Below, in pieces: positions 1 through 64,000 of a DNA stretch of 64,000 bases. The stretch spans positions 1 to 64,000 of the forward strand of contig CAWFDF010000013.1 in the NCBI GenBank assembly GCA_963814585.1, read 5' to 3'. Origin of the DNA: an uncultured delta proteobacterium. GTDB taxonomy: Bacteria > Myxococcota > Myxococcia > Myxococcales > Anaeromyxobacteraceae. How positions within the stretch are numbered: position 1 is the first letter of the stretch; each line of letters begins with the position of its first letter. The translations under genes and the position numbers were made by a program. The notes under the pieces are model-generated. The model did no database searches. It had not been told where the DNA came from and was given only the letters and a program-made list of their open reading frames with translations.

Positions 1-491
1 TGCCCTGTACTTGGTTCGGTTGGTCTTGTAGAAGTACTCGTGCCAGAAGCGGCGCTGCCTTCGCCTTGGTCGCCTTGGTCCACATGGGCACGATGAACTT
101 CTCCACCGCCCGGAAGGCCTCGTCCTCGGGGATGCAGGTGTCGGTGACCCGGCGCATCCGCGCCTCGAGGATGCGGGTGTCGTCGTCCTTGGTGAAGTAG
201 CGGTACTCGGGGAAGTCCTTGTAGGCGTGGTGGGCCACCAGCCGGAAGAGCGACTCCTCCAGGTTGGCGCCGGTCACCGAGAGGCCGTGGACCAGGCCGG
301 CGCGGATGGCCGGCGCCAGCGTGATGCCGAGCTGCGCCGACGACATGGCCCCGGCCACGGCCCAGAACATCTTCCCGCCGCCCTCGACGTGGCGCCAGTA
401 GGCGACCAGCGCGTCGCGCGTGACCCGGGCGTTGAAGTTCTTGTAGTTCTCGAGGACGAAGCTGGAGGAGCGGCTGGGTGGCGGTCGACAT
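1..491 (-). CDS. Deoxyhypusine synthase-family protein (runs off the window edge; two apparent frameshifts)
   Basis: Manual translation from ATG at 491: MSTATQPLLQ / FVLENYKNFNARVTRDAL...GKMFWAVAGAMSSAQLGITLAPAIRAGLVHGLSVTGANLEE...RRVTDTCIPEDEAFR. The AGAMSS and TGANLEE motifs are typical of bacterial DHS-like proteins. The frame slips near 461 and near 60. Confidence 0.75.
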   Translation of the reverse strand, partial: MSTATQPLLQLRPRELQELQRPGHARRAGRLLAPRRGRREDVLGRGRGHVVGAARHHAGAGHPRRPGPRPLGDRRQPGGVALPAGGPPRLQGLPRVPLLHQGRRHPHPRGADAPGHRHLHPRGRGLPGGGEVHRAHVDQGDQGEGSAASGTSTSTRPTEPSTG

Positions 492-578
492 GGGCGACCT
501 TCTAGCACGCCCCCGGGGTGCCTCGCCCGGGCAAGATGAGGTGGCCGGGACCCCTTCCATGGCCCTGGTACCGGCGGG

Positions 579-1282
579 TCAAGGCTCCACCGAGAGCTTC
601 TCCATCAGCGCCTTCAGCTCGGGATCCTCGGACAGGGCCTCGGCCTTCTTGCGCGCCGCGCCGGCCGCGTCACCGGCCCCGCTGGCGCCCTGGTCGAGCG
701 CCTCCTTCAGGCCCGACTTCTCCAGCAGCCGGCTCCAGCCCGGGTCACGCAGCAGCCGCTCCCGCTTGGCCGGATCCCGCCAGAGCTCCGCCAGCCGCTG
801 GGCCGCCCGCGCCGCCTTCGGGCTGGCCAGCGCCAGCAGGTCGTGGCGGGCCGCCAGGCCGCCGCCCGCGAGCCCCGGCTCTCGACGCGCAGCGGGCCGA
901 GCGCCAGCCGCCCGCCCATCAGCGCCAGCAGCGAGAGGAAGACCCAGGCCACCAGCGCTCCCTTGGCCGCGCCCAGCACGGCGCCCAGCGCCCGGTCGAG
1001 CCCGCCCGGCTCCTCCTCCTCGCCCTGCACGGCGCGCCGGATGGCCCGCGCCAGCATCGCCACCACCATCCACGCCGCCACGAAGGCGCCGGCCACCACC
1101 AGGGCGCGGGTGGCCGCCGAGGGGTCCTGGAGCTGCTGCACCACCCGCGGCGCCAGCCAGCGGGCCGCCGCCCAGCCGGCCACCACCCCGGCCAGCTTGA
1201 GCACCTGCCAGAGCGCGCCGCTCATCGCGCCGGCCACGGCGGCCAGCAGCACCAGCCCCAGCAGCACCAGGTCGAGCGTCAC
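579..1282 (-). CDS. cvpA: CvpA (colicin V production) family membrane protein, frameshifted near 855
   Basis: ORF 707..1282 gives DLVLLGLVLLAAVAGAMSG...LDRALGAVLGAAKG (CvpA pattern). A helical C-terminus continues in the 579..1073 frame; restoring one G gives ...SRAAAWAARHDLL. Confidence 0.75.
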
Positions 1283-1290
1283 GGCCTCTC

Positions 1291-1854
1291 CTACTTGATC
1301 CGGTAGTCGCCCTTGGGGCGGGTCTTCTCCAGCTCGGCGCGGACCAGGGCCAGCTGCTCCTGGAAGCGCGCGTTGCCGGGCTCGTACATGAGCGCCCCCT
1401 TGAGCTGGCGCTCGGCGGCGTCCCAGCGCTGGGCGCCGATCTCGACCAGGGCGGCCGCGTAGAACTTCCGGCCGTTGGGCGTCTGCCCCAGCTGCTCCTC
1501 GAGCTTGCGCTTCTGGCCGGCCAGCACCGCCGACTCCTCGGCCTCGGTGAAGCGGAGCTTCCTGGTCCGCTCCGGTCCGGACACGTCGGCCAGGTACTTG
1601 ACCCGCTTCTGGTCGTCGCGCAGCACCGTGTAGGCCTCGTTGATGCGCCGGTAGATGCGGCCGATCATCTCGCGCACCGCGGCGCTCTCCACCGCGGCGT
1701 ACCGGTCCGGGTGGTAGGCGCGTGACTCGCGGTAGTAGGCGGCCTTGACGTCGGCGGCGCCGGCCCCGGGCTCCAGCTTGAGCACGCCGTAGTAGTCGAG
1801 CTGGTCGAGCACCGTGGCCAGCATCTCGACCTCCATGAGGAACTGCGCGTCCAT
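1291..1854 (-). CDS. J-domain (DnaJ-like) co-chaperone with C-terminal TPR-like helices
   Basis: DYYGVL...KAAYYRESRAYHPDRY...INEAYTVLRD (HPD motif); lies directly downstream of the Hsp70 gene. Confidence 0.9.
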   Translation of the reverse strand: MDAQFLMEVEMLATVLDQLDYYGVLKLEPGAGAADVKAAYYRESRAYHPDRYAAVESAAVREMIGRIYRRINEAYTVLRDDQKRVKYLADVSGPERTRKLRFTEAEESAVLAGQKRKLEEQLGQTPNGRKFYAAALVEIGAQRWDAAERQLKGALMYEPGNARFQEQLALVRAELEKTRPKGDYRIK

Positions 1855-1873
1855 GGGTGACCTGGTGCCTCGC

Positions 1874-3478
<1,605 letters not shown>

Positions 3479-3480
3479 GG

Positions 3481-4530
3481 TCAGACAATACTCCAAGGCC
3501 GGGGCACGAAGATGGCCTCCCAGGTCGCCAGCGCGAAGCGATCGGTCATCCCGGAGAGGAAGTCGGTGGCCGCCCGCTCCAGCGTCTCGCCGGGGCGCAC
3601 CGCCGCGCCGTGGCGGGCCTGGAGCCGCGCCGCGTCCTCCAGGCACCAGGCCAGCAGGTCGCGCAGGATGCGCTGCGCCTTGACGAACTCCTCGTGCACC
3701 TCGGGGTTCTCGTAGACCCGGGCGTAGAGGAACTCGCGCAGGCCGAGCAGCGCGGCGTGCACCGGCGACGACATCTCGATGTGCGCGGCCTGGTCGAGGT
3801 CGGAGTGGGCGATGACGTCGCCGATGAGCGTGGCCAGCCGCTGCGAGTGGCGCGCTCCCAGGGTGCGCTTCACCTCGGCGGGCAGGTCGGCCTCGGTGAG
3901 CAGCCCGGCCCGCACCGCGTCGTCGAGGTCGTGGTTGACGTAGGCGATGACGTCGGCGAGCCGGACCACCTCGGCCTCGAGGGTGAGCGCCTTGGTCCCG
4001 GTCCCATGCATGAGCACGTTCCCGCGACCCTTGGAGTGTCGCAGGATGCCGTCGCGCACCTCGGCGGTGAGGTTGAGCCCCTGGCCGTCCCGCTCCAGCA
4101 CCTCGACCACCCGCACCGACTGGAGCACGTGGTGGAACCCGCCGGAGACGGACTCCGCCAGCACCCGCTCGCCGGCGTGCCCGAAGGGCGTGTGGCCGAG
4201 GTCGTGCCCCATCACCATGGCCTCGACCAGCATCTCGTTGAGCCGCAGCGCGCGGGCGATCGACCGGCCCACCTGCGCCACCTCCAGGGTGTGGGTGAGC
4301 CTGTTGCGGTAGTGATCGCCGCGCGGCGCCAGGAAGACCTGGGTCTTGCCGGCCAGCCGCCGGAAGCTCTTGCAGAAGAGCAGCCGGTCGCGGTCGCGCT
4401 GGTAGACCGGCCGCTCGTCGTCCTCCGGCTCGGGCTCGGCCCGGCCGAGGCTCCCCGCCGAGCGCGCGGCGCGCGGGTGGAGGGTCCGCGCCTCCTGCTC
4501 CTCCAGCATGGCTCGGATGGTCGGGCGCAT
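3481..4530 (-). CDS. dgt: Deoxyguanosinetriphosphate triphosphohydrolase (HD family)
   Basis: YQRDRDR, FRRLAGKTQVF, RLTHTLEVAQ, GHDLGHTPFGHAGE, DFLSGMTDRFA. Confidence 0.95.
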   Translation of the reverse strand: MRPTIRAMLEEQEARTLHPRAARSAGSLGRAEPEPEDDERPVYQRDRDRLLFCKSFRRLAGKTQVFLAPRGDHYRNRLTHTLEVAQVGRSIARALRLNEMLVEAMVMGHDLGHTPFGHAGERVLAESVSGGFHHVLQSVRVVEVLERDGQGLNLTAEVRDGILRHSKGRGNVLMHGTGTKALTLEAEVVRLADVIAYVNHDLDDAVRAGLLTEADLPAEVKRTLGARHSQRLATLIGDVIAHSDLDQAAHIEMSSPVHAALLGLREFLYARVYENPEVHEEFVKAQRILRDLLAWCLEDAARLQARHGAAVRPGETLERAATDFLSGMTDRFALATWEAIFVPRPWSIV

Positions 4531-4567
4531 GGTCTCCCCGACGTTCTAGCCGCCGCGCCCGCCCCTG

Positions 4568-5344
4568 TCACGGATAGAAGGAGCGCTCCAGAGTGAGGAC
4601 GAGCAGGTTGGAGAGGGCGTGGGCCACGGTGGGGGCCACCACCGACCCGGTGCGGGCCCGCAGCCAGCCGAAGAGCAGCCCCGGGAAGAAGGTGGCCAGC
4701 CGCCACGGCTGGCCCGAGACCAGGTGGCCGACCGCGAAGAGGGCCTGGGTGGCGAGGAAGCCGTGGCCGATCCGGGCCCCCAGCACGGTCACGCCCCGCC
4801 CCGGCGCCAGCCGCGCCCAGGCGGTCTGCAGCCAGCCCCGGTAGAACAGCTCCTCCGGCAGCGCCACCACCAGCAGCTGCAGCAGCGCGGTCAGCGCCAG
4901 CGACTCGGGGAGGCGGAAGGCGAGGACCGGCACCCCGACGTAGGGCGAGAGGACCCGGGCCACCCCCGCCGGGAGCCTCGGGACCAGCTCGGCGAAGCCG
5001 ATGAACGCGGCCACGAAGAGCGGGAAGATCACGGCGCAGCAGAGCAGCCCCTGCCAGGCGCCTCGCGCCAGCTCGCGCCGGCCTCGTCTCGGCCCGGTGG
5101 CGATGAAGCCGGCGCCGTAGGCCTCCCAGCCCTCGCCTCGCTCGCGCAGCCGGCGATCCGCCAGCACCACGAAGAGGACGGCGCCGACCCCGGCGAGGTT
5201 GGAGGCCAGCAGGCCGGTGGGCTCCGCCAGCGAGATCAGGCGCGCCGCCAGCAGCCCGCCCACCGCCAGCCCCCAGGTGGCGACCAGCCCGCCGGCGCTC
5301 TCGGGCGGGGGCGTCTCGGTGGCGGGCGGGAGGGGCCGGGGCAC
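4568..5344 (-). CDS. CPBP (Abi/CAAX) intramembrane glutamic endopeptidase, myxosortase (MrtX)-like
   Basis: PEELFYRG, FAVGH, WRLATFFPGLLFGW and AHALSN motifs in a multi-TM protein; start uncertain (GTG at 5344 chosen). Confidence 0.85.
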   Translation of the reverse strand: MPRPLPPATETPPPESAGGLVATWGLAVGGLLAARLISLAEPTGLLASNLAGVGAVLFVVLADRRLRERGEGWEAYGAGFIATGPRRGRRELARGAWQGLLCCAVIFPLFVAAFIGFAELVPRLPAGVARVLSPYVGVPVLAFRLPESLALTALLQLLVVALPEELFYRGWLQTAWARLAPGRGVTVLGARIGHGFLATQALFAVGHLVSGQPWRLATFFPGLLFGWLRARTGSVVAPTVAHALSNLLVLTLERSFYP

Positions 5345-5483
5345 GCATCCGGATCTCACGCGTGGCGGCAAGGAGTCAACGTCCAGCGCGCCGGCACGCC
5401 CGGCGGTCGGGCCGGCGTCGCGGGCGTGTGGGCGACGCTCCGACATGCCGGGGCGGCGTGGAGTCGGGCGCGTCCCGGCGTCG

Positions 5484-5506
5484 TGGTACGATCGCCGCTT
5501 CGAGGA
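5484..5506 (+). promoter_or_regulatory. Extended -10 element and RBS for the large surface-protein gene
   Basis: TGgTACGAT at 5484-5492 and GAGGAG at 5502-5507, upstream of ATG 5517. Confidence 0.5.
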
Positions 5507-5516
5507 GACCTCCGCC

Positions 5517-8500
5517 ATGCCCAGCTCACGCCGCCCCAACGCGCCACTCGTCACGGGGCTCGGCGCGCTCATCGCCGTCGCGATGGCGCTGCCGCTCCTC
5601 GCCCCGTCCTGCTCCGACTACCAGCCGGGCGTGAAGGCGTTCGCCAAGGGATCGCTGATCATCCCCATGGACGTCTGCTACCAGTACCAGACGGACCAGG
5701 TGAGGACCTCCTACACGCCGTCGACCAGCTGCCCCGGCGGCACCGTCGAGGGCGGAGACGTCATCAAGGCCTACGGCCTCGTCTACCAGCTCATCCGCAA
5801 CGGCGTGGCGGTCTACTGGATCATCGACCCGGCCAAGGCGGCGCTCGACACCCCCGACCTGGCCCTGCAGTTCAACGCCGGCTTCCCGGTGCTCAAGTAC
5901 GACTGGAGCGGCGCGGCCCCCAGCGTGGCGCCCAACACCGGCAACCACACCGTCAAGTACCTGGGCGGCCCGTTCGTCATCGACGGCTCCGACGCCGCCA
6001 AGGCGGCGCAGGTCTTCCAGAAGTACCGGAGCACCTTCCGCCCCACCGCCACCACCGGCGTCAACGTCCACGTCGCCAACGTCGCCTTCCAGGCCAGCGT
6101 CGCCAAGATGCTGGCCGGCGGCTGGAGCGCCGGCGGAGCCACCCCTCCCAAGCTGGCCCTCCTCAACATCGGCAGCTCCGGGGCCGGCTCGAAGAACTCC
6201 GAGGTGGTGATCCGCGGCTACCTGCAGAAGGCCGGCCTCGACATCTCCGAGCCCGACCCGGCCAACCCGGCCGTGCTGCTGGCCGCCGGCGGCTCGGCCT
6301 CCGGTCCCCACGGCACCATCTACGACCGGCTGGTGATGGAGGACTTCATCCCCAGCACGCCGGGCGACTGGACCACCACCAACCTCTCCAGGAACGGCTA
6401 CCAGATCCTCTGGGTGCCGCACTGGGCCGCCCCCACCTCCTGCAGCGACTGCCCGCCCGGCACCACCTGCCCCTGCCAGAACAAGTACCCGGCCGCCACC
6501 ATCCAGCAGGCGCTCCTGACCATCGGCGCCTTCGGCGCCGCGGGGAAGGACATCTTCGCCGAGTGCGCCGGGCTGGGGAGCTTCGAGGGCGTGGCCGGAG
6601 ACGCCGACTACGGCACCGCCGTGGCGGAGACCCACTTCCAGACCGTGGTCCCCTCCCCGCTGAGCGGGGCCCTCTCCATCAACACCAGCGTCTCCAGCAC
6701 GCCCATCTACCAGCCGGGGTACTTCGCCTCCCCGCTGATGCAGCTCGGCGACTACCCGTTCATCCCGCGCACCGGGGCCATCCAGAACTACCGGCCGGCC
6801 GGCACCTCCACGGCCTACGTCACCGGGGGCACCGACGCCACCGTCCGGCTCATCTCCGAGACCAACGGCGGCGGCGCCTACGACATCTTCACCCACCGTC
6901 CCGGCCTCAAGACCGGTCACGGCGCCTTCGTCTACCTGGGCGGCCACAGCTACTCCGGCACCGACGGCAGCTTCGAGGTCGGCGGCACCCGCCTGGTGCT
7001 CAACACCCTCTTCAACCTCGGCGCCGGCTGCACCGAGAGCGGCGTGGCCTGCGACACCGGCCTGCTCGGCACCTGCGGCCGAGGGGTCTTCAAGTGCGCC
7101 GCCGACGGCAGCACCTACTGCGCCCAGAGCCAGTTCCCGGCCGCCGCCGAGGCCTGCAACGGCCTCGACGACAACTGCAACGGCCTGGTGGACGAGGAGC
7201 TCGACGAGGCCTGCTACGACGGCCCGGCCGGCACCAGCGGCGTCGGCCTCTGCCACGGTGGCCTGAGGAGCTGCGTCCGGAACGGCGACGGCAGCTACGG
7301 CTTCACCGCCTGCACCGGCCAGGTCACGCCGCAGGCCGAGGTCTGCAACGGCCTCGACGACGACTGCGACGGCGCCCCGGACGAGGAGCTGGTGCGGAGC
7401 TGCTACGACGGCGACGCCTCGACCGTCGATCCAGCTACCGGCGTCCCGCGCGGCGCCTGCAAGGCCGGCGTCCAGGCCTGCTCCGACGGGAGCTGGGGCT
7501 CGTGCCGCCCCTGCACCTCGGCCGAGGCGCAGCTGAATCCCCCGCCCGCCGAGTGCCAGGTGCTGCCGCGGCCGGACGACTGCAGCTGCGCCGAGTGCGG
7601 CGGCGGCGGGCAGGACTGGAACTGTGACGGCCAGATCGCCCAGTGCACCGCCTGCGCCCCCGCCGCCGTGCGCGCCTGCTACACCGGCCCGGCCGGGACG
7701 GCCGGCGTCGGCGTCTGCCTGGCCGGGACCCAGACCTGCGACGCCGCCGGCAACTGGGCCACCTGCCAGGGCCAGCAGCTCCCGCAGGCCGAGGTCTGCA
7801 ACAACGCGGTCGACGAGGACTGCAACGGCGTGAACGAGGCCTGGCCCGCCAACTCCAGCTGCGGCGAGTGCGTCAGCGGCACCTCCGAGCCCTGCTACAC
7901 CGGGCCGGACGGGACCGCCGACCGGGGGATCTGCAGGTCCGGGACGCGCCTCTGCGCCGGGGGCGCCTGGGGCGCCTGCGGCAGCGGCACGCCGCCGACG
8001 CTGCCGGTCAGCGAGGTCTGCGACGGCCTGGACAACGACTGCGACGGCGTGACGGACGACGACGCCCAGTGCGGACCGGGCTTCGCCTGCGTCAACGGCG
8101 TCTGCGTCTACGACGCCTGCGGCCCCGAGATCCCCTGCGCCGAGGGGTACGCCTGCGTCACCGGTCGGTGCCAGCTGGCCGGGTGCGGGAGCGGCGGCCA
8201 GTGCCCGGCCGGCTTCACCTGCCGCAACGGCTCCTGCGTGGATCCCAACGCCGGCCTCACCTGCGGCCCCGGCTCGTCCCCGGCCGGCGGCTTCTGCACC
8301 GGCGGCGCCTGCTACGAGGCCGGCTGCGGCGGCGGCCAGATCTGCCTCGAGGGGTCCTGCGTCGCCGACCCCTGCGCCGGCGTCATCTGCCCGGGCGGCA
8401 CCTTCTGCCGGCAGGGCGACTGCGTCCAGGCCTGCGCCTTCCTCGCCTGCGCGACCGGCCAGCGCTGCGACGCGGACGGCTTCTGCGTCGCCGACCCCTG

Positions 8501-10904
8501 CGCCGGCACGAGCTGCGGACCGACCCAGACCTGCGTGGACGGGACCTGCATCGCCGATCCCTGCGCCGGCGTCGGCTGCGGCCGCGGCCAGGCCTGCCGC
8601 GACGGGGCCTGCCAGGACAATCCGTGCGCCGGCATCCTCTGCCCGACCGGCCAGTGCCAGGTGGGCCAGTGCTACGCCACCGGCAGCACCGCCGGCACGC
8701 CGGAGACGCCCGAGACCAGCGGCTGCGGCTGCACCACGGGCGGCCCGGGCACGCCGCTGGCCCTGCTGGCCCTGCTGGCGCTCGCCCCCCTGGCCCGCCG
8801 GCGCCGGCGTCCGGGGTCCCGCGGCGCCGCGCTGCTCGGCCTGCTGGTGCTGGTGACCACGGCGGCCGGCTGCAAGAAGGAGGCGCCCTTCGATCCGGCC
8901 ACCTGCACCGCCCCCGGCGTCGGCCTCACCGTCTGCGAGGGCGAGGAGCGCTGCGTCGACCTGGTCCTCGACCCGTCCCACTGCGGCAGCTGCGGCCGCT
9001 CCTGCCAGGCCGGCGAGACCTGCGTGGACCAGGTCTGCGGCCCGGCCAGCAGCGTGGCCCCCACGGTCACCGGGGTGTCGCCGGTGACCATGCCGCGTGG
9101 CGGCCTGGCCCCGGTCACGCTCGAGCTCTCCGGCCAGCGCTTCGCCGCCGGCGCCACCGTCCGGGCCACGCACCTCGGCGGAACCACCACCTTCGCCACC
9201 AGCTTCCTCGACGCCAGCCACCTCTCCGCGCTCATCGACCTCAGGGACGCGCCGCCCGACACCTGGCAGGTCCGGGTCGTCAACCCGGACCGGGTCATCT
9301 CCAACCAGAAGGCCGTCCCGGTGGTGGTCCCCACGCCGGCCATCACGTCGCTCACGCCCAGCAGCGCCGCGGTCGGCGCCATCACCACCGTCCGGGTGGC
9401 CGGCACCGGCCTCATGGCCGACAGCCTCTGCCTGATCGGCGGCCCCGCCCTGGCCGACCTGGCGCTCCCGGCCACCCTCACCCTCTCCGGCCTCGACTGC
9501 GAGGTGGACCTCTCCACGCTGCAGCCCGGCCCGTACCAGATCTGGGTGGCCAACCCGACCGGCGGCGGCAGCCCGCTCCTCTCCAGCAAGCTCCCCTTCA
9601 CCGCCACCAGCAGCGGCAGCACCACGCTCGACTCCCTGGCACCGACCGCCGGCCAGTACAACACCATCACGGCGCTCACCGCCTTCGGCTCCGGCTTCGA
9701 CATCACCAGCCGGGTCGTCTTCGTGGTCACCATCCCGCCGGCCGCGGCCGTCGAGCTGGAGCAGGCCACCTCCTTCCGCAGCTCCACCGAGCTGCACGTG
9801 GCGGCCCTCGACCTGACCCGCTGCCCGGGGCCGGTGGTCTGCCCGGCCTCCGGCTCCGGCGCCCTCTACGCCATCAAGGTGAGGACCGGCTCCGGCCAGG
9901 CCGGCCCCCTGGCCTACACCATCGACAGCAACCCGCCGCAGGCCAACTCGCTCTCGCCGGCCTCGGCCTACCAGGGGGATCAGCCGGTGGTCACGGTGAC
10001 CGGGACCAACCTCGCCGGCGGGGTGCTGCAGTACCAGCCCCCGGGCGGCGCCTTCGTCACCGCCACCAGCACCAGCTCGACGGCCACCAGCGCCACCGGC
10101 ACCATCGACCTGATCGGGACCCCGGTCGGGACCTACCAGGTCCGGCTGCAGTTCCCGACCGGCGCCTTCTCCGCCTCGCTCCCCTTCAGCGTCCTCTCCA
10201 ACGCCGCCGTCCTGCAGGCGGTCAGGCCCGGCAGCGGCGTGCAGGGGATCAACCCGCTCACGGTGACCCTGGACGTGGCCAACCTCCGGCCGCCGGCCAG
10301 CGGCGTGACCGTCGAGTTCTCGGCGCGGCCCGGCGTGGTGCACCCCACCGCCTCGGTGAACGCCACCGCCATCACCACGCAGCTCGACCTGCGCGGCCTC
10401 GTCAGCGGGCCCTACACGATCCAGGTGCGCAACCCCAACGGCGCCCCGCTCTCCAATCCCTCCAACTTCACGGTGACGCCCGGCCCTCCCACGCTGGCCA
10501 GCGTGGGCTGCACCGCCCCGGCGCAATGCCCCACCGCCACCAGCGCCCCGCAGCAGGTGGCGCGGATCCCGGTCACCATCGCCGGCACCAACTTCGCCAG
10601 GCCCGACCTCACCGGGGCCAACGGCTCCACCGTGCACGTCTTCGCCAACTGCACGCCGGTGGTGAACGCGGCCAACCAGGTGACCGGGTGCACCTGCACC
10701 GGCACCTCGCCGTGCATCCCCGATCGGGCCATCGACCAGACCTACAGCCAGGTGACGGTGGTCTCGTCGACCCAGATCGACCTGCTCATCGACACCACCG
10801 CCGCCCTGCCCGCCACCTACTCCTTCTGGGTCTGGAACCCCGGCGGGTCGCCGGCGCCACAGCGCTCCAACCGGCTGCTCGACGCCTTCACCATCACGCC
10901 TTGA
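5517..10904 (+). CDS. 1795-aa Cys-rich cell-surface protein: signal peptide, N-terminal globular domain, MopE-like repeats, Cys-rich repeats, internal MYXO-CTERM, second lipobox, six IPT/TIG-like domains
   Basis: N-terminal hydrophobic stretch ending LLAPSC; E.CNGLDD.C.G repeats; ADPCAG..C repeats; SGCGCTTGG...LALLALLALAPLARRRRR; LLGLLVLVTTAAGC; DPSHCGSCGRSC; P.(V/I)T.(V/L)SP-type Ig-like repeat starts. Strong GC3 codon bias throughout. Confidence 0.88.
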   Translation: MPSSRRPNAPLVTGLGALIAVAMALPLLAPSCSDYQPGVKAFAKGSLIIPMDVCYQYQTDQVRTSYTPSTSCPGGTVEGGDVIKAYGLVYQLIRNGVAVYWIIDPAKAALDTPDLALQFNAGFPVLKYDWSGAAPSVAPNTGNHTVKYLGGPFVIDGSDAAKAAQVFQKYRSTFRPTATTGVNVHVANVAFQASVAKMLAGGWSAGGATPPKLALLNIGSSGAGSKNSEVVIRGYLQKAGLDISEPDPANPAVLLAAGGSASGPHGTIYDRLVMEDFIPSTPGDWTTTNLSRNGYQILWVPHWAAPTSCSDCPPGTTCPCQNKYPAATIQQALLTIGAFGAAGKDIFAECAGLGSFEGVAGDADYGTAVAETHFQTVVPSPLSGALSINTSVSSTPIYQPGYFASPLMQLGDYPFIPRTGAIQNYRPAGTSTAYVTGGTDATVRLISETNGGGAYDIFTHRPGLKTGHGAFVYLGGHSYSGTDGSFEVGGTRLVLNTLFNLGAGCTESGVACDTGLLGTCGRGVFKCAADGSTYCAQSQFPAAAEACNGLDDNCNGLVDEELDEACYDGPAGTSGVGLCHGGLRSCVRNGDGSYGFTACTGQVTPQAEVCNGLDDDCDGAPDEELVRSCYDGDASTVDPATGVPRGACKAGVQACSDGSWGSCRPCTSAEAQLNPPPAECQVLPRPDDCSCAECGGGGQDWNCDGQIAQCTACAPAAVRACYTGPAGTAGVGVCLAGTQTCDAAGNWATCQGQQLPQAEVCNNAVDEDCNGVNEAWPANSSCGECVSGTSEPCYTGPDGTADRGICRSGTRLCAGGAWGACGSGTPPTLPVSEVCDGLDNDCDGVTDDDAQCGPGFACVNGVCVYDACGPEIPCAEGYACVTGRCQLAGCGSGGQCPAGFTCRNGSCVDPNAGLTCGPGSSPAGGFCTGGACYEAGCGGGQICLEGSCVADPCAGVICPGGTFCRQGDCVQACAFLACATGQRCDADGFCVADPCAGTSCGPTQTCVDGTCIADPCAGVGCGRGQACRDGACQDNPCAGILCPTGQCQVGQCYATGSTAGTPETPETSGCGCTTGGPGTPLALLALLALAPLARRRRRPGSRGAALLGLLVLVTTAAGCKKEAPFDPATCTAPGVGLTVCEGEERCVDLVLDPSHCGSCGRSCQAGETCVDQVCGPASSVAPTVTGVSPVTMPRGGLAPVTLELSGQRFAAGATVRATHLGGTTTFATSFLDASHLSALIDLRDAPPDTWQVRVVNPDRVISNQKAVPVVVPTPAITSLTPSSAAVGAITTVRVAGTGLMADSLCLIGGPALADLALPATLTLSGLDCEVDLSTLQPGPYQIWVANPTGGGSPLLSSKLPFTATSSGSTTLDSLAPTAGQYNTITALTAFGSGFDITSRVVFVVTIPPAAAVELEQATSFRSSTELHVAALDLTRCPGPVVCPASGSGALYAIKVRTGSGQAGPLAYTIDSNPPQANSLSPASAYQGDQPVVTVTGTNLAGGVLQYQPPGGAFVTATSTSSTATSATGTIDLIGTPVGTYQVRLQFPTGAFSASLPFSVLSNAAVLQAVRPGSGVQGINPLTVTLDVANLRPPASGVTVEFSARPGVVHPTASVNATAITTQLDLRGLVSGPYTIQVRNPNGAPLSNPSNFTVTPGPPTLASVGCTAPAQCPTATSAPQQVARIPVTIAGTNFARPDLTGANGSTVHVFANCTPVVNAANQVTGCTCTGTSPCIPDRAIDQTYSQVTVVSSTQIDLLIDTTAALPATYSFWVWNPGGSPAPQRSNRLLDAFTITP
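7149..8066 (+). repeat. About five tandem MopE-like Asp/Cys-rich protein repeats
   Basis: EACNGLDDNCNG, EVCNGLDDDCDG, QDWNCDG, EVCNNAVDEDCNG and EVCDGLDNDCDG, interleaved with CY(D/T)G...G.C..G units. Confidence 0.8.
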
Positions 10905-11268
10905 GGGCGTCCTCGACCAGGGCCAGCGCCGCCGCCGGCTCGAAGGGCTTCCTGAGCAGGTGGTCGGCGCCGAGGCGGCGGTACATGGCCACCTCCCCCT
11001 CGCCGAGGCGCGAGCTCATCAGCACCAGGAAGGCCTTCTTCCACAGCGGGTGGCTCTTCACCACCCGGCAGACGTCGGCGCCGTTGAGGCGCGGCATGTA
11101 GATGTCGACCAGCATGGCGTCGGGGCTCCCCCCGGCCAGCCGCCGGAAGACCTCCTCGCCGTCGGCGGCGGTGACCACCTCCCACCCCGCCGCCTCGAAG
11201 GTGGTCGCCAGCGCGTCGACCATGGCACGGGAGTCGTCGGCCACCAGGAGCGTCTTGGGAGCGGGCAT
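10894..11268 (-). CDS. Single-domain response regulator (receiver)
   Basis: LLVADDS...DAMLVDIYMPRLNG...LRKPF; converges on and overlaps the surface-protein gene end by 11 nt. Confidence 0.9.
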   Translation of the reverse strand: MPAPKTLLVADDSRAMVDALATTFEAAGWEVVTAADGEEVFRRLAGGSPDAMLVDIYMPRLNGADVCRVVKSHPLWKKAFLVLMSSRLGEGEVAMYRRLGADHLLRKPFEPAAALALVEDALKA

Positions 11269-11313
11269 CGGCGCTTCATCATACCTCGCGGCACGTGGTA
11301 GATCACGCGCGCC

Positions 11314-12729
11314 ATGACCGCCCCGCGCGTCCGCTTCGCCCCCTCCCCGACCGGCTACCTCCACATCGGTGGCGCCCGCACCGCGCTCTTCAACTGGCTC
11401 TACGCCCGGCGTCACGGCGGCACCTTCGTGCTCCGCATCGAGGACACCGACCGGGAGCGCTCCACCCGGGTGGCGGTGGACGCCATCCTCGAGGGGATGC
11501 GCTGGCTCGGCCTCGACTGGGACGAGGGGCCCGGGGTCGGCGGCCCCCACGGTCCCTACTTCCAGACCGAGCGGCTCGACGTCTACCGGTCCCACGCCGA
11601 CCGGCTGGTCCGGGAGGGCAAGGCCTACGTCTGCACCTGCAGCCGGGAGGAGCTGGACGTCCTCCGCAAGCAGGCCGAGACAGAGAAGCGCCAGTTCCGC
11701 TACCCCGGCACCTGCCGCGGCAGGTCCCGCGACCCGTCGGAGCGCCACGTCATCCGGCTCATCGTCCCGGAGACCGGCGCCACCAGCTTCGACGACCTGG
11801 TCAAGGGGACCATCAGCACGCCCCACGACACGCTGCAGGACGAGGTGATCCTGCGCGGCGACGGCATGCCGCTCTACAACTTCGGCGCGGTGGTCGACGA
11901 CGTCACCATGGAGATCAACCTGGTGGCGCGCGGTGACGACCACGTCAACAACACGGCGCGGCAGATCCTCATCTACCAGGCGCTCGGCTACCCGGTGCCG
12001 GCCTTCGCCCACCTGCCCATGATCCTGGGCGCCGACAAGACCCGGCTCTCCAAGCGCCACGGCGCCACCAACCTCATGGCCTACAGGGACATGGGCTACC
12101 TCCCCCAGGCGCTGGTCAACTACCTGGTCCGGCTCGGCTGGTCGCACGGCGACCAGGAGATCTTCACGCTGCCGGAGCTGATCGCGGCCTTCGACTGGAA
12201 GCAGGTGGGGGCCACCGCCGGCGTCTTCAACCCGGACAAGCTGCTCTGGGTGAACCACCAGTGGCTGCGCGCCCTCCCCGAGGAGGAACTGGCGGCGCGC
12301 GCGCTCCCCTACTTCGCGGCCGCCGGCCTGCCGGCGGCGGACGACCAGAAGCTCCGGCTGGTGGTCCGGCAGCTGCGCGAGCGGGCCAAGAGCTTCGTCG
12401 AGATCGTCCAGCAGGCCCGGTACTTCTACGCCCCCATCCAGCTCGACGAGAAGGCGAAGGCCAAGCAGCTCACCGCCGAGGCCCGCCCGCTCCTGGCGGC
12501 GGTCCGCGACGGCGTGGCCGGCATGGAGGCCCTGGGGCTGGAGGCGCTGGAGCGGCTCTTCGCCGGCGTGGCCGCCTCGGCCGGGGTCGGGCTCGGCAAG
12601 GTGGCCCAGCCGGTCCGCGTGGCCCTCACCGGCGGCACGGCGTCCCCTGGCATCCACGACGTGGTGATGATCCTCGGCAAGGCCGAGACGCTGGCCCGGC
12701 TCGACGCCGCCCTGGCCCTGATCGGCTGA
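11314..12729 (+). CDS. gltX: Glutamate--tRNA ligase
   Basis: RFAPSPTGYLHIGGARTALFN, LRIEDTD, RGDDH, RLSKRHGA. Confidence 0.97.
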   Translation: MTAPRVRFAPSPTGYLHIGGARTALFNWLYARRHGGTFVLRIEDTDRERSTRVAVDAILEGMRWLGLDWDEGPGVGGPHGPYFQTERLDVYRSHADRLVREGKAYVCTCSREELDVLRKQAETEKRQFRYPGTCRGRSRDPSERHVIRLIVPETGATSFDDLVKGTISTPHDTLQDEVILRGDGMPLYNFGAVVDDVTMEINLVARGDDHVNNTARQILIYQALGYPVPAFAHLPMILGADKTRLSKRHGATNLMAYRDMGYLPQALVNYLVRLGWSHGDQEIFTLPELIAAFDWKQVGATAGVFNPDKLLWVNHQWLRALPEEELAARALPYFAAAGLPAADDQKLRLVVRQLRERAKSFVEIVQQARYFYAPIQLDEKAKAKQLTAEARPLLAAVRDGVAGMEALGLEALERLFAGVAASAGVGLGKVAQPVRVALTGGTASPGIHDVVMILGKAETLARLDAALALIG

Positions 12730-12816
12730 GCGGCCGGCCAGCCGCCCGCGCAGGCTGGACGGCGCCCCCGGGCAAGCCCTCGGTGCGCGCCGGCGAGAAG
12801 TTGATAGGCTCCCACG

Positions 12817-13416
12817 ATGAAGTGCCTCGCCCGCCTCGCGTCACCGATCCTCGGACTCCTGCTCGCCGTCGCCCTCCCGGCGGCCGGCGCAGCGTCGATC
12901 CGAGCCGACGACCCGCCTCCTCCCCCCGCCGGCGAGGGGGCCACGCCGCCCGTGGTCACGCCAGGGCCGGCCGGCGCGCCGCCCCCGGGCGCTCCCCCGG
13001 GGCCGCCGCTCGAGCCACCGCGCTGGCGGCTCGCCGTCACCCTCGCCTCGGGCACCTCCTCGGGCCACAGCTACCTGGTGTTCGGCGGGCTCCTCGGCTA
13101 CGAGGTGGTCGGCGGCCTCGAGGTCTACCTGGACGGCCAGTACTGGGGCGGGGCGCAGCCCTCCGTCGGCCGGCTGGCCCCGGGGGTCAACTGGTACGCG
13201 CCGCTTCCCTACCGTCCCTATCTCGGCGTCTACTACGCCCGATGGTTCGTCGGCGGCCAGCCCGATCAGGATGCGCTCGGCGGCCGGGCCGGCATCACGC
13301 TGGCCTCGGGGCCCCACGCCGCCCTGGGCGTCGGGATGGCCTACGAGCAGGCCCTCGACTGCTCCTTCGAGTGCGCGGCCTGGTGGCCGGAGGTGAGCGT
13401 CGGCTTCAGGTTCTAG
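12817..13416 (+). CDS. Secreted protein, probable small outer-membrane beta-barrel
   Basis: Signal peptide, Pro-rich linker, alternating amphipathic strands, C-terminal VSVGFRF. Confidence 0.65.
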   Translation: MKCLARLASPILGLLLAVALPAAGAASIRADDPPPPPAGEGATPPVVTPGPAGAPPPGAPPGPPLEPPRWRLAVTLASGTSSGHSYLVFGGLLGYEVVGGLEVYLDGQYWGGAQPSVGRLAPGVNWYAPLPYRPYLGVYYARWFVGGQPDQDALGGRAGITLASGPHAALGVGMAYEQALDCSFECAAWWPEVSVGFRF

Positions 13417-13450
13417 TCGTGGTGGGCACGGCCTACGGGGAGGCGCCAGC

Positions 13451-14734
13451 GTGAGATCGGCCGGGAAGAACGGGATGTCGGCGTGGGCGCGGGACGTGGC
13501 CTGGCTGGTGCTCGCCGTGGCGCTGCTGGGCGCGGGGTCTGCGCTGGCCGCCGGGAGCCCGGGGGCGCTCGAGTCCGGCTGGGTCCACCTGCGCGGGGAG
13601 AAGGTCGTCCGGCTGGCGGCGCCCCGCGCCGGCCAGTCGGCGGCGCAGCGGGCCGAGGAGGCCACCCGGGCGCTGGAGGTGGCCCTGGAGGGCGAGCCGG
13701 CCGCCGCCCAGGTCGCCGTCGAGGGCGAGGCCGCGGTCATCCGCCTCGGCCAGGTCCCCGTGCTCACGCTCGACGGCGACGATGCCCGGGCGGCCGGCGC
13801 CGCGTCCCTGGAGGATCACGCGGCCGCGGTGGCCAGCCGGCTCGACGCCGTGGTGCGGGGCGAGCGCCGCCGCGCCACCGCCGCCGGCGTGGTCTTCTCG
13901 ATCTCGCTGCTGGTCTTCGCCGGGCTGCTGGCGTGGTTGCTGCTCAAGCGCCTCGCGACGCTGGAGCTGCAGCTGCTCCGCTGGGTCCGCCCGGGAGCCG
14001 GCGCGCGATCGCTGACGGTGGCCGGCGTCGACGTGACCCACGCCGCCGCGCCGCCCCGGACCCGCACCGTCCTCCTCCGGCTGGCGCGGCTCCTGGCCCA
14101 GGCCCTGGTGGCCTGGACCTGGGTGCTCTTCGCCCTCTCGCTCTTCCCGCAGAGCCGGCCCTGGGCCGAGGCGTTGCTGCAGGCCCTGCTCGGCCCGGTG
14201 ACCGGCCTGGCCAGGAGCTTCGTCCGCACCATCCCCGGCCTGATCGCCGTGGGCGTGCTCGCCGTGCTGGCCCTGGGGGCGATCCGGACGCTGCGACTGG
14301 TCTTCGAGAGCGCGGCGCGCCGTGAGGCCACCATCCCGCTGGTCGCCCCCGATCGCGCCGTCGCGCTCGGCCGGCTGGCGCGCGCCGCGGTGGCGGTGCT
14401 GGCCATCCTGCTGGCCGCGCCGCTGGTGGCCGGCGGCGAGGGCAACGCGCTGGGCCGGCTGGGCGAGGCCGCCCTGGTGACCCTGGCGCTGGCGCTGGTG
14501 CCGGTGGCCGCGGCCGCGCTGGCCGGCCTGCCCTGGCTGCTGGGCCGTACCCTCGCGGTGGGCGACCGGGTCGAGGTGGCCGGCCGCACCGGCCGCGTCA
14601 CCCGCTTCGGCGCGCTCGGGCTCGAGCTCGAGGAGGGCGGCGGTGGCCGCGCCACCGTCCCGTGGCTGCTCACGCTGCTCCACCCGCTCCACCGCCTCCC
14701 GCCCACGGCCCCGGGGAAGGCCGACGGCCCGTGA
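13451..14734 (+). CDS. MscS-like mechanosensitive channel family membrane protein (degenerate, short C-terminus)
   Basis: Multi-TM protein ending LAVGDRVEVAGRTGRVTRFG (MscS beta-domain pattern); GGGGAGG RBS before GTG. Confidence 0.65.
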   Translation: MRSAGKNGMSAWARDVAWLVLAVALLGAGSALAAGSPGALESGWVHLRGEKVVRLAAPRAGQSAAQRAEEATRALEVALEGEPAAAQVAVEGEAAVIRLGQVPVLTLDGDDARAAGAASLEDHAAAVASRLDAVVRGERRRATAAGVVFSISLLVFAGLLAWLLLKRLATLELQLLRWVRPGAGARSLTVAGVDVTHAAAPPRTRTVLLRLARLLAQALVAWTWVLFALSLFPQSRPWAEALLQALLGPVTGLARSFVRTIPGLIAVGVLAVLALGAIRTLRLVFESAARREATIPLVAPDRAVALGRLARAAVAVLAILLAAPLVAGGEGNALGRLGEAALVTLALALVPVAAAALAGLPWLLGRTLAVGDRVEVAGRTGRVTRFGALGLELEEGGGGRATVPWLLTLLHPLHRLPPTAPGKADGP

Positions 14735-15960
14735 ACCCCATCGCGCTCCTGCTGGTGCTGCTGGCCGCCTCCTACCTGGCCAGCCTGGTGGCCTCGGCCG
14801 GAAAGGGCAGGACCCTGGCCTCCGGCACCGGTGTCCTCCTGGTCGGCGCCCTGCTCGGCCCTCGCGGGCTGGGCGTCATCGACGAGCTCGTGCTCCGCAC
14901 CTTCTACTCCATCACCGCGGCGGCCATCGGCTGGGTGGCGCTGGTCGTCGGGCTGGAGTTCGGCTTCGTCGGCGAACGGCGCGTCCGCGCCGGGGCGCTG
15001 GTGCTCGGCAACCTGGCCGGGCTGGCCAGCGGCGCCGCGGTGGCGGCCGCCACCGGCCTGGTGACCTGGTGGCTCGATCCGTCGGCGGGATTCCTGGCCA
15101 GGCCGATGGACCGGGTGCTGGCGCTCGGGGTGGGCGCAGCGCTGGCCGACACGGCCCGCGACGCCTTCCGCTGGGGGCTGGCGGTGGTTGGGGCCCGCGG
15201 TCCGCTCGCCGACCTGCTGGCCGAGCTGGGCGACGCCGACGATCTCGCCCCGGTGGTGCTCGCGGCCGCGGCCTTCGCGCTGGCCCCGGGGACCGACGGG
15301 CTGGCGCTGCCGGGCGGACTGCGCCTGCTGGCCGAGCCGGCGCTGGGCCTGGCGCTCGGCGCCATGGCCGCGCTCCTCTTCGGCCGCGACTTCCGGCGCA
15401 ACACCGTCCTCGGCGTGATCTTCGGCACCTCGCTCACCGGGCTCGGGCTGGCGGCGTGGCTCGGCCTCTCACTCGTCGGCACCGGCTTCGCGCTCGGGCT
15501 GACGCTCTCGCTCGCCTCCCGGCACGCCACCGAGCTGCGCGAGCTGGCGCTGCGGGTGGAGCGCCCCGTCCTCTTCCCGGCGCTGTTGCTGGCCGGGGGG
15601 CTGGTCGATCCGCTCGGCCACCCCAGGCTGGCGTGGGTGGTGGCCGCGGCATTGGCGGCGCGGCTGGCCGTGAAGCTGGCCCAGGGCGCGGTGGTCGCGG
15701 CGGTCTGGCCCGAGGCCCGCCGGGGCGGCGGCGGGGTGGCGGCGACCCTGACCGCGGCCGGCCCGCTCGGCGTGGTCATCGGCCTGGCCTTCGCGCTCTC
15801 CTTCCCTGGCGAGATCGGCGACACGGTGCTGGCCGCGGCGGTGGCGGCGGCGGTGGTGGGCGAGCTCACCTCCACGCCGGCCCTGCGGCGCGCGCTGCGC
15901 CGGGCCGGCGAGCTGGAGCCGGGTGACGGCGAGGCCGGCGCCGCGGCGGTCCGGCCATGA
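14731..15960 (+). CDS. Cation:proton antiporter-fold membrane protein (divergent)
   Basis: About 12 TM segments; LLVGALLGP.GLGVID...IGWVALVVGLE resembles a CPA2 N-terminus; GTGA overlap with the upstream gene. Confidence 0.65.
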   Translation: MNPIALLLVLLAASYLASLVASAGKGRTLASGTGVLLVGALLGPRGLGVIDELVLRTFYSITAAAIGWVALVVGLEFGFVGERRVRAGALVLGNLAGLASGAAVAAATGLVTWWLDPSAGFLARPMDRVLALGVGAALADTARDAFRWGLAVVGARGPLADLLAELGDADDLAPVVLAAAAFALAPGTDGLALPGGLRLLAEPALGLALGAMAALLFGRDFRRNTVLGVIFGTSLTGLGLAAWLGLSLVGTGFALGLTLSLASRHATELRELALRVERPVLFPALLLAGGLVDPLGHPRLAWVVAAALAARLAVKLAQGAVVAAVWPEARRGGGGVAATLTAAGPLGVVIGLAFALSFPGEIGDTVLAAAVAAAVVGELTSTPALRRALRRAGELEPGDGEAGAAAVRP

Positions 15961-17288
15961 GCGGCCACGGCGCCGGGAGCGGACCGGGACGGGGCCTCCA
16001 GCTGCTGGTGCTGCTGGTCCTGGGCGGGCTGGTGGCGCTGGTGGTCCGCGGCGGCGGCCTCCCGTCGCTGCCTGGGGCCGGCACCATCACCAGCGTCGGC
16101 TTCCTGCTGCTGGCTGGCTCGCTCACCGCCAGCCTGCTGGAGCGGATCGGCCTGCCCCACCTCACCGGCTACCTGCTGGCCGGGGCGCTGGCCGGTCCCC
16201 ACGTGCTCGACCTGGTCGGCCACCAGGCGGTGGCCGACCTGGAGCCGGTCAACGCCCTGGCCCTCTCGCTCATCGCGCTGGCCGGTGGCGCCGAGCTGAG
16301 GCTCGACGGCCTGAAGCAGGGGCTGCGCAGCCTGGGCTGGGCGACGCTGCTCCACACCCTGCCGGTCGTGCTCGTGGTCGGCGGCGCCTTCTTCCTGGCC
16401 CGCCCGCTCATCCCCTTCGCCCGCGACCTCCCCGCCGGCGCGCTGCTGGCCGCCGCGCTGCTGTGGGGGGTGGTGGCCACCACCCGGAGCCCGTCCGCCA
16501 CCCTCGGCATCATCACCCAGACCCGCGCCAGCGGCCCGCTCACCACCTCCACCGTCAACTTCGTCATGAGCTCCGACGTGGTGGTGGTGGTGGTGCTGGC
16601 GCTCGCCCTCACCACCACCCAGCCGCTGGTGACCCCCGGCGCCTCGATCTCGCTCTCGGCCTTCCGGGAGCTGGGGCACGAGCTGCTGGGGAGCGTCTCG
16701 GTGGGGGTGACGCTGGGGCTGCTGCTCATCGCCTACCTGCGCTTCGCCGGGCGGCAGCTCCTGCTGGTGCTGGTGGCCATCGGCCTGGTGCTCACCCAGG
16801 TGATCGACTACCTCCGCCTCGACTGGCTGCTCATCTTCATCACCGCCGGCTTCGCGGTGCGCAACCTCTCCAGCCACGGCGACGATTTCCTCCACGCCAT
16901 CGAGGGGGCCGGCGAGGTGATCTACGTGATCTTCTTCGCCATCACCGGCGCCCACCTCGACCTGCCGCTGCTGGCCCAGCTCTGGCCGGTGGCGCTGCTG
17001 CTGGCGGGGGCGCGCGGCGTGGCCACCTGGGGCGCCGGGGCGGTCTCGGCGCGCCTGGCCGGCGACCCGCCGGCGCTGCGCCGCTGGGGCTTCGCCGGCC
17101 TCATCTCCCAGGCTGGCCTGGCGCTGGGGATCGCCTCCAGGGTGGCCGGCCAGTTCCCCACCTTCGGCGCGGGCTTCGCCGCGCTGGCGGTGGCGGTGGT
17201 GGCCATGAACGAGGTGGCCGGTCCCATCCTCTTCAAGCTGGCCATCGAGCGGGCCGGCGAGGCCCGGGCCGGGGAAGGCGGCGGCTAG
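15957..17288 (+). CDS. Cation:proton antiporter (Na+/H+ exchanger family)
   Basis: IGLPHLTGYLLAGALAGP, IALAGGAEL, SPSAT, FFAITGAHL, QAGLALG, NEVAGP; ATGA overlap. Confidence 0.85.
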   Translation: MSGHGAGSGPGRGLQLLVLLVLGGLVALVVRGGGLPSLPGAGTITSVGFLLLAGSLTASLLERIGLPHLTGYLLAGALAGPHVLDLVGHQAVADLEPVNALALSLIALAGGAELRLDGLKQGLRSLGWATLLHTLPVVLVVGGAFFLARPLIPFARDLPAGALLAAALLWGVVATTRSPSATLGIITQTRASGPLTTSTVNFVMSSDVVVVVVLALALTTTQPLVTPGASISLSAFRELGHELLGSVSVGVTLGLLLIAYLRFAGRQLLLVLVAIGLVLTQVIDYLRLDWLLIFITAGFAVRNLSSHGDDFLHAIEGAGEVIYVIFFAITGAHLDLPLLAQLWPVALLLAGARGVATWGAGAVSARLAGDPPALRRWGFAGLISQAGLALGIASRVAGQFPTFGAGFAALAVAVVAMNEVAGPILFKLAIERAGEARAGEGGG

Positions 17289-17848
17289 AAGGCCGCCGCC
17301 AGGGCCGCGGCGCCGAAGGCGAAGAAGAGCGAGGCCGCGGCCACGCGGACCCATCTCATCTTCACGGTGGACGCCAGCCGCTCGCCGACGAAGACCGCCA
17401 GCCCGTCGGCGGCCAGCATCCCGGCGGTGGTGCCGATGGTGACCAGCACCACCGACCCGAACCGGGCCGCCAGCGCCACGGTGGCCAGCTGGGTCTTGTC
17501 GCCCATCTCGGCCAGGAAGAAGAGGAGCGTGGTGCCGAGGAACGGGCCGAGGCGCTCCGGCCCACGCGCCTCGTCCAGCGTGTCGGGCCTGAGGGTCCAG
17601 AGCCCGAAGCCGATGAAGGTGGCGGCCAGCACCGCCGCCATGAGCCGCGGCGGCACCTGGGCGGCCACCCAGCTGCCGGCGGTGGCCGCCAGCGCGTGGT
17701 TGAGGACGGTGGCGACCAGGATCCCGCCCATCACCGCCCAGGGACGGCGGTAACGGGCCGCGAGCGAGAAGGCCAGCAGCTGGGTCTTGTCGCCCATCTC
17801 GCTGGCGGCGACCAGCAGGAAGCTGCTGACCAGGGTCTCGAGGCTCAT
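17285..17848 (-). CDS. TMEM165/GDT1 (UPF0016) family Mn2+/Ca2+ transporter
   Basis: Two copies of the EMGDKTQL signature. Confidence 0.95.
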   Translation of the reverse strand: MSLETLVSSFLLVAASEMGDKTQLLAFSLAARYRRPWAVMGGILVATVLNHALAATAGSWVAAQVPPRLMAAVLAATFIGFGLWTLRPDTLDEARGPERLGPFLGTTLLFFLAEMGDKTQLATVALAARFGSVVLVTIGTTAGMLAADGLAVFVGERLASTVKMRWVRVAAASLFFAFGAAALAAAF

Positions 17849-18099
17849 CTCGCGCTCCGTGAAGGGGCTGGCGTGATACCGGTCGGCCTGGCCGTGGTCA
17901 AGGGCCCAGGCCCGCCACCGGGGCCGGAGCGCCTCGTCGAGCGGCCGCCGGGGCCGCGGGGACGAGGCCGCCGCGGAGTGCCCTCCTGGCCGTGTCTCCA
18001 GACTGGACTTCCACCCGGCTCCGGAGTCTGCTCCGCGCCACCAACGACCCGCCCGGCGCCCCGCCTCACCGGAGGCGCCACGCGGAAGGAGCCGCCCGG

Positions 18100-21085
18100 A
18101 TGCCGTCGAACCCGACCGAGAACCTCGAGCTGGCCGTCCAGGCCAACGGCCGCTGGCTGCGCGAGGCCATGGCCCCGTACTTCTTCGCCGCCATGCAGGA
18201 CGAGCCCGAGGCCATCGCCATCCTGGAGCGGAGCCTCGGCACGCTCCGGTCCAACCAGCACCTGATCCTGGCCGATCGGCCCAACGCGCTCATCCTGGCC
18301 GCGGCCAACACCCCGGGCTCGCTCTACCGGACCATCACCCTGGGCGCCGGCTCCACCCGCCCCATCTCCTACGCGATGTTCGCCCACTCCGACCGGCCCA
18401 TGCCGGGGATGAAGGCCTCGCTGGAGATCCAGCGGTTCGAGTTCGACTGCAAGACCGACGCCTGGGTCCAGGCCGGGCTGGCCGCCGGGGTCAAGGTCCC
18501 GGTCGCCGTCCGCGACTCGGTGTTCATGGCCATGCACGCCGAGTACCGGGACTTCGACATGAAGGAGCTGGACCAGCTCCTCGGCCTCCTCTGGCTCTGC
18601 AACCCGGACTATGCCCGGGTCGCGCCGCCCCGCCGCGTCGCCCAGACGCTCCGGCTGCTCCAGCTCTGCCAGCGGTCCGGCGGCCTCCACCTCGACGTCG
18701 AGGCGGTCCGCGACGACCCCGGGCTCACCCGGGTCTCCTTCGCGGTGGCCAGCCCGCCCCACCGCGGCTTCCTGGCCCAGCTCCTCGAGGTGCTCAACCG
18801 GCTCGACCTCGGCGTGGCCCGCGCCTACGTGCTCGACATCTCCACCGGGGTCCGTCCCTACGCGCTCTGCACCTTCTACGTCTACCAGCGCCGGGGCGGC
18901 CGGCTGCAGGTCGGCTCGCCGCTCCACCGGCAGCTGGAGGAGGAGTTCTTCGCCACCCAGCTGCTGCCGACCGGCTCTCCCGAGTACCGCGAGCTGGTCA
19001 CCGCCGGCGTGCTCCCCGGCGTGGACGCCGCGCTGGTGCGCGCCTTCGTGGCCTTCTGCCACACCAACCTGGCCCACGCCCAGCCCGACCGGTTCGACTG
19101 GGAGGAGGTGCGGAATGCCTTCCAGGCCAACCCGCAGATGGCGCTGCGGCTGACCAGCCTCTTCCGGGCCCGCTTCGACCCGGCGATGACGGGGCGGGAG
19201 AAGCGCTGGCCGGCCCTGCTGGCCGCCGCCGAGAAGGCGGTGCGCGAGTACAACACCGGCCACCGGCACCTCGACGACGTCCGGCGTGACGTCTACCGCT
19301 GCTGCCTGGCGCTCATCAAGCACACCCTCAAGACCAACTTCTTCGTCCTCCAGAAGCAGGCCTTCGCCTTCCGCCTCGACCCCGCCTACCTCGCCGAGCT
19401 GGGCCCGGCCTTCACCTCCGACCTGCCCCCGGCCACGCCGTTCCGCGTCACCTTCTTCTTCACGCGCTACGGCTTCGGCTATCCACATCGGCTTCTCCGA
19501 CATCGCGCGCGGTGGCTGGCGCACCGTCATCTGCCGCACCGACGACGACTTCCTCACCAACGCCGCCACCCTCTTTCGCGAGAACTTCGTGCTGGCCCAC
19601 ACCCAGCACTTCAAGAACAAGGACATCTACGAGGGCGGCTCCAAGCTGGTGATGCTGCTGGACGCCTCGGCGCTGGAGGACGCCGAGCGCGACCAGGAGA
19701 GCATCCTGCTCCACAAGCTGCAGCACGGCGTCATCAACGCCTTCCTCGACATCTTCGTCACCGACGGCGGGGTGGCCCGCGATCCGGCGGTGGTGGACTA
19801 CTACCGCGAGGACGAGCCGATCGAGCTCGGCCCCGACGAGAACATGCACGACGGCATGATCGAGGAGATCGCCGCCCTCTCCAGGAAGCGCGGCTACCTG
19901 CTCGGCATCGGCGTGATGTCCTCCAAGCAGGTGGGCATCAACCACAAGGAGTACGCGGTCACCTCCACCGGCGTGGTCACCTTCGCCGAGATCGCCATGA
20001 AGGAGCTGGGCATCGACGTCCGGCGCCGGCCGGTGAGCGTCAAGGTCACCGGCGGGCCCAACGGCGACGTGGCCGGCAACGCCATGGCCATCATGCTGCG
20101 GCGCTGGCCCCGGGCCGAGCTGCGGCTCATCCTCGACGGCACCGCCGCGCTGGTCGATCCGGCGGGCGCCGATCGCGCCGAGCTCGGCCGCATCCTGCTC
20201 AAGCAGGACCTCGACGCCTTCGCCCCGAGGGCGCTCCACCCCGGCGGCTTCATGCTCTTCCGCACCGGGACCAGGAAGGACGGCCTGCGGGTGCTCCACC
20301 GCAAGGTGACCCGCACGGCGCGCGGCCTGAAGGAGGAGTGGATCTCCATCGACGACTTCTCCCGCCTCTTCGGGTCCCTCCCCTTCACGGTGGAGGCCGA
20401 CCTCTTCATCCCGGGCGGCGGGCGGCCCGAGACCATCGACGGTCGCAACTGGGAGCAGTACCTGCTCGCCGACGGCCGGCCCTCCTCGCGCGCCATCGTG
20501 GAGGGGGCCAACTCCTTCATCACCCCGGAGGCGCGGCTGCACCTGCAGCAGAAGGGCGTGCTGCTGCTGCGCGACGCCTCGGCCAACAAGTGCGGCGTGA
20601 TCTCCTCCTCCTACGAGATCATTGCCAACCTGCTGCTTTCCGAGGAGGAGTTCCTCAGGTACAAGAAGAGGTACGTGAAGGACGTGCTCGCCATCCTGGT
20701 GCGACGCGCCGCCGACGAGGCCAGGTTGATCATGGCGCGCCGGCGCGAGCAGGGGCTGCCCTCGACCGAGATCTCGGACCGGATCAGCGGCGAGATCAAC
20801 GGCCACTACGCCAGGCTCTTCAAGTTCTTCCAGGCCCGCCAGGAGCTGGCCCGGGAGCCGCTCTTCCGGTCCGCCATCCTCTCCCACCTCCCGGCCATCT
20901 TCCGCGAGGTGCCGCGCTTCCGCCGGCGGCTGGACCGGCTGCTGCCGAAGTACCGCTCCGCCATCCTCGCCGCCGAGATCGGCTCGTCGATGGTCTACCG
21001 CGGCAACCCCGACGCCGAGTTCGAGGACATGCTCCGCCTCCACATGGAGCGGAACTTCTCCGCCCGGAGCCTCTCCACCCGATGA
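18100..21085 (+). CDS. Large NAD-specific glutamate dehydrogenase, frameshifted near 19482
   Basis: HTLKTNFF in frame 1; HIGFSDIARGGWR, KNKDIYEGGSK, LGPDEN, GINHKEYAVTSTGV, TGGPNGDVAGN, IVEGANSF, SANKCGVISSSYE in frame 2. One extra base in GGC TAT C CAC ATC. Confidence 0.88.
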
Positions 21086-22241
21086 TCGCCACCCTGCTCC
21101 TCGCCATCCTCGCCGCCGCCCCGGGCCGCCCCCCCAGGCCGGGTCCGAGCCCGCCCACGCCCCGGCCGAGGCGGCCCTGCTGCGAAGCGCCTACCCCGGC
21201 CACGATCCCGAGAAGGGGTGGCTGGGCCACGCCGAGGGGTTCCTGGTGGCGCGCAGCTCCGCCTGCCTCGAGAGCGGGATCTGCCTCCTCGCGGTGGCGG
21301 CCAGCACCAACCCCCCGGCCGAGGCCTCGGGCGGACACGCCTGGACCACCTTCCTCGCCCTCCTGCCCACCGCCGACGGCTGGGTCGAGGTGGGGCATGC
21401 CGCCGGTCCGGTCATCAGCGCCGCGGCTCGCTGGCGCCTCGGCGTGTCGATCCAGGTCGACCGCGACGGCGCCTTCGCGGTCGTGACCGCCTCCACCAGC
21501 GGCGGCCAGGACGGCGAGAGCGCCGCGACGCACCTGTGGAGCTGGGACGGGAAGAAGTTCCTCCCGGTGCTCACCGCGGCCAGCACCAGGCAGGGCTCCG
21601 CCGCCTCGGAGTCCAGCTTCACGCTCTGCGGCGATCGCCCCGAGGACCGGCCCTCCTGGGAGCTTCGCACCCGCGAGCGCGAGGGGTCGGGGAAATGGGC
21701 CGAGAGCGCCGTGCGCATCCGCTGGAGCGGGCAGGCCTGGGTGGAGCGGCCGGCCGACCGGCCCTGCGGGCAGCCTGGCGCCGGCGTGGCGACGCCGGCG
21801 GCCGCCACGCCCGTCAAGGTCAAGTCGGCCTCCGCCTCCACGACCGCCGCCGCGCCCAAGGGGCGACCGCAGGCCACCGCGCCGCGGAACGCCATCGACG
21901 GCGACCGGCAGACCGCCTGGGAGGCGGGGGGCAAGAAGGGCGGCGTCGGGGAGTGGCTCCAGCTCGACCTCGCCGCCCCGGCCTCGATCGGCTCGCTGCA
22001 GCTGCTCGGCACCTGCCCAGGCCCCGACTGGAAGGCCGGTCCGCGGCTCAAGAAGGTCCGGCTCCGCTTCGAGGACGGCCCGGCCCAGGAGGAGACGCTG
22101 GCCGACCAGGCGTCGGCCCACGCGATCGTGGTGAAGCGCAAGGGTCCGGCCAGGTGGATCCGCATCGAGCTGCTCGAGCTCCACGCCGGGACCCGGCGGC
22201 AGGGCCCGTGCATCACCGAGGCCACGCCGCAGGGGCGCTGA
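21082..22241 (+). CDS. Secreted protein with C-terminal discoidin/glycan-binding-like domain; frameshift in the G/C run at 21123-21135
   Basis: MIATLLLAILAAA signal (ATGA overlap); downstream frame has ASAST...NAIDGDRQTAWE...GEWLQLDL...IRIELLE...CITE. Confidence 0.65.
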
Positions 22242-22253
22242 CCGGTCCGCCCT

Positions 22254-23411
22254 TCAGAGCCTCGCCAGCCGCTCGCAGGCGCGGTCGAGGGTGGCCTCGT
22301 CCTTGGCGAAGCAGAAGCGGAGCACCCGCTCCTGCCGGGGCGGCGAGGAGAAGACCGAGACCGGGATGCTGGCCACGCCCAGCTCCCGCGTGAGCCGCTC
22401 GGCCAGCGCCACGTCGTCCTCGTCGCTGATGCCCGCGTAGGAGGCCAGCTGGAAGTAGGTGCCGCCGCAGGGGAGCGGCGCCAGGCGGGTGGCCGCCAGC
22501 CCGGCGCGGAAGCGGTCGCGCCGCCGCTGGTAGAAGGCCGCCAGCTCCAGGTAGTGGGCCGGCTCGCGCAGGAACTCGGCCAGCGCCAGCTGGATGGGCG
22601 TGTTGACCGCGAAGACCACGAACTGGTGGACCTTGCGGAACTCCGCGGTCAGCTGGCGCGGCGCCAGGACCGAGCCGATCTTCCAGCCGGTGGCGTGGAA
22701 GGTCTTGCCGAAGGACCCGACCACGAAGCTCCGCGCCGCCAGCTCGGCGTGGCGGGCGCAGCTCTCGTGGCGGCGGCCGTCGAAGACGATGTGCTCGTAG
22801 ACCTCGTCGGAGACCACCAGCGTGCCGGTGCCCCGGAGCAGCGCCGCCAGCTCGTCGAGGTCGGCGGCGGCCCAGACCGTGCCGGTGGGGTTGTGGGGCG
22901 AGTTGACGACCACCAGGCGGGTCCTCGGCGAGAGCAGGCGCCGGACCTCGGCCCAGTCGGGCCGGAAGGCGGGGGCGCGGAGCCGGGACCGCACCACCGT
23001 CCCGCCCGCCAGCTCGACGGCCGGGGCGTAGCAGTCGTAGGCCGGCTCGAAGATCAGCACCTCATCACCCGGCCGCACCGCGCAGGTGATGGCGGTGAAG
23101 ATGGCCTGGGTCCCGCCGGCGGTGACGGTCACCTCGTGCTCGGGGTCGTAGCGGGTGCCGTACAGGGCCTCGGCCTTGGCGGCCAGGGCCTCGCGCAGCG
23201 GGGCCACGCCGGCCATGGGAGCGTACTGGTTGGCGCCGGACCGCAGGTGCCTCTCCACCAGCGCCAGCAGGGCCGGGTCGGGCGAGAAGTCGGGGAAGCC
23301 CTGCGAGAGGTTGAGGGCGCCGCACTCGGCGGCCAGGCGCGACATCACCGTGAAGATGGTGGTGCCGACCTGGGGGAGTCGGGAGGGGAAGCTGGCGGCG
23401 GCGTCCGGCAT
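22254..23411 (-). CDS. PLP-dependent aminotransferase class I/II (methionine aminotransferase YbdL-like)
   Basis: TTIFTVMS, NLSQGFPDF, NSPHNPTG, SDEVYEHI, SFGKTFHATGWKIG, LRFCFAK. Confidence 0.92.
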   Translation of the reverse strand: MPDAAASFPSRLPQVGTTIFTVMSRLAAECGALNLSQGFPDFSPDPALLALVERHLRSGANQYAPMAGVAPLREALAAKAEALYGTRYDPEHEVTVTAGGTQAIFTAITCAVRPGDEVLIFEPAYDCYAPAVELAGGTVVRSRLRAPAFRPDWAEVRRLLSPRTRLVVVNSPHNPTGTVWAAADLDELAALLRGTGTLVVSDEVYEHIVFDGRRHESCARHAELAARSFVVGSFGKTFHATGWKIGSVLAPRQLTAEFRKVHQFVVFAVNTPIQLALAEFLREPAHYLELAAFYQRRRDRFRAGLAATRLAPLPCGGTYFQLASYAGISDEDDVALAERLTRELGVASIPVSVFSSPPRQERVLRFCFAKDEATLDRACERLARL

Positions 23412-23570
23412 GACCGGTGAGTGTGGTTCGGCGGCGGCGGGGTGGCAAGGGGCGGGCGGGCCAGCGCGCGCGCCGGTCGCCCCCGCCCAGTGGCTCACCG
23501 ACCACGACCGAGCCTGTCGAGGGACCTGGTCACGCTCGGACTGCCAGCGCCGGAGGCCTCCTCGCCGGTC

Positions 23571-25904
23571 TCAGCCGGACTCCGCCGGCGCCAGCCTGGC
23601 CGACAGCGCCCTCGCCTCTCCGAGGAGCGGCGCCCCGGGCTCGGCGCTCGACCAGGCCTCCAGCAGGCGCCCGAGGGGGAGGCGGGCCTGCTCCGGAGCG
23701 CCGAGCCGGGCGTGGGCGTCGGCGAGCAGGAGCTGGCTGCGCGGCCAGGCCCAGCTGCGCCACATCTGCCGCCAGGCGTAGAGCCGCTCGAAGCCGGTGA
23801 GCGCCTCGATCGCCTCCTCGAGCCTCCCGGCCCGGTGGGCCAGCTCTCCGAGCGCGTAGAGCGGGGCGATGCGCCAGGCCACCACCGGCGTGCGGGCGCA
23901 GGTGGCCTTCAGGCCCGCCAGTGCCCCGTCCTGGTCCCCCCGGTGCCAGGCCTGGAGCGCCTCGTGGGTGGCGGCCAGCACCGAGCCGGAGGGCAGCCCG
24001 CCGGCCAGCCGGGCGGCGCCCTCCACGTCCCCGAGCCAGGCCAGCGAGACGGCGTGCTCGGCCGCGGCGCGCGGGTCGGCGGCGCGCACCCGCTCCACCG
24101 CTGCTCGCACGCCCTCCACGTCGCCGTCACCGGTGAGGTAGTCGGCGCGGATGGCGTGGTAGTTCCAGTCGCGAGCCACCGGAGGCACCTCGCGGGCCAG
24201 GTCGTCGAGCAGGGCCAGCCCGGCGCGACGCCGTCCCTGGTAGGCCTGCAGCGCCGCGAGCCCGTAGTAGCCCATGCGCCGCACCGGGCTGCCGGCGGCC
24301 GCCAGCTGCCGGGAGGCGGCCTCCGCGGCGGCGAACTGGCCGGAGAAGAAGACCGCCGCCAGCTGGTCCTCGCGCCCGGCCACGCCGCCCCCCACCGCCA
24401 TGGCCCGCTCGCCGGCCCTCCTGGCGGCCTCGAGGTCGCCGAGCCAGCCGGACGCCACCGAGAGGCCGTGCAGCGCGGCCGGGCCGCCGGTCTCCTCCCA
24501 GCGCCGGATCCAGGCCCGGAGCTCGTCGCGCCGGCCCAGCGCCCCGAGCGCGTCGGCCAGGTGGCCGGCCGCCCAGCCGTACTCCGGATCCAGCGCCACC
24601 ACCTGCTCGAACCAGGGGAGCGCGGCGGCCAGCTCGTCGCGGTGGCGGAGGATGTCTCCGGCCTGGTACCAGGCCCGCACCTCGTCCGGCCAGGCCTCCA
24701 CCACCCGGCGGTAGGTCGCCAGCGCCGCCTCGTCGTCGCCGCCGAGGTGGGCCGAGAAGGCCTCGATGAGCAGGCGCTCCCGCCCGGTGGCCCGGCCGGC
24801 GTGGCGCAGCGCGGCCTTCAGGGCCGACTCCTGCTCGGCCTGCTCGCCGCCGAACCACCGCAGCCAGACGGCCAGCTCGTAGTGGGCCACCGCCAGCCCC
24901 GGATCGAGGCTCACGGCCTGGCGCAGCAGCGCCCCGCAGTCCTGGCCCAGCGCCGGGTGGCGCACGCACTGCTCGCCCAGGAAGTAGGTGCGCCAGGCCT
25001 CGACGCCGTCCCCGGACGGTGCGGCGACGGCCGCCGGGTGGGCCACCCAGCCGCGCTCCACCTCGAGCAGGGCCTCCAGCAGCTCGGCCATGTCACGGTG
25101 GCGCTCGCCCGGTGACCGCGCCGTGGCCCGGGCCACGAGCGCGACCAGCGGCGCCGGGACGCCGGGGCGCTCCAGCGCCGGCCGTGGCGCCCGGGGATCG
25201 CCCGGGCTGGCGCCGCACAGCATCTCGTGGAGCAGGACGCCCACGGCGTACAGGTCGGTCCGCTCGTCCTCCTCCCCGCCGGCCTCCTGCTCCGGCGCCA
25301 TGTAGCCGGGCGTGCCGCTGCGCGACGGCCCGCGCACGCCGAAGGCGGCGGCGAGGCCGAAGTCGAGCACCTTGGCGGGTCCCCCCTCGACGAGGAAGAC
25401 GTTGGCCGGCTTGAGATCGCGGTGCAGCACGCCGGCGGCGTGGGCGTGCGCCACCCCCCGGATCACCTCCAGGGCCGCGCCCACCGCCCCCCGCACCGTC
25501 AGCGGGCCGCGCTCGAGCCGCGCCGCCAGCGACTCGCCTCGCAGGAGCTCGAGCACCAGGTAGGGGCCGGACGGGCAGCGCCCCACGTCGTGGAGGGTGA
25601 CGATGTTGGGGTGGGAGAGCTGCGCGGCGGCCTCGGCCTCTCGCCGCAGGCGGTCCTCGACCTCCTGGGCCCCCTCGCGCCCGGCGGCCCGGAGGATCTT
25701 GAGCGCCACGTTCCGGCGCAGCTCCCCGTCACGGGCCTCGAAGACGCGGCCGAAGCCGCCGCGCCCCAGCTCCCTGAGGACGGTGAACCGGCCCACCGCC
25801 TCGCCGGGTCGGGGGAAGGGCGGCGCGGCGGCACCGAGCTCGGGCACGCGGAAGAGCTCGGCGATGAGCGCCGAGACCGCCGCGGGTGCCGGCCGCTCGC
25901 TCAC
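23571..25904 (-). CDS. Hanks-type Ser/Thr protein kinase with C-terminal TPR-like region
   Basis: LGRGGFG, VALK, HRDLKPAN, DFG, GTPGYMAPE; GTG at 25904 overlaps the sigma factor stop. Confidence 0.9.
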   Translation of the reverse strand: MSERPAPAAVSALIAELFRVPELGAAAPPFPRPGEAVGRFTVLRELGRGGFGRVFEARDGELRRNVALKILRAAGREGAQEVEDRLRREAEAAAQLSHPNIVTLHDVGRCPSGPYLVLELLRGESLAARLERGPLTVRGAVGAALEVIRGVAHAHAAGVLHRDLKPANVFLVEGGPAKVLDFGLAAAFGVRGPSRSGTPGYMAPEQEAGGEEDERTDLYAVGVLLHEMLCGASPGDPRAPRPALERPGVPAPLVALVARATARSPGERHRDMAELLEALLEVERGWVAHPAAVAAPSGDGVEAWRTYFLGEQCVRHPALGQDCGALLRQAVSLDPGLAVAHYELAVWLRWFGGEQAEQESALKAALRHAGRATGRERLLIEAFSAHLGGDDEAALATYRRVVEAWPDEVRAWYQAGDILRHRDELAAALPWFEQVVALDPEYGWAAGHLADALGALGRRDELRAWIRRWEETGGPAALHGLSVASGWLGDLEAARRAGERAMAVGGGVAGREDQLAAVFFSGQFAAAEAASRQLAAAGSPVRRMGYYGLAALQAYQGRRRAGLALLDDLAREVPPVARDWNYHAIRADYLTGDGDVEGVRAAVERVRAADPRAAAEHAVSLAWLGDVEGAARLAGGLPSGSVLAATHEALQAWHRGDQDGALAGLKATCARTPVVAWRIAPLYALGELAHRAGRLEEAIEALTGFERLYAWRQMWRSWAWPRSQLLLADAHARLGAPEQARLPLGRLLEAWSSAEPGAPLLGEARALSARLAPAESG

Positions 25905-26464
25905 TCCAGCAACCCCGCCTCCTGGGCCATGCGCCCCAGCCGCTCCTTGAGCCGCTCGAAGCGCTTGCGCAGGGCGGCGGCGGACACCGCGGTCCCCTCC
26001 TCCGAGAGCAGCGCGGCCAGCTCCTCCCACTCCAGCTCCCGGTCGAGCCGCAGCGAGAGGAGCTGCTGGTCGTCCGGATCGAGCGCCTCGCGCAGCCGCC
26101 GCAGGGCCTCGCGCCGCCCGCCCGGCAGCTGGGCGGAGTCGGCGATGGAGGCGGCCAGGCGGGAGGCCATCGAGGTGGGGAACCGCTCGGCGCGGCGGTG
26201 CCAGGCGGTCCCGCGGAGGCGCGAGGCCGCATGGCGGGCCACGCGGTAGGCCCAGGCCCGCACCGAGCACTCGAAGCGGAAGCCGGGCAGGCCGCGCCAC
26301 AGGTCCTCGGCGAACATCGAGAAGGCGTCGCGCGAGTCGTCCTCGTCGAGGAGGCTGCCGAGGAAGCCGAGGATGTTGGGGCCGAGCGCCTCGAGCGCGG
26401 CCGTGGCCGCCTCGTCCGCCTCCCCGCCATCGAGGAGGGCCCGCACCCGGGCATCGAGGGTCAT
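25901..26464 (-). CDS. ECF-type sigma-70 family factor
   Basis: Region 2-like LWRGLPGFRFECSVRAWAYRVARH; region 4-like LDPDDQQLLSLR...LEWEELA...ALRKRFER. Confidence 0.85.
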   Translation of the reverse strand: MTLDARVRALLDGGEADEAATAALEALGPNILGFLGSLLDEDDSRDAFSMFAEDLWRGLPGFRFECSVRAWAYRVARHAASRLRGTAWHRRAERFPTSMASRLAASIADSAQLPGGRREALRRLREALDPDDQQLLSLRLDRELEWEELAALLSEEGTAVSAAALRKRFERLKERLGRMAQEAGLLE

Positions 26465-26538
26465 GGGCGGATGATAGCCGGACTGGCGGTGACCGTCAGC
26501 GGGGTGGCCCGCACCTCGCGTATATTCCGGCCCACGCC

Positions 26539-27546
26539 ATGGAATGGCTCAGGAATCCCGCCGTCGCTTGGTTCGTGCCGGTGCCGCTGCTGGCGGCGCT
26601 GGCGCCGCTCCTCTGGCGGGTCTTCCGCGCCGACTGGCTGGCCCTGGATCGCGCGGCGCTGGCCCACCGGGCCGCCCTGGCCGCCGCGGGAAGGACCGAC
26701 CTGCGGCCGCTGGTGGCCCCCGCGCTCGGCGTCTTCGTGCTGGCGCTGCAGGAGTACTTCGGCACGCGGGGCTTCTTCGAGCGGGTGCTGCGCCCGGCGC
26801 TGGCCGGCCTGGAGGCCGCCAGCCCGGACGGCCTGCTCGACCTGGCGACCTGGGGCGGCCTCTACCCGAACCTCTGGTGGGGGCTGACGCGGGTGGGCGG
26901 CTACCTCCTGCCCGTCGCCATCTGGCCCCTGCTCTTCCGCGGCGAGCGGCGGCGCGACTGCGGCCTGCGGTTCGCCGGGCTTCGGCAGCACCTCTGGATC
27001 TACGCGCTGGCGCTGGCCGTCATGGTGCCCCTGCTCCTGGTGGTGCGCCGCCAGCCCGACTTCGGCGCCTACTACCCCATGTACCGGGGCGCGGGCCGGT
27101 CCTGGGCCGACTTCCTCGCCTGGGAGGCCGTCTACGTCGCGCAGTTCTTCGCGCTGGAGGCATTCTTCCGCGGCTGGTGGCTCCACGCCACGCGCAGCCT
27201 GGGCGCGGCGTCCATCCTCGGCATGGTGATCCCGTACACCATGATCCACTTCGGGAAGCCCTGGCTGGAGGTCTCGGGGGCCATCGTGGCCGGCGTGGTG
27301 CTCGGCTCGATCTCGGCCCGGACCAGGAGCATCTGGGCCGGCGTCCTGGTCCACGCCACGGTGGCCCTCCTCATGGACGTGCTGGCGCTCCAGCACCGCG
27401 GCGAGCTGCCGACGCACCTCTGGCCAGGGAGCGACGCCAGCTTCGCCTTCGGCGGCTGGCCCTACCTGCTCGGGGCGGCCTGGGTGGGCGCGGTGGGCCT
27501 TCTCGTCCGGGAGGCGTGGCGCCGCTGGAGGCCTGGCCGGGATTGA
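26539..27546 (+). CDS. CPBP family intramembrane metalloprotease (second subtype)
   Basis: LEAFFRGW, PYTMIHFGKPWLE, SIWAGVLVH; multi-TM. Confidence 0.85.
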   Translation: MEWLRNPAVAWFVPVPLLAALAPLLWRVFRADWLALDRAALAHRAALAAAGRTDLRPLVAPALGVFVLALQEYFGTRGFFERVLRPALAGLEAASPDGLLDLATWGGLYPNLWWGLTRVGGYLLPVAIWPLLFRGERRRDCGLRFAGLRQHLWIYALALAVMVPLLLVVRRQPDFGAYYPMYRGAGRSWADFLAWEAVYVAQFFALEAFFRGWWLHATRSLGAASILGMVIPYTMIHFGKPWLEVSGAIVAGVVLGSISARTRSIWAGVLVHATVALLMDVLALQHRGELPTHLWPGSDASFAFGGWPYLLGAAWVGAVGLLVREAWRRWRPGRD

Positions 27547-27612
27547 CCCGGGGCCTCGCTCCACGTCGGGGATGCCGGGGTGTCCCGAGCAGGCGCCCCG
27601 AGCCCACCAAGG

Positions 27613-27647
27613 AAAAACCCCGCCAGCTGGACGAGGGCTGGCGGGGC
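27613..27647 (-). terminator. Rho-independent terminator after tRNA-Glu
   Basis: Minus strand CCCCGCCAGC-loop-GCTGGCGGGG followed by TTTTT. Confidence 0.85.
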
Positions 27648-27649
27648 AC

Positions 27650-27724
27650 TGGTGACCCCTACGGGAATCGAACCCATGTCTTCGCCGTGAGAGGGCGACG
27701 TCCTAACCGCTAGACTAAGGGGCC
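27650..27724 (-). tRNA. tRNA-Glu (CUC), CCA encoded
   Basis: GGCCCCTTAGTCTAGCGGTTAGGACGTCGCCCTCTCACGGCGAAGACATGGGTTCGATTCCCGTAGGGGTCACCA folds as a cloverleaf. Confidence 0.96.
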
Positions 27725-27737
27725 AAGAAGCGGGCCT

Positions 27738-27766
27738 TCTGTACCCTCTCGCGTTGCGGCAGTCAA
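27738..27766 (-). promoter_or_regulatory. Putative sigma70 promoter for tRNA-Glu
   Basis: TTGACT-17 nt-TACAGA on the minus strand between the two tRNAs. Confidence 0.45.
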
Positions 27767-27793
27767 CGCTCGGGGGTGGTTTCCAGCGTGAAG

Positions 27794-27864
27794 CTGGGGG
27801 ACAAGGATTCGAACCTTGATAGCCAGATCCAGAGACTGGCGTCCTGCCGTTAGACGATCCCCCA
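27794..27864 (-). tRNA. tRNA-Gln (CUG), CCA not encoded
   Basis: TGGGGGATCGTCTAACGGCAGGACGCCAGTCTCTGGATCTGGCTATCAAGGTTCGAATCCTTGTCCCCCAG folds as a cloverleaf. Confidence 0.95.
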
Positions 27865-27872
27865 AGAAGAGG

Positions 27873-28217
27873 TCATGACTTCGCTTTCACCAGGATGAAG
27901 AGGCGGGTCTCGCCCTTCAGCTCGTACAGGTTCAGCCCTTCCCAGCTCCCCGGCCTCGCCTCCGGGTTCTCGATGTGCACGGCCTTCACGCCGGGCTGAT
28001 CGGCGATGGGCCGCCGCGGGTACCTCGCCGGTGGCAGGGCGGTCCGGAAGTGCTTGAGGAGATCCTCGTACTTCCGGTCGACCTGGTACCGGTGCTCCCC
28101 GATGCGCCTCGCGTCGTCCGGGAGGGTCAGCCCGGCCACCTTCTCGGCCAGGGAGACGCCCGGAAACGCCACGAGGAGCGCGGCGAGAGCGGCCTTATAT
28201 CGGGGGGCGCCGGTCAT
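27873..28217 (-). CDS. Small secreted hypothetical protein
   Basis: Signal peptide (AALAALLVAFPGVSLA) and typical codon usage. Confidence 0.7.
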   Translation of the reverse strand: MTGAPRYKAALAALLVAFPGVSLAEKVAGLTLPDDARRIGEHRYQVDRKYEDLLKHFRTALPPARYPRRPIADQPGVKAVHIENPEARPGSWEGLNLYELKGETRLFILVKAKS

Positions 28218-28236
28218 GGTCAAGTGGAGGTATATC

Positions 28237-28788
28237 CTACCTCCAGACCTCGTAGAGCCGCCCCTTGTGCCCCGGCTCGCGCAGCTTGAGGCCGGCCCGC
28301 TTCACGGCGTCGCCGCACTTGGGGCCGATCCAGTAGCCCTTCGGATCGCTGCGCCGCCAGCTCTTGCGGAAGAGCTGGTGGACCTCGTCGAAGATGGCGT
28401 TGAGGGCGCGCGGCTTGCCCCTGAGATCCTGGGTGGCCCCGGTCTGGATCAGCTCGGCCCAGATCCGGCCCCCCTCCAGCTCGCCGGCCTCGTTGAGCTG
28501 CGACCGCTCGTAGTGGAAGACCGGCGATGGGATCTCCTCGATCTTCAGCATGCCGCGGTCGGGGCCGCGCTTGATGGGGTGGACCACCACCGGCGCCAGG
28601 CGCTCGAAGGCCAGGTAGTAGCTCCCCTGGTCGAGGGCGGCGACCAGCGCCGCCTCGGGGTCGACGACCAGCGGCTTCCAGTCGGGCGGGATCAGGTCCG
28701 GGTAGACGGTGACCTGGTGGCGGGCGAGCAGGCGGAAGAAGGCCTTCTCGTCCTCGGGCACCATGAAGAAGTCGAGCTTGGAGGCCAT
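28237..28788 (-). CDS. Hypothetical cytoplasmic protein
   Basis: 183-aa ORF with normal composition and GC3 bias. Confidence 0.75.
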   Translation of the reverse strand: MASKLDFFMVPEDEKAFFRLLARHQVTVYPDLIPPDWKPLVVDPEAALVAALDQGSYYLAFERLAPVVVHPIKRGPDRGMLKIEEIPSPVFHYERSQLNEAGELEGGRIWAELIQTGATQDLRGKPRALNAIFDEVHQLFRKSWRRSDPKGYWIGPKCGDAVKRAGLKLREPGHKGRLYEVWR

Positions 28789-28800
28789 GGGGCGGGGACT

Positions 28801-29934
28801 CTACACCGCCCGTCGCGCCAGCGCGTCGTACCCCTGCGCGATGCGGGTGGCCAGGATGAGCAGCTCGCCCAGGTCGGTCGGGTCGACCAGCGCGCCGCGG
28901 CCGTTGTCGGCGTAGAGGACGTTGACCACCCGGCCCAGCGCCAGGATCGGCACCACGAAGGCGCTCAGCGGCACGCCGCCGCCCAGCGCCTTGAGCAGCC
29001 GCACGTTGGCCTCGGTCTTCGGCAGGGGCCCCAGGAAGTGGCTCTGGGTCGCCACCACCGTCGCCACCACCCCCTCGTCGGTGAGCGGCAGCCGCAGCCG
29101 CCGCACCGCCTCGAGACCGACCCCCGGCCCCAGCCCCACCCAGCCGTGGACCTCTCCGCGCCGGGCCGTGAGCAGCACCGCCCGCTGGAAGCGGGAGCGG
29201 GCGTAGCGCAGGACCGTGCGGGCGATGGCGCCACGCTCCTCGACCCCCTCGAGGAAGCGCACCGCCTCCTGGAAGGAGAGCGGGGACGGCTCCGGCTCGT
29301 CGGGCCGGACCGGCGGGTGGGCCACCACCGGAGGGGCCGCCGGGGGCTGCAGGCCGGGCGGCCGCACGAAGGGCATCGGGGTGGGCGACTCGGTGAGGCC
29401 GACCCGGCCGTAGAGGGCATCGAACTGCGCCTCGTCGATGAGGTCGGGGCCAGAGGTGGCGCGCGCCCCGCCGGCGGCCGGCGCGCGGTGCTGCTCGATC
29501 CCCCGCTCCTCCCGGAAGACGTGGTAGGCGGCCGCCAGCAGCCGCCAGAGCCGCGCCTCGGGCACCACGAACGGCAGGATGCTCCGGCCCGTGGCGAAGG
29601 CCACCTCGTCGAGCACGGCCACGTTGCCGGGATCCACCGTGAGCAGGGCCAGCTTGCGGTCATTGGCCCGCAGGGGCACCACCTCCCAGCGGTCGGCGTC
29701 GTCCGCGGAGATCAGCTCGAGCGCGGCCGGCTCCGGCACCAGGTTTCCGTAGAGCGCCGGGACGTGGTGCCGATCGCCCAGCGCCAGCGCCAGCCGCTCC
29801 TCGGTGAGCGCGCCACCCTCGAGCAGGTTGGTGCCGAGCCGGCCGCCGAAGACGGCCTGCGCCTGGAGGGCCTCCTCGACGGCCAGCCGGCCGCAGGCGC
29901 CTCGAGCCACCAGCAGCTCGCCGAGCCGGGGCAC
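28801..29934 (-). CDS. MshEN/GspE-N domain protein with C-terminal GAF-like region and no ATPase
   Basis: RLGELLVARG...EEALQAQ...RLGTNLLEGG tandem motif; C-terminal VVPILALGRVVNVLYADN. Confidence 0.8.
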   Translation of the reverse strand: MPRLGELLVARGACGRLAVEEALQAQAVFGGRLGTNLLEGGALTEERLALALGDRHHVPALYGNLVPEPAALELISADDADRWEVVPLRANDRKLALLTVDPGNVAVLDEVAFATGRSILPFVVPEARLWRLLAAAYHVFREERGIEQHRAPAAGGARATSGPDLIDEAQFDALYGRVGLTESPTPMPFVRPPGLQPPAAPPVVAHPPVRPDEPEPSPLSFQEAVRFLEGVEERGAIARTVLRYARSRFQRAVLLTARRGEVHGWVGLGPGVGLEAVRRLRLPLTDEGVVATVVATQSHFLGPLPKTEANVRLLKALGGGVPLSAFVVPILALGRVVNVLYADNGRGALVDPTDLGELLILATRIAQGYDALARRAV

Positions 29935-31352
29935 TATCCCCTCCCCGGACGCGTCTGCCGCGCCGGATCGAGCAGCCGCCGTGCCGCCCGATCGGTCAGG
30001 CCGCCACGCTCCACCGCCAGCTCTCGCACCGGCCGGCCCGTGGCCAGCGACGCCTTGACGATGGCGGCGGCGCCGGCGTAGCCGAGGCGGGGCGCCAGCG
30101 CGGTGGCCAGGCTCACGGTCCGCTCGGCGTAGTGGCGGGCCCGCGCCGCGTCGGCGCCGAGGCCGCGGGCGCAGCGCCGGTCGAAGGCGGCCACCGCAGC
30201 GGCGAGGATCTGCAGCTGGTGGCAGAGGTCGAAGGCCACCAGGGGCATCATCACGTTCAGCTCGAGCTGGCCCCCGGTGGCGGCGGCGGCGATGGCGCCG
30301 TCGAGGCCCATCACCTGGTAGCAGACCATGGCCAGCATCTCGGCCATCGAGGGGTTGACCTTGCCCGGCATGATCGACGAGCCGGGCTGGACCGGCGGCA
30401 GCCTGAGCTCGCCCAGGCCGGTGGCCGGGCCGCTGCCGAGCAGCCGCACGTCGCCGCCGATGCGGAGCAGCTCCACGGCCGCGCCGCGCAGCGCGCCGGA
30501 GAGGGCCACGAAGGGGCCGAGCGACTGCATGGCGCCGGTGAGGCTGCGCGCCGGGGAGAGCGGCACCCCGGTCAGCTTCGAGAGCTCGCCGATGGCGAGC
30601 CGCTGGTAGCGCGGGTGGGCGTTGACGCCGGTGCCCACCGCGGTCCCGCCCAGGCCGAGCAGCGACAGCTCCGGCATGGCGTCGCGCACCCGCCCGGCCG
30701 CCAGGCGCAAGGTGGCCGCCCAGCCCGCCACCTCCTGCCCCAGCCGGATGGGCGTGGCGTCCATCAGGTGGGTCCGCCCCGCCTTGACGATCCCGTCCCA
30801 GGCCCTGGCCTTCCTCTCGAAGGTGGCGGCCAGCCCGAGGAGCGCCTCCACCACCGCCGGCGCCAGCTCCAGCGCCGCCAGCCGGATGGCGGTGGGGACC
30901 ACGTCGTTGGTCGACTGCGCCATGTTGACGTGGTCGTTGGGGTCGACGAGGGCCCGGTCGCCGCGGCGCCCGCCCAGCAGCTCGGCGGCGCGGCTGGCCA
31001 GCACCTCGTTGACGTTCATGTGGTGCGAGGTGCCGGCGCCGGCCTGGTAGACGTCGACCACGAACTGCTCCCGCCAGCGCCCGGCCAGCACCTCGCGCGC
31101 CGCCGCCTCGATGGCCCGGGCCGTGGGCCTCGGCAGCAGGCCGAGCCGCGCGTTGGCGCGCGCCGCCGCGATCTTGATCCGGACCGTGGCGTCGACGAAG
31201 GCCGGGTGGGCCCGCAGGCCGGAGATGGGGAAGTTCTCGACGGCCCGGGCGGTCTGGGCGCCCCACAGCGCCGCGGCCGGGACGCGCAGCTCGCCCATGG
31301 TGTCCCGCTCGACGCGGGTCCGCGTCCCGGCCACCTTGCGGCTCTTGACCAT
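29934..31352 (-). CDS. Aspartate ammonia-lyase / class II fumarate hydratase family
   Basis: WGAQTARAVENF, QAGAGTS, AQSTNDV, GRTHLMDA, GSSIMPGKVNP, GQLELNV. Confidence 0.93.
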   Translation of the reverse strand: MVKSRKVAGTRTRVERDTMGELRVPAAALWGAQTARAVENFPISGLRAHPAFVDATVRIKIAAARANARLGLLPRPTARAIEAAAREVLAGRWREQFVVDVYQAGAGTSHHMNVNEVLASRAAELLGGRRGDRALVDPNDHVNMAQSTNDVVPTAIRLAALELAPAVVEALLGLAATFERKARAWDGIVKAGRTHLMDATPIRLGQEVAGWAATLRLAAGRVRDAMPELSLLGLGGTAVGTGVNAHPRYQRLAIGELSKLTGVPLSPARSLTGAMQSLGPFVALSGALRGAAVELLRIGGDVRLLGSGPATGLGELRLPPVQPGSSIMPGKVNPSMAEMLAMVCYQVMGLDGAIAAAATGGQLELNVMMPLVAFDLCHQLQILAAAVAAFDRRCARGLGADAARARHYAERTVSLATALAPRLGYAGAAAIVKASLATGRPVRELAVERGGLTDRAARRLLDPARQTRPGRG

Positions 31353-31393
31353 GGGTCAGCCTGGCCCATCCGGGCATCCAGCGGCGAGCGGCG

Positions 31394-31705
31394 CTACTCG
31401 ACGGCGATCTCCTGCACCCTGGCCCCGCCGTCGACCACGTACCAGATCCTCGCCTTCTGGCCGGCGGTGATCCTGGACGGCGATCCGACCGGCTGGCCGG
31501 TGGCGTCGAAGACCTGCGCCTCGGCGCCGGCCTTGAACGTGACCACGCCGGCGGCGCACTGGACGCGCAGCTCGGCCTTGGCGCTGTCGTAGCCGAGCAC
31601 GGTGCCGGAGTCGAACTTGGTCCGGTCGGTGACCTGGGCGAGGCGTGGCGCCGGGAACGGCGACGAGGCTGCGGCCAGCAGCAGGGCGGCGAGGAGGGTC
31701 TTCAT
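31394..31705 (-). CDS. Small secreted hypothetical protein (beta-rich)
   Basis: MKTLLAALLLAAA signal peptide. Confidence 0.7.
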   Translation of the reverse strand: MKTLLAALLLAAASSPFPAPRLAQVTDRTKFDSGTVLGYDSAKAELRVQCAAGVVTFKAGAEAQVFDATGQPVGSPSRITAGQKARIWYVVDGGARVQEIAVE

Positions 31706-31830
31706 GGGACGAGTATGGCGGTTCCGGGGCCGGCCGCCAATGGGTCCGGGCCCTCTCCCAGCCCCCGTCCCCGCTCCGGGTGGGGCCGGTTCGAGGCGCC
31801 GGCCCGCCCGAGCGGTTACAATACCGTGCC

Positions 31831-32157
31831 ATGGCCGAGCGCACCCGCCCCGGGGATGGAGCCGACGTCGCGGTCCCCAGGACCCGGACCCGCAAGAAGA
31901 GCGCCCGGCCTCCCCTGTTCAAGGTCCTGTTGCACAACGACGATTTCACCACGCAGGAGTTCGTCGACTGGGTGCTGGTGACCGTCTTCCGTCATGACGC
32001 CGAGACGGCCCATCGAATCATGCTGAACGTTCACATGCACGGCGTCGGGGTGGCGGGTATCTATCCAAGAGAGATCGCCGAGCACAGGGCGGAGAAGGTG
32101 ATGACCCTGGCCCGGGAGGCGGAGTTCCCCCTCCTCTGCACGATCGAACCGGAGTGA
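31831..32157 (+). CDS. clpS: ATP-dependent Clp protease adaptor ClpS
   Basis: FKVLLHNDDFTTQEFV...IMLNVH..G.GVAG...FPLLCTIE. Confidence 0.96.
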   Translation: MAERTRPGDGADVAVPRTRTRKKSARPPLFKVLLHNDDFTTQEFVDWVLVTVFRHDAETAHRIMLNVHMHGVGVAGIYPREIAEHRAEKVMTLAREAEFPLLCTIEPE

Positions 32158-32159
32158 CG

Positions 32160-34460
<2,301 letters not shown>

Positions 34461-34476
34461 GGCCGTGGCCCCGGCG

Positions 34477-34980
34477 CTACCGGGCCAGCGCCCCCAGCAC
34501 CGCCTCCAGGGCGGCGAGGTCGTGGCCGCCGCTGGCCACCACCTCCGGCCGCTCGGGGGGCTCGAAGGCGACGCCGGCCCCGGGCAGGAGCGGCGCCTCC
34601 CCGGCACGTGCCGCGGCCCACAGCCCCTTGGGGTCGCGGCCCTCGCACGCCTCCGGGGGCGTCGCCACGTGGACCTCGACGAAGCGCGGCGAGAGTGCCC
34701 GGGCCCGCTCGCGGTGGACGCGCCGGTGGGCCGTGGCGGCCACCAGGACCGTCTGCCCCTGCGACGCGAGCAGCGCCGCCAGCCGGGCCAGCGTCTCGTA
34801 GAAGGCGTCGCGCCCGGCGGGCGTGTACCCCGGCGACGGCACCAGGGCGCGCCGGACCTCGTCGCCGTCCAGCAGCACCACCGGTGCGCCGGCCGCCAGC
34901 AGCCGCTCCCGGACCAGCCTGGCCAGCGTCGACTTGCCCGACGAGGGCAGCCCGGTGAACCAGGCGACCGCCCCGCTCAC
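34477..34980 (-). CDS. Adenylyl-sulfate kinase-like P-loop kinase
   Basis: WFTGLPSSGKST, LLDGDEVR, CEGRDPKGLW, FEPP; GTGA overlap with the upstream gene. Confidence 0.85.
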   Translation of the reverse strand: MSGAVAWFTGLPSSGKSTLARLVRERLLAAGAPVVLLDGDEVRRALVPSPGYTPAGRDAFYETLARLAALLASQGQTVLVAATAHRRVHRERARALSPRFVEVHVATPPEACEGRDPKGLWAAARAGEAPLLPGAGVAFEPPERPEVVASGGHDLAALEAVLGALAR

Positions 34981-36068
34981 GCGAGGAGCTCCTCGGCCCA
35001 GGCCGGGTCGAAGGCCCTCGAGTCGAGCGCCCGCTCGGCCAGCCCGAGCAGCGCGTCCCGGCCGCCGGGGGAGAGCCCGGGGTAGAAGCGCGGGCAGGCG
35101 AGCACCAGCGCCCGCCACGCCAGGAAGGGCGCCACCGCCTCCAGCAGCCCGCCGCTCCCGGCCGACGCCAGGTAGCGCGCCCAGGCCCGGCGCCACAGCA
35201 CCCCGAGCCCCTTCCAGGCGCCCGGCCAATCCAGCGCGAAGAACGGGTAGTTGATGGTGAGCGCGACCACGTCGTCGGCGGGATCGCCGAGCCCGCCCCG
35301 GCTCGAGTCGAGCAGCGTGAAGCCGGTCCCCTCGCCGAAGATGATGTTGAAGGGGTGGAGGTCACCGTGGGTCTGGCGGAGCCGCGAGGTGCGCGCCCGC
35401 AGCCGCCAGCGCCAGGACAGCGCCCTCGCCTCCAGCGCCTCGAGGCGCGCCGGCGAGGCCGACGGCACGTCGTCGCCGTAGCCGTCGACGATGCCGAAGA
35501 TCCCCTCGCCGTGGCCGAGCAGGTCGCGCACCGCGCGCCGCCAGGCCACCGGGGCGTCGATCGGTGCGGCGTGCAGCCGGACCATCCAGTCGACCAGCGC
35601 GTCGCCGCGGGCCAGGTCGAGCGGCCCGGCGCCGCGCGCGGCCACCTCCCTCAGGTCGTCGGCGTACGGGTGCCCCTCGGCGTACTCGGTGACCAGGTAG
35701 GGCTCTCCGGCGCCGCGCAGCGAGACCAGGGCTCCGCCTGGGCCGATGGCGCCGACGTCGAGCGCGGCCACGTGGCCGGGAATGCGGCCGAAGCCGTCAT
35801 AGGCCAGCACCAGCCCGTCGAAGCGATCGGCGCGCCGGTCGTGGCCAAAGGGGTTCGGCGCCATGGTGCGGAAGACCAGGCTCTGCCGCCGCCCCGTGGC
35901 GTCGACGACGGTGAGCCGGAGCGGCTTCCCGTACCCTTCGGCCTTGCGCGTCGTCCCGGCGGCCGTGGCGGTGGCGTCGTCGGGCGCGAGGGGCTCCACC
36001 GCCTCGAGGCGCCCGCCCGGCACCAGGGCCGCCGCGAGCCTGACGAGCCCGTCGTCGAGCGGCGCCAC
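34977..36068 (-). CDS. Aminoglycoside phosphotransferase (APH)-fold kinase
   Basis: HGDLHPFNIIF...LLDSSRG...DPADDV. Confidence 0.82.
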   Translation of the reverse strand: MAPLDDGLVRLAAALVPGGRLEAVEPLAPDDATATAAGTTRKAEGYGKPLRLTVVDATGRRQSLVFRTMAPNPFGHDRRADRFDGLVLAYDGFGRIPGHVAALDVGAIGPGGALVSLRGAGEPYLVTEYAEGHPYADDLREVAARGAGPLDLARGDALVDWMVRLHAAPIDAPVAWRRAVRDLLGHGEGIFGIVDGYGDDVPSASPARLEALEARALSWRWRLRARTSRLRQTHGDLHPFNIIFGEGTGFTLLDSSRGGLGDPADDVVALTINYPFFALDWPGAWKGLGVLWRRAWARYLASAGSGGLLEAVAPFLAWRALVLACPRFYPGLSPGGRDALLGLAERALDSRAFDPAWAEELLA

Positions 36069-36083
36069 GGAACCTCCCGGATG

Positions 36084-36371
36084 CTAGTAGGGGCCCACCC
36101 GCGGGCGCTCCGACTGCCGCGACTCCTGCGTCCGCTGCTTGATCCTGGACTGCGCGTCGGTCTTCAGCCGGTTGGACGACTTGCGCGTCGACTTCCGCGA
36201 GGGGCGCTGGCCAGGTGCATCCTCGAGGGCGTACGCGGCGTGCTTGGCGGCGCGCTCCGACTCGTTGTGGGCCTCCACCTTCCCGTCGCGTGGCAGGCGC
36301 GTCACCACCTTGGCCTTCTTGGGTCCGGACCGCTCGGTGTTGTAGCGAAACCACTCAGCCCTGGTCGCCAT
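36084..36371 (-). CDS. Small basic hypothetical protein
   Basis: AGGAGG RBS before ATG 36371; K/R-rich RPSRKSTRKSSNRLK. Confidence 0.7.
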   Translation of the reverse strand: MATRAEWFRYNTERSGPKKAKVVTRLPRDGKVEAHNESERAAKHAAYALEDAPGQRPSRKSTRKSSNRLKTDAQSRIKQRTQESRQSERPRVGPY

Positions 36372-36501
36372 CCGAGGAACCTCCTGGGTGGGCGGAGAAT
36401 GGGCCCACACCATCACGCTGCGCCCCCTGGCCCCCGGGCGCAAGGATGGGAGGAGTCCCCAAAGGGGCGCCCGCCGCCGGGCGCGACAGGGTGCGCCGCT
36501 C

Positions 36502-38094
36502 CTACTCGCGCCGCACGTCGCGCAGCAGCTCGCGCGCCGCGTTGTAGCCGCAGGCCCCCATGACGCCGCCTCCAGGGTGGGTGGCGGCGCCGCACAGGTA
36601 CAGGCCGGGAACCGGCGTCCGGTAGCTGGCGTGGCCGGGGACCGGACGCATGGAGAACAGCTGCGAGAGCCCCATCGCCCCCTGGAAGATGTTGCCGCCG
36701 GTGAGCGAGAAGCGCCGCTCGAGGTCCAGCGGGGAGAGCACCTCCCGGTGGATCACCGAGGCGCGGAAGCCGGGGGCGTGCTGCTCCAGGAGGTCGAGGC
36801 AGCGGTCGGCGAAGGGCTCCTTCAGCTCGTCCCAGTGCCCCTCGGCGAGCCGGTAGGGGGCATACTGGACGAAGATGGACATGAGGTGCTGCCCGGGCGG
36901 CGCCACGGAGGGGTCGACCACCGACGGGATGGTGGCCTCCAGGATGGGCTGGCGCGAGGGACGTCCGGCCCGGGCGTCGTCGAAGGCCCGCTCCATGTAC
37001 TCGAGCGACGGGCAGACGTGGATGGTGCCGCGGTGGTGCGGGGCGGCGGCGCCGCCGGGCCGGGCGGTGAAGTCGGGCAGGCGGGAGAGGGCCAGGTTGA
37101 TCTTGAGGGAGGCGCTCGAGTAGTCGATGGTGCGCACCGCCTCGACCACCTCGTCGGGCAGGTGGCGCGCCCCCACCAGGCCGAGCAGCGTGACGGTGGC
37201 GTCGGCGCAGGAGACCACCCGTCGCGCCGCCAGCTCGGTGCCGTCGGCCAGCACCACGCCGCCGGCCCGCCCGTCGCGCACCTCGATGCGGGCCACCCGG
37301 GCGCCGGTGCGGATCTCGGCGCCGTGGGCGCGGGCCGCCGCCGCCAGCGCCTCGGGGAGGGAGCCCATGCCGCCCTTCACGTAGCCCCAGACACCGCGCG
37401 CGCCGTGGCACTCGCCCATGACGTGGTGGAAGAGGACGTAGGCGGTGCCCGGGGTCGAGGGCGAGGCGAAGGCGCCGATGATGGCGTCGGTGGCCAGCGT
37501 GGCCTTGAGCTCGTCCGACTCGAACCAGCGGTCCAGGATGGTGCGCGCCGGCGCGGTCAGGATCTCCACGGCGCGGGGGCCGTCGGCGCCCAGCCGGGCG
37601 AAGCGGAGCGCGGTCTTCCCGAGCCGCCACAGGTCGCCGAGCCGCCGGGAGAAGGGATCGGGTGGCGTCTCCAGCAGCGTCGGCTCGATGGCGCCGGCGA
37701 TGCGCAGCAGCATGGCCTCGTACTCGGGGAGCCGCTCGGCGTCACGCGTCGAGAACCTCGCCACCTCCCGCCGGTTGAGGGCCGGGTCGGGGCCCATGAG
37801 CAGGGAGCGGCCGTCGGGGAAGGGCGTGAAGGAGGAGGGATCCCGTGGCAGCACCTGGTAGCCGTGACGCCCGAGCTCGAGGTCGCGGACGATCTCGGGG
37901 CGGAAGAGGCTCACCACGTAGGCCGCGGTGGAGACGCGGTACCCCGGCCAGGTGGCCTCGGTGCAGCAGGCGCCGCCGACCCGCTCGAGCGCCTCGAGGA
38001 CCAGCACCTTCAGGCCGGCGCGGGCCAGGTAGGCGGCGGTGACGAGGCCGTTGTGCCCGGCGCCGACGACGATGACGTCCCAGTAGGTGGCCAT
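36502..38094 (-). CDS. Phytoene desaturase-like FAD-dependent oxidoreductase
   Basis: VVGAGHNGLV, GGMG, GGNIFQG, LYLCGAATHPGGGVMG. Confidence 0.9.
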   Translation of the reverse strand: MATYWDVIVVGAGHNGLVTAAYLARAGLKVLVLEALERVGGACCTEATWPGYRVSTAAYVVSLFRPEIVRDLELGRHGYQVLPRDPSSFTPFPDGRSLLMGPDPALNRREVARFSTRDAERLPEYEAMLLRIAGAIEPTLLETPPDPFSRRLGDLWRLGKTALRFARLGADGPRAVEILTAPARTILDRWFESDELKATLATDAIIGAFASPSTPGTAYVLFHHVMGECHGARGVWGYVKGGMGSLPEALAAAARAHGAEIRTGARVARIEVRDGRAGGVVLADGTELAARRVVSCADATVTLLGLVGARHLPDEVVEAVRTIDYSSASLKINLALSRLPDFTARPGGAAAPHHRGTIHVCPSLEYMERAFDDARAGRPSRQPILEATIPSVVDPSVAPPGQHLMSIFVQYAPYRLAEGHWDELKEPFADRCLDLLEQHAPGFRASVIHREVLSPLDLERRFSLTGGNIFQGAMGLSQLFSMRPVPGHASYRTPVPGLYLCGAATHPGGGVMGACGYNAARELLRDVRRE

Positions 38095-38181
38095 GTCGCA
38101 CCTTGGCGCCGGAGCCCTCCGCGGACCACGTCCCGGGTGGGGCGTCGGCTGGCCAGGCTCGTCGTCGGCGCCCGGGAGCCG

Positions 38182-39018
38182 CTAACCCTGGCCCAGCGGC
38201 CGTCCGCTCCGGCACCACTCGCTGAAGGATCCGACGTAGAGGGACGCCCCGTCGAGCCCCGCCAGCTCCAGGGCCAGCAGGGTGTGGCAAGCGGTGACGC
38301 CCGACCCGCAGTGGACCACCAGCCGCTCCGACGGCGTGCCGCCCAGGAGGTCGAGGTACATGAGCCGGAGCGTCGCCGGGTCCTTGAAGCGGCCGGTGGC
38401 ATCCAGGTTCTCGGTGAAGGGCAGGTTGACGGTGCCGGGGATGCGCCCGGCCACCGGGTCGAGGGTCTCCGACTCGCCGCGCCAGCGCTCCCGGCTCCGC
38501 ACGTCGAGCACCTTCCAGCCCGGGTCCTTCAGCAGCCGCTCCACGGCGGCGAGCTCCACGGTCGGGCGCGCCCAGGCGCCGCAGGGATGGGGCTCGGTCG
38601 CGGTGACCGGTGGTGGCTCGGCGGTGGTCAGGCGGGCGCCGGCCGAGAGCGCCGCCGCGAGCCCACCGTCGAGCACCGCCACCCGCTGGTGACCGACCGC
38701 CCTCAGCATCCACCAGAGCCGGCAGGCGGCGTTGCCACCGGAGGCCCCGTCGTAGGCGACCACCAGGGTCTCGGGTCCGATCCCCCAGGCGCCCAGCTGC
38801 TCGCACCAGGTGGCCAGCGGGGGGAGCGGGTGGCGGCCGCCCCGGGCCGGGTCGAAGCCCGGCTCGGAGGCGGCGCTGAGCCGGAGGTTCAGGTCGGCGT
38901 GGAGCGCGCCTTCCAGGTGACCCGCCGCGTACCCCTCGGCGCCCGGGCGGGCGTCGAGGAGGCGGACGGGGCCCGTGGTGGCGCGCAGCGCCTCGGCCGA
39001 GATGAGCGGGCCGATCAC
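38182..39018 (-). CDS. Tandem-rhodanese sulfurtransferase (SseA-like)
   Basis: GRHPLP, VLDGG, GRIPG, HCGSGVTAC, LYVGSFSEW. Confidence 0.92.
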   Translation of the reverse strand: MIGPLISAEALRATTGPVRLLDARPGAEGYAAGHLEGALHADLNLRLSAASEPGFDPARGGRHPLPPLATWCEQLGAWGIGPETLVVAYDGASGGNAACRLWWMLRAVGHQRVAVLDGGLAAALSAGARLTTAEPPPVTATEPHPCGAWARPTVELAAVERLLKDPGWKVLDVRSRERWRGESETLDPVAGRIPGTVNLPFTENLDATGRFKDPATLRLMYLDLLGGTPSERLVVHCGSGVTACHTLLALELAGLDGASLYVGSFSEWCRSGRPLGQG

Positions 39019-39608
39019 TTCACCTGGAGCTGCTTGGCCAGGTCGGCCGCCTTCTTGGTCAGGTCTCCCGCCCCGGCCATCGCGCCGGCCGCGTCGGTCT
39101 CGGCGCTGGCCTTCAGCTTCGCCAGGCCATCCTCGAGCGCGGCCAGGCCGGTCTTGGCCTGGGCCAGGGTGGCCTTGGTGATCCCCTTGGGGAGCTTCTT
39201 GGCCTTGGTCAGCTCGGCCAGGCGCGCCTTGATGGCCGAGAGCTGGCCGGGCAGCGCCGCGGTGGCGTCGGCGAAGGCCTGCTTGGCCGCCGCCAGGGCC
39301 TTGGCAGCCTCGTCCTTCTTGGCCTGCGCGGCCGCCATCGCCTCCTTCACCTTGGCCGGGATCTCGCCGGCCGTGGCCAGCGCCGCCTTGAAGTCCTCCT
39401 TGGCGGCCTGGGCCCTGGCGCTCGCGAGGGCGTCCTTGGCGGCCTGCACCTGGGCGGGCGCCAGCTTCGACACCTCCTCGGTGAGGGTCGCCAGGGCGGC
39501 CTCGCCGGCCTTGAGGGCGGCTTCGGCCGGCGCCTTGTTGGCGTCGGTGCAGGCAGCGAGGAGGAGGATCGGGGCAAGGGCCAGCGCCAGCGAGGTCTTC
39601 CGGTTCAT
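39015..39608 (-). CDS. Ala/Lys-rich helical lipoprotein
   Basis: MNRKTSLALALAPILLLAAC lipobox and coiled-coil-like composition. Confidence 0.8.
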   Translation of the reverse strand: MNRKTSLALALAPILLLAACTDANKAPAEAALKAGEAALATLTEEVSKLAPAQVQAAKDALASARAQAAKEDFKAALATAGEIPAKVKEAMAAAQAKKDEAAKALAAAKQAFADATAALPGQLSAIKARLAELTKAKKLPKGITKATLAQAKTGLAALEDGLAKLKASAETDAAGAMAGAGDLTKKAADLAKQLQVK

Positions 39609-39803
39609 CGTCGGGTCTCCGTGGTCGGGCCGCGCAGGGCGCGGCGGTTCCCCCCTTCTCCCAGCCCCGGCGGGCGGCGTCAACCATGCTGGAGGGCTCC
39701 CCGGACTGGCGAGGCGGCGGAGCGTGCCACGGCGCGCCAGCCGCCATCCTTCCCCGGGCTCGGGGCGTCGCTTCACCCGCCCCCATCGGCTACAACTCCG
39801 GCC

Positions 39804-42389
39804 GTGGAACCCCTCCCCATCGACCCGCTCCTGCCCGAGATCGTGGCCGCGCTCCGCGCCGGCGGCTCGCTGGTCATCGAGGCGCCTCCCGGCGCCGGCA
39901 AGACCACCCGCGTCCCGGCGGCCATCCACGCCGCCGGCCTGGTGGAGGGCGAGGTGGTGGTGCTGGAGCCGCGCCGGCTGGCGGCCCGGCTGGCGGCACG
40001 CCGGGTGGCCGAGGAGCTGGGCGAGCGGCCCGGCGAGACCGTCGGCTACCAGGTCCGCTTCGAGGACGTCTCGGGGCCCCGCACCCGCATCCGCTTCGTC
40101 ACCGAGGGGCTCCTGCTCCGCCGCCTGCTCTCGGAGCCCACCCTCCCCGGTGTCGGCGCCGTCCTGCTCGACGAGTTCCACGAGCGCCACCTGCACGGTG
40201 ACCTGGCGCTGGCGCTGCTCCGGCGCCTGCAGCGGACCCGCCGCCCCGAGCTCAAGCTGGTGGCCATGTCGGCCACCCTCGACGCCGCGCCGGTGGCCGC
40301 CTTCCTGGGCGCCCCCACCCTCCGCTCCGAGGGGCGCCGCTTCGAGGTGGCCATCGAGCACCTCACGCCCGAGGAGGCGGCCCGCACCGACGACCGGCTC
40401 GAGGATCGGGTCACCCGCGCCGTGAAGCGGCTGCTGCGGGAGGAGCCCGACGGCCACCTGCTCGTCTTCCTGCCGGGCGGCGCCGAGATCCGCTGGTGCG
40501 CGAGCCGGCTCGGCGGCCTGGCCGACTCGGGCGTCGACGTCCTCCCGCTCCACGGCGACCTGAGGCCGGAGGAGCAGGACCGGGCCGTCCGCCCCTCGCC
40601 GCGGCGCAAGGTGATCCTCTCCACCAACGTGGCCGAGACCTCGGTCACCATCGACGGGGTGGTGGCGGTGGTGGACTCCGGCCTGGCCCGCATCGCCTCC
40701 CACTCCCCCTGGTCCGGGCTGCCGACGCTGGAGGTCCGCAAGGTCTCGCGCGCCAGCGCCGCGCAGCGGGCCGGTCGCGCCGGCCGCACCCGCGCCGGCC
40801 GGGCGGTCCGGCTCTACACCCGCCACGACCACGACGCCCGCCCCGCCTACGAGACGCCCGAGGTGGAGCGGGAGGACCTCTCCGAGCCATTCCTGGCGCT
40901 GGCCGGCCTCGGCGTGCTGGCCGCGCCGGATGGCTTCGAGTGGTTCGAGCCGCCGCCCGTCCCGGCCGCCGAGGCGGCGCGCGCCCTGCTGCTCCGGCTT
41001 GGGGCCATCGAGCCCGCCGGCGCCATCACGCCGCTGGGCCGCCGGCTGCTGGCGCTCCCCGCCCACCCGCGCCTGGCCCGGCTGGCCATCGAGGCGGCCG
41101 ATCGTGGCGCGGCCGACGGCGGCGCCCTGCTGGCGGCGCTGCTCGGCGAGCGCGACCTGCGCGATCGGCGCGGCCTCGATGGGGCCTCCCTGCCCGCCAC
41201 CGGCCCCTCCGACCTGCTCGAGCTGATGGGCGTCTTCGAGGAGGCGGCCCGGGCCCGCTTCGACCCGGACCGCTGCCGCCGGCTGGGCGTCAACGCCGGC
41301 GCGGCGCAGGCCGTGGAGCGCGGGCGGCGGCAGCTGCGCGGTGCCATCCGCGTGCGGCCCGGCGTCCGGCCCCTGGCCGCCGAGGCGGCCGAGCAGCCCC
41401 TCCTGATGGCCACGCTGGCCGCCTACCCGGACCGCGTGGCCAGGAGGCGCGCGCCTGGCTCCGACGAGGTGGTCCTCACCGGCGGCGGCAGCGCCCGGCT
41501 CGAGCCGGTGTCGGTGGTCCGCGAGGCGGAGTTGCTGGTGGCCATCGACGCCGAGGAGCGGCGCGGCGATCGGCCCCGACCGGGCGGGTCCCGCGCCGAG
41601 GCCCGGGTCCGGCTCGCCTCGGCGGTGACGCAGGAGATGCTCCTCGACCTCTTCCCCGCCGCGCTCCGCTACGACACCGCGGTGGGCTGGAACGCGCAGG
41701 CGGAGCGCGTCGAGGTCGCCGAGCGGCTCCTCTACGAGGACCTGGTGCTGGAGGAGACCCGGGCCGCCACCCCCGACACCGCCGCCGTGGCGTCCAGGCT
41801 GGCCGAGGAGGCCCTGGCCCGGGGGGCGCGCGCCTTCGCGGCCGAGGGGGCGCTCGACCAGCTCGTGGCCCGCCTCTCGCTGGTGGCCCGGCACGCCCCG
41901 GACCTCGGCGCCACGCCTCCCGACGAGGCGGCGATCCGGGAGGCCCTCCTGGCGAGCTGCCAGGGGCGGCGCAGCTTCGCCGAGCTGCGCGAGGCCGACC
42001 TGCCGGGCGCCCTGCTCGATCTGCAGCCCGGTCCGGTCCGGGCGGCGCTGGCCCGGCTGGCGCCCGAGAAGGTGACGCTCCCGGGGGGCCGGTCGGTCCG
42101 AATCCACTACGAGCCGGGCCAGCCGCCCTGGATCGAGAGCCGGCTACAGGACTTCTTCTCCATGGTGAAGGGGCCGGCGGTGGCCGGCGGCGCCGTCCCG
42201 CTCACGCTCCACCTGCTGGCGCCCAACCAGCGCGCCGTCCAGGTGACGAGCGACCTCCCCGGGTTCTGGGACCGCCACTACCCGGCCCTCCGCCGCGAGC
42301 TGTCCCGCCGCTATCCCCGCCACGCCTGGCCCGAGGATCCGCGGACCGCGCCGCCGCCCACGCCGCTGCCGCCGCGCCCCCGGCGCTGA
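39804..42389 (+). CDS. hrpB: ATP-dependent RNA helicase HrpB
   Basis: APPGAGKTT, DEFHER, MSATL, STNVAETS, QRAGRAGR, YPRHAWPEDP. Confidence 0.96.
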   Translation: MEPLPIDPLLPEIVAALRAGGSLVIEAPPGAGKTTRVPAAIHAAGLVEGEVVVLEPRRLAARLAARRVAEELGERPGETVGYQVRFEDVSGPRTRIRFVTEGLLLRRLLSEPTLPGVGAVLLDEFHERHLHGDLALALLRRLQRTRRPELKLVAMSATLDAAPVAAFLGAPTLRSEGRRFEVAIEHLTPEEAARTDDRLEDRVTRAVKRLLREEPDGHLLVFLPGGAEIRWCASRLGGLADSGVDVLPLHGDLRPEEQDRAVRPSPRRKVILSTNVAETSVTIDGVVAVVDSGLARIASHSPWSGLPTLEVRKVSRASAAQRAGRAGRTRAGRAVRLYTRHDHDARPAYETPEVEREDLSEPFLALAGLGVLAAPDGFEWFEPPPVPAAEAARALLLRLGAIEPAGAITPLGRRLLALPAHPRLARLAIEAADRGAADGGALLAALLGERDLRDRRGLDGASLPATGPSDLLELMGVFEEAARARFDPDRCRRLGVNAGAAQAVERGRRQLRGAIRVRPGVRPLAAEAAEQPLLMATLAAYPDRVARRRAPGSDEVVLTGGGSARLEPVSVVREAELLVAIDAEERRGDRPRPGGSRAEARVRLASAVTQEMLLDLFPAALRYDTAVGWNAQAERVEVAERLLYEDLVLEETRAATPDTAAVASRLAEEALARGARAFAAEGALDQLVARLSLVARHAPDLGATPPDEAAIREALLASCQGRRSFAELREADLPGALLDLQPGPVRAALARLAPEKVTLPGGRSVRIHYEPGQPPWIESRLQDFFSMVKGPAVAGGAVPLTLHLLAPNQRAVQVTSDLPGFWDRHYPALRRELSRRYPRHAWPEDPRTAPPPTPLPPRPRR

Positions 42390-42436
42390 AGGCGCCCCCT
42401 CCCCGGCCCGGGCGTGCGGATTCCCGCTCCGGTTCG

Positions 42437-42465
42437 TTGACTCCGATTCGACCGCCGCGTACACA
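42437..42465 (+). promoter_or_regulatory. Putative sigma70 promoter for the MgtE-N/NRAMP pair
   Basis: TTGACT-17 nt-TACACA; GGAGG RBS before ATG 42527. Confidence 0.5.
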
Positions 42466-42526
42466 GGCCGAAGCTCGCGGCGTGCGAGCGCGGGCGCCGA
42501 GCGGCGGCCAGCGACGGAGGTCCGGC

Positions 42527-43810
42527 ATGGCCGAGACGGCACCCCAGGGAGAGTCCGCCGCCGATCCCCGCTTCCGCTTCATGTCGTCGATCATCGGCCG
42601 CCCGGTGCGCGGTCCGGACGGCGCGCGGCTCGGCAGGCTGGCCGACCTGGTGGTGGCCACCGGCGAGCACTACCCGCCGGTCGAGAGCCTGGTCCTCAAG
42701 GGACCGGCCGGCCGGCGCCAGTACCCCTGGAGCGCTGTGGAGCGGCTCGACGACCGCGGCCTGACCCTCAAGGCCGACGCCGTCTCCTCGGCGCCACCGG
42801 ACCAGCCGCTCGCCGATCGCATCCCGCTGGTCGAGGAGATCCTCGACCAGCAGATCGTCGACGTCCACGACGCCAAGCTGGTCCGCGTCAACGACCTCCA
42901 CTTCCTGGAGCTGAAGGGGCAGCTGCGGGTCGCCCACGTGGACGTCGGGCTCCGCGGCCTGATCCGCCGGATGGGCTGGGAGCCGCTCGTCGATCGGGTC
43001 CTGCAGCTGGTCAACCCGGGTGCGCCCTACCTCAAGGCCGATCAGCTGGTCTCCTGGAAGCTGGTCCAGCCCCTCGACCAGTCGGCCGGCAAGGTCCGCC
43101 TGGAGGTGGCCCAGCGGCTGCTGGCGACGCTCCACCCGGCCGATCTCGCCGAGATCCTCGAGGACCTGGGCCGCGACCAGCGCACCGTGCTGCTGGAGCG
43201 GCTCGACGTCGAGACCGCGGCCGACGCCCTCGAGGAGGCCAGCCCGGAGATGGCGGCGCAGCTGCTCGAGGAGGTGGCCCCGGAGAAGGCCGCCGACATC
43301 CTCGAGGAGATGGCCCCCGACGAGGCGGCCGACGTCCTCTCCGACCTGCCGGGCGAGACCCGCGAGGAGGTGCTGGCCGCCATGGAGCGGCCGGAGGCCC
43401 GCGAGGTCGAGGCCCTGCTGGCCTACCCCCAGGACTCGGCTGGCGGCCTGATGACGCCCGATCGCCTGCAGCTCGGGCCGGAACGGACCGTGGCCGACGC
43501 CATCGCCGAGCTGCGGCGCCGCGCCGAGGAGCTGCCGCTGGTCTACGAGATCTTCGTCGCCGATGCCGACGGGCGCCTGCTTGGAATCTGCACCCTGCGC
43601 GACCTGGTGCTCCACGAGCCGGGCGCCCGGCTCGGCACCCTCATGCGCGAGCCGCCGGCCACCCTCGGCCTCCACGACCGGCTGCGCGAGGTGGCCGCGG
43701 CCGCGGCCAAGTACAACCTGGTCTCGGTGCCGGTGCTGGACCAGGCCGGCCGGATGCAGGGGATGGTGACGGTGGACGACATCCTCGGCGAGGTGGTCGA
43801 TGCCCGCTGA
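42527..43810 (+). CDS. Soluble PRC-barrel + MgtE N-terminal + CBS-pair protein
   Basis: QQIVDVHDAKLVRVND, LHPADLAEILE, MAPDEAAD, SAGGLMT, GMVTVDD; no TM domain. Confidence 0.88.
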   Translation: MAETAPQGESAADPRFRFMSSIIGRPVRGPDGARLGRLADLVVATGEHYPPVESLVLKGPAGRRQYPWSAVERLDDRGLTLKADAVSSAPPDQPLADRIPLVEEILDQQIVDVHDAKLVRVNDLHFLELKGQLRVAHVDVGLRGLIRRMGWEPLVDRVLQLVNPGAPYLKADQLVSWKLVQPLDQSAGKVRLEVAQRLLATLHPADLAEILEDLGRDQRTVLLERLDVETAADALEEASPEMAAQLLEEVAPEKAADILEEMAPDEAADVLSDLPGETREEVLAAMERPEAREVEALLAYPQDSAGGLMTPDRLQLGPERTVADAIAELRRRAEELPLVYEIFVADADGRLLGICTLRDLVLHEPGARLGTLMREPPATLGLHDRLREVAAAAAKYNLVSVPVLDQAGRMQGMVTVDDILGEVVDAR

Positions 43811-45068
43811 GGGCGCGGTCGAGCAGCGCCGCCTGCCGTTCGGGCGCCGGTTCATGCTCTTCATGGCCGTGCTCGGCCCCGGCCTCATCACCGCCAGCGT
43901 CGACAACGACGCCGGCGGCATCACCACCTACTCGGTGGCGGGGGCGACCTGGGGCTACGACCTGCTCTGGACCCTCATCCCCATCACCGTGGCGCTCATC
44001 GTGGTCCAGGAGATGAGCGCCCGCATGGGCGTGGTCACCGGCAAGGGGCTCTCGGATCTCATCCGGGAGAACTTCGGCGTCCGCGTCACCTTCTGGATGT
44101 CGATCGCGCTCATCCTCGCCAACCTCGGCAACGTCATCGCCGAGTTCGCCGGCGTGGCGGCCAGCCTCCAGATCTTCGGCGTGCCCATCTGGCTCTCGGT
44201 CCCGGCGGCGGCGCTGGCGGTCTGGCTGCTGGTGCTGAAGGGGACCTACCGCTCGGTGGAGAAGTTCTTCCTGGTGGCGTCGATCTTCTACGTCGCCTAC
44301 CCCATCACCCTCTTCTTCGCCAGGCCGGACTGGGGCGAGATCGGCACCGCCCTGGTGGTCCCGCGCCTCCACGCCGACGGCGCCTACGTCGCCATGCTCA
44401 TCGGCATGGTCGGCACCACCATCGCGCCCTGGATGCAGTTCTACCTGCAGGCCGCCGTGGTGGAGAAGGGCATCAAGCCGGAGCAGTACGGCATGTCGCG
44501 GCTCGACGTGATCGCCGGCTGCATCGTCACCGACGTGGTGGCCTTCGCCATCGTGGTGGCCTGCGCCGCCACGCTCCACGGCGCCGGCGTGCAGGTGGAG
44601 ACGGCCGGGCAAGCCGCCATGGCGCTGGAGCCGCTGGCCGGCCGCCACGCCTCCTGGCTCTTCGCCTTCGGCCTCTTCAACGCCAGCTTCTTCGCCGCCG
44701 CCATCCTGCCGCTCTCCACCGCCTACTACGTCTGCGAGGCCTTCGGCTGGGAGTCGGGCGTGGATCGCACCTACGGCGAGGCGCGCCAGTTCTACTGGCT
44801 CTACACCTCGATCCTGGTGATCGGGGCCGCGGTGGTGCTCTGGCCCAGGCTGCCGCTGGTGCCCATCATGCTGGTGTCCCAGGTGCTGAACGGCATGCTG
44901 CTGCCCTTCATCCTGATCTTCATGCTCCTCCTCATCAACAAGGAGAAGCTGATGGGCCCGTGGCGCAACGGCCGGTGGTTCAACGGCGTGGCCTGGTCGC
45001 TCACCGCCGTGATGATCCTGCTGACCGGGTACCTGGTGGCGATCAGCCTGAAGGACCTGCTGGCCTGA
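43800..45068 (+). CDS. NRAMP-related divalent metal (probably Mg2+) transporter
   Basis: GPGLITASVDNDAGGITTYS and GTTIAPW, the NRAMP-related Mg transporter pattern rather than DPGN. Confidence 0.9.
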   Translation: MPAEGAVEQRRLPFGRRFMLFMAVLGPGLITASVDNDAGGITTYSVAGATWGYDLLWTLIPITVALIVVQEMSARMGVVTGKGLSDLIRENFGVRVTFWMSIALILANLGNVIAEFAGVAASLQIFGVPIWLSVPAAALAVWLLVLKGTYRSVEKFFLVASIFYVAYPITLFFARPDWGEIGTALVVPRLHADGAYVAMLIGMVGTTIAPWMQFYLQAAVVEKGIKPEQYGMSRLDVIAGCIVTDVVAFAIVVACAATLHGAGVQVETAGQAAMALEPLAGRHASWLFAFGLFNASFFAAAILPLSTAYYVCEAFGWESGVDRTYGEARQFYWLYTSILVIGAAVVLWPRLPLVPIMLVSQVLNGMLLPFILIFMLLLINKEKLMGPWRNGRWFNGVAWSLTAVMILLTGYLVAISLKDLLA

Positions 45069-45100
45069 CGGCCCGGCCGGGACCGGCCGCCGCGCCTCCC

Positions 45101-49134
<4,034 letters not shown>

Positions 49135-49139
49135 CTGGC

Positions 49140-50258
49140 GTGGACGATGGCGGCGGTCTGCCGGCGTGGCTCTCACCCGGGGCGCGGGTCCCGGTACGGT
49201 ACGTCGATATCGACGACCGCACCACCGCGGCGTCCGCGCTGGCCCAGGTGCGTGGCGGCGCGACGCTGATCTACCGCGGTGACTACCGGAACGCCCGACA
49301 ATTGCTGGCCGCCCTGGGGCGCCGCCTGGGCCAGCGAGACGCCCACCTGGGCCGGGGACGTGCCGCACGCGACCTGTTCCTGGAGGAGCGGCGCCGTCAC
49401 CGGCTGGAGCACGAGACGCTCTCGCGGCTGGCGGTCCCGGTCGAGGCCGGCCCGGGCGGACCGCGGGTGGCCCTGCAGAACGCCCCCGACGTGGCGCAGG
49501 CGCTCACCGAGGCGCTGGGCGAGCCGATCCCACTCCCCGGCGCGCTGCCGCTGCGCGACCTGCTCGGCATGATCGGCGCCCACGAGTGGCGCCGGAAGGG
49601 GGTCGAGGTGCCTTCCCTGGGAGCCCACCTGCACACCCGCTGGGGGGTCTTCGCCCCGGTGCGCGGCGAGCACGTCGAGCTCACCGCCGAGGCGGTGAAG
49701 CGCTGGCCGGTGGCGGGGAAGCGGGCGCTCGACGTCGGCACCGGGACCGGCGTGCTGGCGCTCCTGCTGGCCCGGGCCGGCGCCCAGGTCACGGCCACCG
49801 ACCTGCTCCCCGCCGCCGTGGCCTGCGCGCGGGAGAACGCGCAGCGGCTCGGGGTCGCCGACCGGGTCGAGGTGCTGCAGGCCGATCTCTACCCCGAGGG
49901 GCGATTCGACGTGGTGGTCTGCAACCCCCCGTGGCTGCCGCACGAGGCGGTGACGGCGCTCGACCGGGCCGTCTACGACCCGGGTGGCCGCTTCCTGGCT
50001 CGCTTCCTCGAGGGGCTGGCGTCGCACCTGGCGCCCGGCGGCGAGGGGTGGCTGATCCTCTCCGACCTCGCCGAGCGGCTCGGCCTGCGCGCGGAGGGGG
50101 AGCTGGACCGGCAGCTCGAGGGGGCCGGGCTGGAGGTGGCCGGCGGTCTCGAGGCGACCCCCCGCCACCCGCGCAGCCGGGACACCACCGACCCGCTCCA
50201 CCAGGTCCGCTCGCAGGAGGTGACGGCGTTGCGCCGGCTGGTGTCGAAGCGGGGGTGA
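49140..50258 (+). CDS. Class I SAM-dependent methyltransferase
   Basis: LDVGTGTG and CNPPW motifs; start uncertain. Confidence 0.85.
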
Positions 50259-50328
50259 ACCCGAATTTCGCGTTGCCTGCCGATCGGTGACGGCGCATGG
50301 GAGTGGATCGAACCCTCCGGAGGTCCCC

Positions 50329-50898
50329 ATGGCGTTCCTGGCGCAGCTCTGGTTGCCCATCGTCGTCTCGGCCGTGCTGGTCTTCGTGGTCTCGGCGGTC
50401 ACCCACATGTTCATCCCCGCCCGCCAGACCGAGTGGGGGCACCTCCCCAAGGAGGGCGACCTGCAGGAGGCGCTGCGAGGCGCCAGGCCCGGGCTCTACG
50501 GCTTCCCCATGCCGGCCAGCCCCGACCAGCGCAACAAGCCGGCGGCCATGCAGCGCTGGGCCGAGGGGCCGTCGGGCTGGCTCGCGCTGGTCCCGGCCGG
50601 GCCCATCGACATGGGGCGGAACCTCGGCCTCTCGCTGCTGATGAACCTCTTCGTGTCGTTCGTGGCCGCCTACGTCGCCACGCTCACCCTCGGCTCCGTT
50701 CCCCTCTCGATGGTGCCGCACGAGCGGGTGGTCTTCCGGGTCGTCAGCAGCATCGGCTTCCTGGCCTACGCCGTCGGGCCCATCTACGAGGCCATCTGGT
50801 TCTGGAGGCCGTGGAAGTCGCTGGCCTACACCGCGGTGGACGCGCTGCTCTACGGGCTGGTCATGGGCGGGACGTTCGGCTGGCTCTGGCCGAGGTAG
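50329..50898 (+). CDS. Hypothetical 4-TM membrane protein
   Basis: GGAGG RBS, hydrophobic segments, ends FGWLWPR. Confidence 0.8.
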   Translation: MAFLAQLWLPIVVSAVLVFVVSAVTHMFIPARQTEWGHLPKEGDLQEALRGARPGLYGFPMPASPDQRNKPAAMQRWAEGPSGWLALVPAGPIDMGRNLGLSLLMNLFVSFVAAYVATLTLGSVPLSMVPHERVVFRVVSSIGFLAYAVGPIYEAIWFWRPWKSLAYTAVDALLYGLVMGGTFGWLWPR

Positions 50899-50925
50899 GG
50901 TGAGCGCCGGCCGGCCGCACCTCAC

Positions 50926-51939
50926 CTACCGCTCCTTCAGCGCCTCCAGCTCCGGCGTCGTCGGTCGCAGCTTCCCGCTCTTCAGGAACCATCGCAGGGT
51001 GTCGCGCGCCGACTCCTCGAACGGCCGGATGGTGTAGTCGAGCTCCCGCTGCGCCTTGGCGCTGGTGACGAAGGTGTAGAGCGCGCTGGCCCGCAGCAGG
51101 TCGGGGTTGATGGCAGGCGCCGGCCCACCCAGGCTGGCCAGCAACCCCATCGCCTTGATCGCCGCCGACGCCAGCGCGTAGGGGACGCGCCGCGGGGGCG
51201 GCACGCCCGCCATCCGGCAGATCCGGCCGACCATCTCGTCCATGGTCAGGTTGTGGCCTCCGAGGATGTAGGCCTCTCCGACCCGCCCGCGCTCCAGCGC
51301 CACCACGTGACCGCGCGCCACGTCGCGCACGTCGCAGAAGCTGGCCCCGCCCTGCACGTAGACCGGCAGCTTCCTCCTGGCCAGGGCCATCACCAGCGAC
51401 GCCGACGACAGGTAGACGTCGCCCGGCCCCAGCACGAAGGAGGGGCGCACCACCACCAGCGGCAACCCGCGGGCGGCCAGGTCGAGGGCCGTCTCCTCGC
51501 CGCGCTTCTTGGACACGAAGTAGTGGAGCCCCAGGGTCTCGGCGCTCGAGGTGGTCTCCTCGTCCATCACCCGCGGCACCGCCGCCCCGCCCAGCACCGC
51601 CGTCGAGGAGGTGAGCACCGCCCGCTCCACCCCGGCCGCCAGCGCCGCGCCCAGCACCACCTCCACGCCGCCGGCGTTGGCCGCGAAGAGCTGCCTCCGG
51701 TCCCCGCCGATGTCGGGGAGCCCGGCGGCGTGGACCACCGCCTGGCAGCCCCGCAGCGCCTCCTCCACGCTGGGCCGATCGAGCATGTCTCCCCGTGCCA
51801 GCTCCACCCTGGTCACGTCGAGGTTGGCGAGGTTGGAGCCGGGCCGGACCAGCGCCCGGACCTCGTGGCCGCGGGCCAGCAGCTCGCCGACCACCGCTCC
51901 TCCGACCAGCCCGGTGGCGCCGGTGACCAGGGTCTTCAT
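50926..51939 (-). CDS. NAD-dependent epimerase/dehydratase (HpnA/DFR-like extended SDR)
   Basis: VTGATGLVG, YFVSK, VVRPS, DVRDVA. Confidence 0.9.
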   Translation of the reverse strand: MKTLVTGATGLVGGAVVGELLARGHEVRALVRPGSNLANLDVTRVELARGDMLDRPSVEEALRGCQAVVHAAGLPDIGGDRRQLFAANAGGVEVVLGAALAAGVERAVLTSSTAVLGGAAVPRVMDEETTSSAETLGLHYFVSKKRGEETALDLAARGLPLVVVRPSFVLGPGDVYLSSASLVMALARRKLPVYVQGGASFCDVRDVARGHVVALERGRVGEAYILGGHNLTMDEMVGRICRMAGVPPPRRVPYALASAAIKAMGLLASLGGPAPAINPDLLRASALYTFVTSAKAQRELDYTIRPFEESARDTLRWFLKSGKLRPTTPELEALKER

Positions 51940-51948
51940 GGCGCGGAA

Positions 51949-52320
51949 CTACGCCTCGGCCGGGGGACGGAAGCGCCGGACGGCCGCCAGCAGCTCGTCG
52001 AGCTCGAACGGCTTCTGCAGCACCAGGTCGGCCGCCCTGGCCGCGGCTCCGTCGGGACGGGTCCCGGTCATGAGCACGGCCGGGATGGGGCGGGTCGCCG
52101 CGTCGGCCCGCAGCCGCTCCAGGAACTGGGCGCCGCCCATCCCCGGCATGAACAGGTCGACGAGGATCACGTCGGGCCGGCTGGCCGCGAGCCGATCCAG
52201 CCCCTCGCCGCCGTCGCTGGCCTGGTCCACGCGGAACCCCTCGAAGCGCAGGTAGTCGGCCAGCGCCTCACGGAGCCCCGCGTCGTCCTCGATGACGAGA
52301 ATCGCCCCCTCGTCCCGCAC
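51949..52320 (-). CDS. Single-domain response regulator
   Basis: ILVIEDD, DVILVDLFMPGMGG, LQKPF. Confidence 0.88.
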   Translation of the reverse strand: MRDEGAILVIEDDAGLREALADYLRFEGFRVDQASDGGEGLDRLAASRPDVILVDLFMPGMGGAQFLERLRADAATRPIPAVLMTGTRPDGAAARAADLVLQKPFELDELLAAVRRFRPPAEA

Positions 52321-52371
52321 GCCGTCACTCTACCATCGTCACGGCGCGGCGGCCTCCTTCCCGGCGCGCCG

Positions 52372-54333
52372 TCAGCCACCGGGCCGGAAGCGGCGCTCGA
52401 TCCGGGTCCGCAGCAGCTCCAGCAGCCCGTCCTCCGCCAGCCCGGCCTCCGGCGCGAGCCGCAGGGTGAGGCCGCCGCGGCCCCCCACGGCCGCCCGGGG
52501 CGAGAGCGGCTTCACGCCCGCCCCGGCACGCCCGCCGGGTGACAGCCGGAGCGCCTGGCGCACCACGGGCGCCTGGTAGGGATCGAGGTAGAGCTCGGCG
52601 AAGCGCTCCAGCAGATCGTGCACGGTCAGCTCGGCCCGCTCCGCCGCGAGGAGCTGGAAGCCCAGCGTCGCACCGCCCAGCGCCACCCGCTCCTCGACCA
52701 CCAGCCCGAGGGCCAGCGAGACGGGCGCCAGCGCCTCCAGCCCCTCCGCCTCCCCGTACCGCCAGTAGCTCCGCAGCACGCCGCCGCAGCGCGGGCAGAC
52801 CACGCCGTGCCTCTCGTCGAGGCCGCGAGTCCGGAGCAGGTGCAGGCCGAGCACGGACCGGCGGCAGCGCCCGCAGCGCTCCTCGGGCCCCAGCACGCCC
52901 AGCACCGAGCGCGCCACCTCCGCCACCACGCCGTGATCGAGCGCCAGACGGACCCCGGCCGCCAGTCCCGGCTCGGCCAGCTGGGGCCCCGCCACCACCT
53001 CCTCCTGCCCGAGCCGCGCGCCGACCACGACGTGGCGTGGCGCCCTGGCCAGTGCCTCCGCCAGCGGCGGCGCCCCCGGCCACGCCGACCGCATCACCTC
53101 CCAGCGCGCCGCCAGGCCGGACGCCTCCGCCACCGCGGGCGGCGGGCGGTCGCCGGCCGCCTCCAGGAGGAAGGCCAGCACCGTCAGGCCGGCCTCCCAG
53201 GGCGAGCGCGCCGCCGCCTCCTCCAGCCAGCGGGCCAGCGCCCTGGCCGGCGCCCCGGCGCGCGTGAGGTCGAGCCGCGCCGCGCTCCGGCGCACCAGCG
53301 CGCTCTCCGCCAGCGGGTCGAACGGCCGCCGCGACAGCGCGCCGCCCCGCTTCCCAGTCGGTTCGCCCATCGCTCTTCGCCGCTCCCTTCCCAGGTCCCG
53401 TGCCACCCGCGCCGCGGCGTCGAGCCGCGCCAGCGCATCGACCCCGGCCTCCGCCGCCTCGGCGAGGAGGGAGGCCGCCTCCTCCGCGAGGAAGTCGCCT
53501 CCCAGCCCCTGCCTCGCCTGCGCCTCGCGCCACAGCCTCGAGGTCTCCGTCCCGGCCAGCCGATCGCGCTCGCGCCTCAGCGAGGCCGCGACCCGCTCCA
53601 GCTGCTCGATGCGGCGCGCCAGGTGGGCTCGCCGCTCCTCGTCGCCGAGCTCGCCCGGCGGCTCGCCGGCGCCCACCTTCTCGGCCATCAGCTCCAGCGC
53701 CGTCCGATCCTGCGCCGCCCACGCCGCGTTGACGCGGGCCATGAGATCGCCCAGGCGCCGCCGCTCGCCGTCGTCCTGCGCCAGGTCGGGGTGGAGCAGC
53801 CTCGCCAGCCGCCGGTAGAGCTGCTTCAGCTCCGCCGCCAGTTTCTCCGCCGTGGGCACCTCGACCGGCTCCTGGCCCCGGCCGCTGGCCGCCTCCGGGC
53901 TCCAGGACGCCTCGTCGCCGGGCTCCGTGGCGTCCCCGGCCTCGACCCGCCCGTCCTGGCCCGTCCGCCCCGCGCCGCGGCCCTTCCTGGCCGCGACGCG
54001 GCGCCCCCCTCGACCCGCCACGCGCCGCGCCGGCCCGCCGGGCGACGCGATCCGTGCGCGCTCCCGCTCCAGCCCCTCGGCGAGCACCCTCAGCCGGCGC
54101 ACCAGCCCCGCGGCGCGGGCCAGCGCGGCGTCGGGAGGTCCCAGGCGCCGCTCCACCTCGACGGCGAATCGCGCCAGGTCCGCCGACAGCGACTCGACCT
54201 CGGCGTCCAGCGCCCCCACCTCGGCCAGCAGCGCGACGAGGCGGGCCTGGGCCTCGGCCACCGGATTGGCGGGCCGCTCGCCGGCGGCCGCCAGGGTCAG
54301 GCGCCTGGCGAGCCCGCGCTCGGTCTCGGCCAT
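52372..54333 (-). CDS. J-domain protein with coiled coils and C-terminal CxxC-CxxC region
   Basis: LKQLYRRLARLLHPDL...MARVNAAW; CGRC and CPRC. Confidence 0.8.
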   Translation of the reverse strand: MAETERGLARRLTLAAAGERPANPVAEAQARLVALLAEVGALDAEVESLSADLARFAVEVERRLGPPDAALARAAGLVRRLRVLAEGLERERARIASPGGPARRVAGRGGRRVAARKGRGAGRTGQDGRVEAGDATEPGDEASWSPEAASGRGQEPVEVPTAEKLAAELKQLYRRLARLLHPDLAQDDGERRRLGDLMARVNAAWAAQDRTALELMAEKVGAGEPPGELGDEERRAHLARRIEQLERVAASLRRERDRLAGTETSRLWREAQARQGLGGDFLAEEAASLLAEAAEAGVDALARLDAAARVARDLGRERRRAMGEPTGKRGGALSRRPFDPLAESALVRRSAARLDLTRAGAPARALARWLEEAAARSPWEAGLTVLAFLLEAAGDRPPPAVAEASGLAARWEVMRSAWPGAPPLAEALARAPRHVVVGARLGQEEVVAGPQLAEPGLAAGVRLALDHGVVAEVARSVLGVLGPEERCGRCRRSVLGLHLLRTRGLDERHGVVCPRCGGVLRSYWRYGEAEGLEALAPVSLALGLVVEERVALGGATLGFQLLAAERAELTVHDLLERFAELYLDPYQAPVVRQALRLSPGGRAGAGVKPLSPRAAVGGRGGLTLRLAPEAGLAEDGLLELLRTRIERRFRPGG

Positions 54334-54349
54334 GGAAAGGACCTCGCCC

Positions 54350-54977
54350 CTAGAACTCGAGCCCGGCCCCGGCCGAGAGGCCGAACGTCGTGCCTCCCAG
54401 CTCGTACGGCAGCGAGCCGGTGCCGCCGGAGACCGGCTCCAGGGTCACGTCCTTCTTCACCAGGTCCCATCGGGCGAACGCCGCGATCGAGCCGATGACC
54501 TTCAAGGGACCGATGGGCACGCGCAGCACCAGCATGGGGCGGACGCCGACGTAGGGGAGCCAGACCGAGGTGGCGCTGGAGTAGTCGACGCTGCCTTCGC
54601 TGACGGCGATGTTGGAGATCTTGTGCCCACCCAGCTCGCCGAGCAGGTCGAGGCGAAGCGAGTCACCGAGCGGAAGGGCGAGGCCGACCACCGGCGTCAG
54701 CACCGCGCTGTCGGCGGTGCCGGAGATGGATTCCGCCCTCGTAGACGACCCCGAGGTCGAGGACCCCGAGCCGCAGCAGCCCGATGCCCCCCGTCATCGA
54801 GGCGCTGTCCTGCAGCATGTCCGTCCCCTGGCTGGCGATGCCGGCCTCCAGCCCGCCGACGTCGTAGCGGGAGACACCCCAGAGGAGCTGGAGGGAGAGA
54901 CCCCAGGAGTCGTCGGCGCGGACGGTGCCGGGTGCGACGAGGAGCGCGGCGAGGAGCGCGGCGGTGGGCAGGCGCAT
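54350..54977 (-). CDS. Probable outer-membrane beta-barrel protein, frameshifted near 54741
   Basis: Signal MRLPTAALLAALLVAPGTVRA in one frame and beta strands ending GAGLEF in another; removing one A restores EGGSISGTADSAVL. Confidence 0.65.
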
Positions 54978-55166
54978 CGTGGACTCCGGGTGGATGGAGG
55001 GCGAGGACCACGTGGAGACGCCCGGTGGCACGGGTCCATTCACCCCGGAGCATAGGTCCCGGCGCCGCGGGAGGCCACCCCGGCGTGGCGAGGCGCCCTC
55101 CGGACGAGGACGGGCGGCCGCCCCCGGAGGAGCGCCGCCCGTGCCAAGCCATCCAGCCAGCAGCGG

Positions 55167-55400
55167 CTAGGTCTTCTTGGTCTCGCCCTTCTTCTCGCCG
55201 GCCTTCGACTTGCAGTGATTGCAGGTGCACTTGTCGCCGCACTTGCAGGTGCCGCCGTCCTTGGTGCAGTGGCAGGCCGTGTCGGGCTTCTTGTCGGCCT
55301 GGGCGGTGGTGTCCTTGCCGTTCTTGCAGCCGTCGCAGGCGGAGGCCGGGGCGGCGAAGAGGGCGATGGCAGCGGCGCCGCCGAGCAGGTACTTCAGCAT
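55167..55400 (-). CDS. Secreted Cys/Lys-rich metallothionein-like peptide (77 aa)
   Basis: GAAGGAG RBS; signal ...FAAPASA; CDGC...CHC...CKC...CTCNHC. Confidence 0.72.
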   Translation of the reverse strand: MLKYLLGGAAAIALFAAPASACDGCKNGKDTTAQADKKPDTACHCTKDGGTCKCGDKCTCNHCKSKAGEKKGETKKT

Positions 55401-55454
55401 GTGTGTCTCCTTCGATGGGGCCGCGCGGGCGGCCGGTGGGGTCATGGGTTGACG

Positions 55455-55484
55455 ACCATAGGCGTTCCGATTGACCCCTGTCAA
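55455..55484 (-). promoter_or_regulatory. Sigma70 promoter with overlapping TTGAC-N4-GTCAA palindrome
   Basis: Minus strand TTGACA-18 nt-TATGGT; perfect inverted repeat at 55471-55484. Confidence 0.65.
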
Positions 55485-55572
55485 CGTGGCGGAAGGCCGT
55501 CCCGCAGGTCGCCGGCCGATCCCACCGAGTCCGTTTGTGCGATGCAGATCATGCAGTTAGAGTGCGCGCCCG

Positions 55573-56709
55573 ATGAGCCCTCTCGACCCCTCCAGCCTGC
55601 TCGCCATGCTGCGCGACCCCAACGTGGAGAGCGCCCAGATCGCCGAGGCGGCGGGCGTCCCTCGCGAGGAGGCGGGGCGCGCCGCGCGGCTGCTCATGAC
55701 GCTCCCTCGCGCCAAGGCCGAGGAGATCGCCTCGCTGCCCACGCCGCTGGCCACCGCCGTGCTCCACGCCGCGGCGCAGGCCGGCCGCGTCGACCTGGTG
55801 GCCTCGCTGGCGGCCCGCCCGGAGAAGGAGCTGGCCAAGGAGGCCAAGCGCCAGCTCCACCGGCTCAGGCTGCGCGGCGTGGCCATCCCCGAGGCCCCGC
55901 CGCCGGCCCCGGCCCTCCCGCCACCGCCCGAGCCTCCACCCACCGCGTACGGCTCGATCCTCGACGGGCAGGGCGAGCGGGCCGTCTGGCTCCCGCGCAA
56001 CGTGCCGGGGCGCGGCCTCGAGGTGGCGCAGGCGGTCTGCTCCGACGTGCGTGGCCTCGTCGAGCTGCACCTCGGCCTGGTGGGGCGCAAGGAGTGGCGA
56101 GCCTTCGTGAAGGGGCTGCTGGATTGCGGCGCCGCCATGGGCGTGGCCGAGCTCGACTGGGCCGAGGCCCACGCCCGGATCGCCGCGGCCCGGGCGCTCA
56201 ACGAGACCTCGGGGCAGCGGGTGCCGGACGGCGCCGACCAGTGGCTCGGCCAGCTGGGCCCGTCCCCGCCGCTCCCCGATCCCGTCGCGGCGCTGCCGGC
56301 GCTCGATGCCGAGGACGAGCGGGCGGCGCTGGCGGCCTCGGCGGAGCTCCACGAGCTCCCGCTGCTGCGCGGCTGGCTGGGCGAGGAGGCCTTCCTGCGC
56401 GAGGTGGCGGGCAGGCTGGACGAGGTGGAGAAGTCCCCGCTGGCGCTCGACGCCGCCAAGAAGGCCGAGCGGCTGCGCACGCTGGTGCGGGAGGCGGTGG
56501 ACCGCTACTTCACGCCCGAGCGGCGCGACCGGCTCGCCGGCCGGCTCATCGAGGTGGCGGCCTGGTTCGCCCGCACCGGCCTCCCCGACCGTTCGGCCCA
56601 GGCGGCCGCGGCTGCCCGGGCCCTGGCCGCCGGCCTCCCCGCGGGCCAGGTGCCGTTCGCGGCCCGGCTCATCGAGAAGGCCTTCAAGGTGGACGGCGCC
56701 GCCGTTTGA
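55573..56709 (+). CDS. Hypothetical helical protein
   Basis: 378-aa ORF with GC3 bias; TAGAGT 9 nt upstream of the ATG. Confidence 0.75.
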   Translation: MSPLDPSSLLAMLRDPNVESAQIAEAAGVPREEAGRAARLLMTLPRAKAEEIASLPTPLATAVLHAAAQAGRVDLVASLAARPEKELAKEAKRQLHRLRLRGVAIPEAPPPAPALPPPPEPPPTAYGSILDGQGERAVWLPRNVPGRGLEVAQAVCSDVRGLVELHLGLVGRKEWRAFVKGLLDCGAAMGVAELDWAEAHARIAAARALNETSGQRVPDGADQWLGQLGPSPPLPDPVAALPALDAEDERAALAASAELHELPLLRGWLGEEAFLREVAGRLDEVEKSPLALDAAKKAERLRTLVREAVDRYFTPERRDRLAGRLIEVAAWFARTGLPDRSAQAAAAARALAAGLPAGQVPFAARLIEKAFKVDGAAV

Positions 56710-56744
56710 CGCGGCGGGTCCAGAAGCGCTACGAGTCGCCCGGC

Positions 56745-57167
56745 ATGACCGCCCACCGCAACCCCGCGCCCACCGTGGACGTGATCATCTCGCTGCCCGG
56801 GGATCGGGTGGTGCTGGTGGCGCGTCGCTTCGAGCCGCTCGGCTGGGCGCTCCCCGGGGGCTTCGTCGACGAGGGCGAGACCGTGGAGGCCGCGGCGGTG
56901 CGCGAGGCGCGCGAGGAGACCGGGCTGGCCGTGACGCTGACCGACCTGCTCTGGGTCTACTCGGATCCCCGCCGCGATCCCCGCCGGCACACGCTGAGCG
57001 CCGTGTTCCTCGGTCGCGCCGACGGCGAGCCGCGCGGCGGCGACGACGCCGCCGAGGCCCGCGCCTTCGGCTGGAGCGAGCTGCCTGCCTCGCTCTGCTT
57101 CGACCACGCGGAGATCCTGGCCGACGCCCGCCGCCTGCTCCTCACCGGGACCCGCCGCCGCCCATGA
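56745..57167 (+). CDS. NUDIX hydrolase
   Basis: GGFVDEGETVEAAAVREAREETGL Nudix box; YSDPRRDPR. Confidence 0.93.
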   Translation: MTAHRNPAPTVDVIISLPGDRVVLVARRFEPLGWALPGGFVDEGETVEAAAVREAREETGLAVTLTDLLWVYSDPRRDPRRHTLSAVFLGRADGEPRGGDDAAEARAFGWSELPASLCFDHAEILADARRLLLTGTRRRP

Positions 57168-57706
57168 CCGCCCCGCTCCCGTCCGAGGCGCGAGCCGACC
57201 TCCTCGCCATCGCCCGCGCCGGAGTCGCCCACCGGCTCGGCGCCGGCCCCGAGCCCCGCCTCCCTGCCGGCGGCCCGCTCCTGGCCGCGCGCGGCGCCTT
57301 CGTCACCCTCGTGGTCGGGGGCGAGGTCCGCGCCGCCATCGGCACGCTCTCGCCCGGCGGGCCACTGGCCGCCACGGTGGCCAGCCTCGCCGCCCGCGCC
57401 GCGCTCGAGGACCCGCGCCAGCCACCCGTCGGCCCGGCCGACCTCCCCGCCCTCTCCGTCCGCGTCGCCGTGCTCGGCGAGCCACGCCCGCTGTCGGCCG
57501 GCGCGCCCCGCCCGGGCCTCGACGGCGTGGCGGTGAGCCAGGGCTGGCACCGCGGGCTGCTGCTGCCGTCGGCCGCGGCCGGGAAGGATTGGCCCCCCGG
57601 AGTGTTCCTCAAGCACGCGTGCCTCGCGGCCGGCCTGCCGGCCCGCGCGCACCTCGAGCCCGACGCCCGGGTCGAGGTCTTCGAGGTCGAGGAGTTCGGC
57701 GAGTGA
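57164..57706 (+). CDS. AMMECR1-domain protein (degenerate)
   Basis: GAFVTL, AALEDPR, GLLLP; the canonical LRGCIG reads VRAAIG. Confidence 0.8.
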   Translation: MTAPLPSEARADLLAIARAGVAHRLGAGPEPRLPAGGPLLAARGAFVTLVVGGEVRAAIGTLSPGGPLAATVASLAARAALEDPRQPPVGPADLPALSVRVAVLGEPRPLSAGAPRPGLDGVAVSQGWHRGLLLPSAAAGKDWPPGVFLKHACLAAGLPARAHLEPDARVEVFEVEEFGE

Positions 57707-58752
57707 TCACCGCACTGTCCATCATCGCCGCGATCCTCGCGGTCTCCGGCCTCATCGTCCTCCACGAGGCGGGCCACATGTGGGCCGCCCGCTGGCTCGG
57801 CATGCGCGTCGAGCGGTTCAGCGTCGGCTTCGGCCCGGTCCTCTGGTCCACGGTCCGCAACGGCACCGAGTACGCCGTCTCGGCCCTGCCCCTCGGCGGC
57901 TACGTCAAGATCGCCGGCATGGCCGCCAGCGAGGAGATCTCGCCCGACGACCAGACCGCCTACTGCAACAGGCCGGCCTGGCGCCGCGTGCTGGTGCTGG
58001 CCGCCGGGCCCGGTGCCAACTACGTGGCGGCGGTGCTGCTGGCGGTGGGGCTGCTCGCCACCGTGGGCCTGCCGGCGCCCGACGGCTCCTCCCGGGTCGG
58101 CGAGCTGACGCCCGGCATGCCCGGCGAGGCGGCCGGGCTCCAGGTCGGCGACCGGATCGTCTCGGTGGACGGCAAGCCCGTGGGCGACTGGTACGCCCTG
58201 GTGGCCGAGCTCCAGCGCCACCCGGGGCGGGAGGTCGAGCTCTCCATCGAGCGCGGCGATCCGGCCCGGCGCCAGCCCCTCAAGCTCACGCCCAAGGACG
58301 ACGGCGGGGTCGGGCGGGTCGGCTTCCGGCCCTTCACGGTGCGCCGCCAGCTCGGCCCGGTCGACGCGGTGGTGGAGGGCGTCTCGACCACCAACGACCG
58401 CGCCTGGGACAACCTGGTCGGCCTGGCGCAGGTGGTGAAGCGGGAGCAGAAGGCCGAGCTGGCCGGACCGCTCGGCATCGGCCAGGAACTGGTGCGCGGC
58501 GCCAGGCTGGGGCTCGACCGCTTCCTCACCATCGTCTGGAACGTCTCCATCGCGCTGGCGCTGCTCAACCTGCTGCCGCTGCCGGCCCTCGACGGCGGCC
58601 GCCTGGTCTTCATCGCCATCGAGGTGGTGACGCGGCGCCGGGTCAGCGAGCGGATCGAGGGGATCGTCCACGGGCTCGGCTTCGCCGCCCTCCTCATCAT
58701 GCTGGTCGGGGTCACCATCTTCGGCGACCTGGCGCGCATGCTCGGGAGGTAG
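57703..58752 (+). CDS. rseP: RseP-like M50 site-2 metalloprotease with PDZ domain
   Basis: HEAGH, FSVGFG, PLGGYV, AGPGAN, NLLPLPALDGG. Confidence 0.9.
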   Translation: MITALSIIAAILAVSGLIVLHEAGHMWAARWLGMRVERFSVGFGPVLWSTVRNGTEYAVSALPLGGYVKIAGMAASEEISPDDQTAYCNRPAWRRVLVLAAGPGANYVAAVLLAVGLLATVGLPAPDGSSRVGELTPGMPGEAAGLQVGDRIVSVDGKPVGDWYALVAELQRHPGREVELSIERGDPARRQPLKLTPKDDGGVGRVGFRPFTVRRQLGPVDAVVEGVSTTNDRAWDNLVGLAQVVKREQKAELAGPLGIGQELVRGARLGLDRFLTIVWNVSIALALLNLLPLPALDGGRLVFIAIEVVTRRRVSERIEGIVHGLGFAALLIMLVGVTIFGDLARMLGR

Positions 58753-58804
58753 TGCCCCGGGTCCCCCGCTGGGCTCGGCGCCGGGCCACCGGTAGGATGG
58801 CCCG

Positions 58805-59458
58805 ATGCCCGTGACCGTCCTCTACTTCGCCGCCGCCCGCGAGGCCGCCGGCGCCGCCCGCGAGGTCCTCGACCCCGCTCCCCCCACGGTGGGCGACCTG
58901 CGCCGCCGGCTCCTCTCGCTGCGCCCGGGCCTCGGGCCGGTGCTGGCCCGGTGCCGCGTGGCGGTGGACGGCCAGTTCGCCGGCGAGGAGGCCCGGCTCC
59001 GCGACGGCGCCGAGGTGGCCATCATCCCGCCGGTGGCGGGCGGCGCGCCGGCCTGCGCCGTGGTGGACCGTCCGCTCCGCCTCGAGGAGGCGGTCGCGGC
59101 GGTCACGGCCCCCGGGCTCGGCGGCCTGGTCACCTTCACCGGCCTGGTGCGGGACGAGACCCGGGGCCGGCGCGTCGAGCGGCTGGAGTACGAGGCCTAC
59201 GCCGGGATGGCGGAGCGGACGCTGGCCCGCATCGCCGAGGAGGTGGGCCGGAGTCACGACTGCCGGGTCTCGATCGTCCACCGGGTCGGGGTGCTGGCGC
59301 CGGGGGACGCGGCGGTGGTGATCGCCTGCGCGGCGGCGCACCGGGCGCCGGCCTTCCGCGCCTGCGAGGAGGCGCTGGAGCGCCTCAAGAAGGAGGTCCC
59401 CATCTGGAAGCGGGAGGTCTTCAGCGACGGGGCCGAGTGGGTCGGCCTGGGACCGTGA
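58805..59458 (+). CDS. Fused molybdopterin synthase MoaD-MoaE
   Basis: VLYFAAARE...IIPPVAGG then FTGLVRD, LEYEAY, HRVG, LKKEVPIWKRE. Confidence 0.93.
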   Translation: MPVTVLYFAAAREAAGAAREVLDPAPPTVGDLRRRLLSLRPGLGPVLARCRVAVDGQFAGEEARLRDGAEVAIIPPVAGGAPACAVVDRPLRLEEAVAAVTAPGLGGLVTFTGLVRDETRGRRVERLEYEAYAGMAERTLARIAEEVGRSHDCRVSIVHRVGVLAPGDAAVVIACAAAHRAPAFRACEEALERLKKEVPIWKREVFSDGAEWVGLGP

Positions 59459-59513
59459 ACCGCCGATTCGCGGTGACCGGTGGCCCGCGGTATCCTCGAC
59501 GGGACACGAGGAG

Positions 59514-59879
59514 GTGCACTCGGTGAAGGTGCTCATCGCCGACGACGATCGACTGATCCGGGCCGTGCTCGGAGACCTGCTGACCGAGCTCGGGCACGCC
59601 GTGGTGATGGCCCCGGACGGCGCCGAGGCGGTGAAGCTCTGCGACCGCCAGCCACCCGACCTGCTCATCCTCGACTTCCTCATGCCGCGCCTCTCCGGCC
59701 TCGACGCCCTCAAGGAGATCCGGCGGCGCCACGCCATCCCGGCCCTGCTGATCACCGCCATCAACCAGGGAAGCCTGCGCGGCGTGGACGGCATCGACCA
59801 GGTGCAAGGCCTCCTCGAGAAGCCCTTCAACCGGAAGTCCGTGGAGGCGGCCATCCTCAAGGCCGTCGCGGTGCGATGA
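59514..59879 (+). CDS. Single-domain response regulator
   Basis: VLIADDD, DLLILDFLMPRLSG, LEKPF. Confidence 0.88.
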   Translation: MHSVKVLIADDDRLIRAVLGDLLTELGHAVVMAPDGAEAVKLCDRQPPDLLILDFLMPRLSGLDALKEIRRRHAIPALLITAINQGSLRGVDGIDQVQGLLEKPFNRKSVEAAILKAVAVR

Positions 59880-60814
59880 AGCTCTTCCGGGTCCTCTTCC
59901 TGCTGGTGCTCCTGGCGGCGGTGGCGCCGCTGGCGCTGCTGGCCCTGACGCTCCAGGCCGGCGGCGCCGACGTGGCCTCCCCGGCGCTGACGGCCGGCCT
60001 CGCGGCCGTGCTGCTGGCGCTGCTGATCTCGCTGGCCATGGCCCGGCGCGTGACCACGCCCCTCGACGAGCTGGTGCGGGGCGCCCTCGACATCGCCCGC
60101 GGCCGCTTCGGCCGGCAGGTGGTCCACGCCGGCAAGACCGAGCTCAGCGACCTCGCCTACACCTTCAACTTCATGTCGCGCCAGCTCGAGCAGTACGACC
60201 AGGACAACGTCCGGCTGTACGCGGCGCTGGAGCGCGCCTACCTGGAGACCATCCGGGCGCTGGCCTCGGCCATCGACGCCAAGGACCCCTACACGCGCGG
60301 CCACTCGGATCGCGTGGCGGCGCTGGCGGTGGAGGTCGGCCGCGAGCTGCAGCTCGACGACGCCACCCTCCGGATCCTGGAGTTCGGCGGGATCCTGCAC
60401 GACGTCGGCAAGATCGGCATCCCGGAGCAGGTGCTCCTGAAGCCGTCGCGGCTCACGCCGGAGGAGTTCGCGGTGGTCAAGAGCCACTCGGTGATCGGCG
60501 CCGAGATCGTCGACGGGGTCGAGTTCCTCAAGAGCGCCGAGCCGGCCATCCGGCACCACCACGAGCGCTGGGACGGGGGCGGCTATCCCGACGGCCTGGC
60601 CGGGGAGGCCATCCCGCTCATCGCCCGGATCCTCAACGCCGCCGACACCTGGGACGCCTGCACCTCGGAGCGTCCCTACCACCCGGCCCGCTCGGCCGCC
60701 GAGGTGCTCCCCATCATGGCCGAGCTCCGGGGCGTCCAGCTCGACCCGAAGGTCCACGACGCCTTCCTGCGCGTGCTGGAACGCCAGGGCGGGAAAGAGG
60801 TCGCGCAGGCGTGA
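59876..60814 (+). CDS. Membrane-anchored HAMP + HD-GYP cyclic-dinucleotide phosphodiesterase
   Basis: Two TM segments, HAMP, YTRGHSDRV, LHDVGKIG, HHERWDGGGYPDGL. Confidence 0.92.
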   Translation: MKLFRVLFLLVLLAAVAPLALLALTLQAGGADVASPALTAGLAAVLLALLISLAMARRVTTPLDELVRGALDIARGRFGRQVVHAGKTELSDLAYTFNFMSRQLEQYDQDNVRLYAALERAYLETIRALASAIDAKDPYTRGHSDRVAALAVEVGRELQLDDATLRILEFGGILHDVGKIGIPEQVLLKPSRLTPEEFAVVKSHSVIGAEIVDGVEFLKSAEPAIRHHHERWDGGGYPDGLAGEAIPLIARILNAADTWDACTSERPYHPARSAAEVLPIMAELRGVQLDPKVHDAFLRVLERQGGKEVAQA

Positions 60815-61440
60815 CCCGCCTCGCCATCCTCGACCTGGACGGGACGCTGCTCGACACGCTCGACGACCTGGCCGCGTCGGTCAACGTCGCGCTGGCCGAG
60901 GTCGGCCTCCCGCCGCGGCGGCGGACCGAGATCGAGCGGTTCGTCGGCGAGGGCGCGCGCAACCTCCTGTCGCGCGCCGTGGCGCCGCGGCACGAGCTGC
61001 TGGAGCCGGCCCTGGCGGCCTGGTGGGTGCACTACCGGGCTCACTGCCTCGACCGGACGCGCCCCTTCCCGGGCATCCCCGGCCTGCTGACGCGAAGCGG
61101 GCGCCGGCTGGCCGTCCACACCAACAAGCCCGGCTCGCTGGCGCGCCAGATCCTGGCCGGCCTCGGCCTGCTGGACCGCTTCGCCATCGTCACCGGGGGC
61201 GACGAGGCGCCTCGCAAGCCCGACCCGGCCGGTGCGCTGGCGATCATGCGGCGGCTCGGCGCCCGCCGCGCCGACACCGTCTTCATCGGCGACAGCCCGA
61301 CCGACGTCCGGACGGCGCGGGGCGCGGGGGTGCGGCTGGTGGGGGTCACCTGGGGCTTTCGGCCCGAGGCCGAGCTGCGCGCCGCCGGGGCTGTCACCGT
61401 GGTCGACACCGTGGCGGGGCTGGCACCATGGCTCGCGTGA
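60811..61440 (+). CDS. HAD-family hydrolase (phosphoglycolate phosphatase-like)
   Basis: DLDGTLLDT, TNK, KPDP, FIGDS. Confidence 0.9.
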   Translation: MTRLAILDLDGTLLDTLDDLAASVNVALAEVGLPPRRRTEIERFVGEGARNLLSRAVAPRHELLEPALAAWWVHYRAHCLDRTRPFPGIPGLLTRSGRRLAVHTNKPGSLARQILAGLGLLDRFAIVTGGDEAPRKPDPAGALAIMRRLGARRADTVFIGDSPTDVRTARGAGVRLVGVTWGFRPEAELRAAGAVTVVDTVAGLAPWLA

Positions 61441-61499
61441 GGCGCGGCGGAGCGGGCCGAAGGCTGGCCCGCGCCCCGGGAGCGAGACACCTTGGCTCC

Positions 61500-61832
61500 A
61501 TGCGCGGCCTGCTCAAGCTCGGGGTGCTGCTCGGCCTGATCGCTGGCCTCCTCTTCCTGGTGCCGTTCGGCGGGAGGACCGTCTTCGATCGCTGGCGGGC
61601 CTCGCGCGGCGTGGGTGACTTCACCGCGCGCACCTGGGCGGAGATGCGCGGCCTGCAGCCACCCGCCTCCAGCGGACCGCCGGCGGCGCCGAGGAAGGTG
61701 AAGCCGGGGAAGCCAGCGGCGGGCGCCGAGCCTGCCGCCCCGGACCAGCCCCTCGACTCGACCACCGACGCCGACCGCAAGGCGCTCGACCAGCTGCTCG
61801 ATCGGCACCTCGCCGATCCGCCGGCGCGCTGA
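61500..61832 (+). CDS. Hypothetical membrane-anchored protein
   Basis: N-terminal TM segment, Pro-rich linker, DRKALDQLL end. Confidence 0.7.
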   Translation: MRGLLKLGVLLGLIAGLLFLVPFGGRTVFDRWRASRGVGDFTARTWAEMRGLQPPASSGPPAAPRKVKPGKPAAGAEPAAPDQPLDSTTDADRKALDQLLDRHLADPPAR

Positions 61833-61888
61833 GTCCGCGGCCGGAACGGGGTTGCCAGCAGAGCCGGGCTCGCGGTAAGGACACCGCC

Positions 61889-62191
61889 ATGCCCGAGACC
61901 AAGAAGAAGCCCGCCAGCAAGCCGCCGAAGGCCAAGAGCAACGGCAAGAAGACCTGCACCGTCGCGGCGTGCCAGCGCGCCTACCGCGCCAAGGGATTCT
62001 GCTTCTTCCACTACAAGAAGTGGCGCGCCGGCGAGATCGAGGCCCGGCCGACCCGCTACAAGACCTGCTCCAAGCCCGACTGCAAGAAGAAGGTGGCTGG
62101 CCACGGCCTCTGCCAGGAGCACTTCGACGCCTGGACCAAGAGCCGGAAGAAGAACCAGGGCAAGGCCGAGGCCGCCGCGGCGTCCGCCTAG
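61889..62191 (+). CDS. Small basic protein with two C-x4-C...C-x2-H repeats (myxobacterial vegetative protein-like)
   Basis: CTVAAC...GFCFFHY and CSKPDC...GLCQEHF; very Lys-rich. Confidence 0.75.
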   Translation: MPETKKKPASKPPKAKSNGKKTCTVAACQRAYRAKGFCFFHYKKWRAGEIEARPTRYKTCSKPDCKKKVAGHGLCQEHFDAWTKSRKKNQGKAEAAAASA

Positions 62192-62264
62192 CGGCTCGCC
62201 GCGCCCGCCACGCTCTCCGCGCCCGCCCGGTCCGCCGCGGCGGGCGCATCGCTTTTCGCGGCCG

Positions 62265-63047
62265 CTACCTGGTCGGTTCGAGCCGCCGCTCCAGCGAGCG
62301 GACGGCCGCCAGCAGCAGCTCGGCCTCCCGCTGCGTGGGCTCGGCGCGGGCGAGCAGCCGGCGCCACTCGGCGAGGATGTGCTCCGGGTTCTGCGGGTTG
62401 AGGTAGCCGGTGGCCGCCAGGAGGACGGTGAGCCGCTCCCAGAGCGCCTCCACGGAGGCGTGCCGGGCCGGGCCGGCCCCTCCCTCGGCGGCCACGACCG
62501 CGGCGCCGCCACCCCCGGCCCCCGCCCCACACGCCAGCTCGTAGCAGACCACCGCCACCGCCTGGGCCAGGTTCATCGAGTCGTAGGCCGGAGAGGTGGG
62601 GATGGTGCAGACCGCCTGGCAGAGCGTGAGCTCGGCGTCCGAGAGTCCCCGCTGCTCCTCCCCGAAGACCAGCGCCACCTCCCCGGCCTCGGACCGCCGG
62701 GCCACCTCCTCCCCGAGCTGGCGCGGGGTGAGCCGCGGGCGCCCCTCCAGGGTCCGCGAGGTGGTCCCGCAGACCCAGGTGGCCGGCCCGAGGGCGGCGC
62801 GCAGGTCGGCGTGGAACCCCGCGGTCTCGAGCAGGTCGGAGGCGTGCCGGGCCAGCCGTGAGGCCCGGACCAGCACGTCGGCCTGCACCGTCCCCTCTCC
62901 CCCTCCGCGGGGGGACCCCCCCCATGCCGGAGGGGCCACCACCTCCAGCCTGGTGAGGCCGAAGTTCTTCAAGGCGCGGGCGGCGGCGCCGAGGTTCTCG
63001 GCGCTGGACGGGCGGTGGAGGACGATGCTCACTTTTCCAAGGGACAT
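62265..63047 (-). CDS. trmJ: SPOUT tRNA methyltransferase TrmJ family
   Basis: ENLGAAARALKNFG, LVFGEEQRGLS, SMNLAQAV. Confidence 0.9.
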   Translation of the reverse strand: MSLGKVSIVLHRPSSAENLGAAARALKNFGLTRLEVVAPPAWGGSPRGGGEGTVQADVLVRASRLARHASDLLETAGFHADLRAALGPATWVCGTTSRTLEGRPRLTPRQLGEEVARRSEAGEVALVFGEEQRGLSDAELTLCQAVCTIPTSPAYDSMNLAQAVAVVCYELACGAGAGGGGAAVVAAEGGAGPARHASVEALWERLTVLLAATGYLNPQNPEHILAEWRRLLARAEPTQREAELLLAAVRSLERRLEPTR

Positions 63048-63074
63048 GGCCGCCGCGACGTATAACATCCCGGC

Positions 63075-64000
63075 ATGCTCTCCGACGCCCAGCTCCGCGC
63101 CCAGCTCCCCCACACCCTCCGCCAGCTCGACCTGCCGGCCCTCGGCAGCCTCTACCGCGGGAAGGTCCGAGACAACTACTCGCGCGGCGACCAGATCATC
63201 ATGGTCACCAGCGACCGGATCAGCGCCTTCGACCACGTGCTCGGCACCATCCCGTTCAAGGGCGAGGTGCTCTCGCGCCTCACCACCTTCTGGTTCGAGA
63301 AGGTGAAGGACATCGCCCCGACCCACGTCATCTCGGTGCCGGACCCGAGCGTCATGGTGGTGAAGCGGGCCACCCCGCTGCCGGTCGAGATCGTCATCCG
63401 GGGCTACATCACCGGCTCGCTCTGGCGCGACTACCTGGCGGGAAAGGCCGGGGCCTACGGCATCGACTGGCCCGTCGGCCTCAAGAAGGATCAGCGCTTC
63501 GACCGGCCCATCATCACGCCGTCGACCAAGGCCGAGTACGGCAAGCACGACGAGCCCATCAGCGAGGCCGAGATCCTGCGCCAGAAGCTGGTCTCGCCGG
63601 AGCTCTGGAAGGAGGCCTGCCTGGTGGCGCAGCGGCTCTTCGCCCGCGGGCAGGAGTGGGCGGCCTCGCGCGGGCTGATCCTCGTCGACACCAAGTACGA
63701 GATGGGGATCGCCGACGGCAAGCTGGTGGTGATCGACGAGATCCACACGCCCGACAGCTCGCGCTACTGGCTGGCCAGGGAGTACCTGCAGCGGTTCATG
63801 GCCGGGCAGGAGCAGCAGATGCTCGACAAGGAGAACATCCGCCAGTGGCTCATCAAGGAGCACGGCTTCTCAGGCCACGGCAAGCCGCCCGCCCTCACCG
63901 ACGACGTGCGGGTCATGCTGGCGAGGAAGTACATCGAGGTCTTCGAGCTGCTCACCGGCGAGACCTTCGAGTCGAAGGGCGGCGACGTCCAGGCCCGCAT
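63075..64000 (+). CDS. purC: SAICAR synthase (partial, runs off the window)
   Basis: Manual translation from ATG 63075: YRGKVRDNY, SDRISAFD, PVEIVIRGYITGS, ITPSTKA, LVDTKYE, DEIHTPDSSRYW. Confidence 0.95.
   Translation, partial: MLSDAQLRAQLPHTLRQLDLPALGSLYRGKVRDNYSRGDQIIMVTSDRISAFDHVLGTIPFKGEVLSRLTTFWFEKVKDIAPTHVISVPDPSVMVVKRATPLPVEIVIRGYITGSLWRDYLAGKAGAYGIDWPVGLKKDQRFDRPIITPSTKAEYGKHDEPISEAEILRQKLVSPELWKEACLVAQRLFARGQEWAASRGLILVDTKYEMGIADGKLVVIDEIHTPDSSRYWLAREYLQRFMAGQEQQMLDKENIRQWLIKEHGFSGHGKPPALTDDVRVMLARKYIEVFELLTGETFESKGGDVQAR

What the first reader, a model, noticed from the sequence alone, without database searches (positions are those of the whole stretch)
8700..8900. Internal MYXO-CTERM fused to a second lipoprotein signal: a candidate two-in-one surface polyprotein
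Seen: at residues ~1069-1119 of the 1795-aa ORF the chain reads [52 protein letters not shown]. That is a complete GCGC / TM / poly-Arg sorting motif, then a second hydrophobic segment ending in a lipobox-like AAG-C. There is no stop codon and no in-frame ATG/GTG before the second hydrophobic segment, and about 680 aa follow (Cys-rich module plus six IPT/TIG-like domains). Known: MYXO-CTERM (TIGR03901) is described as a C-terminal sorting signal, and lipoboxes normally sit at N-termini. Inference: the Arg tract serves as both stop-transfer and the n-region of a second signal. Myxosortase cleavage plus Lgt/LspA action would then release two separately anchored surface proteins in 1:1 ratio from one gene. 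The topology (out, TM, cytoplasmic RRRRR, TM, out) is self-consistent.
Basis: partly seen in the sequence, partly recalled or inferred. Interest (0 to 1): 0.82.

Follow-up and report, generated by a model that had tools for sequence, protein, structure and literature searches.

The report
Two-in-one surface protein gene beside myxosortase
One long gene of an Anaeromyxobacter-like bacterium, lying next to the gene for the myxosortase enzyme, carries an 'end-of-protein' anchoring tag in its middle that runs straight into a second export signal; relatives keep this layout and unrelated genes of the phylum reuse it, so one precursor is likely cut into two separately lipid-anchored envelope proteins.

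Summary
Observation confirmed. In the 1795-aa ORF (5517-10904, +), residues 1068-1098 pass the MYXO-CTERM cut-off; the Arg tract runs, without stop or start codon, into a second hydrophobic stretch and lipobox-like AAG-C1119; 676 aa follow. All 86 two-half homologues keep the junction, including finished Anaeromyxobacter genomes; no free-standing second half was found. The hairpin is general: of 157 TIGR03901 hits in six genomes, 21 were internal, 18 followed by a signal-peptidase I or II-type signal (controls 6/136, 18/556); some ORFs chain three or four units, and internal signals align with N-terminal signals of free-standing relatives. Best reading (0.7): a polyprotein cut by MrtX and by Lgt/LspA. 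Cleavage is untested; the lipobox is weakly canonical. Guo, Haft and Wall 2025 noted internal motifs (MXAN_5598) but no second signal. This scan found the same design earlier on other DNA.

The parts
5517..10904 (+). 1795-aa precursor ORF (P0001), predicted two-unit polyprotein
   Evidence: GC3 0.98 throughout; fused in 86 two-half homologues
5517..5612 (+). N-terminal export signal of unit A (aa 1-32) ending in a conserved Cys32; type (lipoprotein or not) unresolved
   Evidence: basic start, hydrophobic stretch, then APSC/APTC in most homologues; fits the lipoprotein pattern in only 1 of 86
5607..7031 (+). Unit A head domain (aa 31-505); aa ~208-505 predicted to have a class I glutamine amidotransferase-like / ThuA-like fold with conserved Glu349-Cys350 at a strand-helix turn and His477
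   Evidence: model pLDDT 76; best match 4jqs Z 13.3, rmsd 3.1, 218 aligned; conservation; distant homologues are N-terminal domains of PilY1-like proteins
7134..8066 (+). MopE-type Cys-rich repeats (aa ~540-850)
   Evidence: PF11617, 55.5 bits, 4 stretches; limits read from the sequence
8067..8672 (+). Tandem Cys-rich stalk repeats (aa ~851-1052), then a short Thr/Pro/Glu linker
   Evidence: sequence; shared with many terminal MYXO-CTERM proteins
8718..8810 (+). Internal MYXO-CTERM: GCGC signature, transmembrane helix, five Arg (aa 1068-1098)
   Evidence: TIGR03901 27 bits, cut-off 20; best hit of 5 in the genome and the only internal one
8796..8873 (+). Second, internal lipoprotein-type signal (aa 1094-1119): shared Arg tract, hydrophobic stretch, AAG-C1119
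   Evidence: invariant Cys in alignment A1; pattern met in 78 of 86; aligns in register with the N-terminal lipobox of a free-standing lipoprotein, L030
8871..9047 (+). Unit B Cys module (MXAN_6577-like / STIG1-like)
   Evidence: NF041328 36.3 bits, below cut-off; PF04885 just below cut-off
9057..10901 (+). Unit B: six IPT/TIG-like beta-sandwich repeats
   Evidence: model pLDDT 82; PF01833; homologues P0291 and P0019 pass NF058597 choice-of-anchor Z repeat, P0001 did not match it
4568..5359 (-). mrtX, myxosortase gene, divergent from the ORF (start codon uncertain, about 5344-5359; about 160 bases apart)
   Evidence: NF040593 185 bits, cut-off 180; only over-cut-off copy in the genome

Best explanation
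The gene encodes one chain with an export signal, a Cys-rich unit ending in a complete MYXO-CTERM tag, and a second lipoprotein-type signal heading an Ig-repeat unit, and this chain is likely cut twice at the inner membrane into two separately lipid-anchored envelope proteins. Shown: the anatomy, its conservation, the neighbouring mrtX, the presence of lgt, lspA and gspD. Inferred steps: (1) Sec exports unit A; (2) the tag's helix stops transfer and the Arg loop (net charge +3 or more) stays in the cytoplasm; (3) the second helix re-opens export as an internal signal, so unit B also enters the periplasm; (4) the GCGC Cys is lipidated and MrtX cuts behind it, freeing unit A (about 1040 aa) for T2SS display as shown for TraA; (5) Lgt lipidates Cys1119 and LspA cuts before it, freeing a 677-aa lipoprotein whose final location (outer membrane inner face or surface) is unknown; (6) a ~50-aa hairpin is left behind. 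The junction likely arose when an overlapping stop/start of a traAB-like gene pair was lost, and is kept because it couples synthesis and export of two partners one to one.
For: Both signals are kept while the loop between them varies (22-52 aa from Arg tract to Cys): 82 of 86 two-half homologues by script and the other 4 on inspection. None of 29 family loci has ATG/GTG/TTG from the Arg tract to 16 aa before the Cys, and none of the upstream ones has a GGAG/GAGG/AGGA site. mrtX is adjacent in 18 of 22 loci, in two different arrangements (12 divergent, 6 directly downstream). In a census picked by TIGR03901 alone, 21 of 157 hits were internal; all 21 have a second hydrophobic stretch and 18 a type I (14) or type II (4) cleavage motif, against 6 of 136 read-throughs of terminal tags and 18 of 556 ectodomain windows. 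Second units fall into 17 unrelated clusters, include TraB-like barrel/OmpA proteins that should need release from the inner membrane, and their internal signals align with the N-terminal signals of free-standing TraB (E 5e-61) and of lipoprotein L030 (E 3e-11); the two 59%-identical units of P0115 begin alike after the N-terminal and the internal signal. ORFs with 2-3 internal junctions exist. In print: MrtX cuts FLAG-extended tags and suffices in E. coli (PMC11980579); archaeosortase cuts a central tag in HVO_0405 (PMC7157517).
Against: No protein or RNA data: neither cut is observed. The junction box is weakly canonical: Leu at -3 in 8 of 65 junction boxes against 43 of 79 N-terminal lipoprotein candidates of this genome, though AAGC itself is third commonest there (6 of 79). 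No paper on an internal lipobox was found. TIGR03901 did not reach E 0.001 on whole proteins P0291 and P0019, and the A. dehalogenans tag has a single Cys. No true two-gene version of this family was found; the one unit-A-only protein with a terminal tag (P0176) has no DNA in hand. mrtX is not adjacent in the 4 loci from families f2 and f5. The signal test is my own heuristic, not SignalP.
Confidence: 0.7

Rival explanations
1. Only one cut happens. Either MrtX frees unit A while unit B stays in the inner membrane on the uncleaved hairpin (with or without lipid on Cys1119), or Lgt/LspA frees unit B while unit A stays on the hairpin. Still two chains from one gene, but one anchor is a helix.
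For: Weak -3 residue of the lipobox; single-Cys tag in A. dehalogenans homologues; in PMC11980579 uncleaved tags give residual function.
Against: Both Cys are invariant in alignment A1; small residue before the second Cys in nearly all homologues; linkage to mrtX; type I versions of the junction carry clear Ala-x-Ala sites.
Confidence: 0.18
2. No cut: a two-helix inner-membrane protein with two large periplasmic halves; the signal-like features are relics of the gene fusion.
For: The topology is self-consistent without cleavage; no processed product has been seen.
Against: Relics should decay, yet both Cys and the cleavage-site residues persist in homologues that are only 30-40% identical; the same joint heads barrel/OmpA proteins and repeats up to three times per ORF.
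Confidence: 0.08
3. Unit B is made on its own by in-frame internal translation initiation near the junction, so the apparent signal is an ordinary N-terminal one.
For: CTG codons are frequent in the first helix; 11 of 29 loci have an ATG/GTG/TTG somewhere in the tag.
Against: 18 of 29 loci, this one included, have none; positions in the others are scattered and lack a ribosome-binding motif; 19 of 21 census junctions have none between Arg tract and second helix. Full-length chains would still have to be handled.
Confidence: 0.03
4. Sequencing or assembly error merging two genes.
For: Some assemblies show frameshifts in this gene, one inside the second helix (G002) and one about ten codons after the Cys (G303).
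Against: Fused in finished genomes and in 86 clusters; those assemblies also break the gene elsewhere; truncated P0082 and P0103 cluster with full-length P0290 and P0296.
Confidence: 0.01

Closest known systems
MYXO-CTERM / myxosortase MrtX sorting (TraA, MXAN_4924; Guo, Haft, Wall 2025, PMC11980579)
   Same: Tripartite tag over the TIGR03901 cut-off, N-terminal export signal, Cys-rich stalk before the tag, MrtX and T2SS in the genome. The paper notes that in Anaeromyxobacter the ORF next to mrtX is divergent and carries the motif, which fits this locus.
   Different: The tag lies 697 aa from the C-terminus and continues into a second export signal; the paper's sections read do not say that the mrtX-adjacent motif is internal.
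MXAN_5598 of Myxococcus xanthus (internal MYXO-CTERM; Discussion of PMC11980579)
   Same: Internal tag in a presumed gene fusion; authors propose that the N-terminal part is processed.
   Different: Called atypical and rare; no second signal and no fate for the C-terminal part are proposed in the text read; C-terminal part is a barrel/OmpA protein, not a lipoprotein. ftsZ-adjacent ORFs of that architecture (L102, L103) do carry a type I signal after the tag; their orthology to MXAN_5598 is inferred from architecture and neighbourhood only.
HVO_0405 of Haloferax volcanii (central PGF-CTERM cut by archaeosortase; passages of PMC7157517)
   Same: A C-terminal-type sorting tag in the middle of a fusion protein is cut, shown by experiment.
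   Different: Strain-specific fusion, different enzyme family; no second export signal described in the passages seen.
traA-traB gene pair
   Same: MYXO-CTERM protein followed immediately by a signal-peptide-bearing partner; stop and start overlap (L130).
   Different: Two genes; here and in the TraB-like fusions the stop and start are absent.
Membrane-hairpin polyproteins: Bradyrhizobium FbcH and flavivirus/alphavirus envelope precursors (recalled, no call; searches gave no usable paper)
   Same: Stop-transfer helix plus internal signal lets one precursor give several exported proteins.
   Different: Those use signal peptidase only; here a sortase-like cut and two lipid anchors are predicted.

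Membership tests
MYXO-CTERM protein (TIGR03901) | Cys signature, transmembrane helix, Arg cluster scoring over the cut-off | tested here: met
   27 bits vs 20; 34.6 bits in the genome search
MYXO-CTERM protein (TIGR03901) | Motif located at the C-terminus | tested here: not met
   697 aa follow the motif; so it works like a MYXO-CTERM substrate but is not a canonical member
MYXO-CTERM protein (TIGR03901) | N-terminal export signal | tested here: inconclusive
   signal-like aa 1-32 seen and conserved; no SignalP available; type unresolved
MYXO-CTERM protein (TIGR03901) | Myxosortase and T2SS in the genome | tested here: met
   mrtX adjacent; gspD over cut-off
MYXO-CTERM protein (TIGR03901) | MrtX-dependent cleavage and surface display | not testable with these tools
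   needs protein experiments
Lipoprotein (type II signal), unit B | Basic region, hydrophobic stretch, lipobox Cys 15-35 residues on | tested here: met
   Cys is residue 26 from Arg1094; PROSITE-type pattern (recalled) met here and in 78 of 86 homologues vs 6.6% background
Lipoprotein (type II signal), unit B | Canonical large aliphatic residue at -3 | tested here: not met
   Ala here; Leu in 8 of 65 junction boxes; AAGC occurs in 6 of 79 N-terminal candidates of the genome
Lipoprotein (type II signal), unit B | Signal at the N-terminus of a translated product | tested here: not met
   no start codon ahead of it
Lipoprotein (type II signal), unit B | Lgt lipidation and LspA cleavage | not testable with these tools
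   enzymes present; activity on an internal site untested
Class I glutamine amidotransferase-like / ThuA-like fold (unit A head) | Fold | tested here: met
   Z 13.3, rmsd 3.1, 218 aligned to 4jqs; many rows of the same fold at Z 9-12; Foldseek E 5e-4 to 2gk3
Class I glutamine amidotransferase-like / ThuA-like fold (unit A head) | Cys-His-Glu catalytic triad (recalled) | tested here: inconclusive
   Cys350 at a strand-helix turn and His477 conserved (85/94 and 77/~85 distant rows); Tyr, not Glu, two after the His; geometry not measured
MXAN_6577-like Cys-rich protein (NF041328) | Score over 100 bits | tested here: not met
   34-36 bits, one partial module

The most novel reading that the evidence does not exclude
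Myxococcota have a general secreted-polyprotein system: the MYXO-CTERM/signal-peptide hairpin is a portable, cleavable linker that strings two to four complete envelope proteins (surface adhesins, lipoproteins, outer-membrane barrels) into one gene, cut by MrtX together with signal peptidase I or II, and the mrtX-linked gene here is its dedicated two-lipoprotein substrate in Anaeromyxobacteraceae.
Probability: 0.6. Interest if true: 0.88.

Novelty: new variant of a known kind. Interest (0 to 1): 0.76.

Why it matters
If cut as predicted, a 'C-terminal' sorting tag doubles as the start of the next protein's export signal, giving bacteria virus-style membrane polyproteins. It would show that Lgt/LspA and signal peptidase I can act on internal sites, that many Myxococcota genes annotated as single giant proteins are several proteins, and that signal predictors which look only at N-termini miss them. 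The large size difference between precursor and products makes the junction a ready reporter for the open questions of the myxosortase pathway: the cleavage site, the unknown Cys-lipidating enzyme and the order of steps.

Tried and rejected
Free-standing unit B: search of lengths 387-1232 aa gave 29 hits, 10 close; P0005 is a fused fragment, P0121-P0128 start inside the domains on contigs of 1.7-6.4 kb, P0129 starts after the junction because of a frameshift in an assembly that also breaks the gene upstream. Free-standing unit A: among 140 new head-domain relatives 16 have the junction, 1 (P0176) a terminal tag, 123 neither by my pattern (fragments, PilY1-like proteins, and at least one missed junction, P0175); a genome scan for P0176 returned only Cys-repeat relatives. 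Family f8 has the head domain in separate ~700-aa lipoproteins without tag or unit B; a weak unit-B-like neighbour in L374 is an unrelated Ig protein. Expression: no RNA holder listed. Promoter/terminator scan found nothing. PDB sequence search and the protein atlas gave nothing usable for the head domain. P0113 as query found only Cys-repeat matches. A profile built from census tags missed 22 of 92 family proteins, so a pattern scan replaced it. One strand entry (L248) was wrong and corrected; L263, counted among the 21 internal hits, is probably spurious. One search's second part printed nothing and was rerun; one search crashed and was rerun. PMC5350275 was not held. No complex prediction was run, as no binding is claimed.
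Full report
1. Observation. The ORF runs from ATG 5517 to 10904 (+), 1795 aa. The quoted peptide spans S1068 (nt 8718) to C1119 (nt 8871-8873), the five Arg are aa 1094-1098, and 676 aa follow. TIGR03901 MYXO-CTERM matches aa 1068-1098 at 27 bits against a cut-off of 20. There is no stop and no in-frame ATG/GTG/TTG ahead of the second hydrophobic stretch; third-position GC is 0.98 in all four segments measured. Of five TIGR03901 matches in the genome this is the best and the only internal one.

2. Anatomy. Unit A: signal-like aa 1-32 ending in a conserved Cys whose box has Pro at -2 (fits the recalled PROSITE lipoprotein pattern in 1 of 86 homologues, so its type is open); a head domain, aa 31-505, with no Pfam or NCBIfam match; MopE-type repeats (PF11617); a Cys-rich stalk; the tag. 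The head model (pLDDT 76) matches class I glutamine amidotransferase-like/ThuA-like folds over aa ~208-505 (4jqs, Z 13.3, rmsd 3.1, 218 aligned). Cys350 sits at a strand-helix turn and, with His477, is conserved in close and distant relatives, which suggests but does not show a Cys-His hydrolase. Distant relatives (1170 clusters at E 0.001) include N-terminal domains of PilY1-like proteins (PF05567 over cut-off in 3 of the 13 distant relatives scanned), so an adhesin role is as plausible. Unit B: Cys1119, one MXAN_6577/STIG1-like module (below cut-offs) and six beta-sandwich repeats (pLDDT 82).

3. Neighbourhood. The divergent neighbour at 4568 to about 5350 (-) is mrtX (NF040593, 185 bits, cut-off 180), the only such copy in the genome. 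In 22 homologous loci, mrtX is adjacent in 18, all from the window's family: head to head in 12 long forms and directly downstream on the same strand in 6 shorter forms; it is absent from the 4 loci of families f2 and f5. The genome has two lgt and two lspA over cut-off and one gspD.

4. Conservation. One search (query aa 950-1400; only lengths 987-3142 searched, so biased to fused forms) listed 120 of 126 proteins; 86, the query included, match both head domain and unit B. 82 show tag, basic loop, second helix and small-residue-Cys by script, the other 4 on inspection. Named members include A. dehalogenans 2CP-1 and 2CP-C, Anaeromyxobacter sp. K and A. oryzae, all 1737-1743 aa and fused. The head domain was found at E 1e-60 in 65 of 301 genomes of the order, 51 of 91 in the window's family. 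The two Cys of the junction are invariant while the loop varies. In 29 loci with DNA none has a common start codon from the Arg tract on, 18 have none anywhere in the junction, and no listed start has a ribosome-binding word. The search for a free-standing unit B found only fragments and one frameshift product. Against the picture: P0176 ends at a terminal tag (no DNA obtained); G002 and G303 have frameshifts at or near the junction, in assemblies that break the gene elsewhere too. A public contig bridges 8475-9332 without gap.

5. The joint is a general device. A junction profile over 401 genomes of the phylum (150 of 812 matches listed) gave stop-free full-length matches; 39 were read, most of them in proteins unrelated to this family. 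To avoid selecting on the second signal I took TIGR03901 hits alone in six genomes: all 17 of G166, all 20 of G270, the best 30 of 51, 60, 59 and 34 in G164, G101, G172 and G056 (only 150 candidates per genome were scored, and three genomes were chosen because one search had shown a junction, so the rate is no phylum estimate). 21 of 157 lie 80 aa or more from a stop (1, 1, 9, 0, 5, 5 per genome). All 21 have a second hydrophobic stretch and 18 a cleavage motif (14 type I, 4 type II by my heuristic); controls gave 6 of 136 for in-frame read-through of terminal tags and 18 of 556 for ectodomain windows. Among 80 loci picked by the Cys repeats, 10 internal tags (9 type II) and 32 terminal ones were seen in 107 frames. 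Sixty distinct junctions in hand lead into 17 unrelated clusters of second units (one singleton is a frameshifted member of this family). L274 has three internal junctions in one 3905-aa frame, L275 two plus a terminal tag, L083 two (G164 has 9% contamination and some frameshifts). Internal signals align with N-terminal signals of free-standing relatives: TraB (L130, NF033763 over cut-off) with the second unit of ftsZ-adjacent L102 from the signal on (30.5% over 590, E 5e-61); lipoprotein L030 with this gene's aa 1108-1174, lipobox Cys in register (44.8% over 67, E 3e-11); and the two units of P0115 (59% identical) start alike after their respective signals. traA and traB overlap at stop and start in L130, which suggests how such fusions arise.

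6. Mechanism. Best reading (0.7): Sec exports unit A; the tag's helix stops transfer; the Arg loop stays inside; the second helix restarts export; lipidation and MrtX cleavage free unit A for T2SS display; Lgt and LspA free unit B as a lipoprotein. All processing steps are inferred. Either cut alone would already give two chains (rival, 0.18); no cut (0.08), internal initiation (0.03) and artefact (0.01) are less likely. The main weakness is the lipobox: Ala at -3 here, Leu in 8 of 65 junction boxes against 43 of 79 N-terminal candidates in this genome, though AAGC is among the commonest of those. SignalP could not be run.

7. What is known. PMC11980579 (Guo, Haft, Wall 2025; I read parts 1-4 of 7, passages, and supplement passages; Table S1 itself gave no readable rows) shows MrtX cleavage of TraA and MXAN_4924, states that in Anaeromyxobacter the ORFs next to mrtX are divergent and carry the motif, that internal motifs are rare, and proposes that the N-terminal part of MXAN_5598 is processed; it mentions no second signal in what I read. 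The preprint 10.1101/2023.06.07.544157 (passages) defines the tag as C-terminal and says myxosortase was not found in an operon with a target; the six same-strand loci here look like exceptions. PMC3325183 (passages) defines the motif and traAB. PMC7157517 and PMC9263693 (passages) give the archaeal precedent HVO_0405; PMC5350275 was not held. PMC4158809 (one passage) lists MXAN_5598 in a vesicle proteome. Searches returned no listing that describes a sorting tag fused to a second export signal; the library lacks most subscription papers. FbcH and viral hairpin polyproteins are recalled, not checked.

8. Verdict. Real, conserved and tied to mrtX; a new variant of the MYXO-CTERM system rather than a canonical member, since the C-terminal position is not met. 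Earlier reports of this scan describe the same design on other DNA, one of them this same gene family; my reading was recorded before seeing them and they are not counted as evidence. Interest 0.76.

Noticed in passing
window 6138-7031: Head domain of unit A is an unannotated GATase-I/ThuA-like fold with conserved Cys350 and His477, also used as the N-terminal domain of PilY1-like proteins and in separate ~700-aa lipoproteins of family f8 (L374-L377).
   Followed up: partly
window 5517-5612: The N-terminal signal ends in a conserved A-P-[ST]-C, not a standard lipobox; unit A might be anchored at both ends, or Cys32 may form a disulfide.
   Followed up: partly
L082, L087, L109, L291-L293: Shorter family members (mostly ~1300-1400 aa, fewer Ig repeats) have mrtX directly downstream on the same strand, unlike the published statement that myxosortase is not co-operonic with targets.
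   Followed up: partly
L274:2997-14711 (-), L275:1425-8744 (+), L083:2707-12126 (-): ORFs with two or three internal tag/signal junctions joining paralogous CARDB/He_PIG units; frameshifts at the edges suggest some are longer.
   Followed up: partly
L102:3-12764 (+), L103:2-4543 (+): ftsZ-adjacent Ig-repeat/TraB-like fusions with the architecture described for MXAN_5598 carry a type I signal after the internal tag.
   Followed up: partly
L093:7075-13344 (+): An internal junction leads into a beta-helix/DUF6531/RHS-repeat unit.
   Followed up: no
G000:C18:12891-14357 and C9:312111-313574: Two near-equal lgt-lspA pairs on different contigs (duplication or bin contamination), plus a weaker copy of each on C8.
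   Followed up: no
G000:C3:184014-184106 and C14:363545-363637: Two paralogous ~1870-aa proteins with terminal MYXO-CTERM tags; a second weak CPBP-family match lies about 5 kb from the C14 copy.
   Followed up: no
window 1291-4530 (-) and 11314-12729 (+): Flanking genes: DnaJ-domain protein, DnaK-like chaperone, dGTP triphosphohydrolase upstream of mrtX; glutamate-tRNA ligase downstream of the ORF. The DnaK-like and gltX neighbours recur in L281-L283.
   Followed up: no
P0176: 963-aa unit-A relative that ends at a terminal MYXO-CTERM; possible two-gene form or frameshift.
   Followed up: partly
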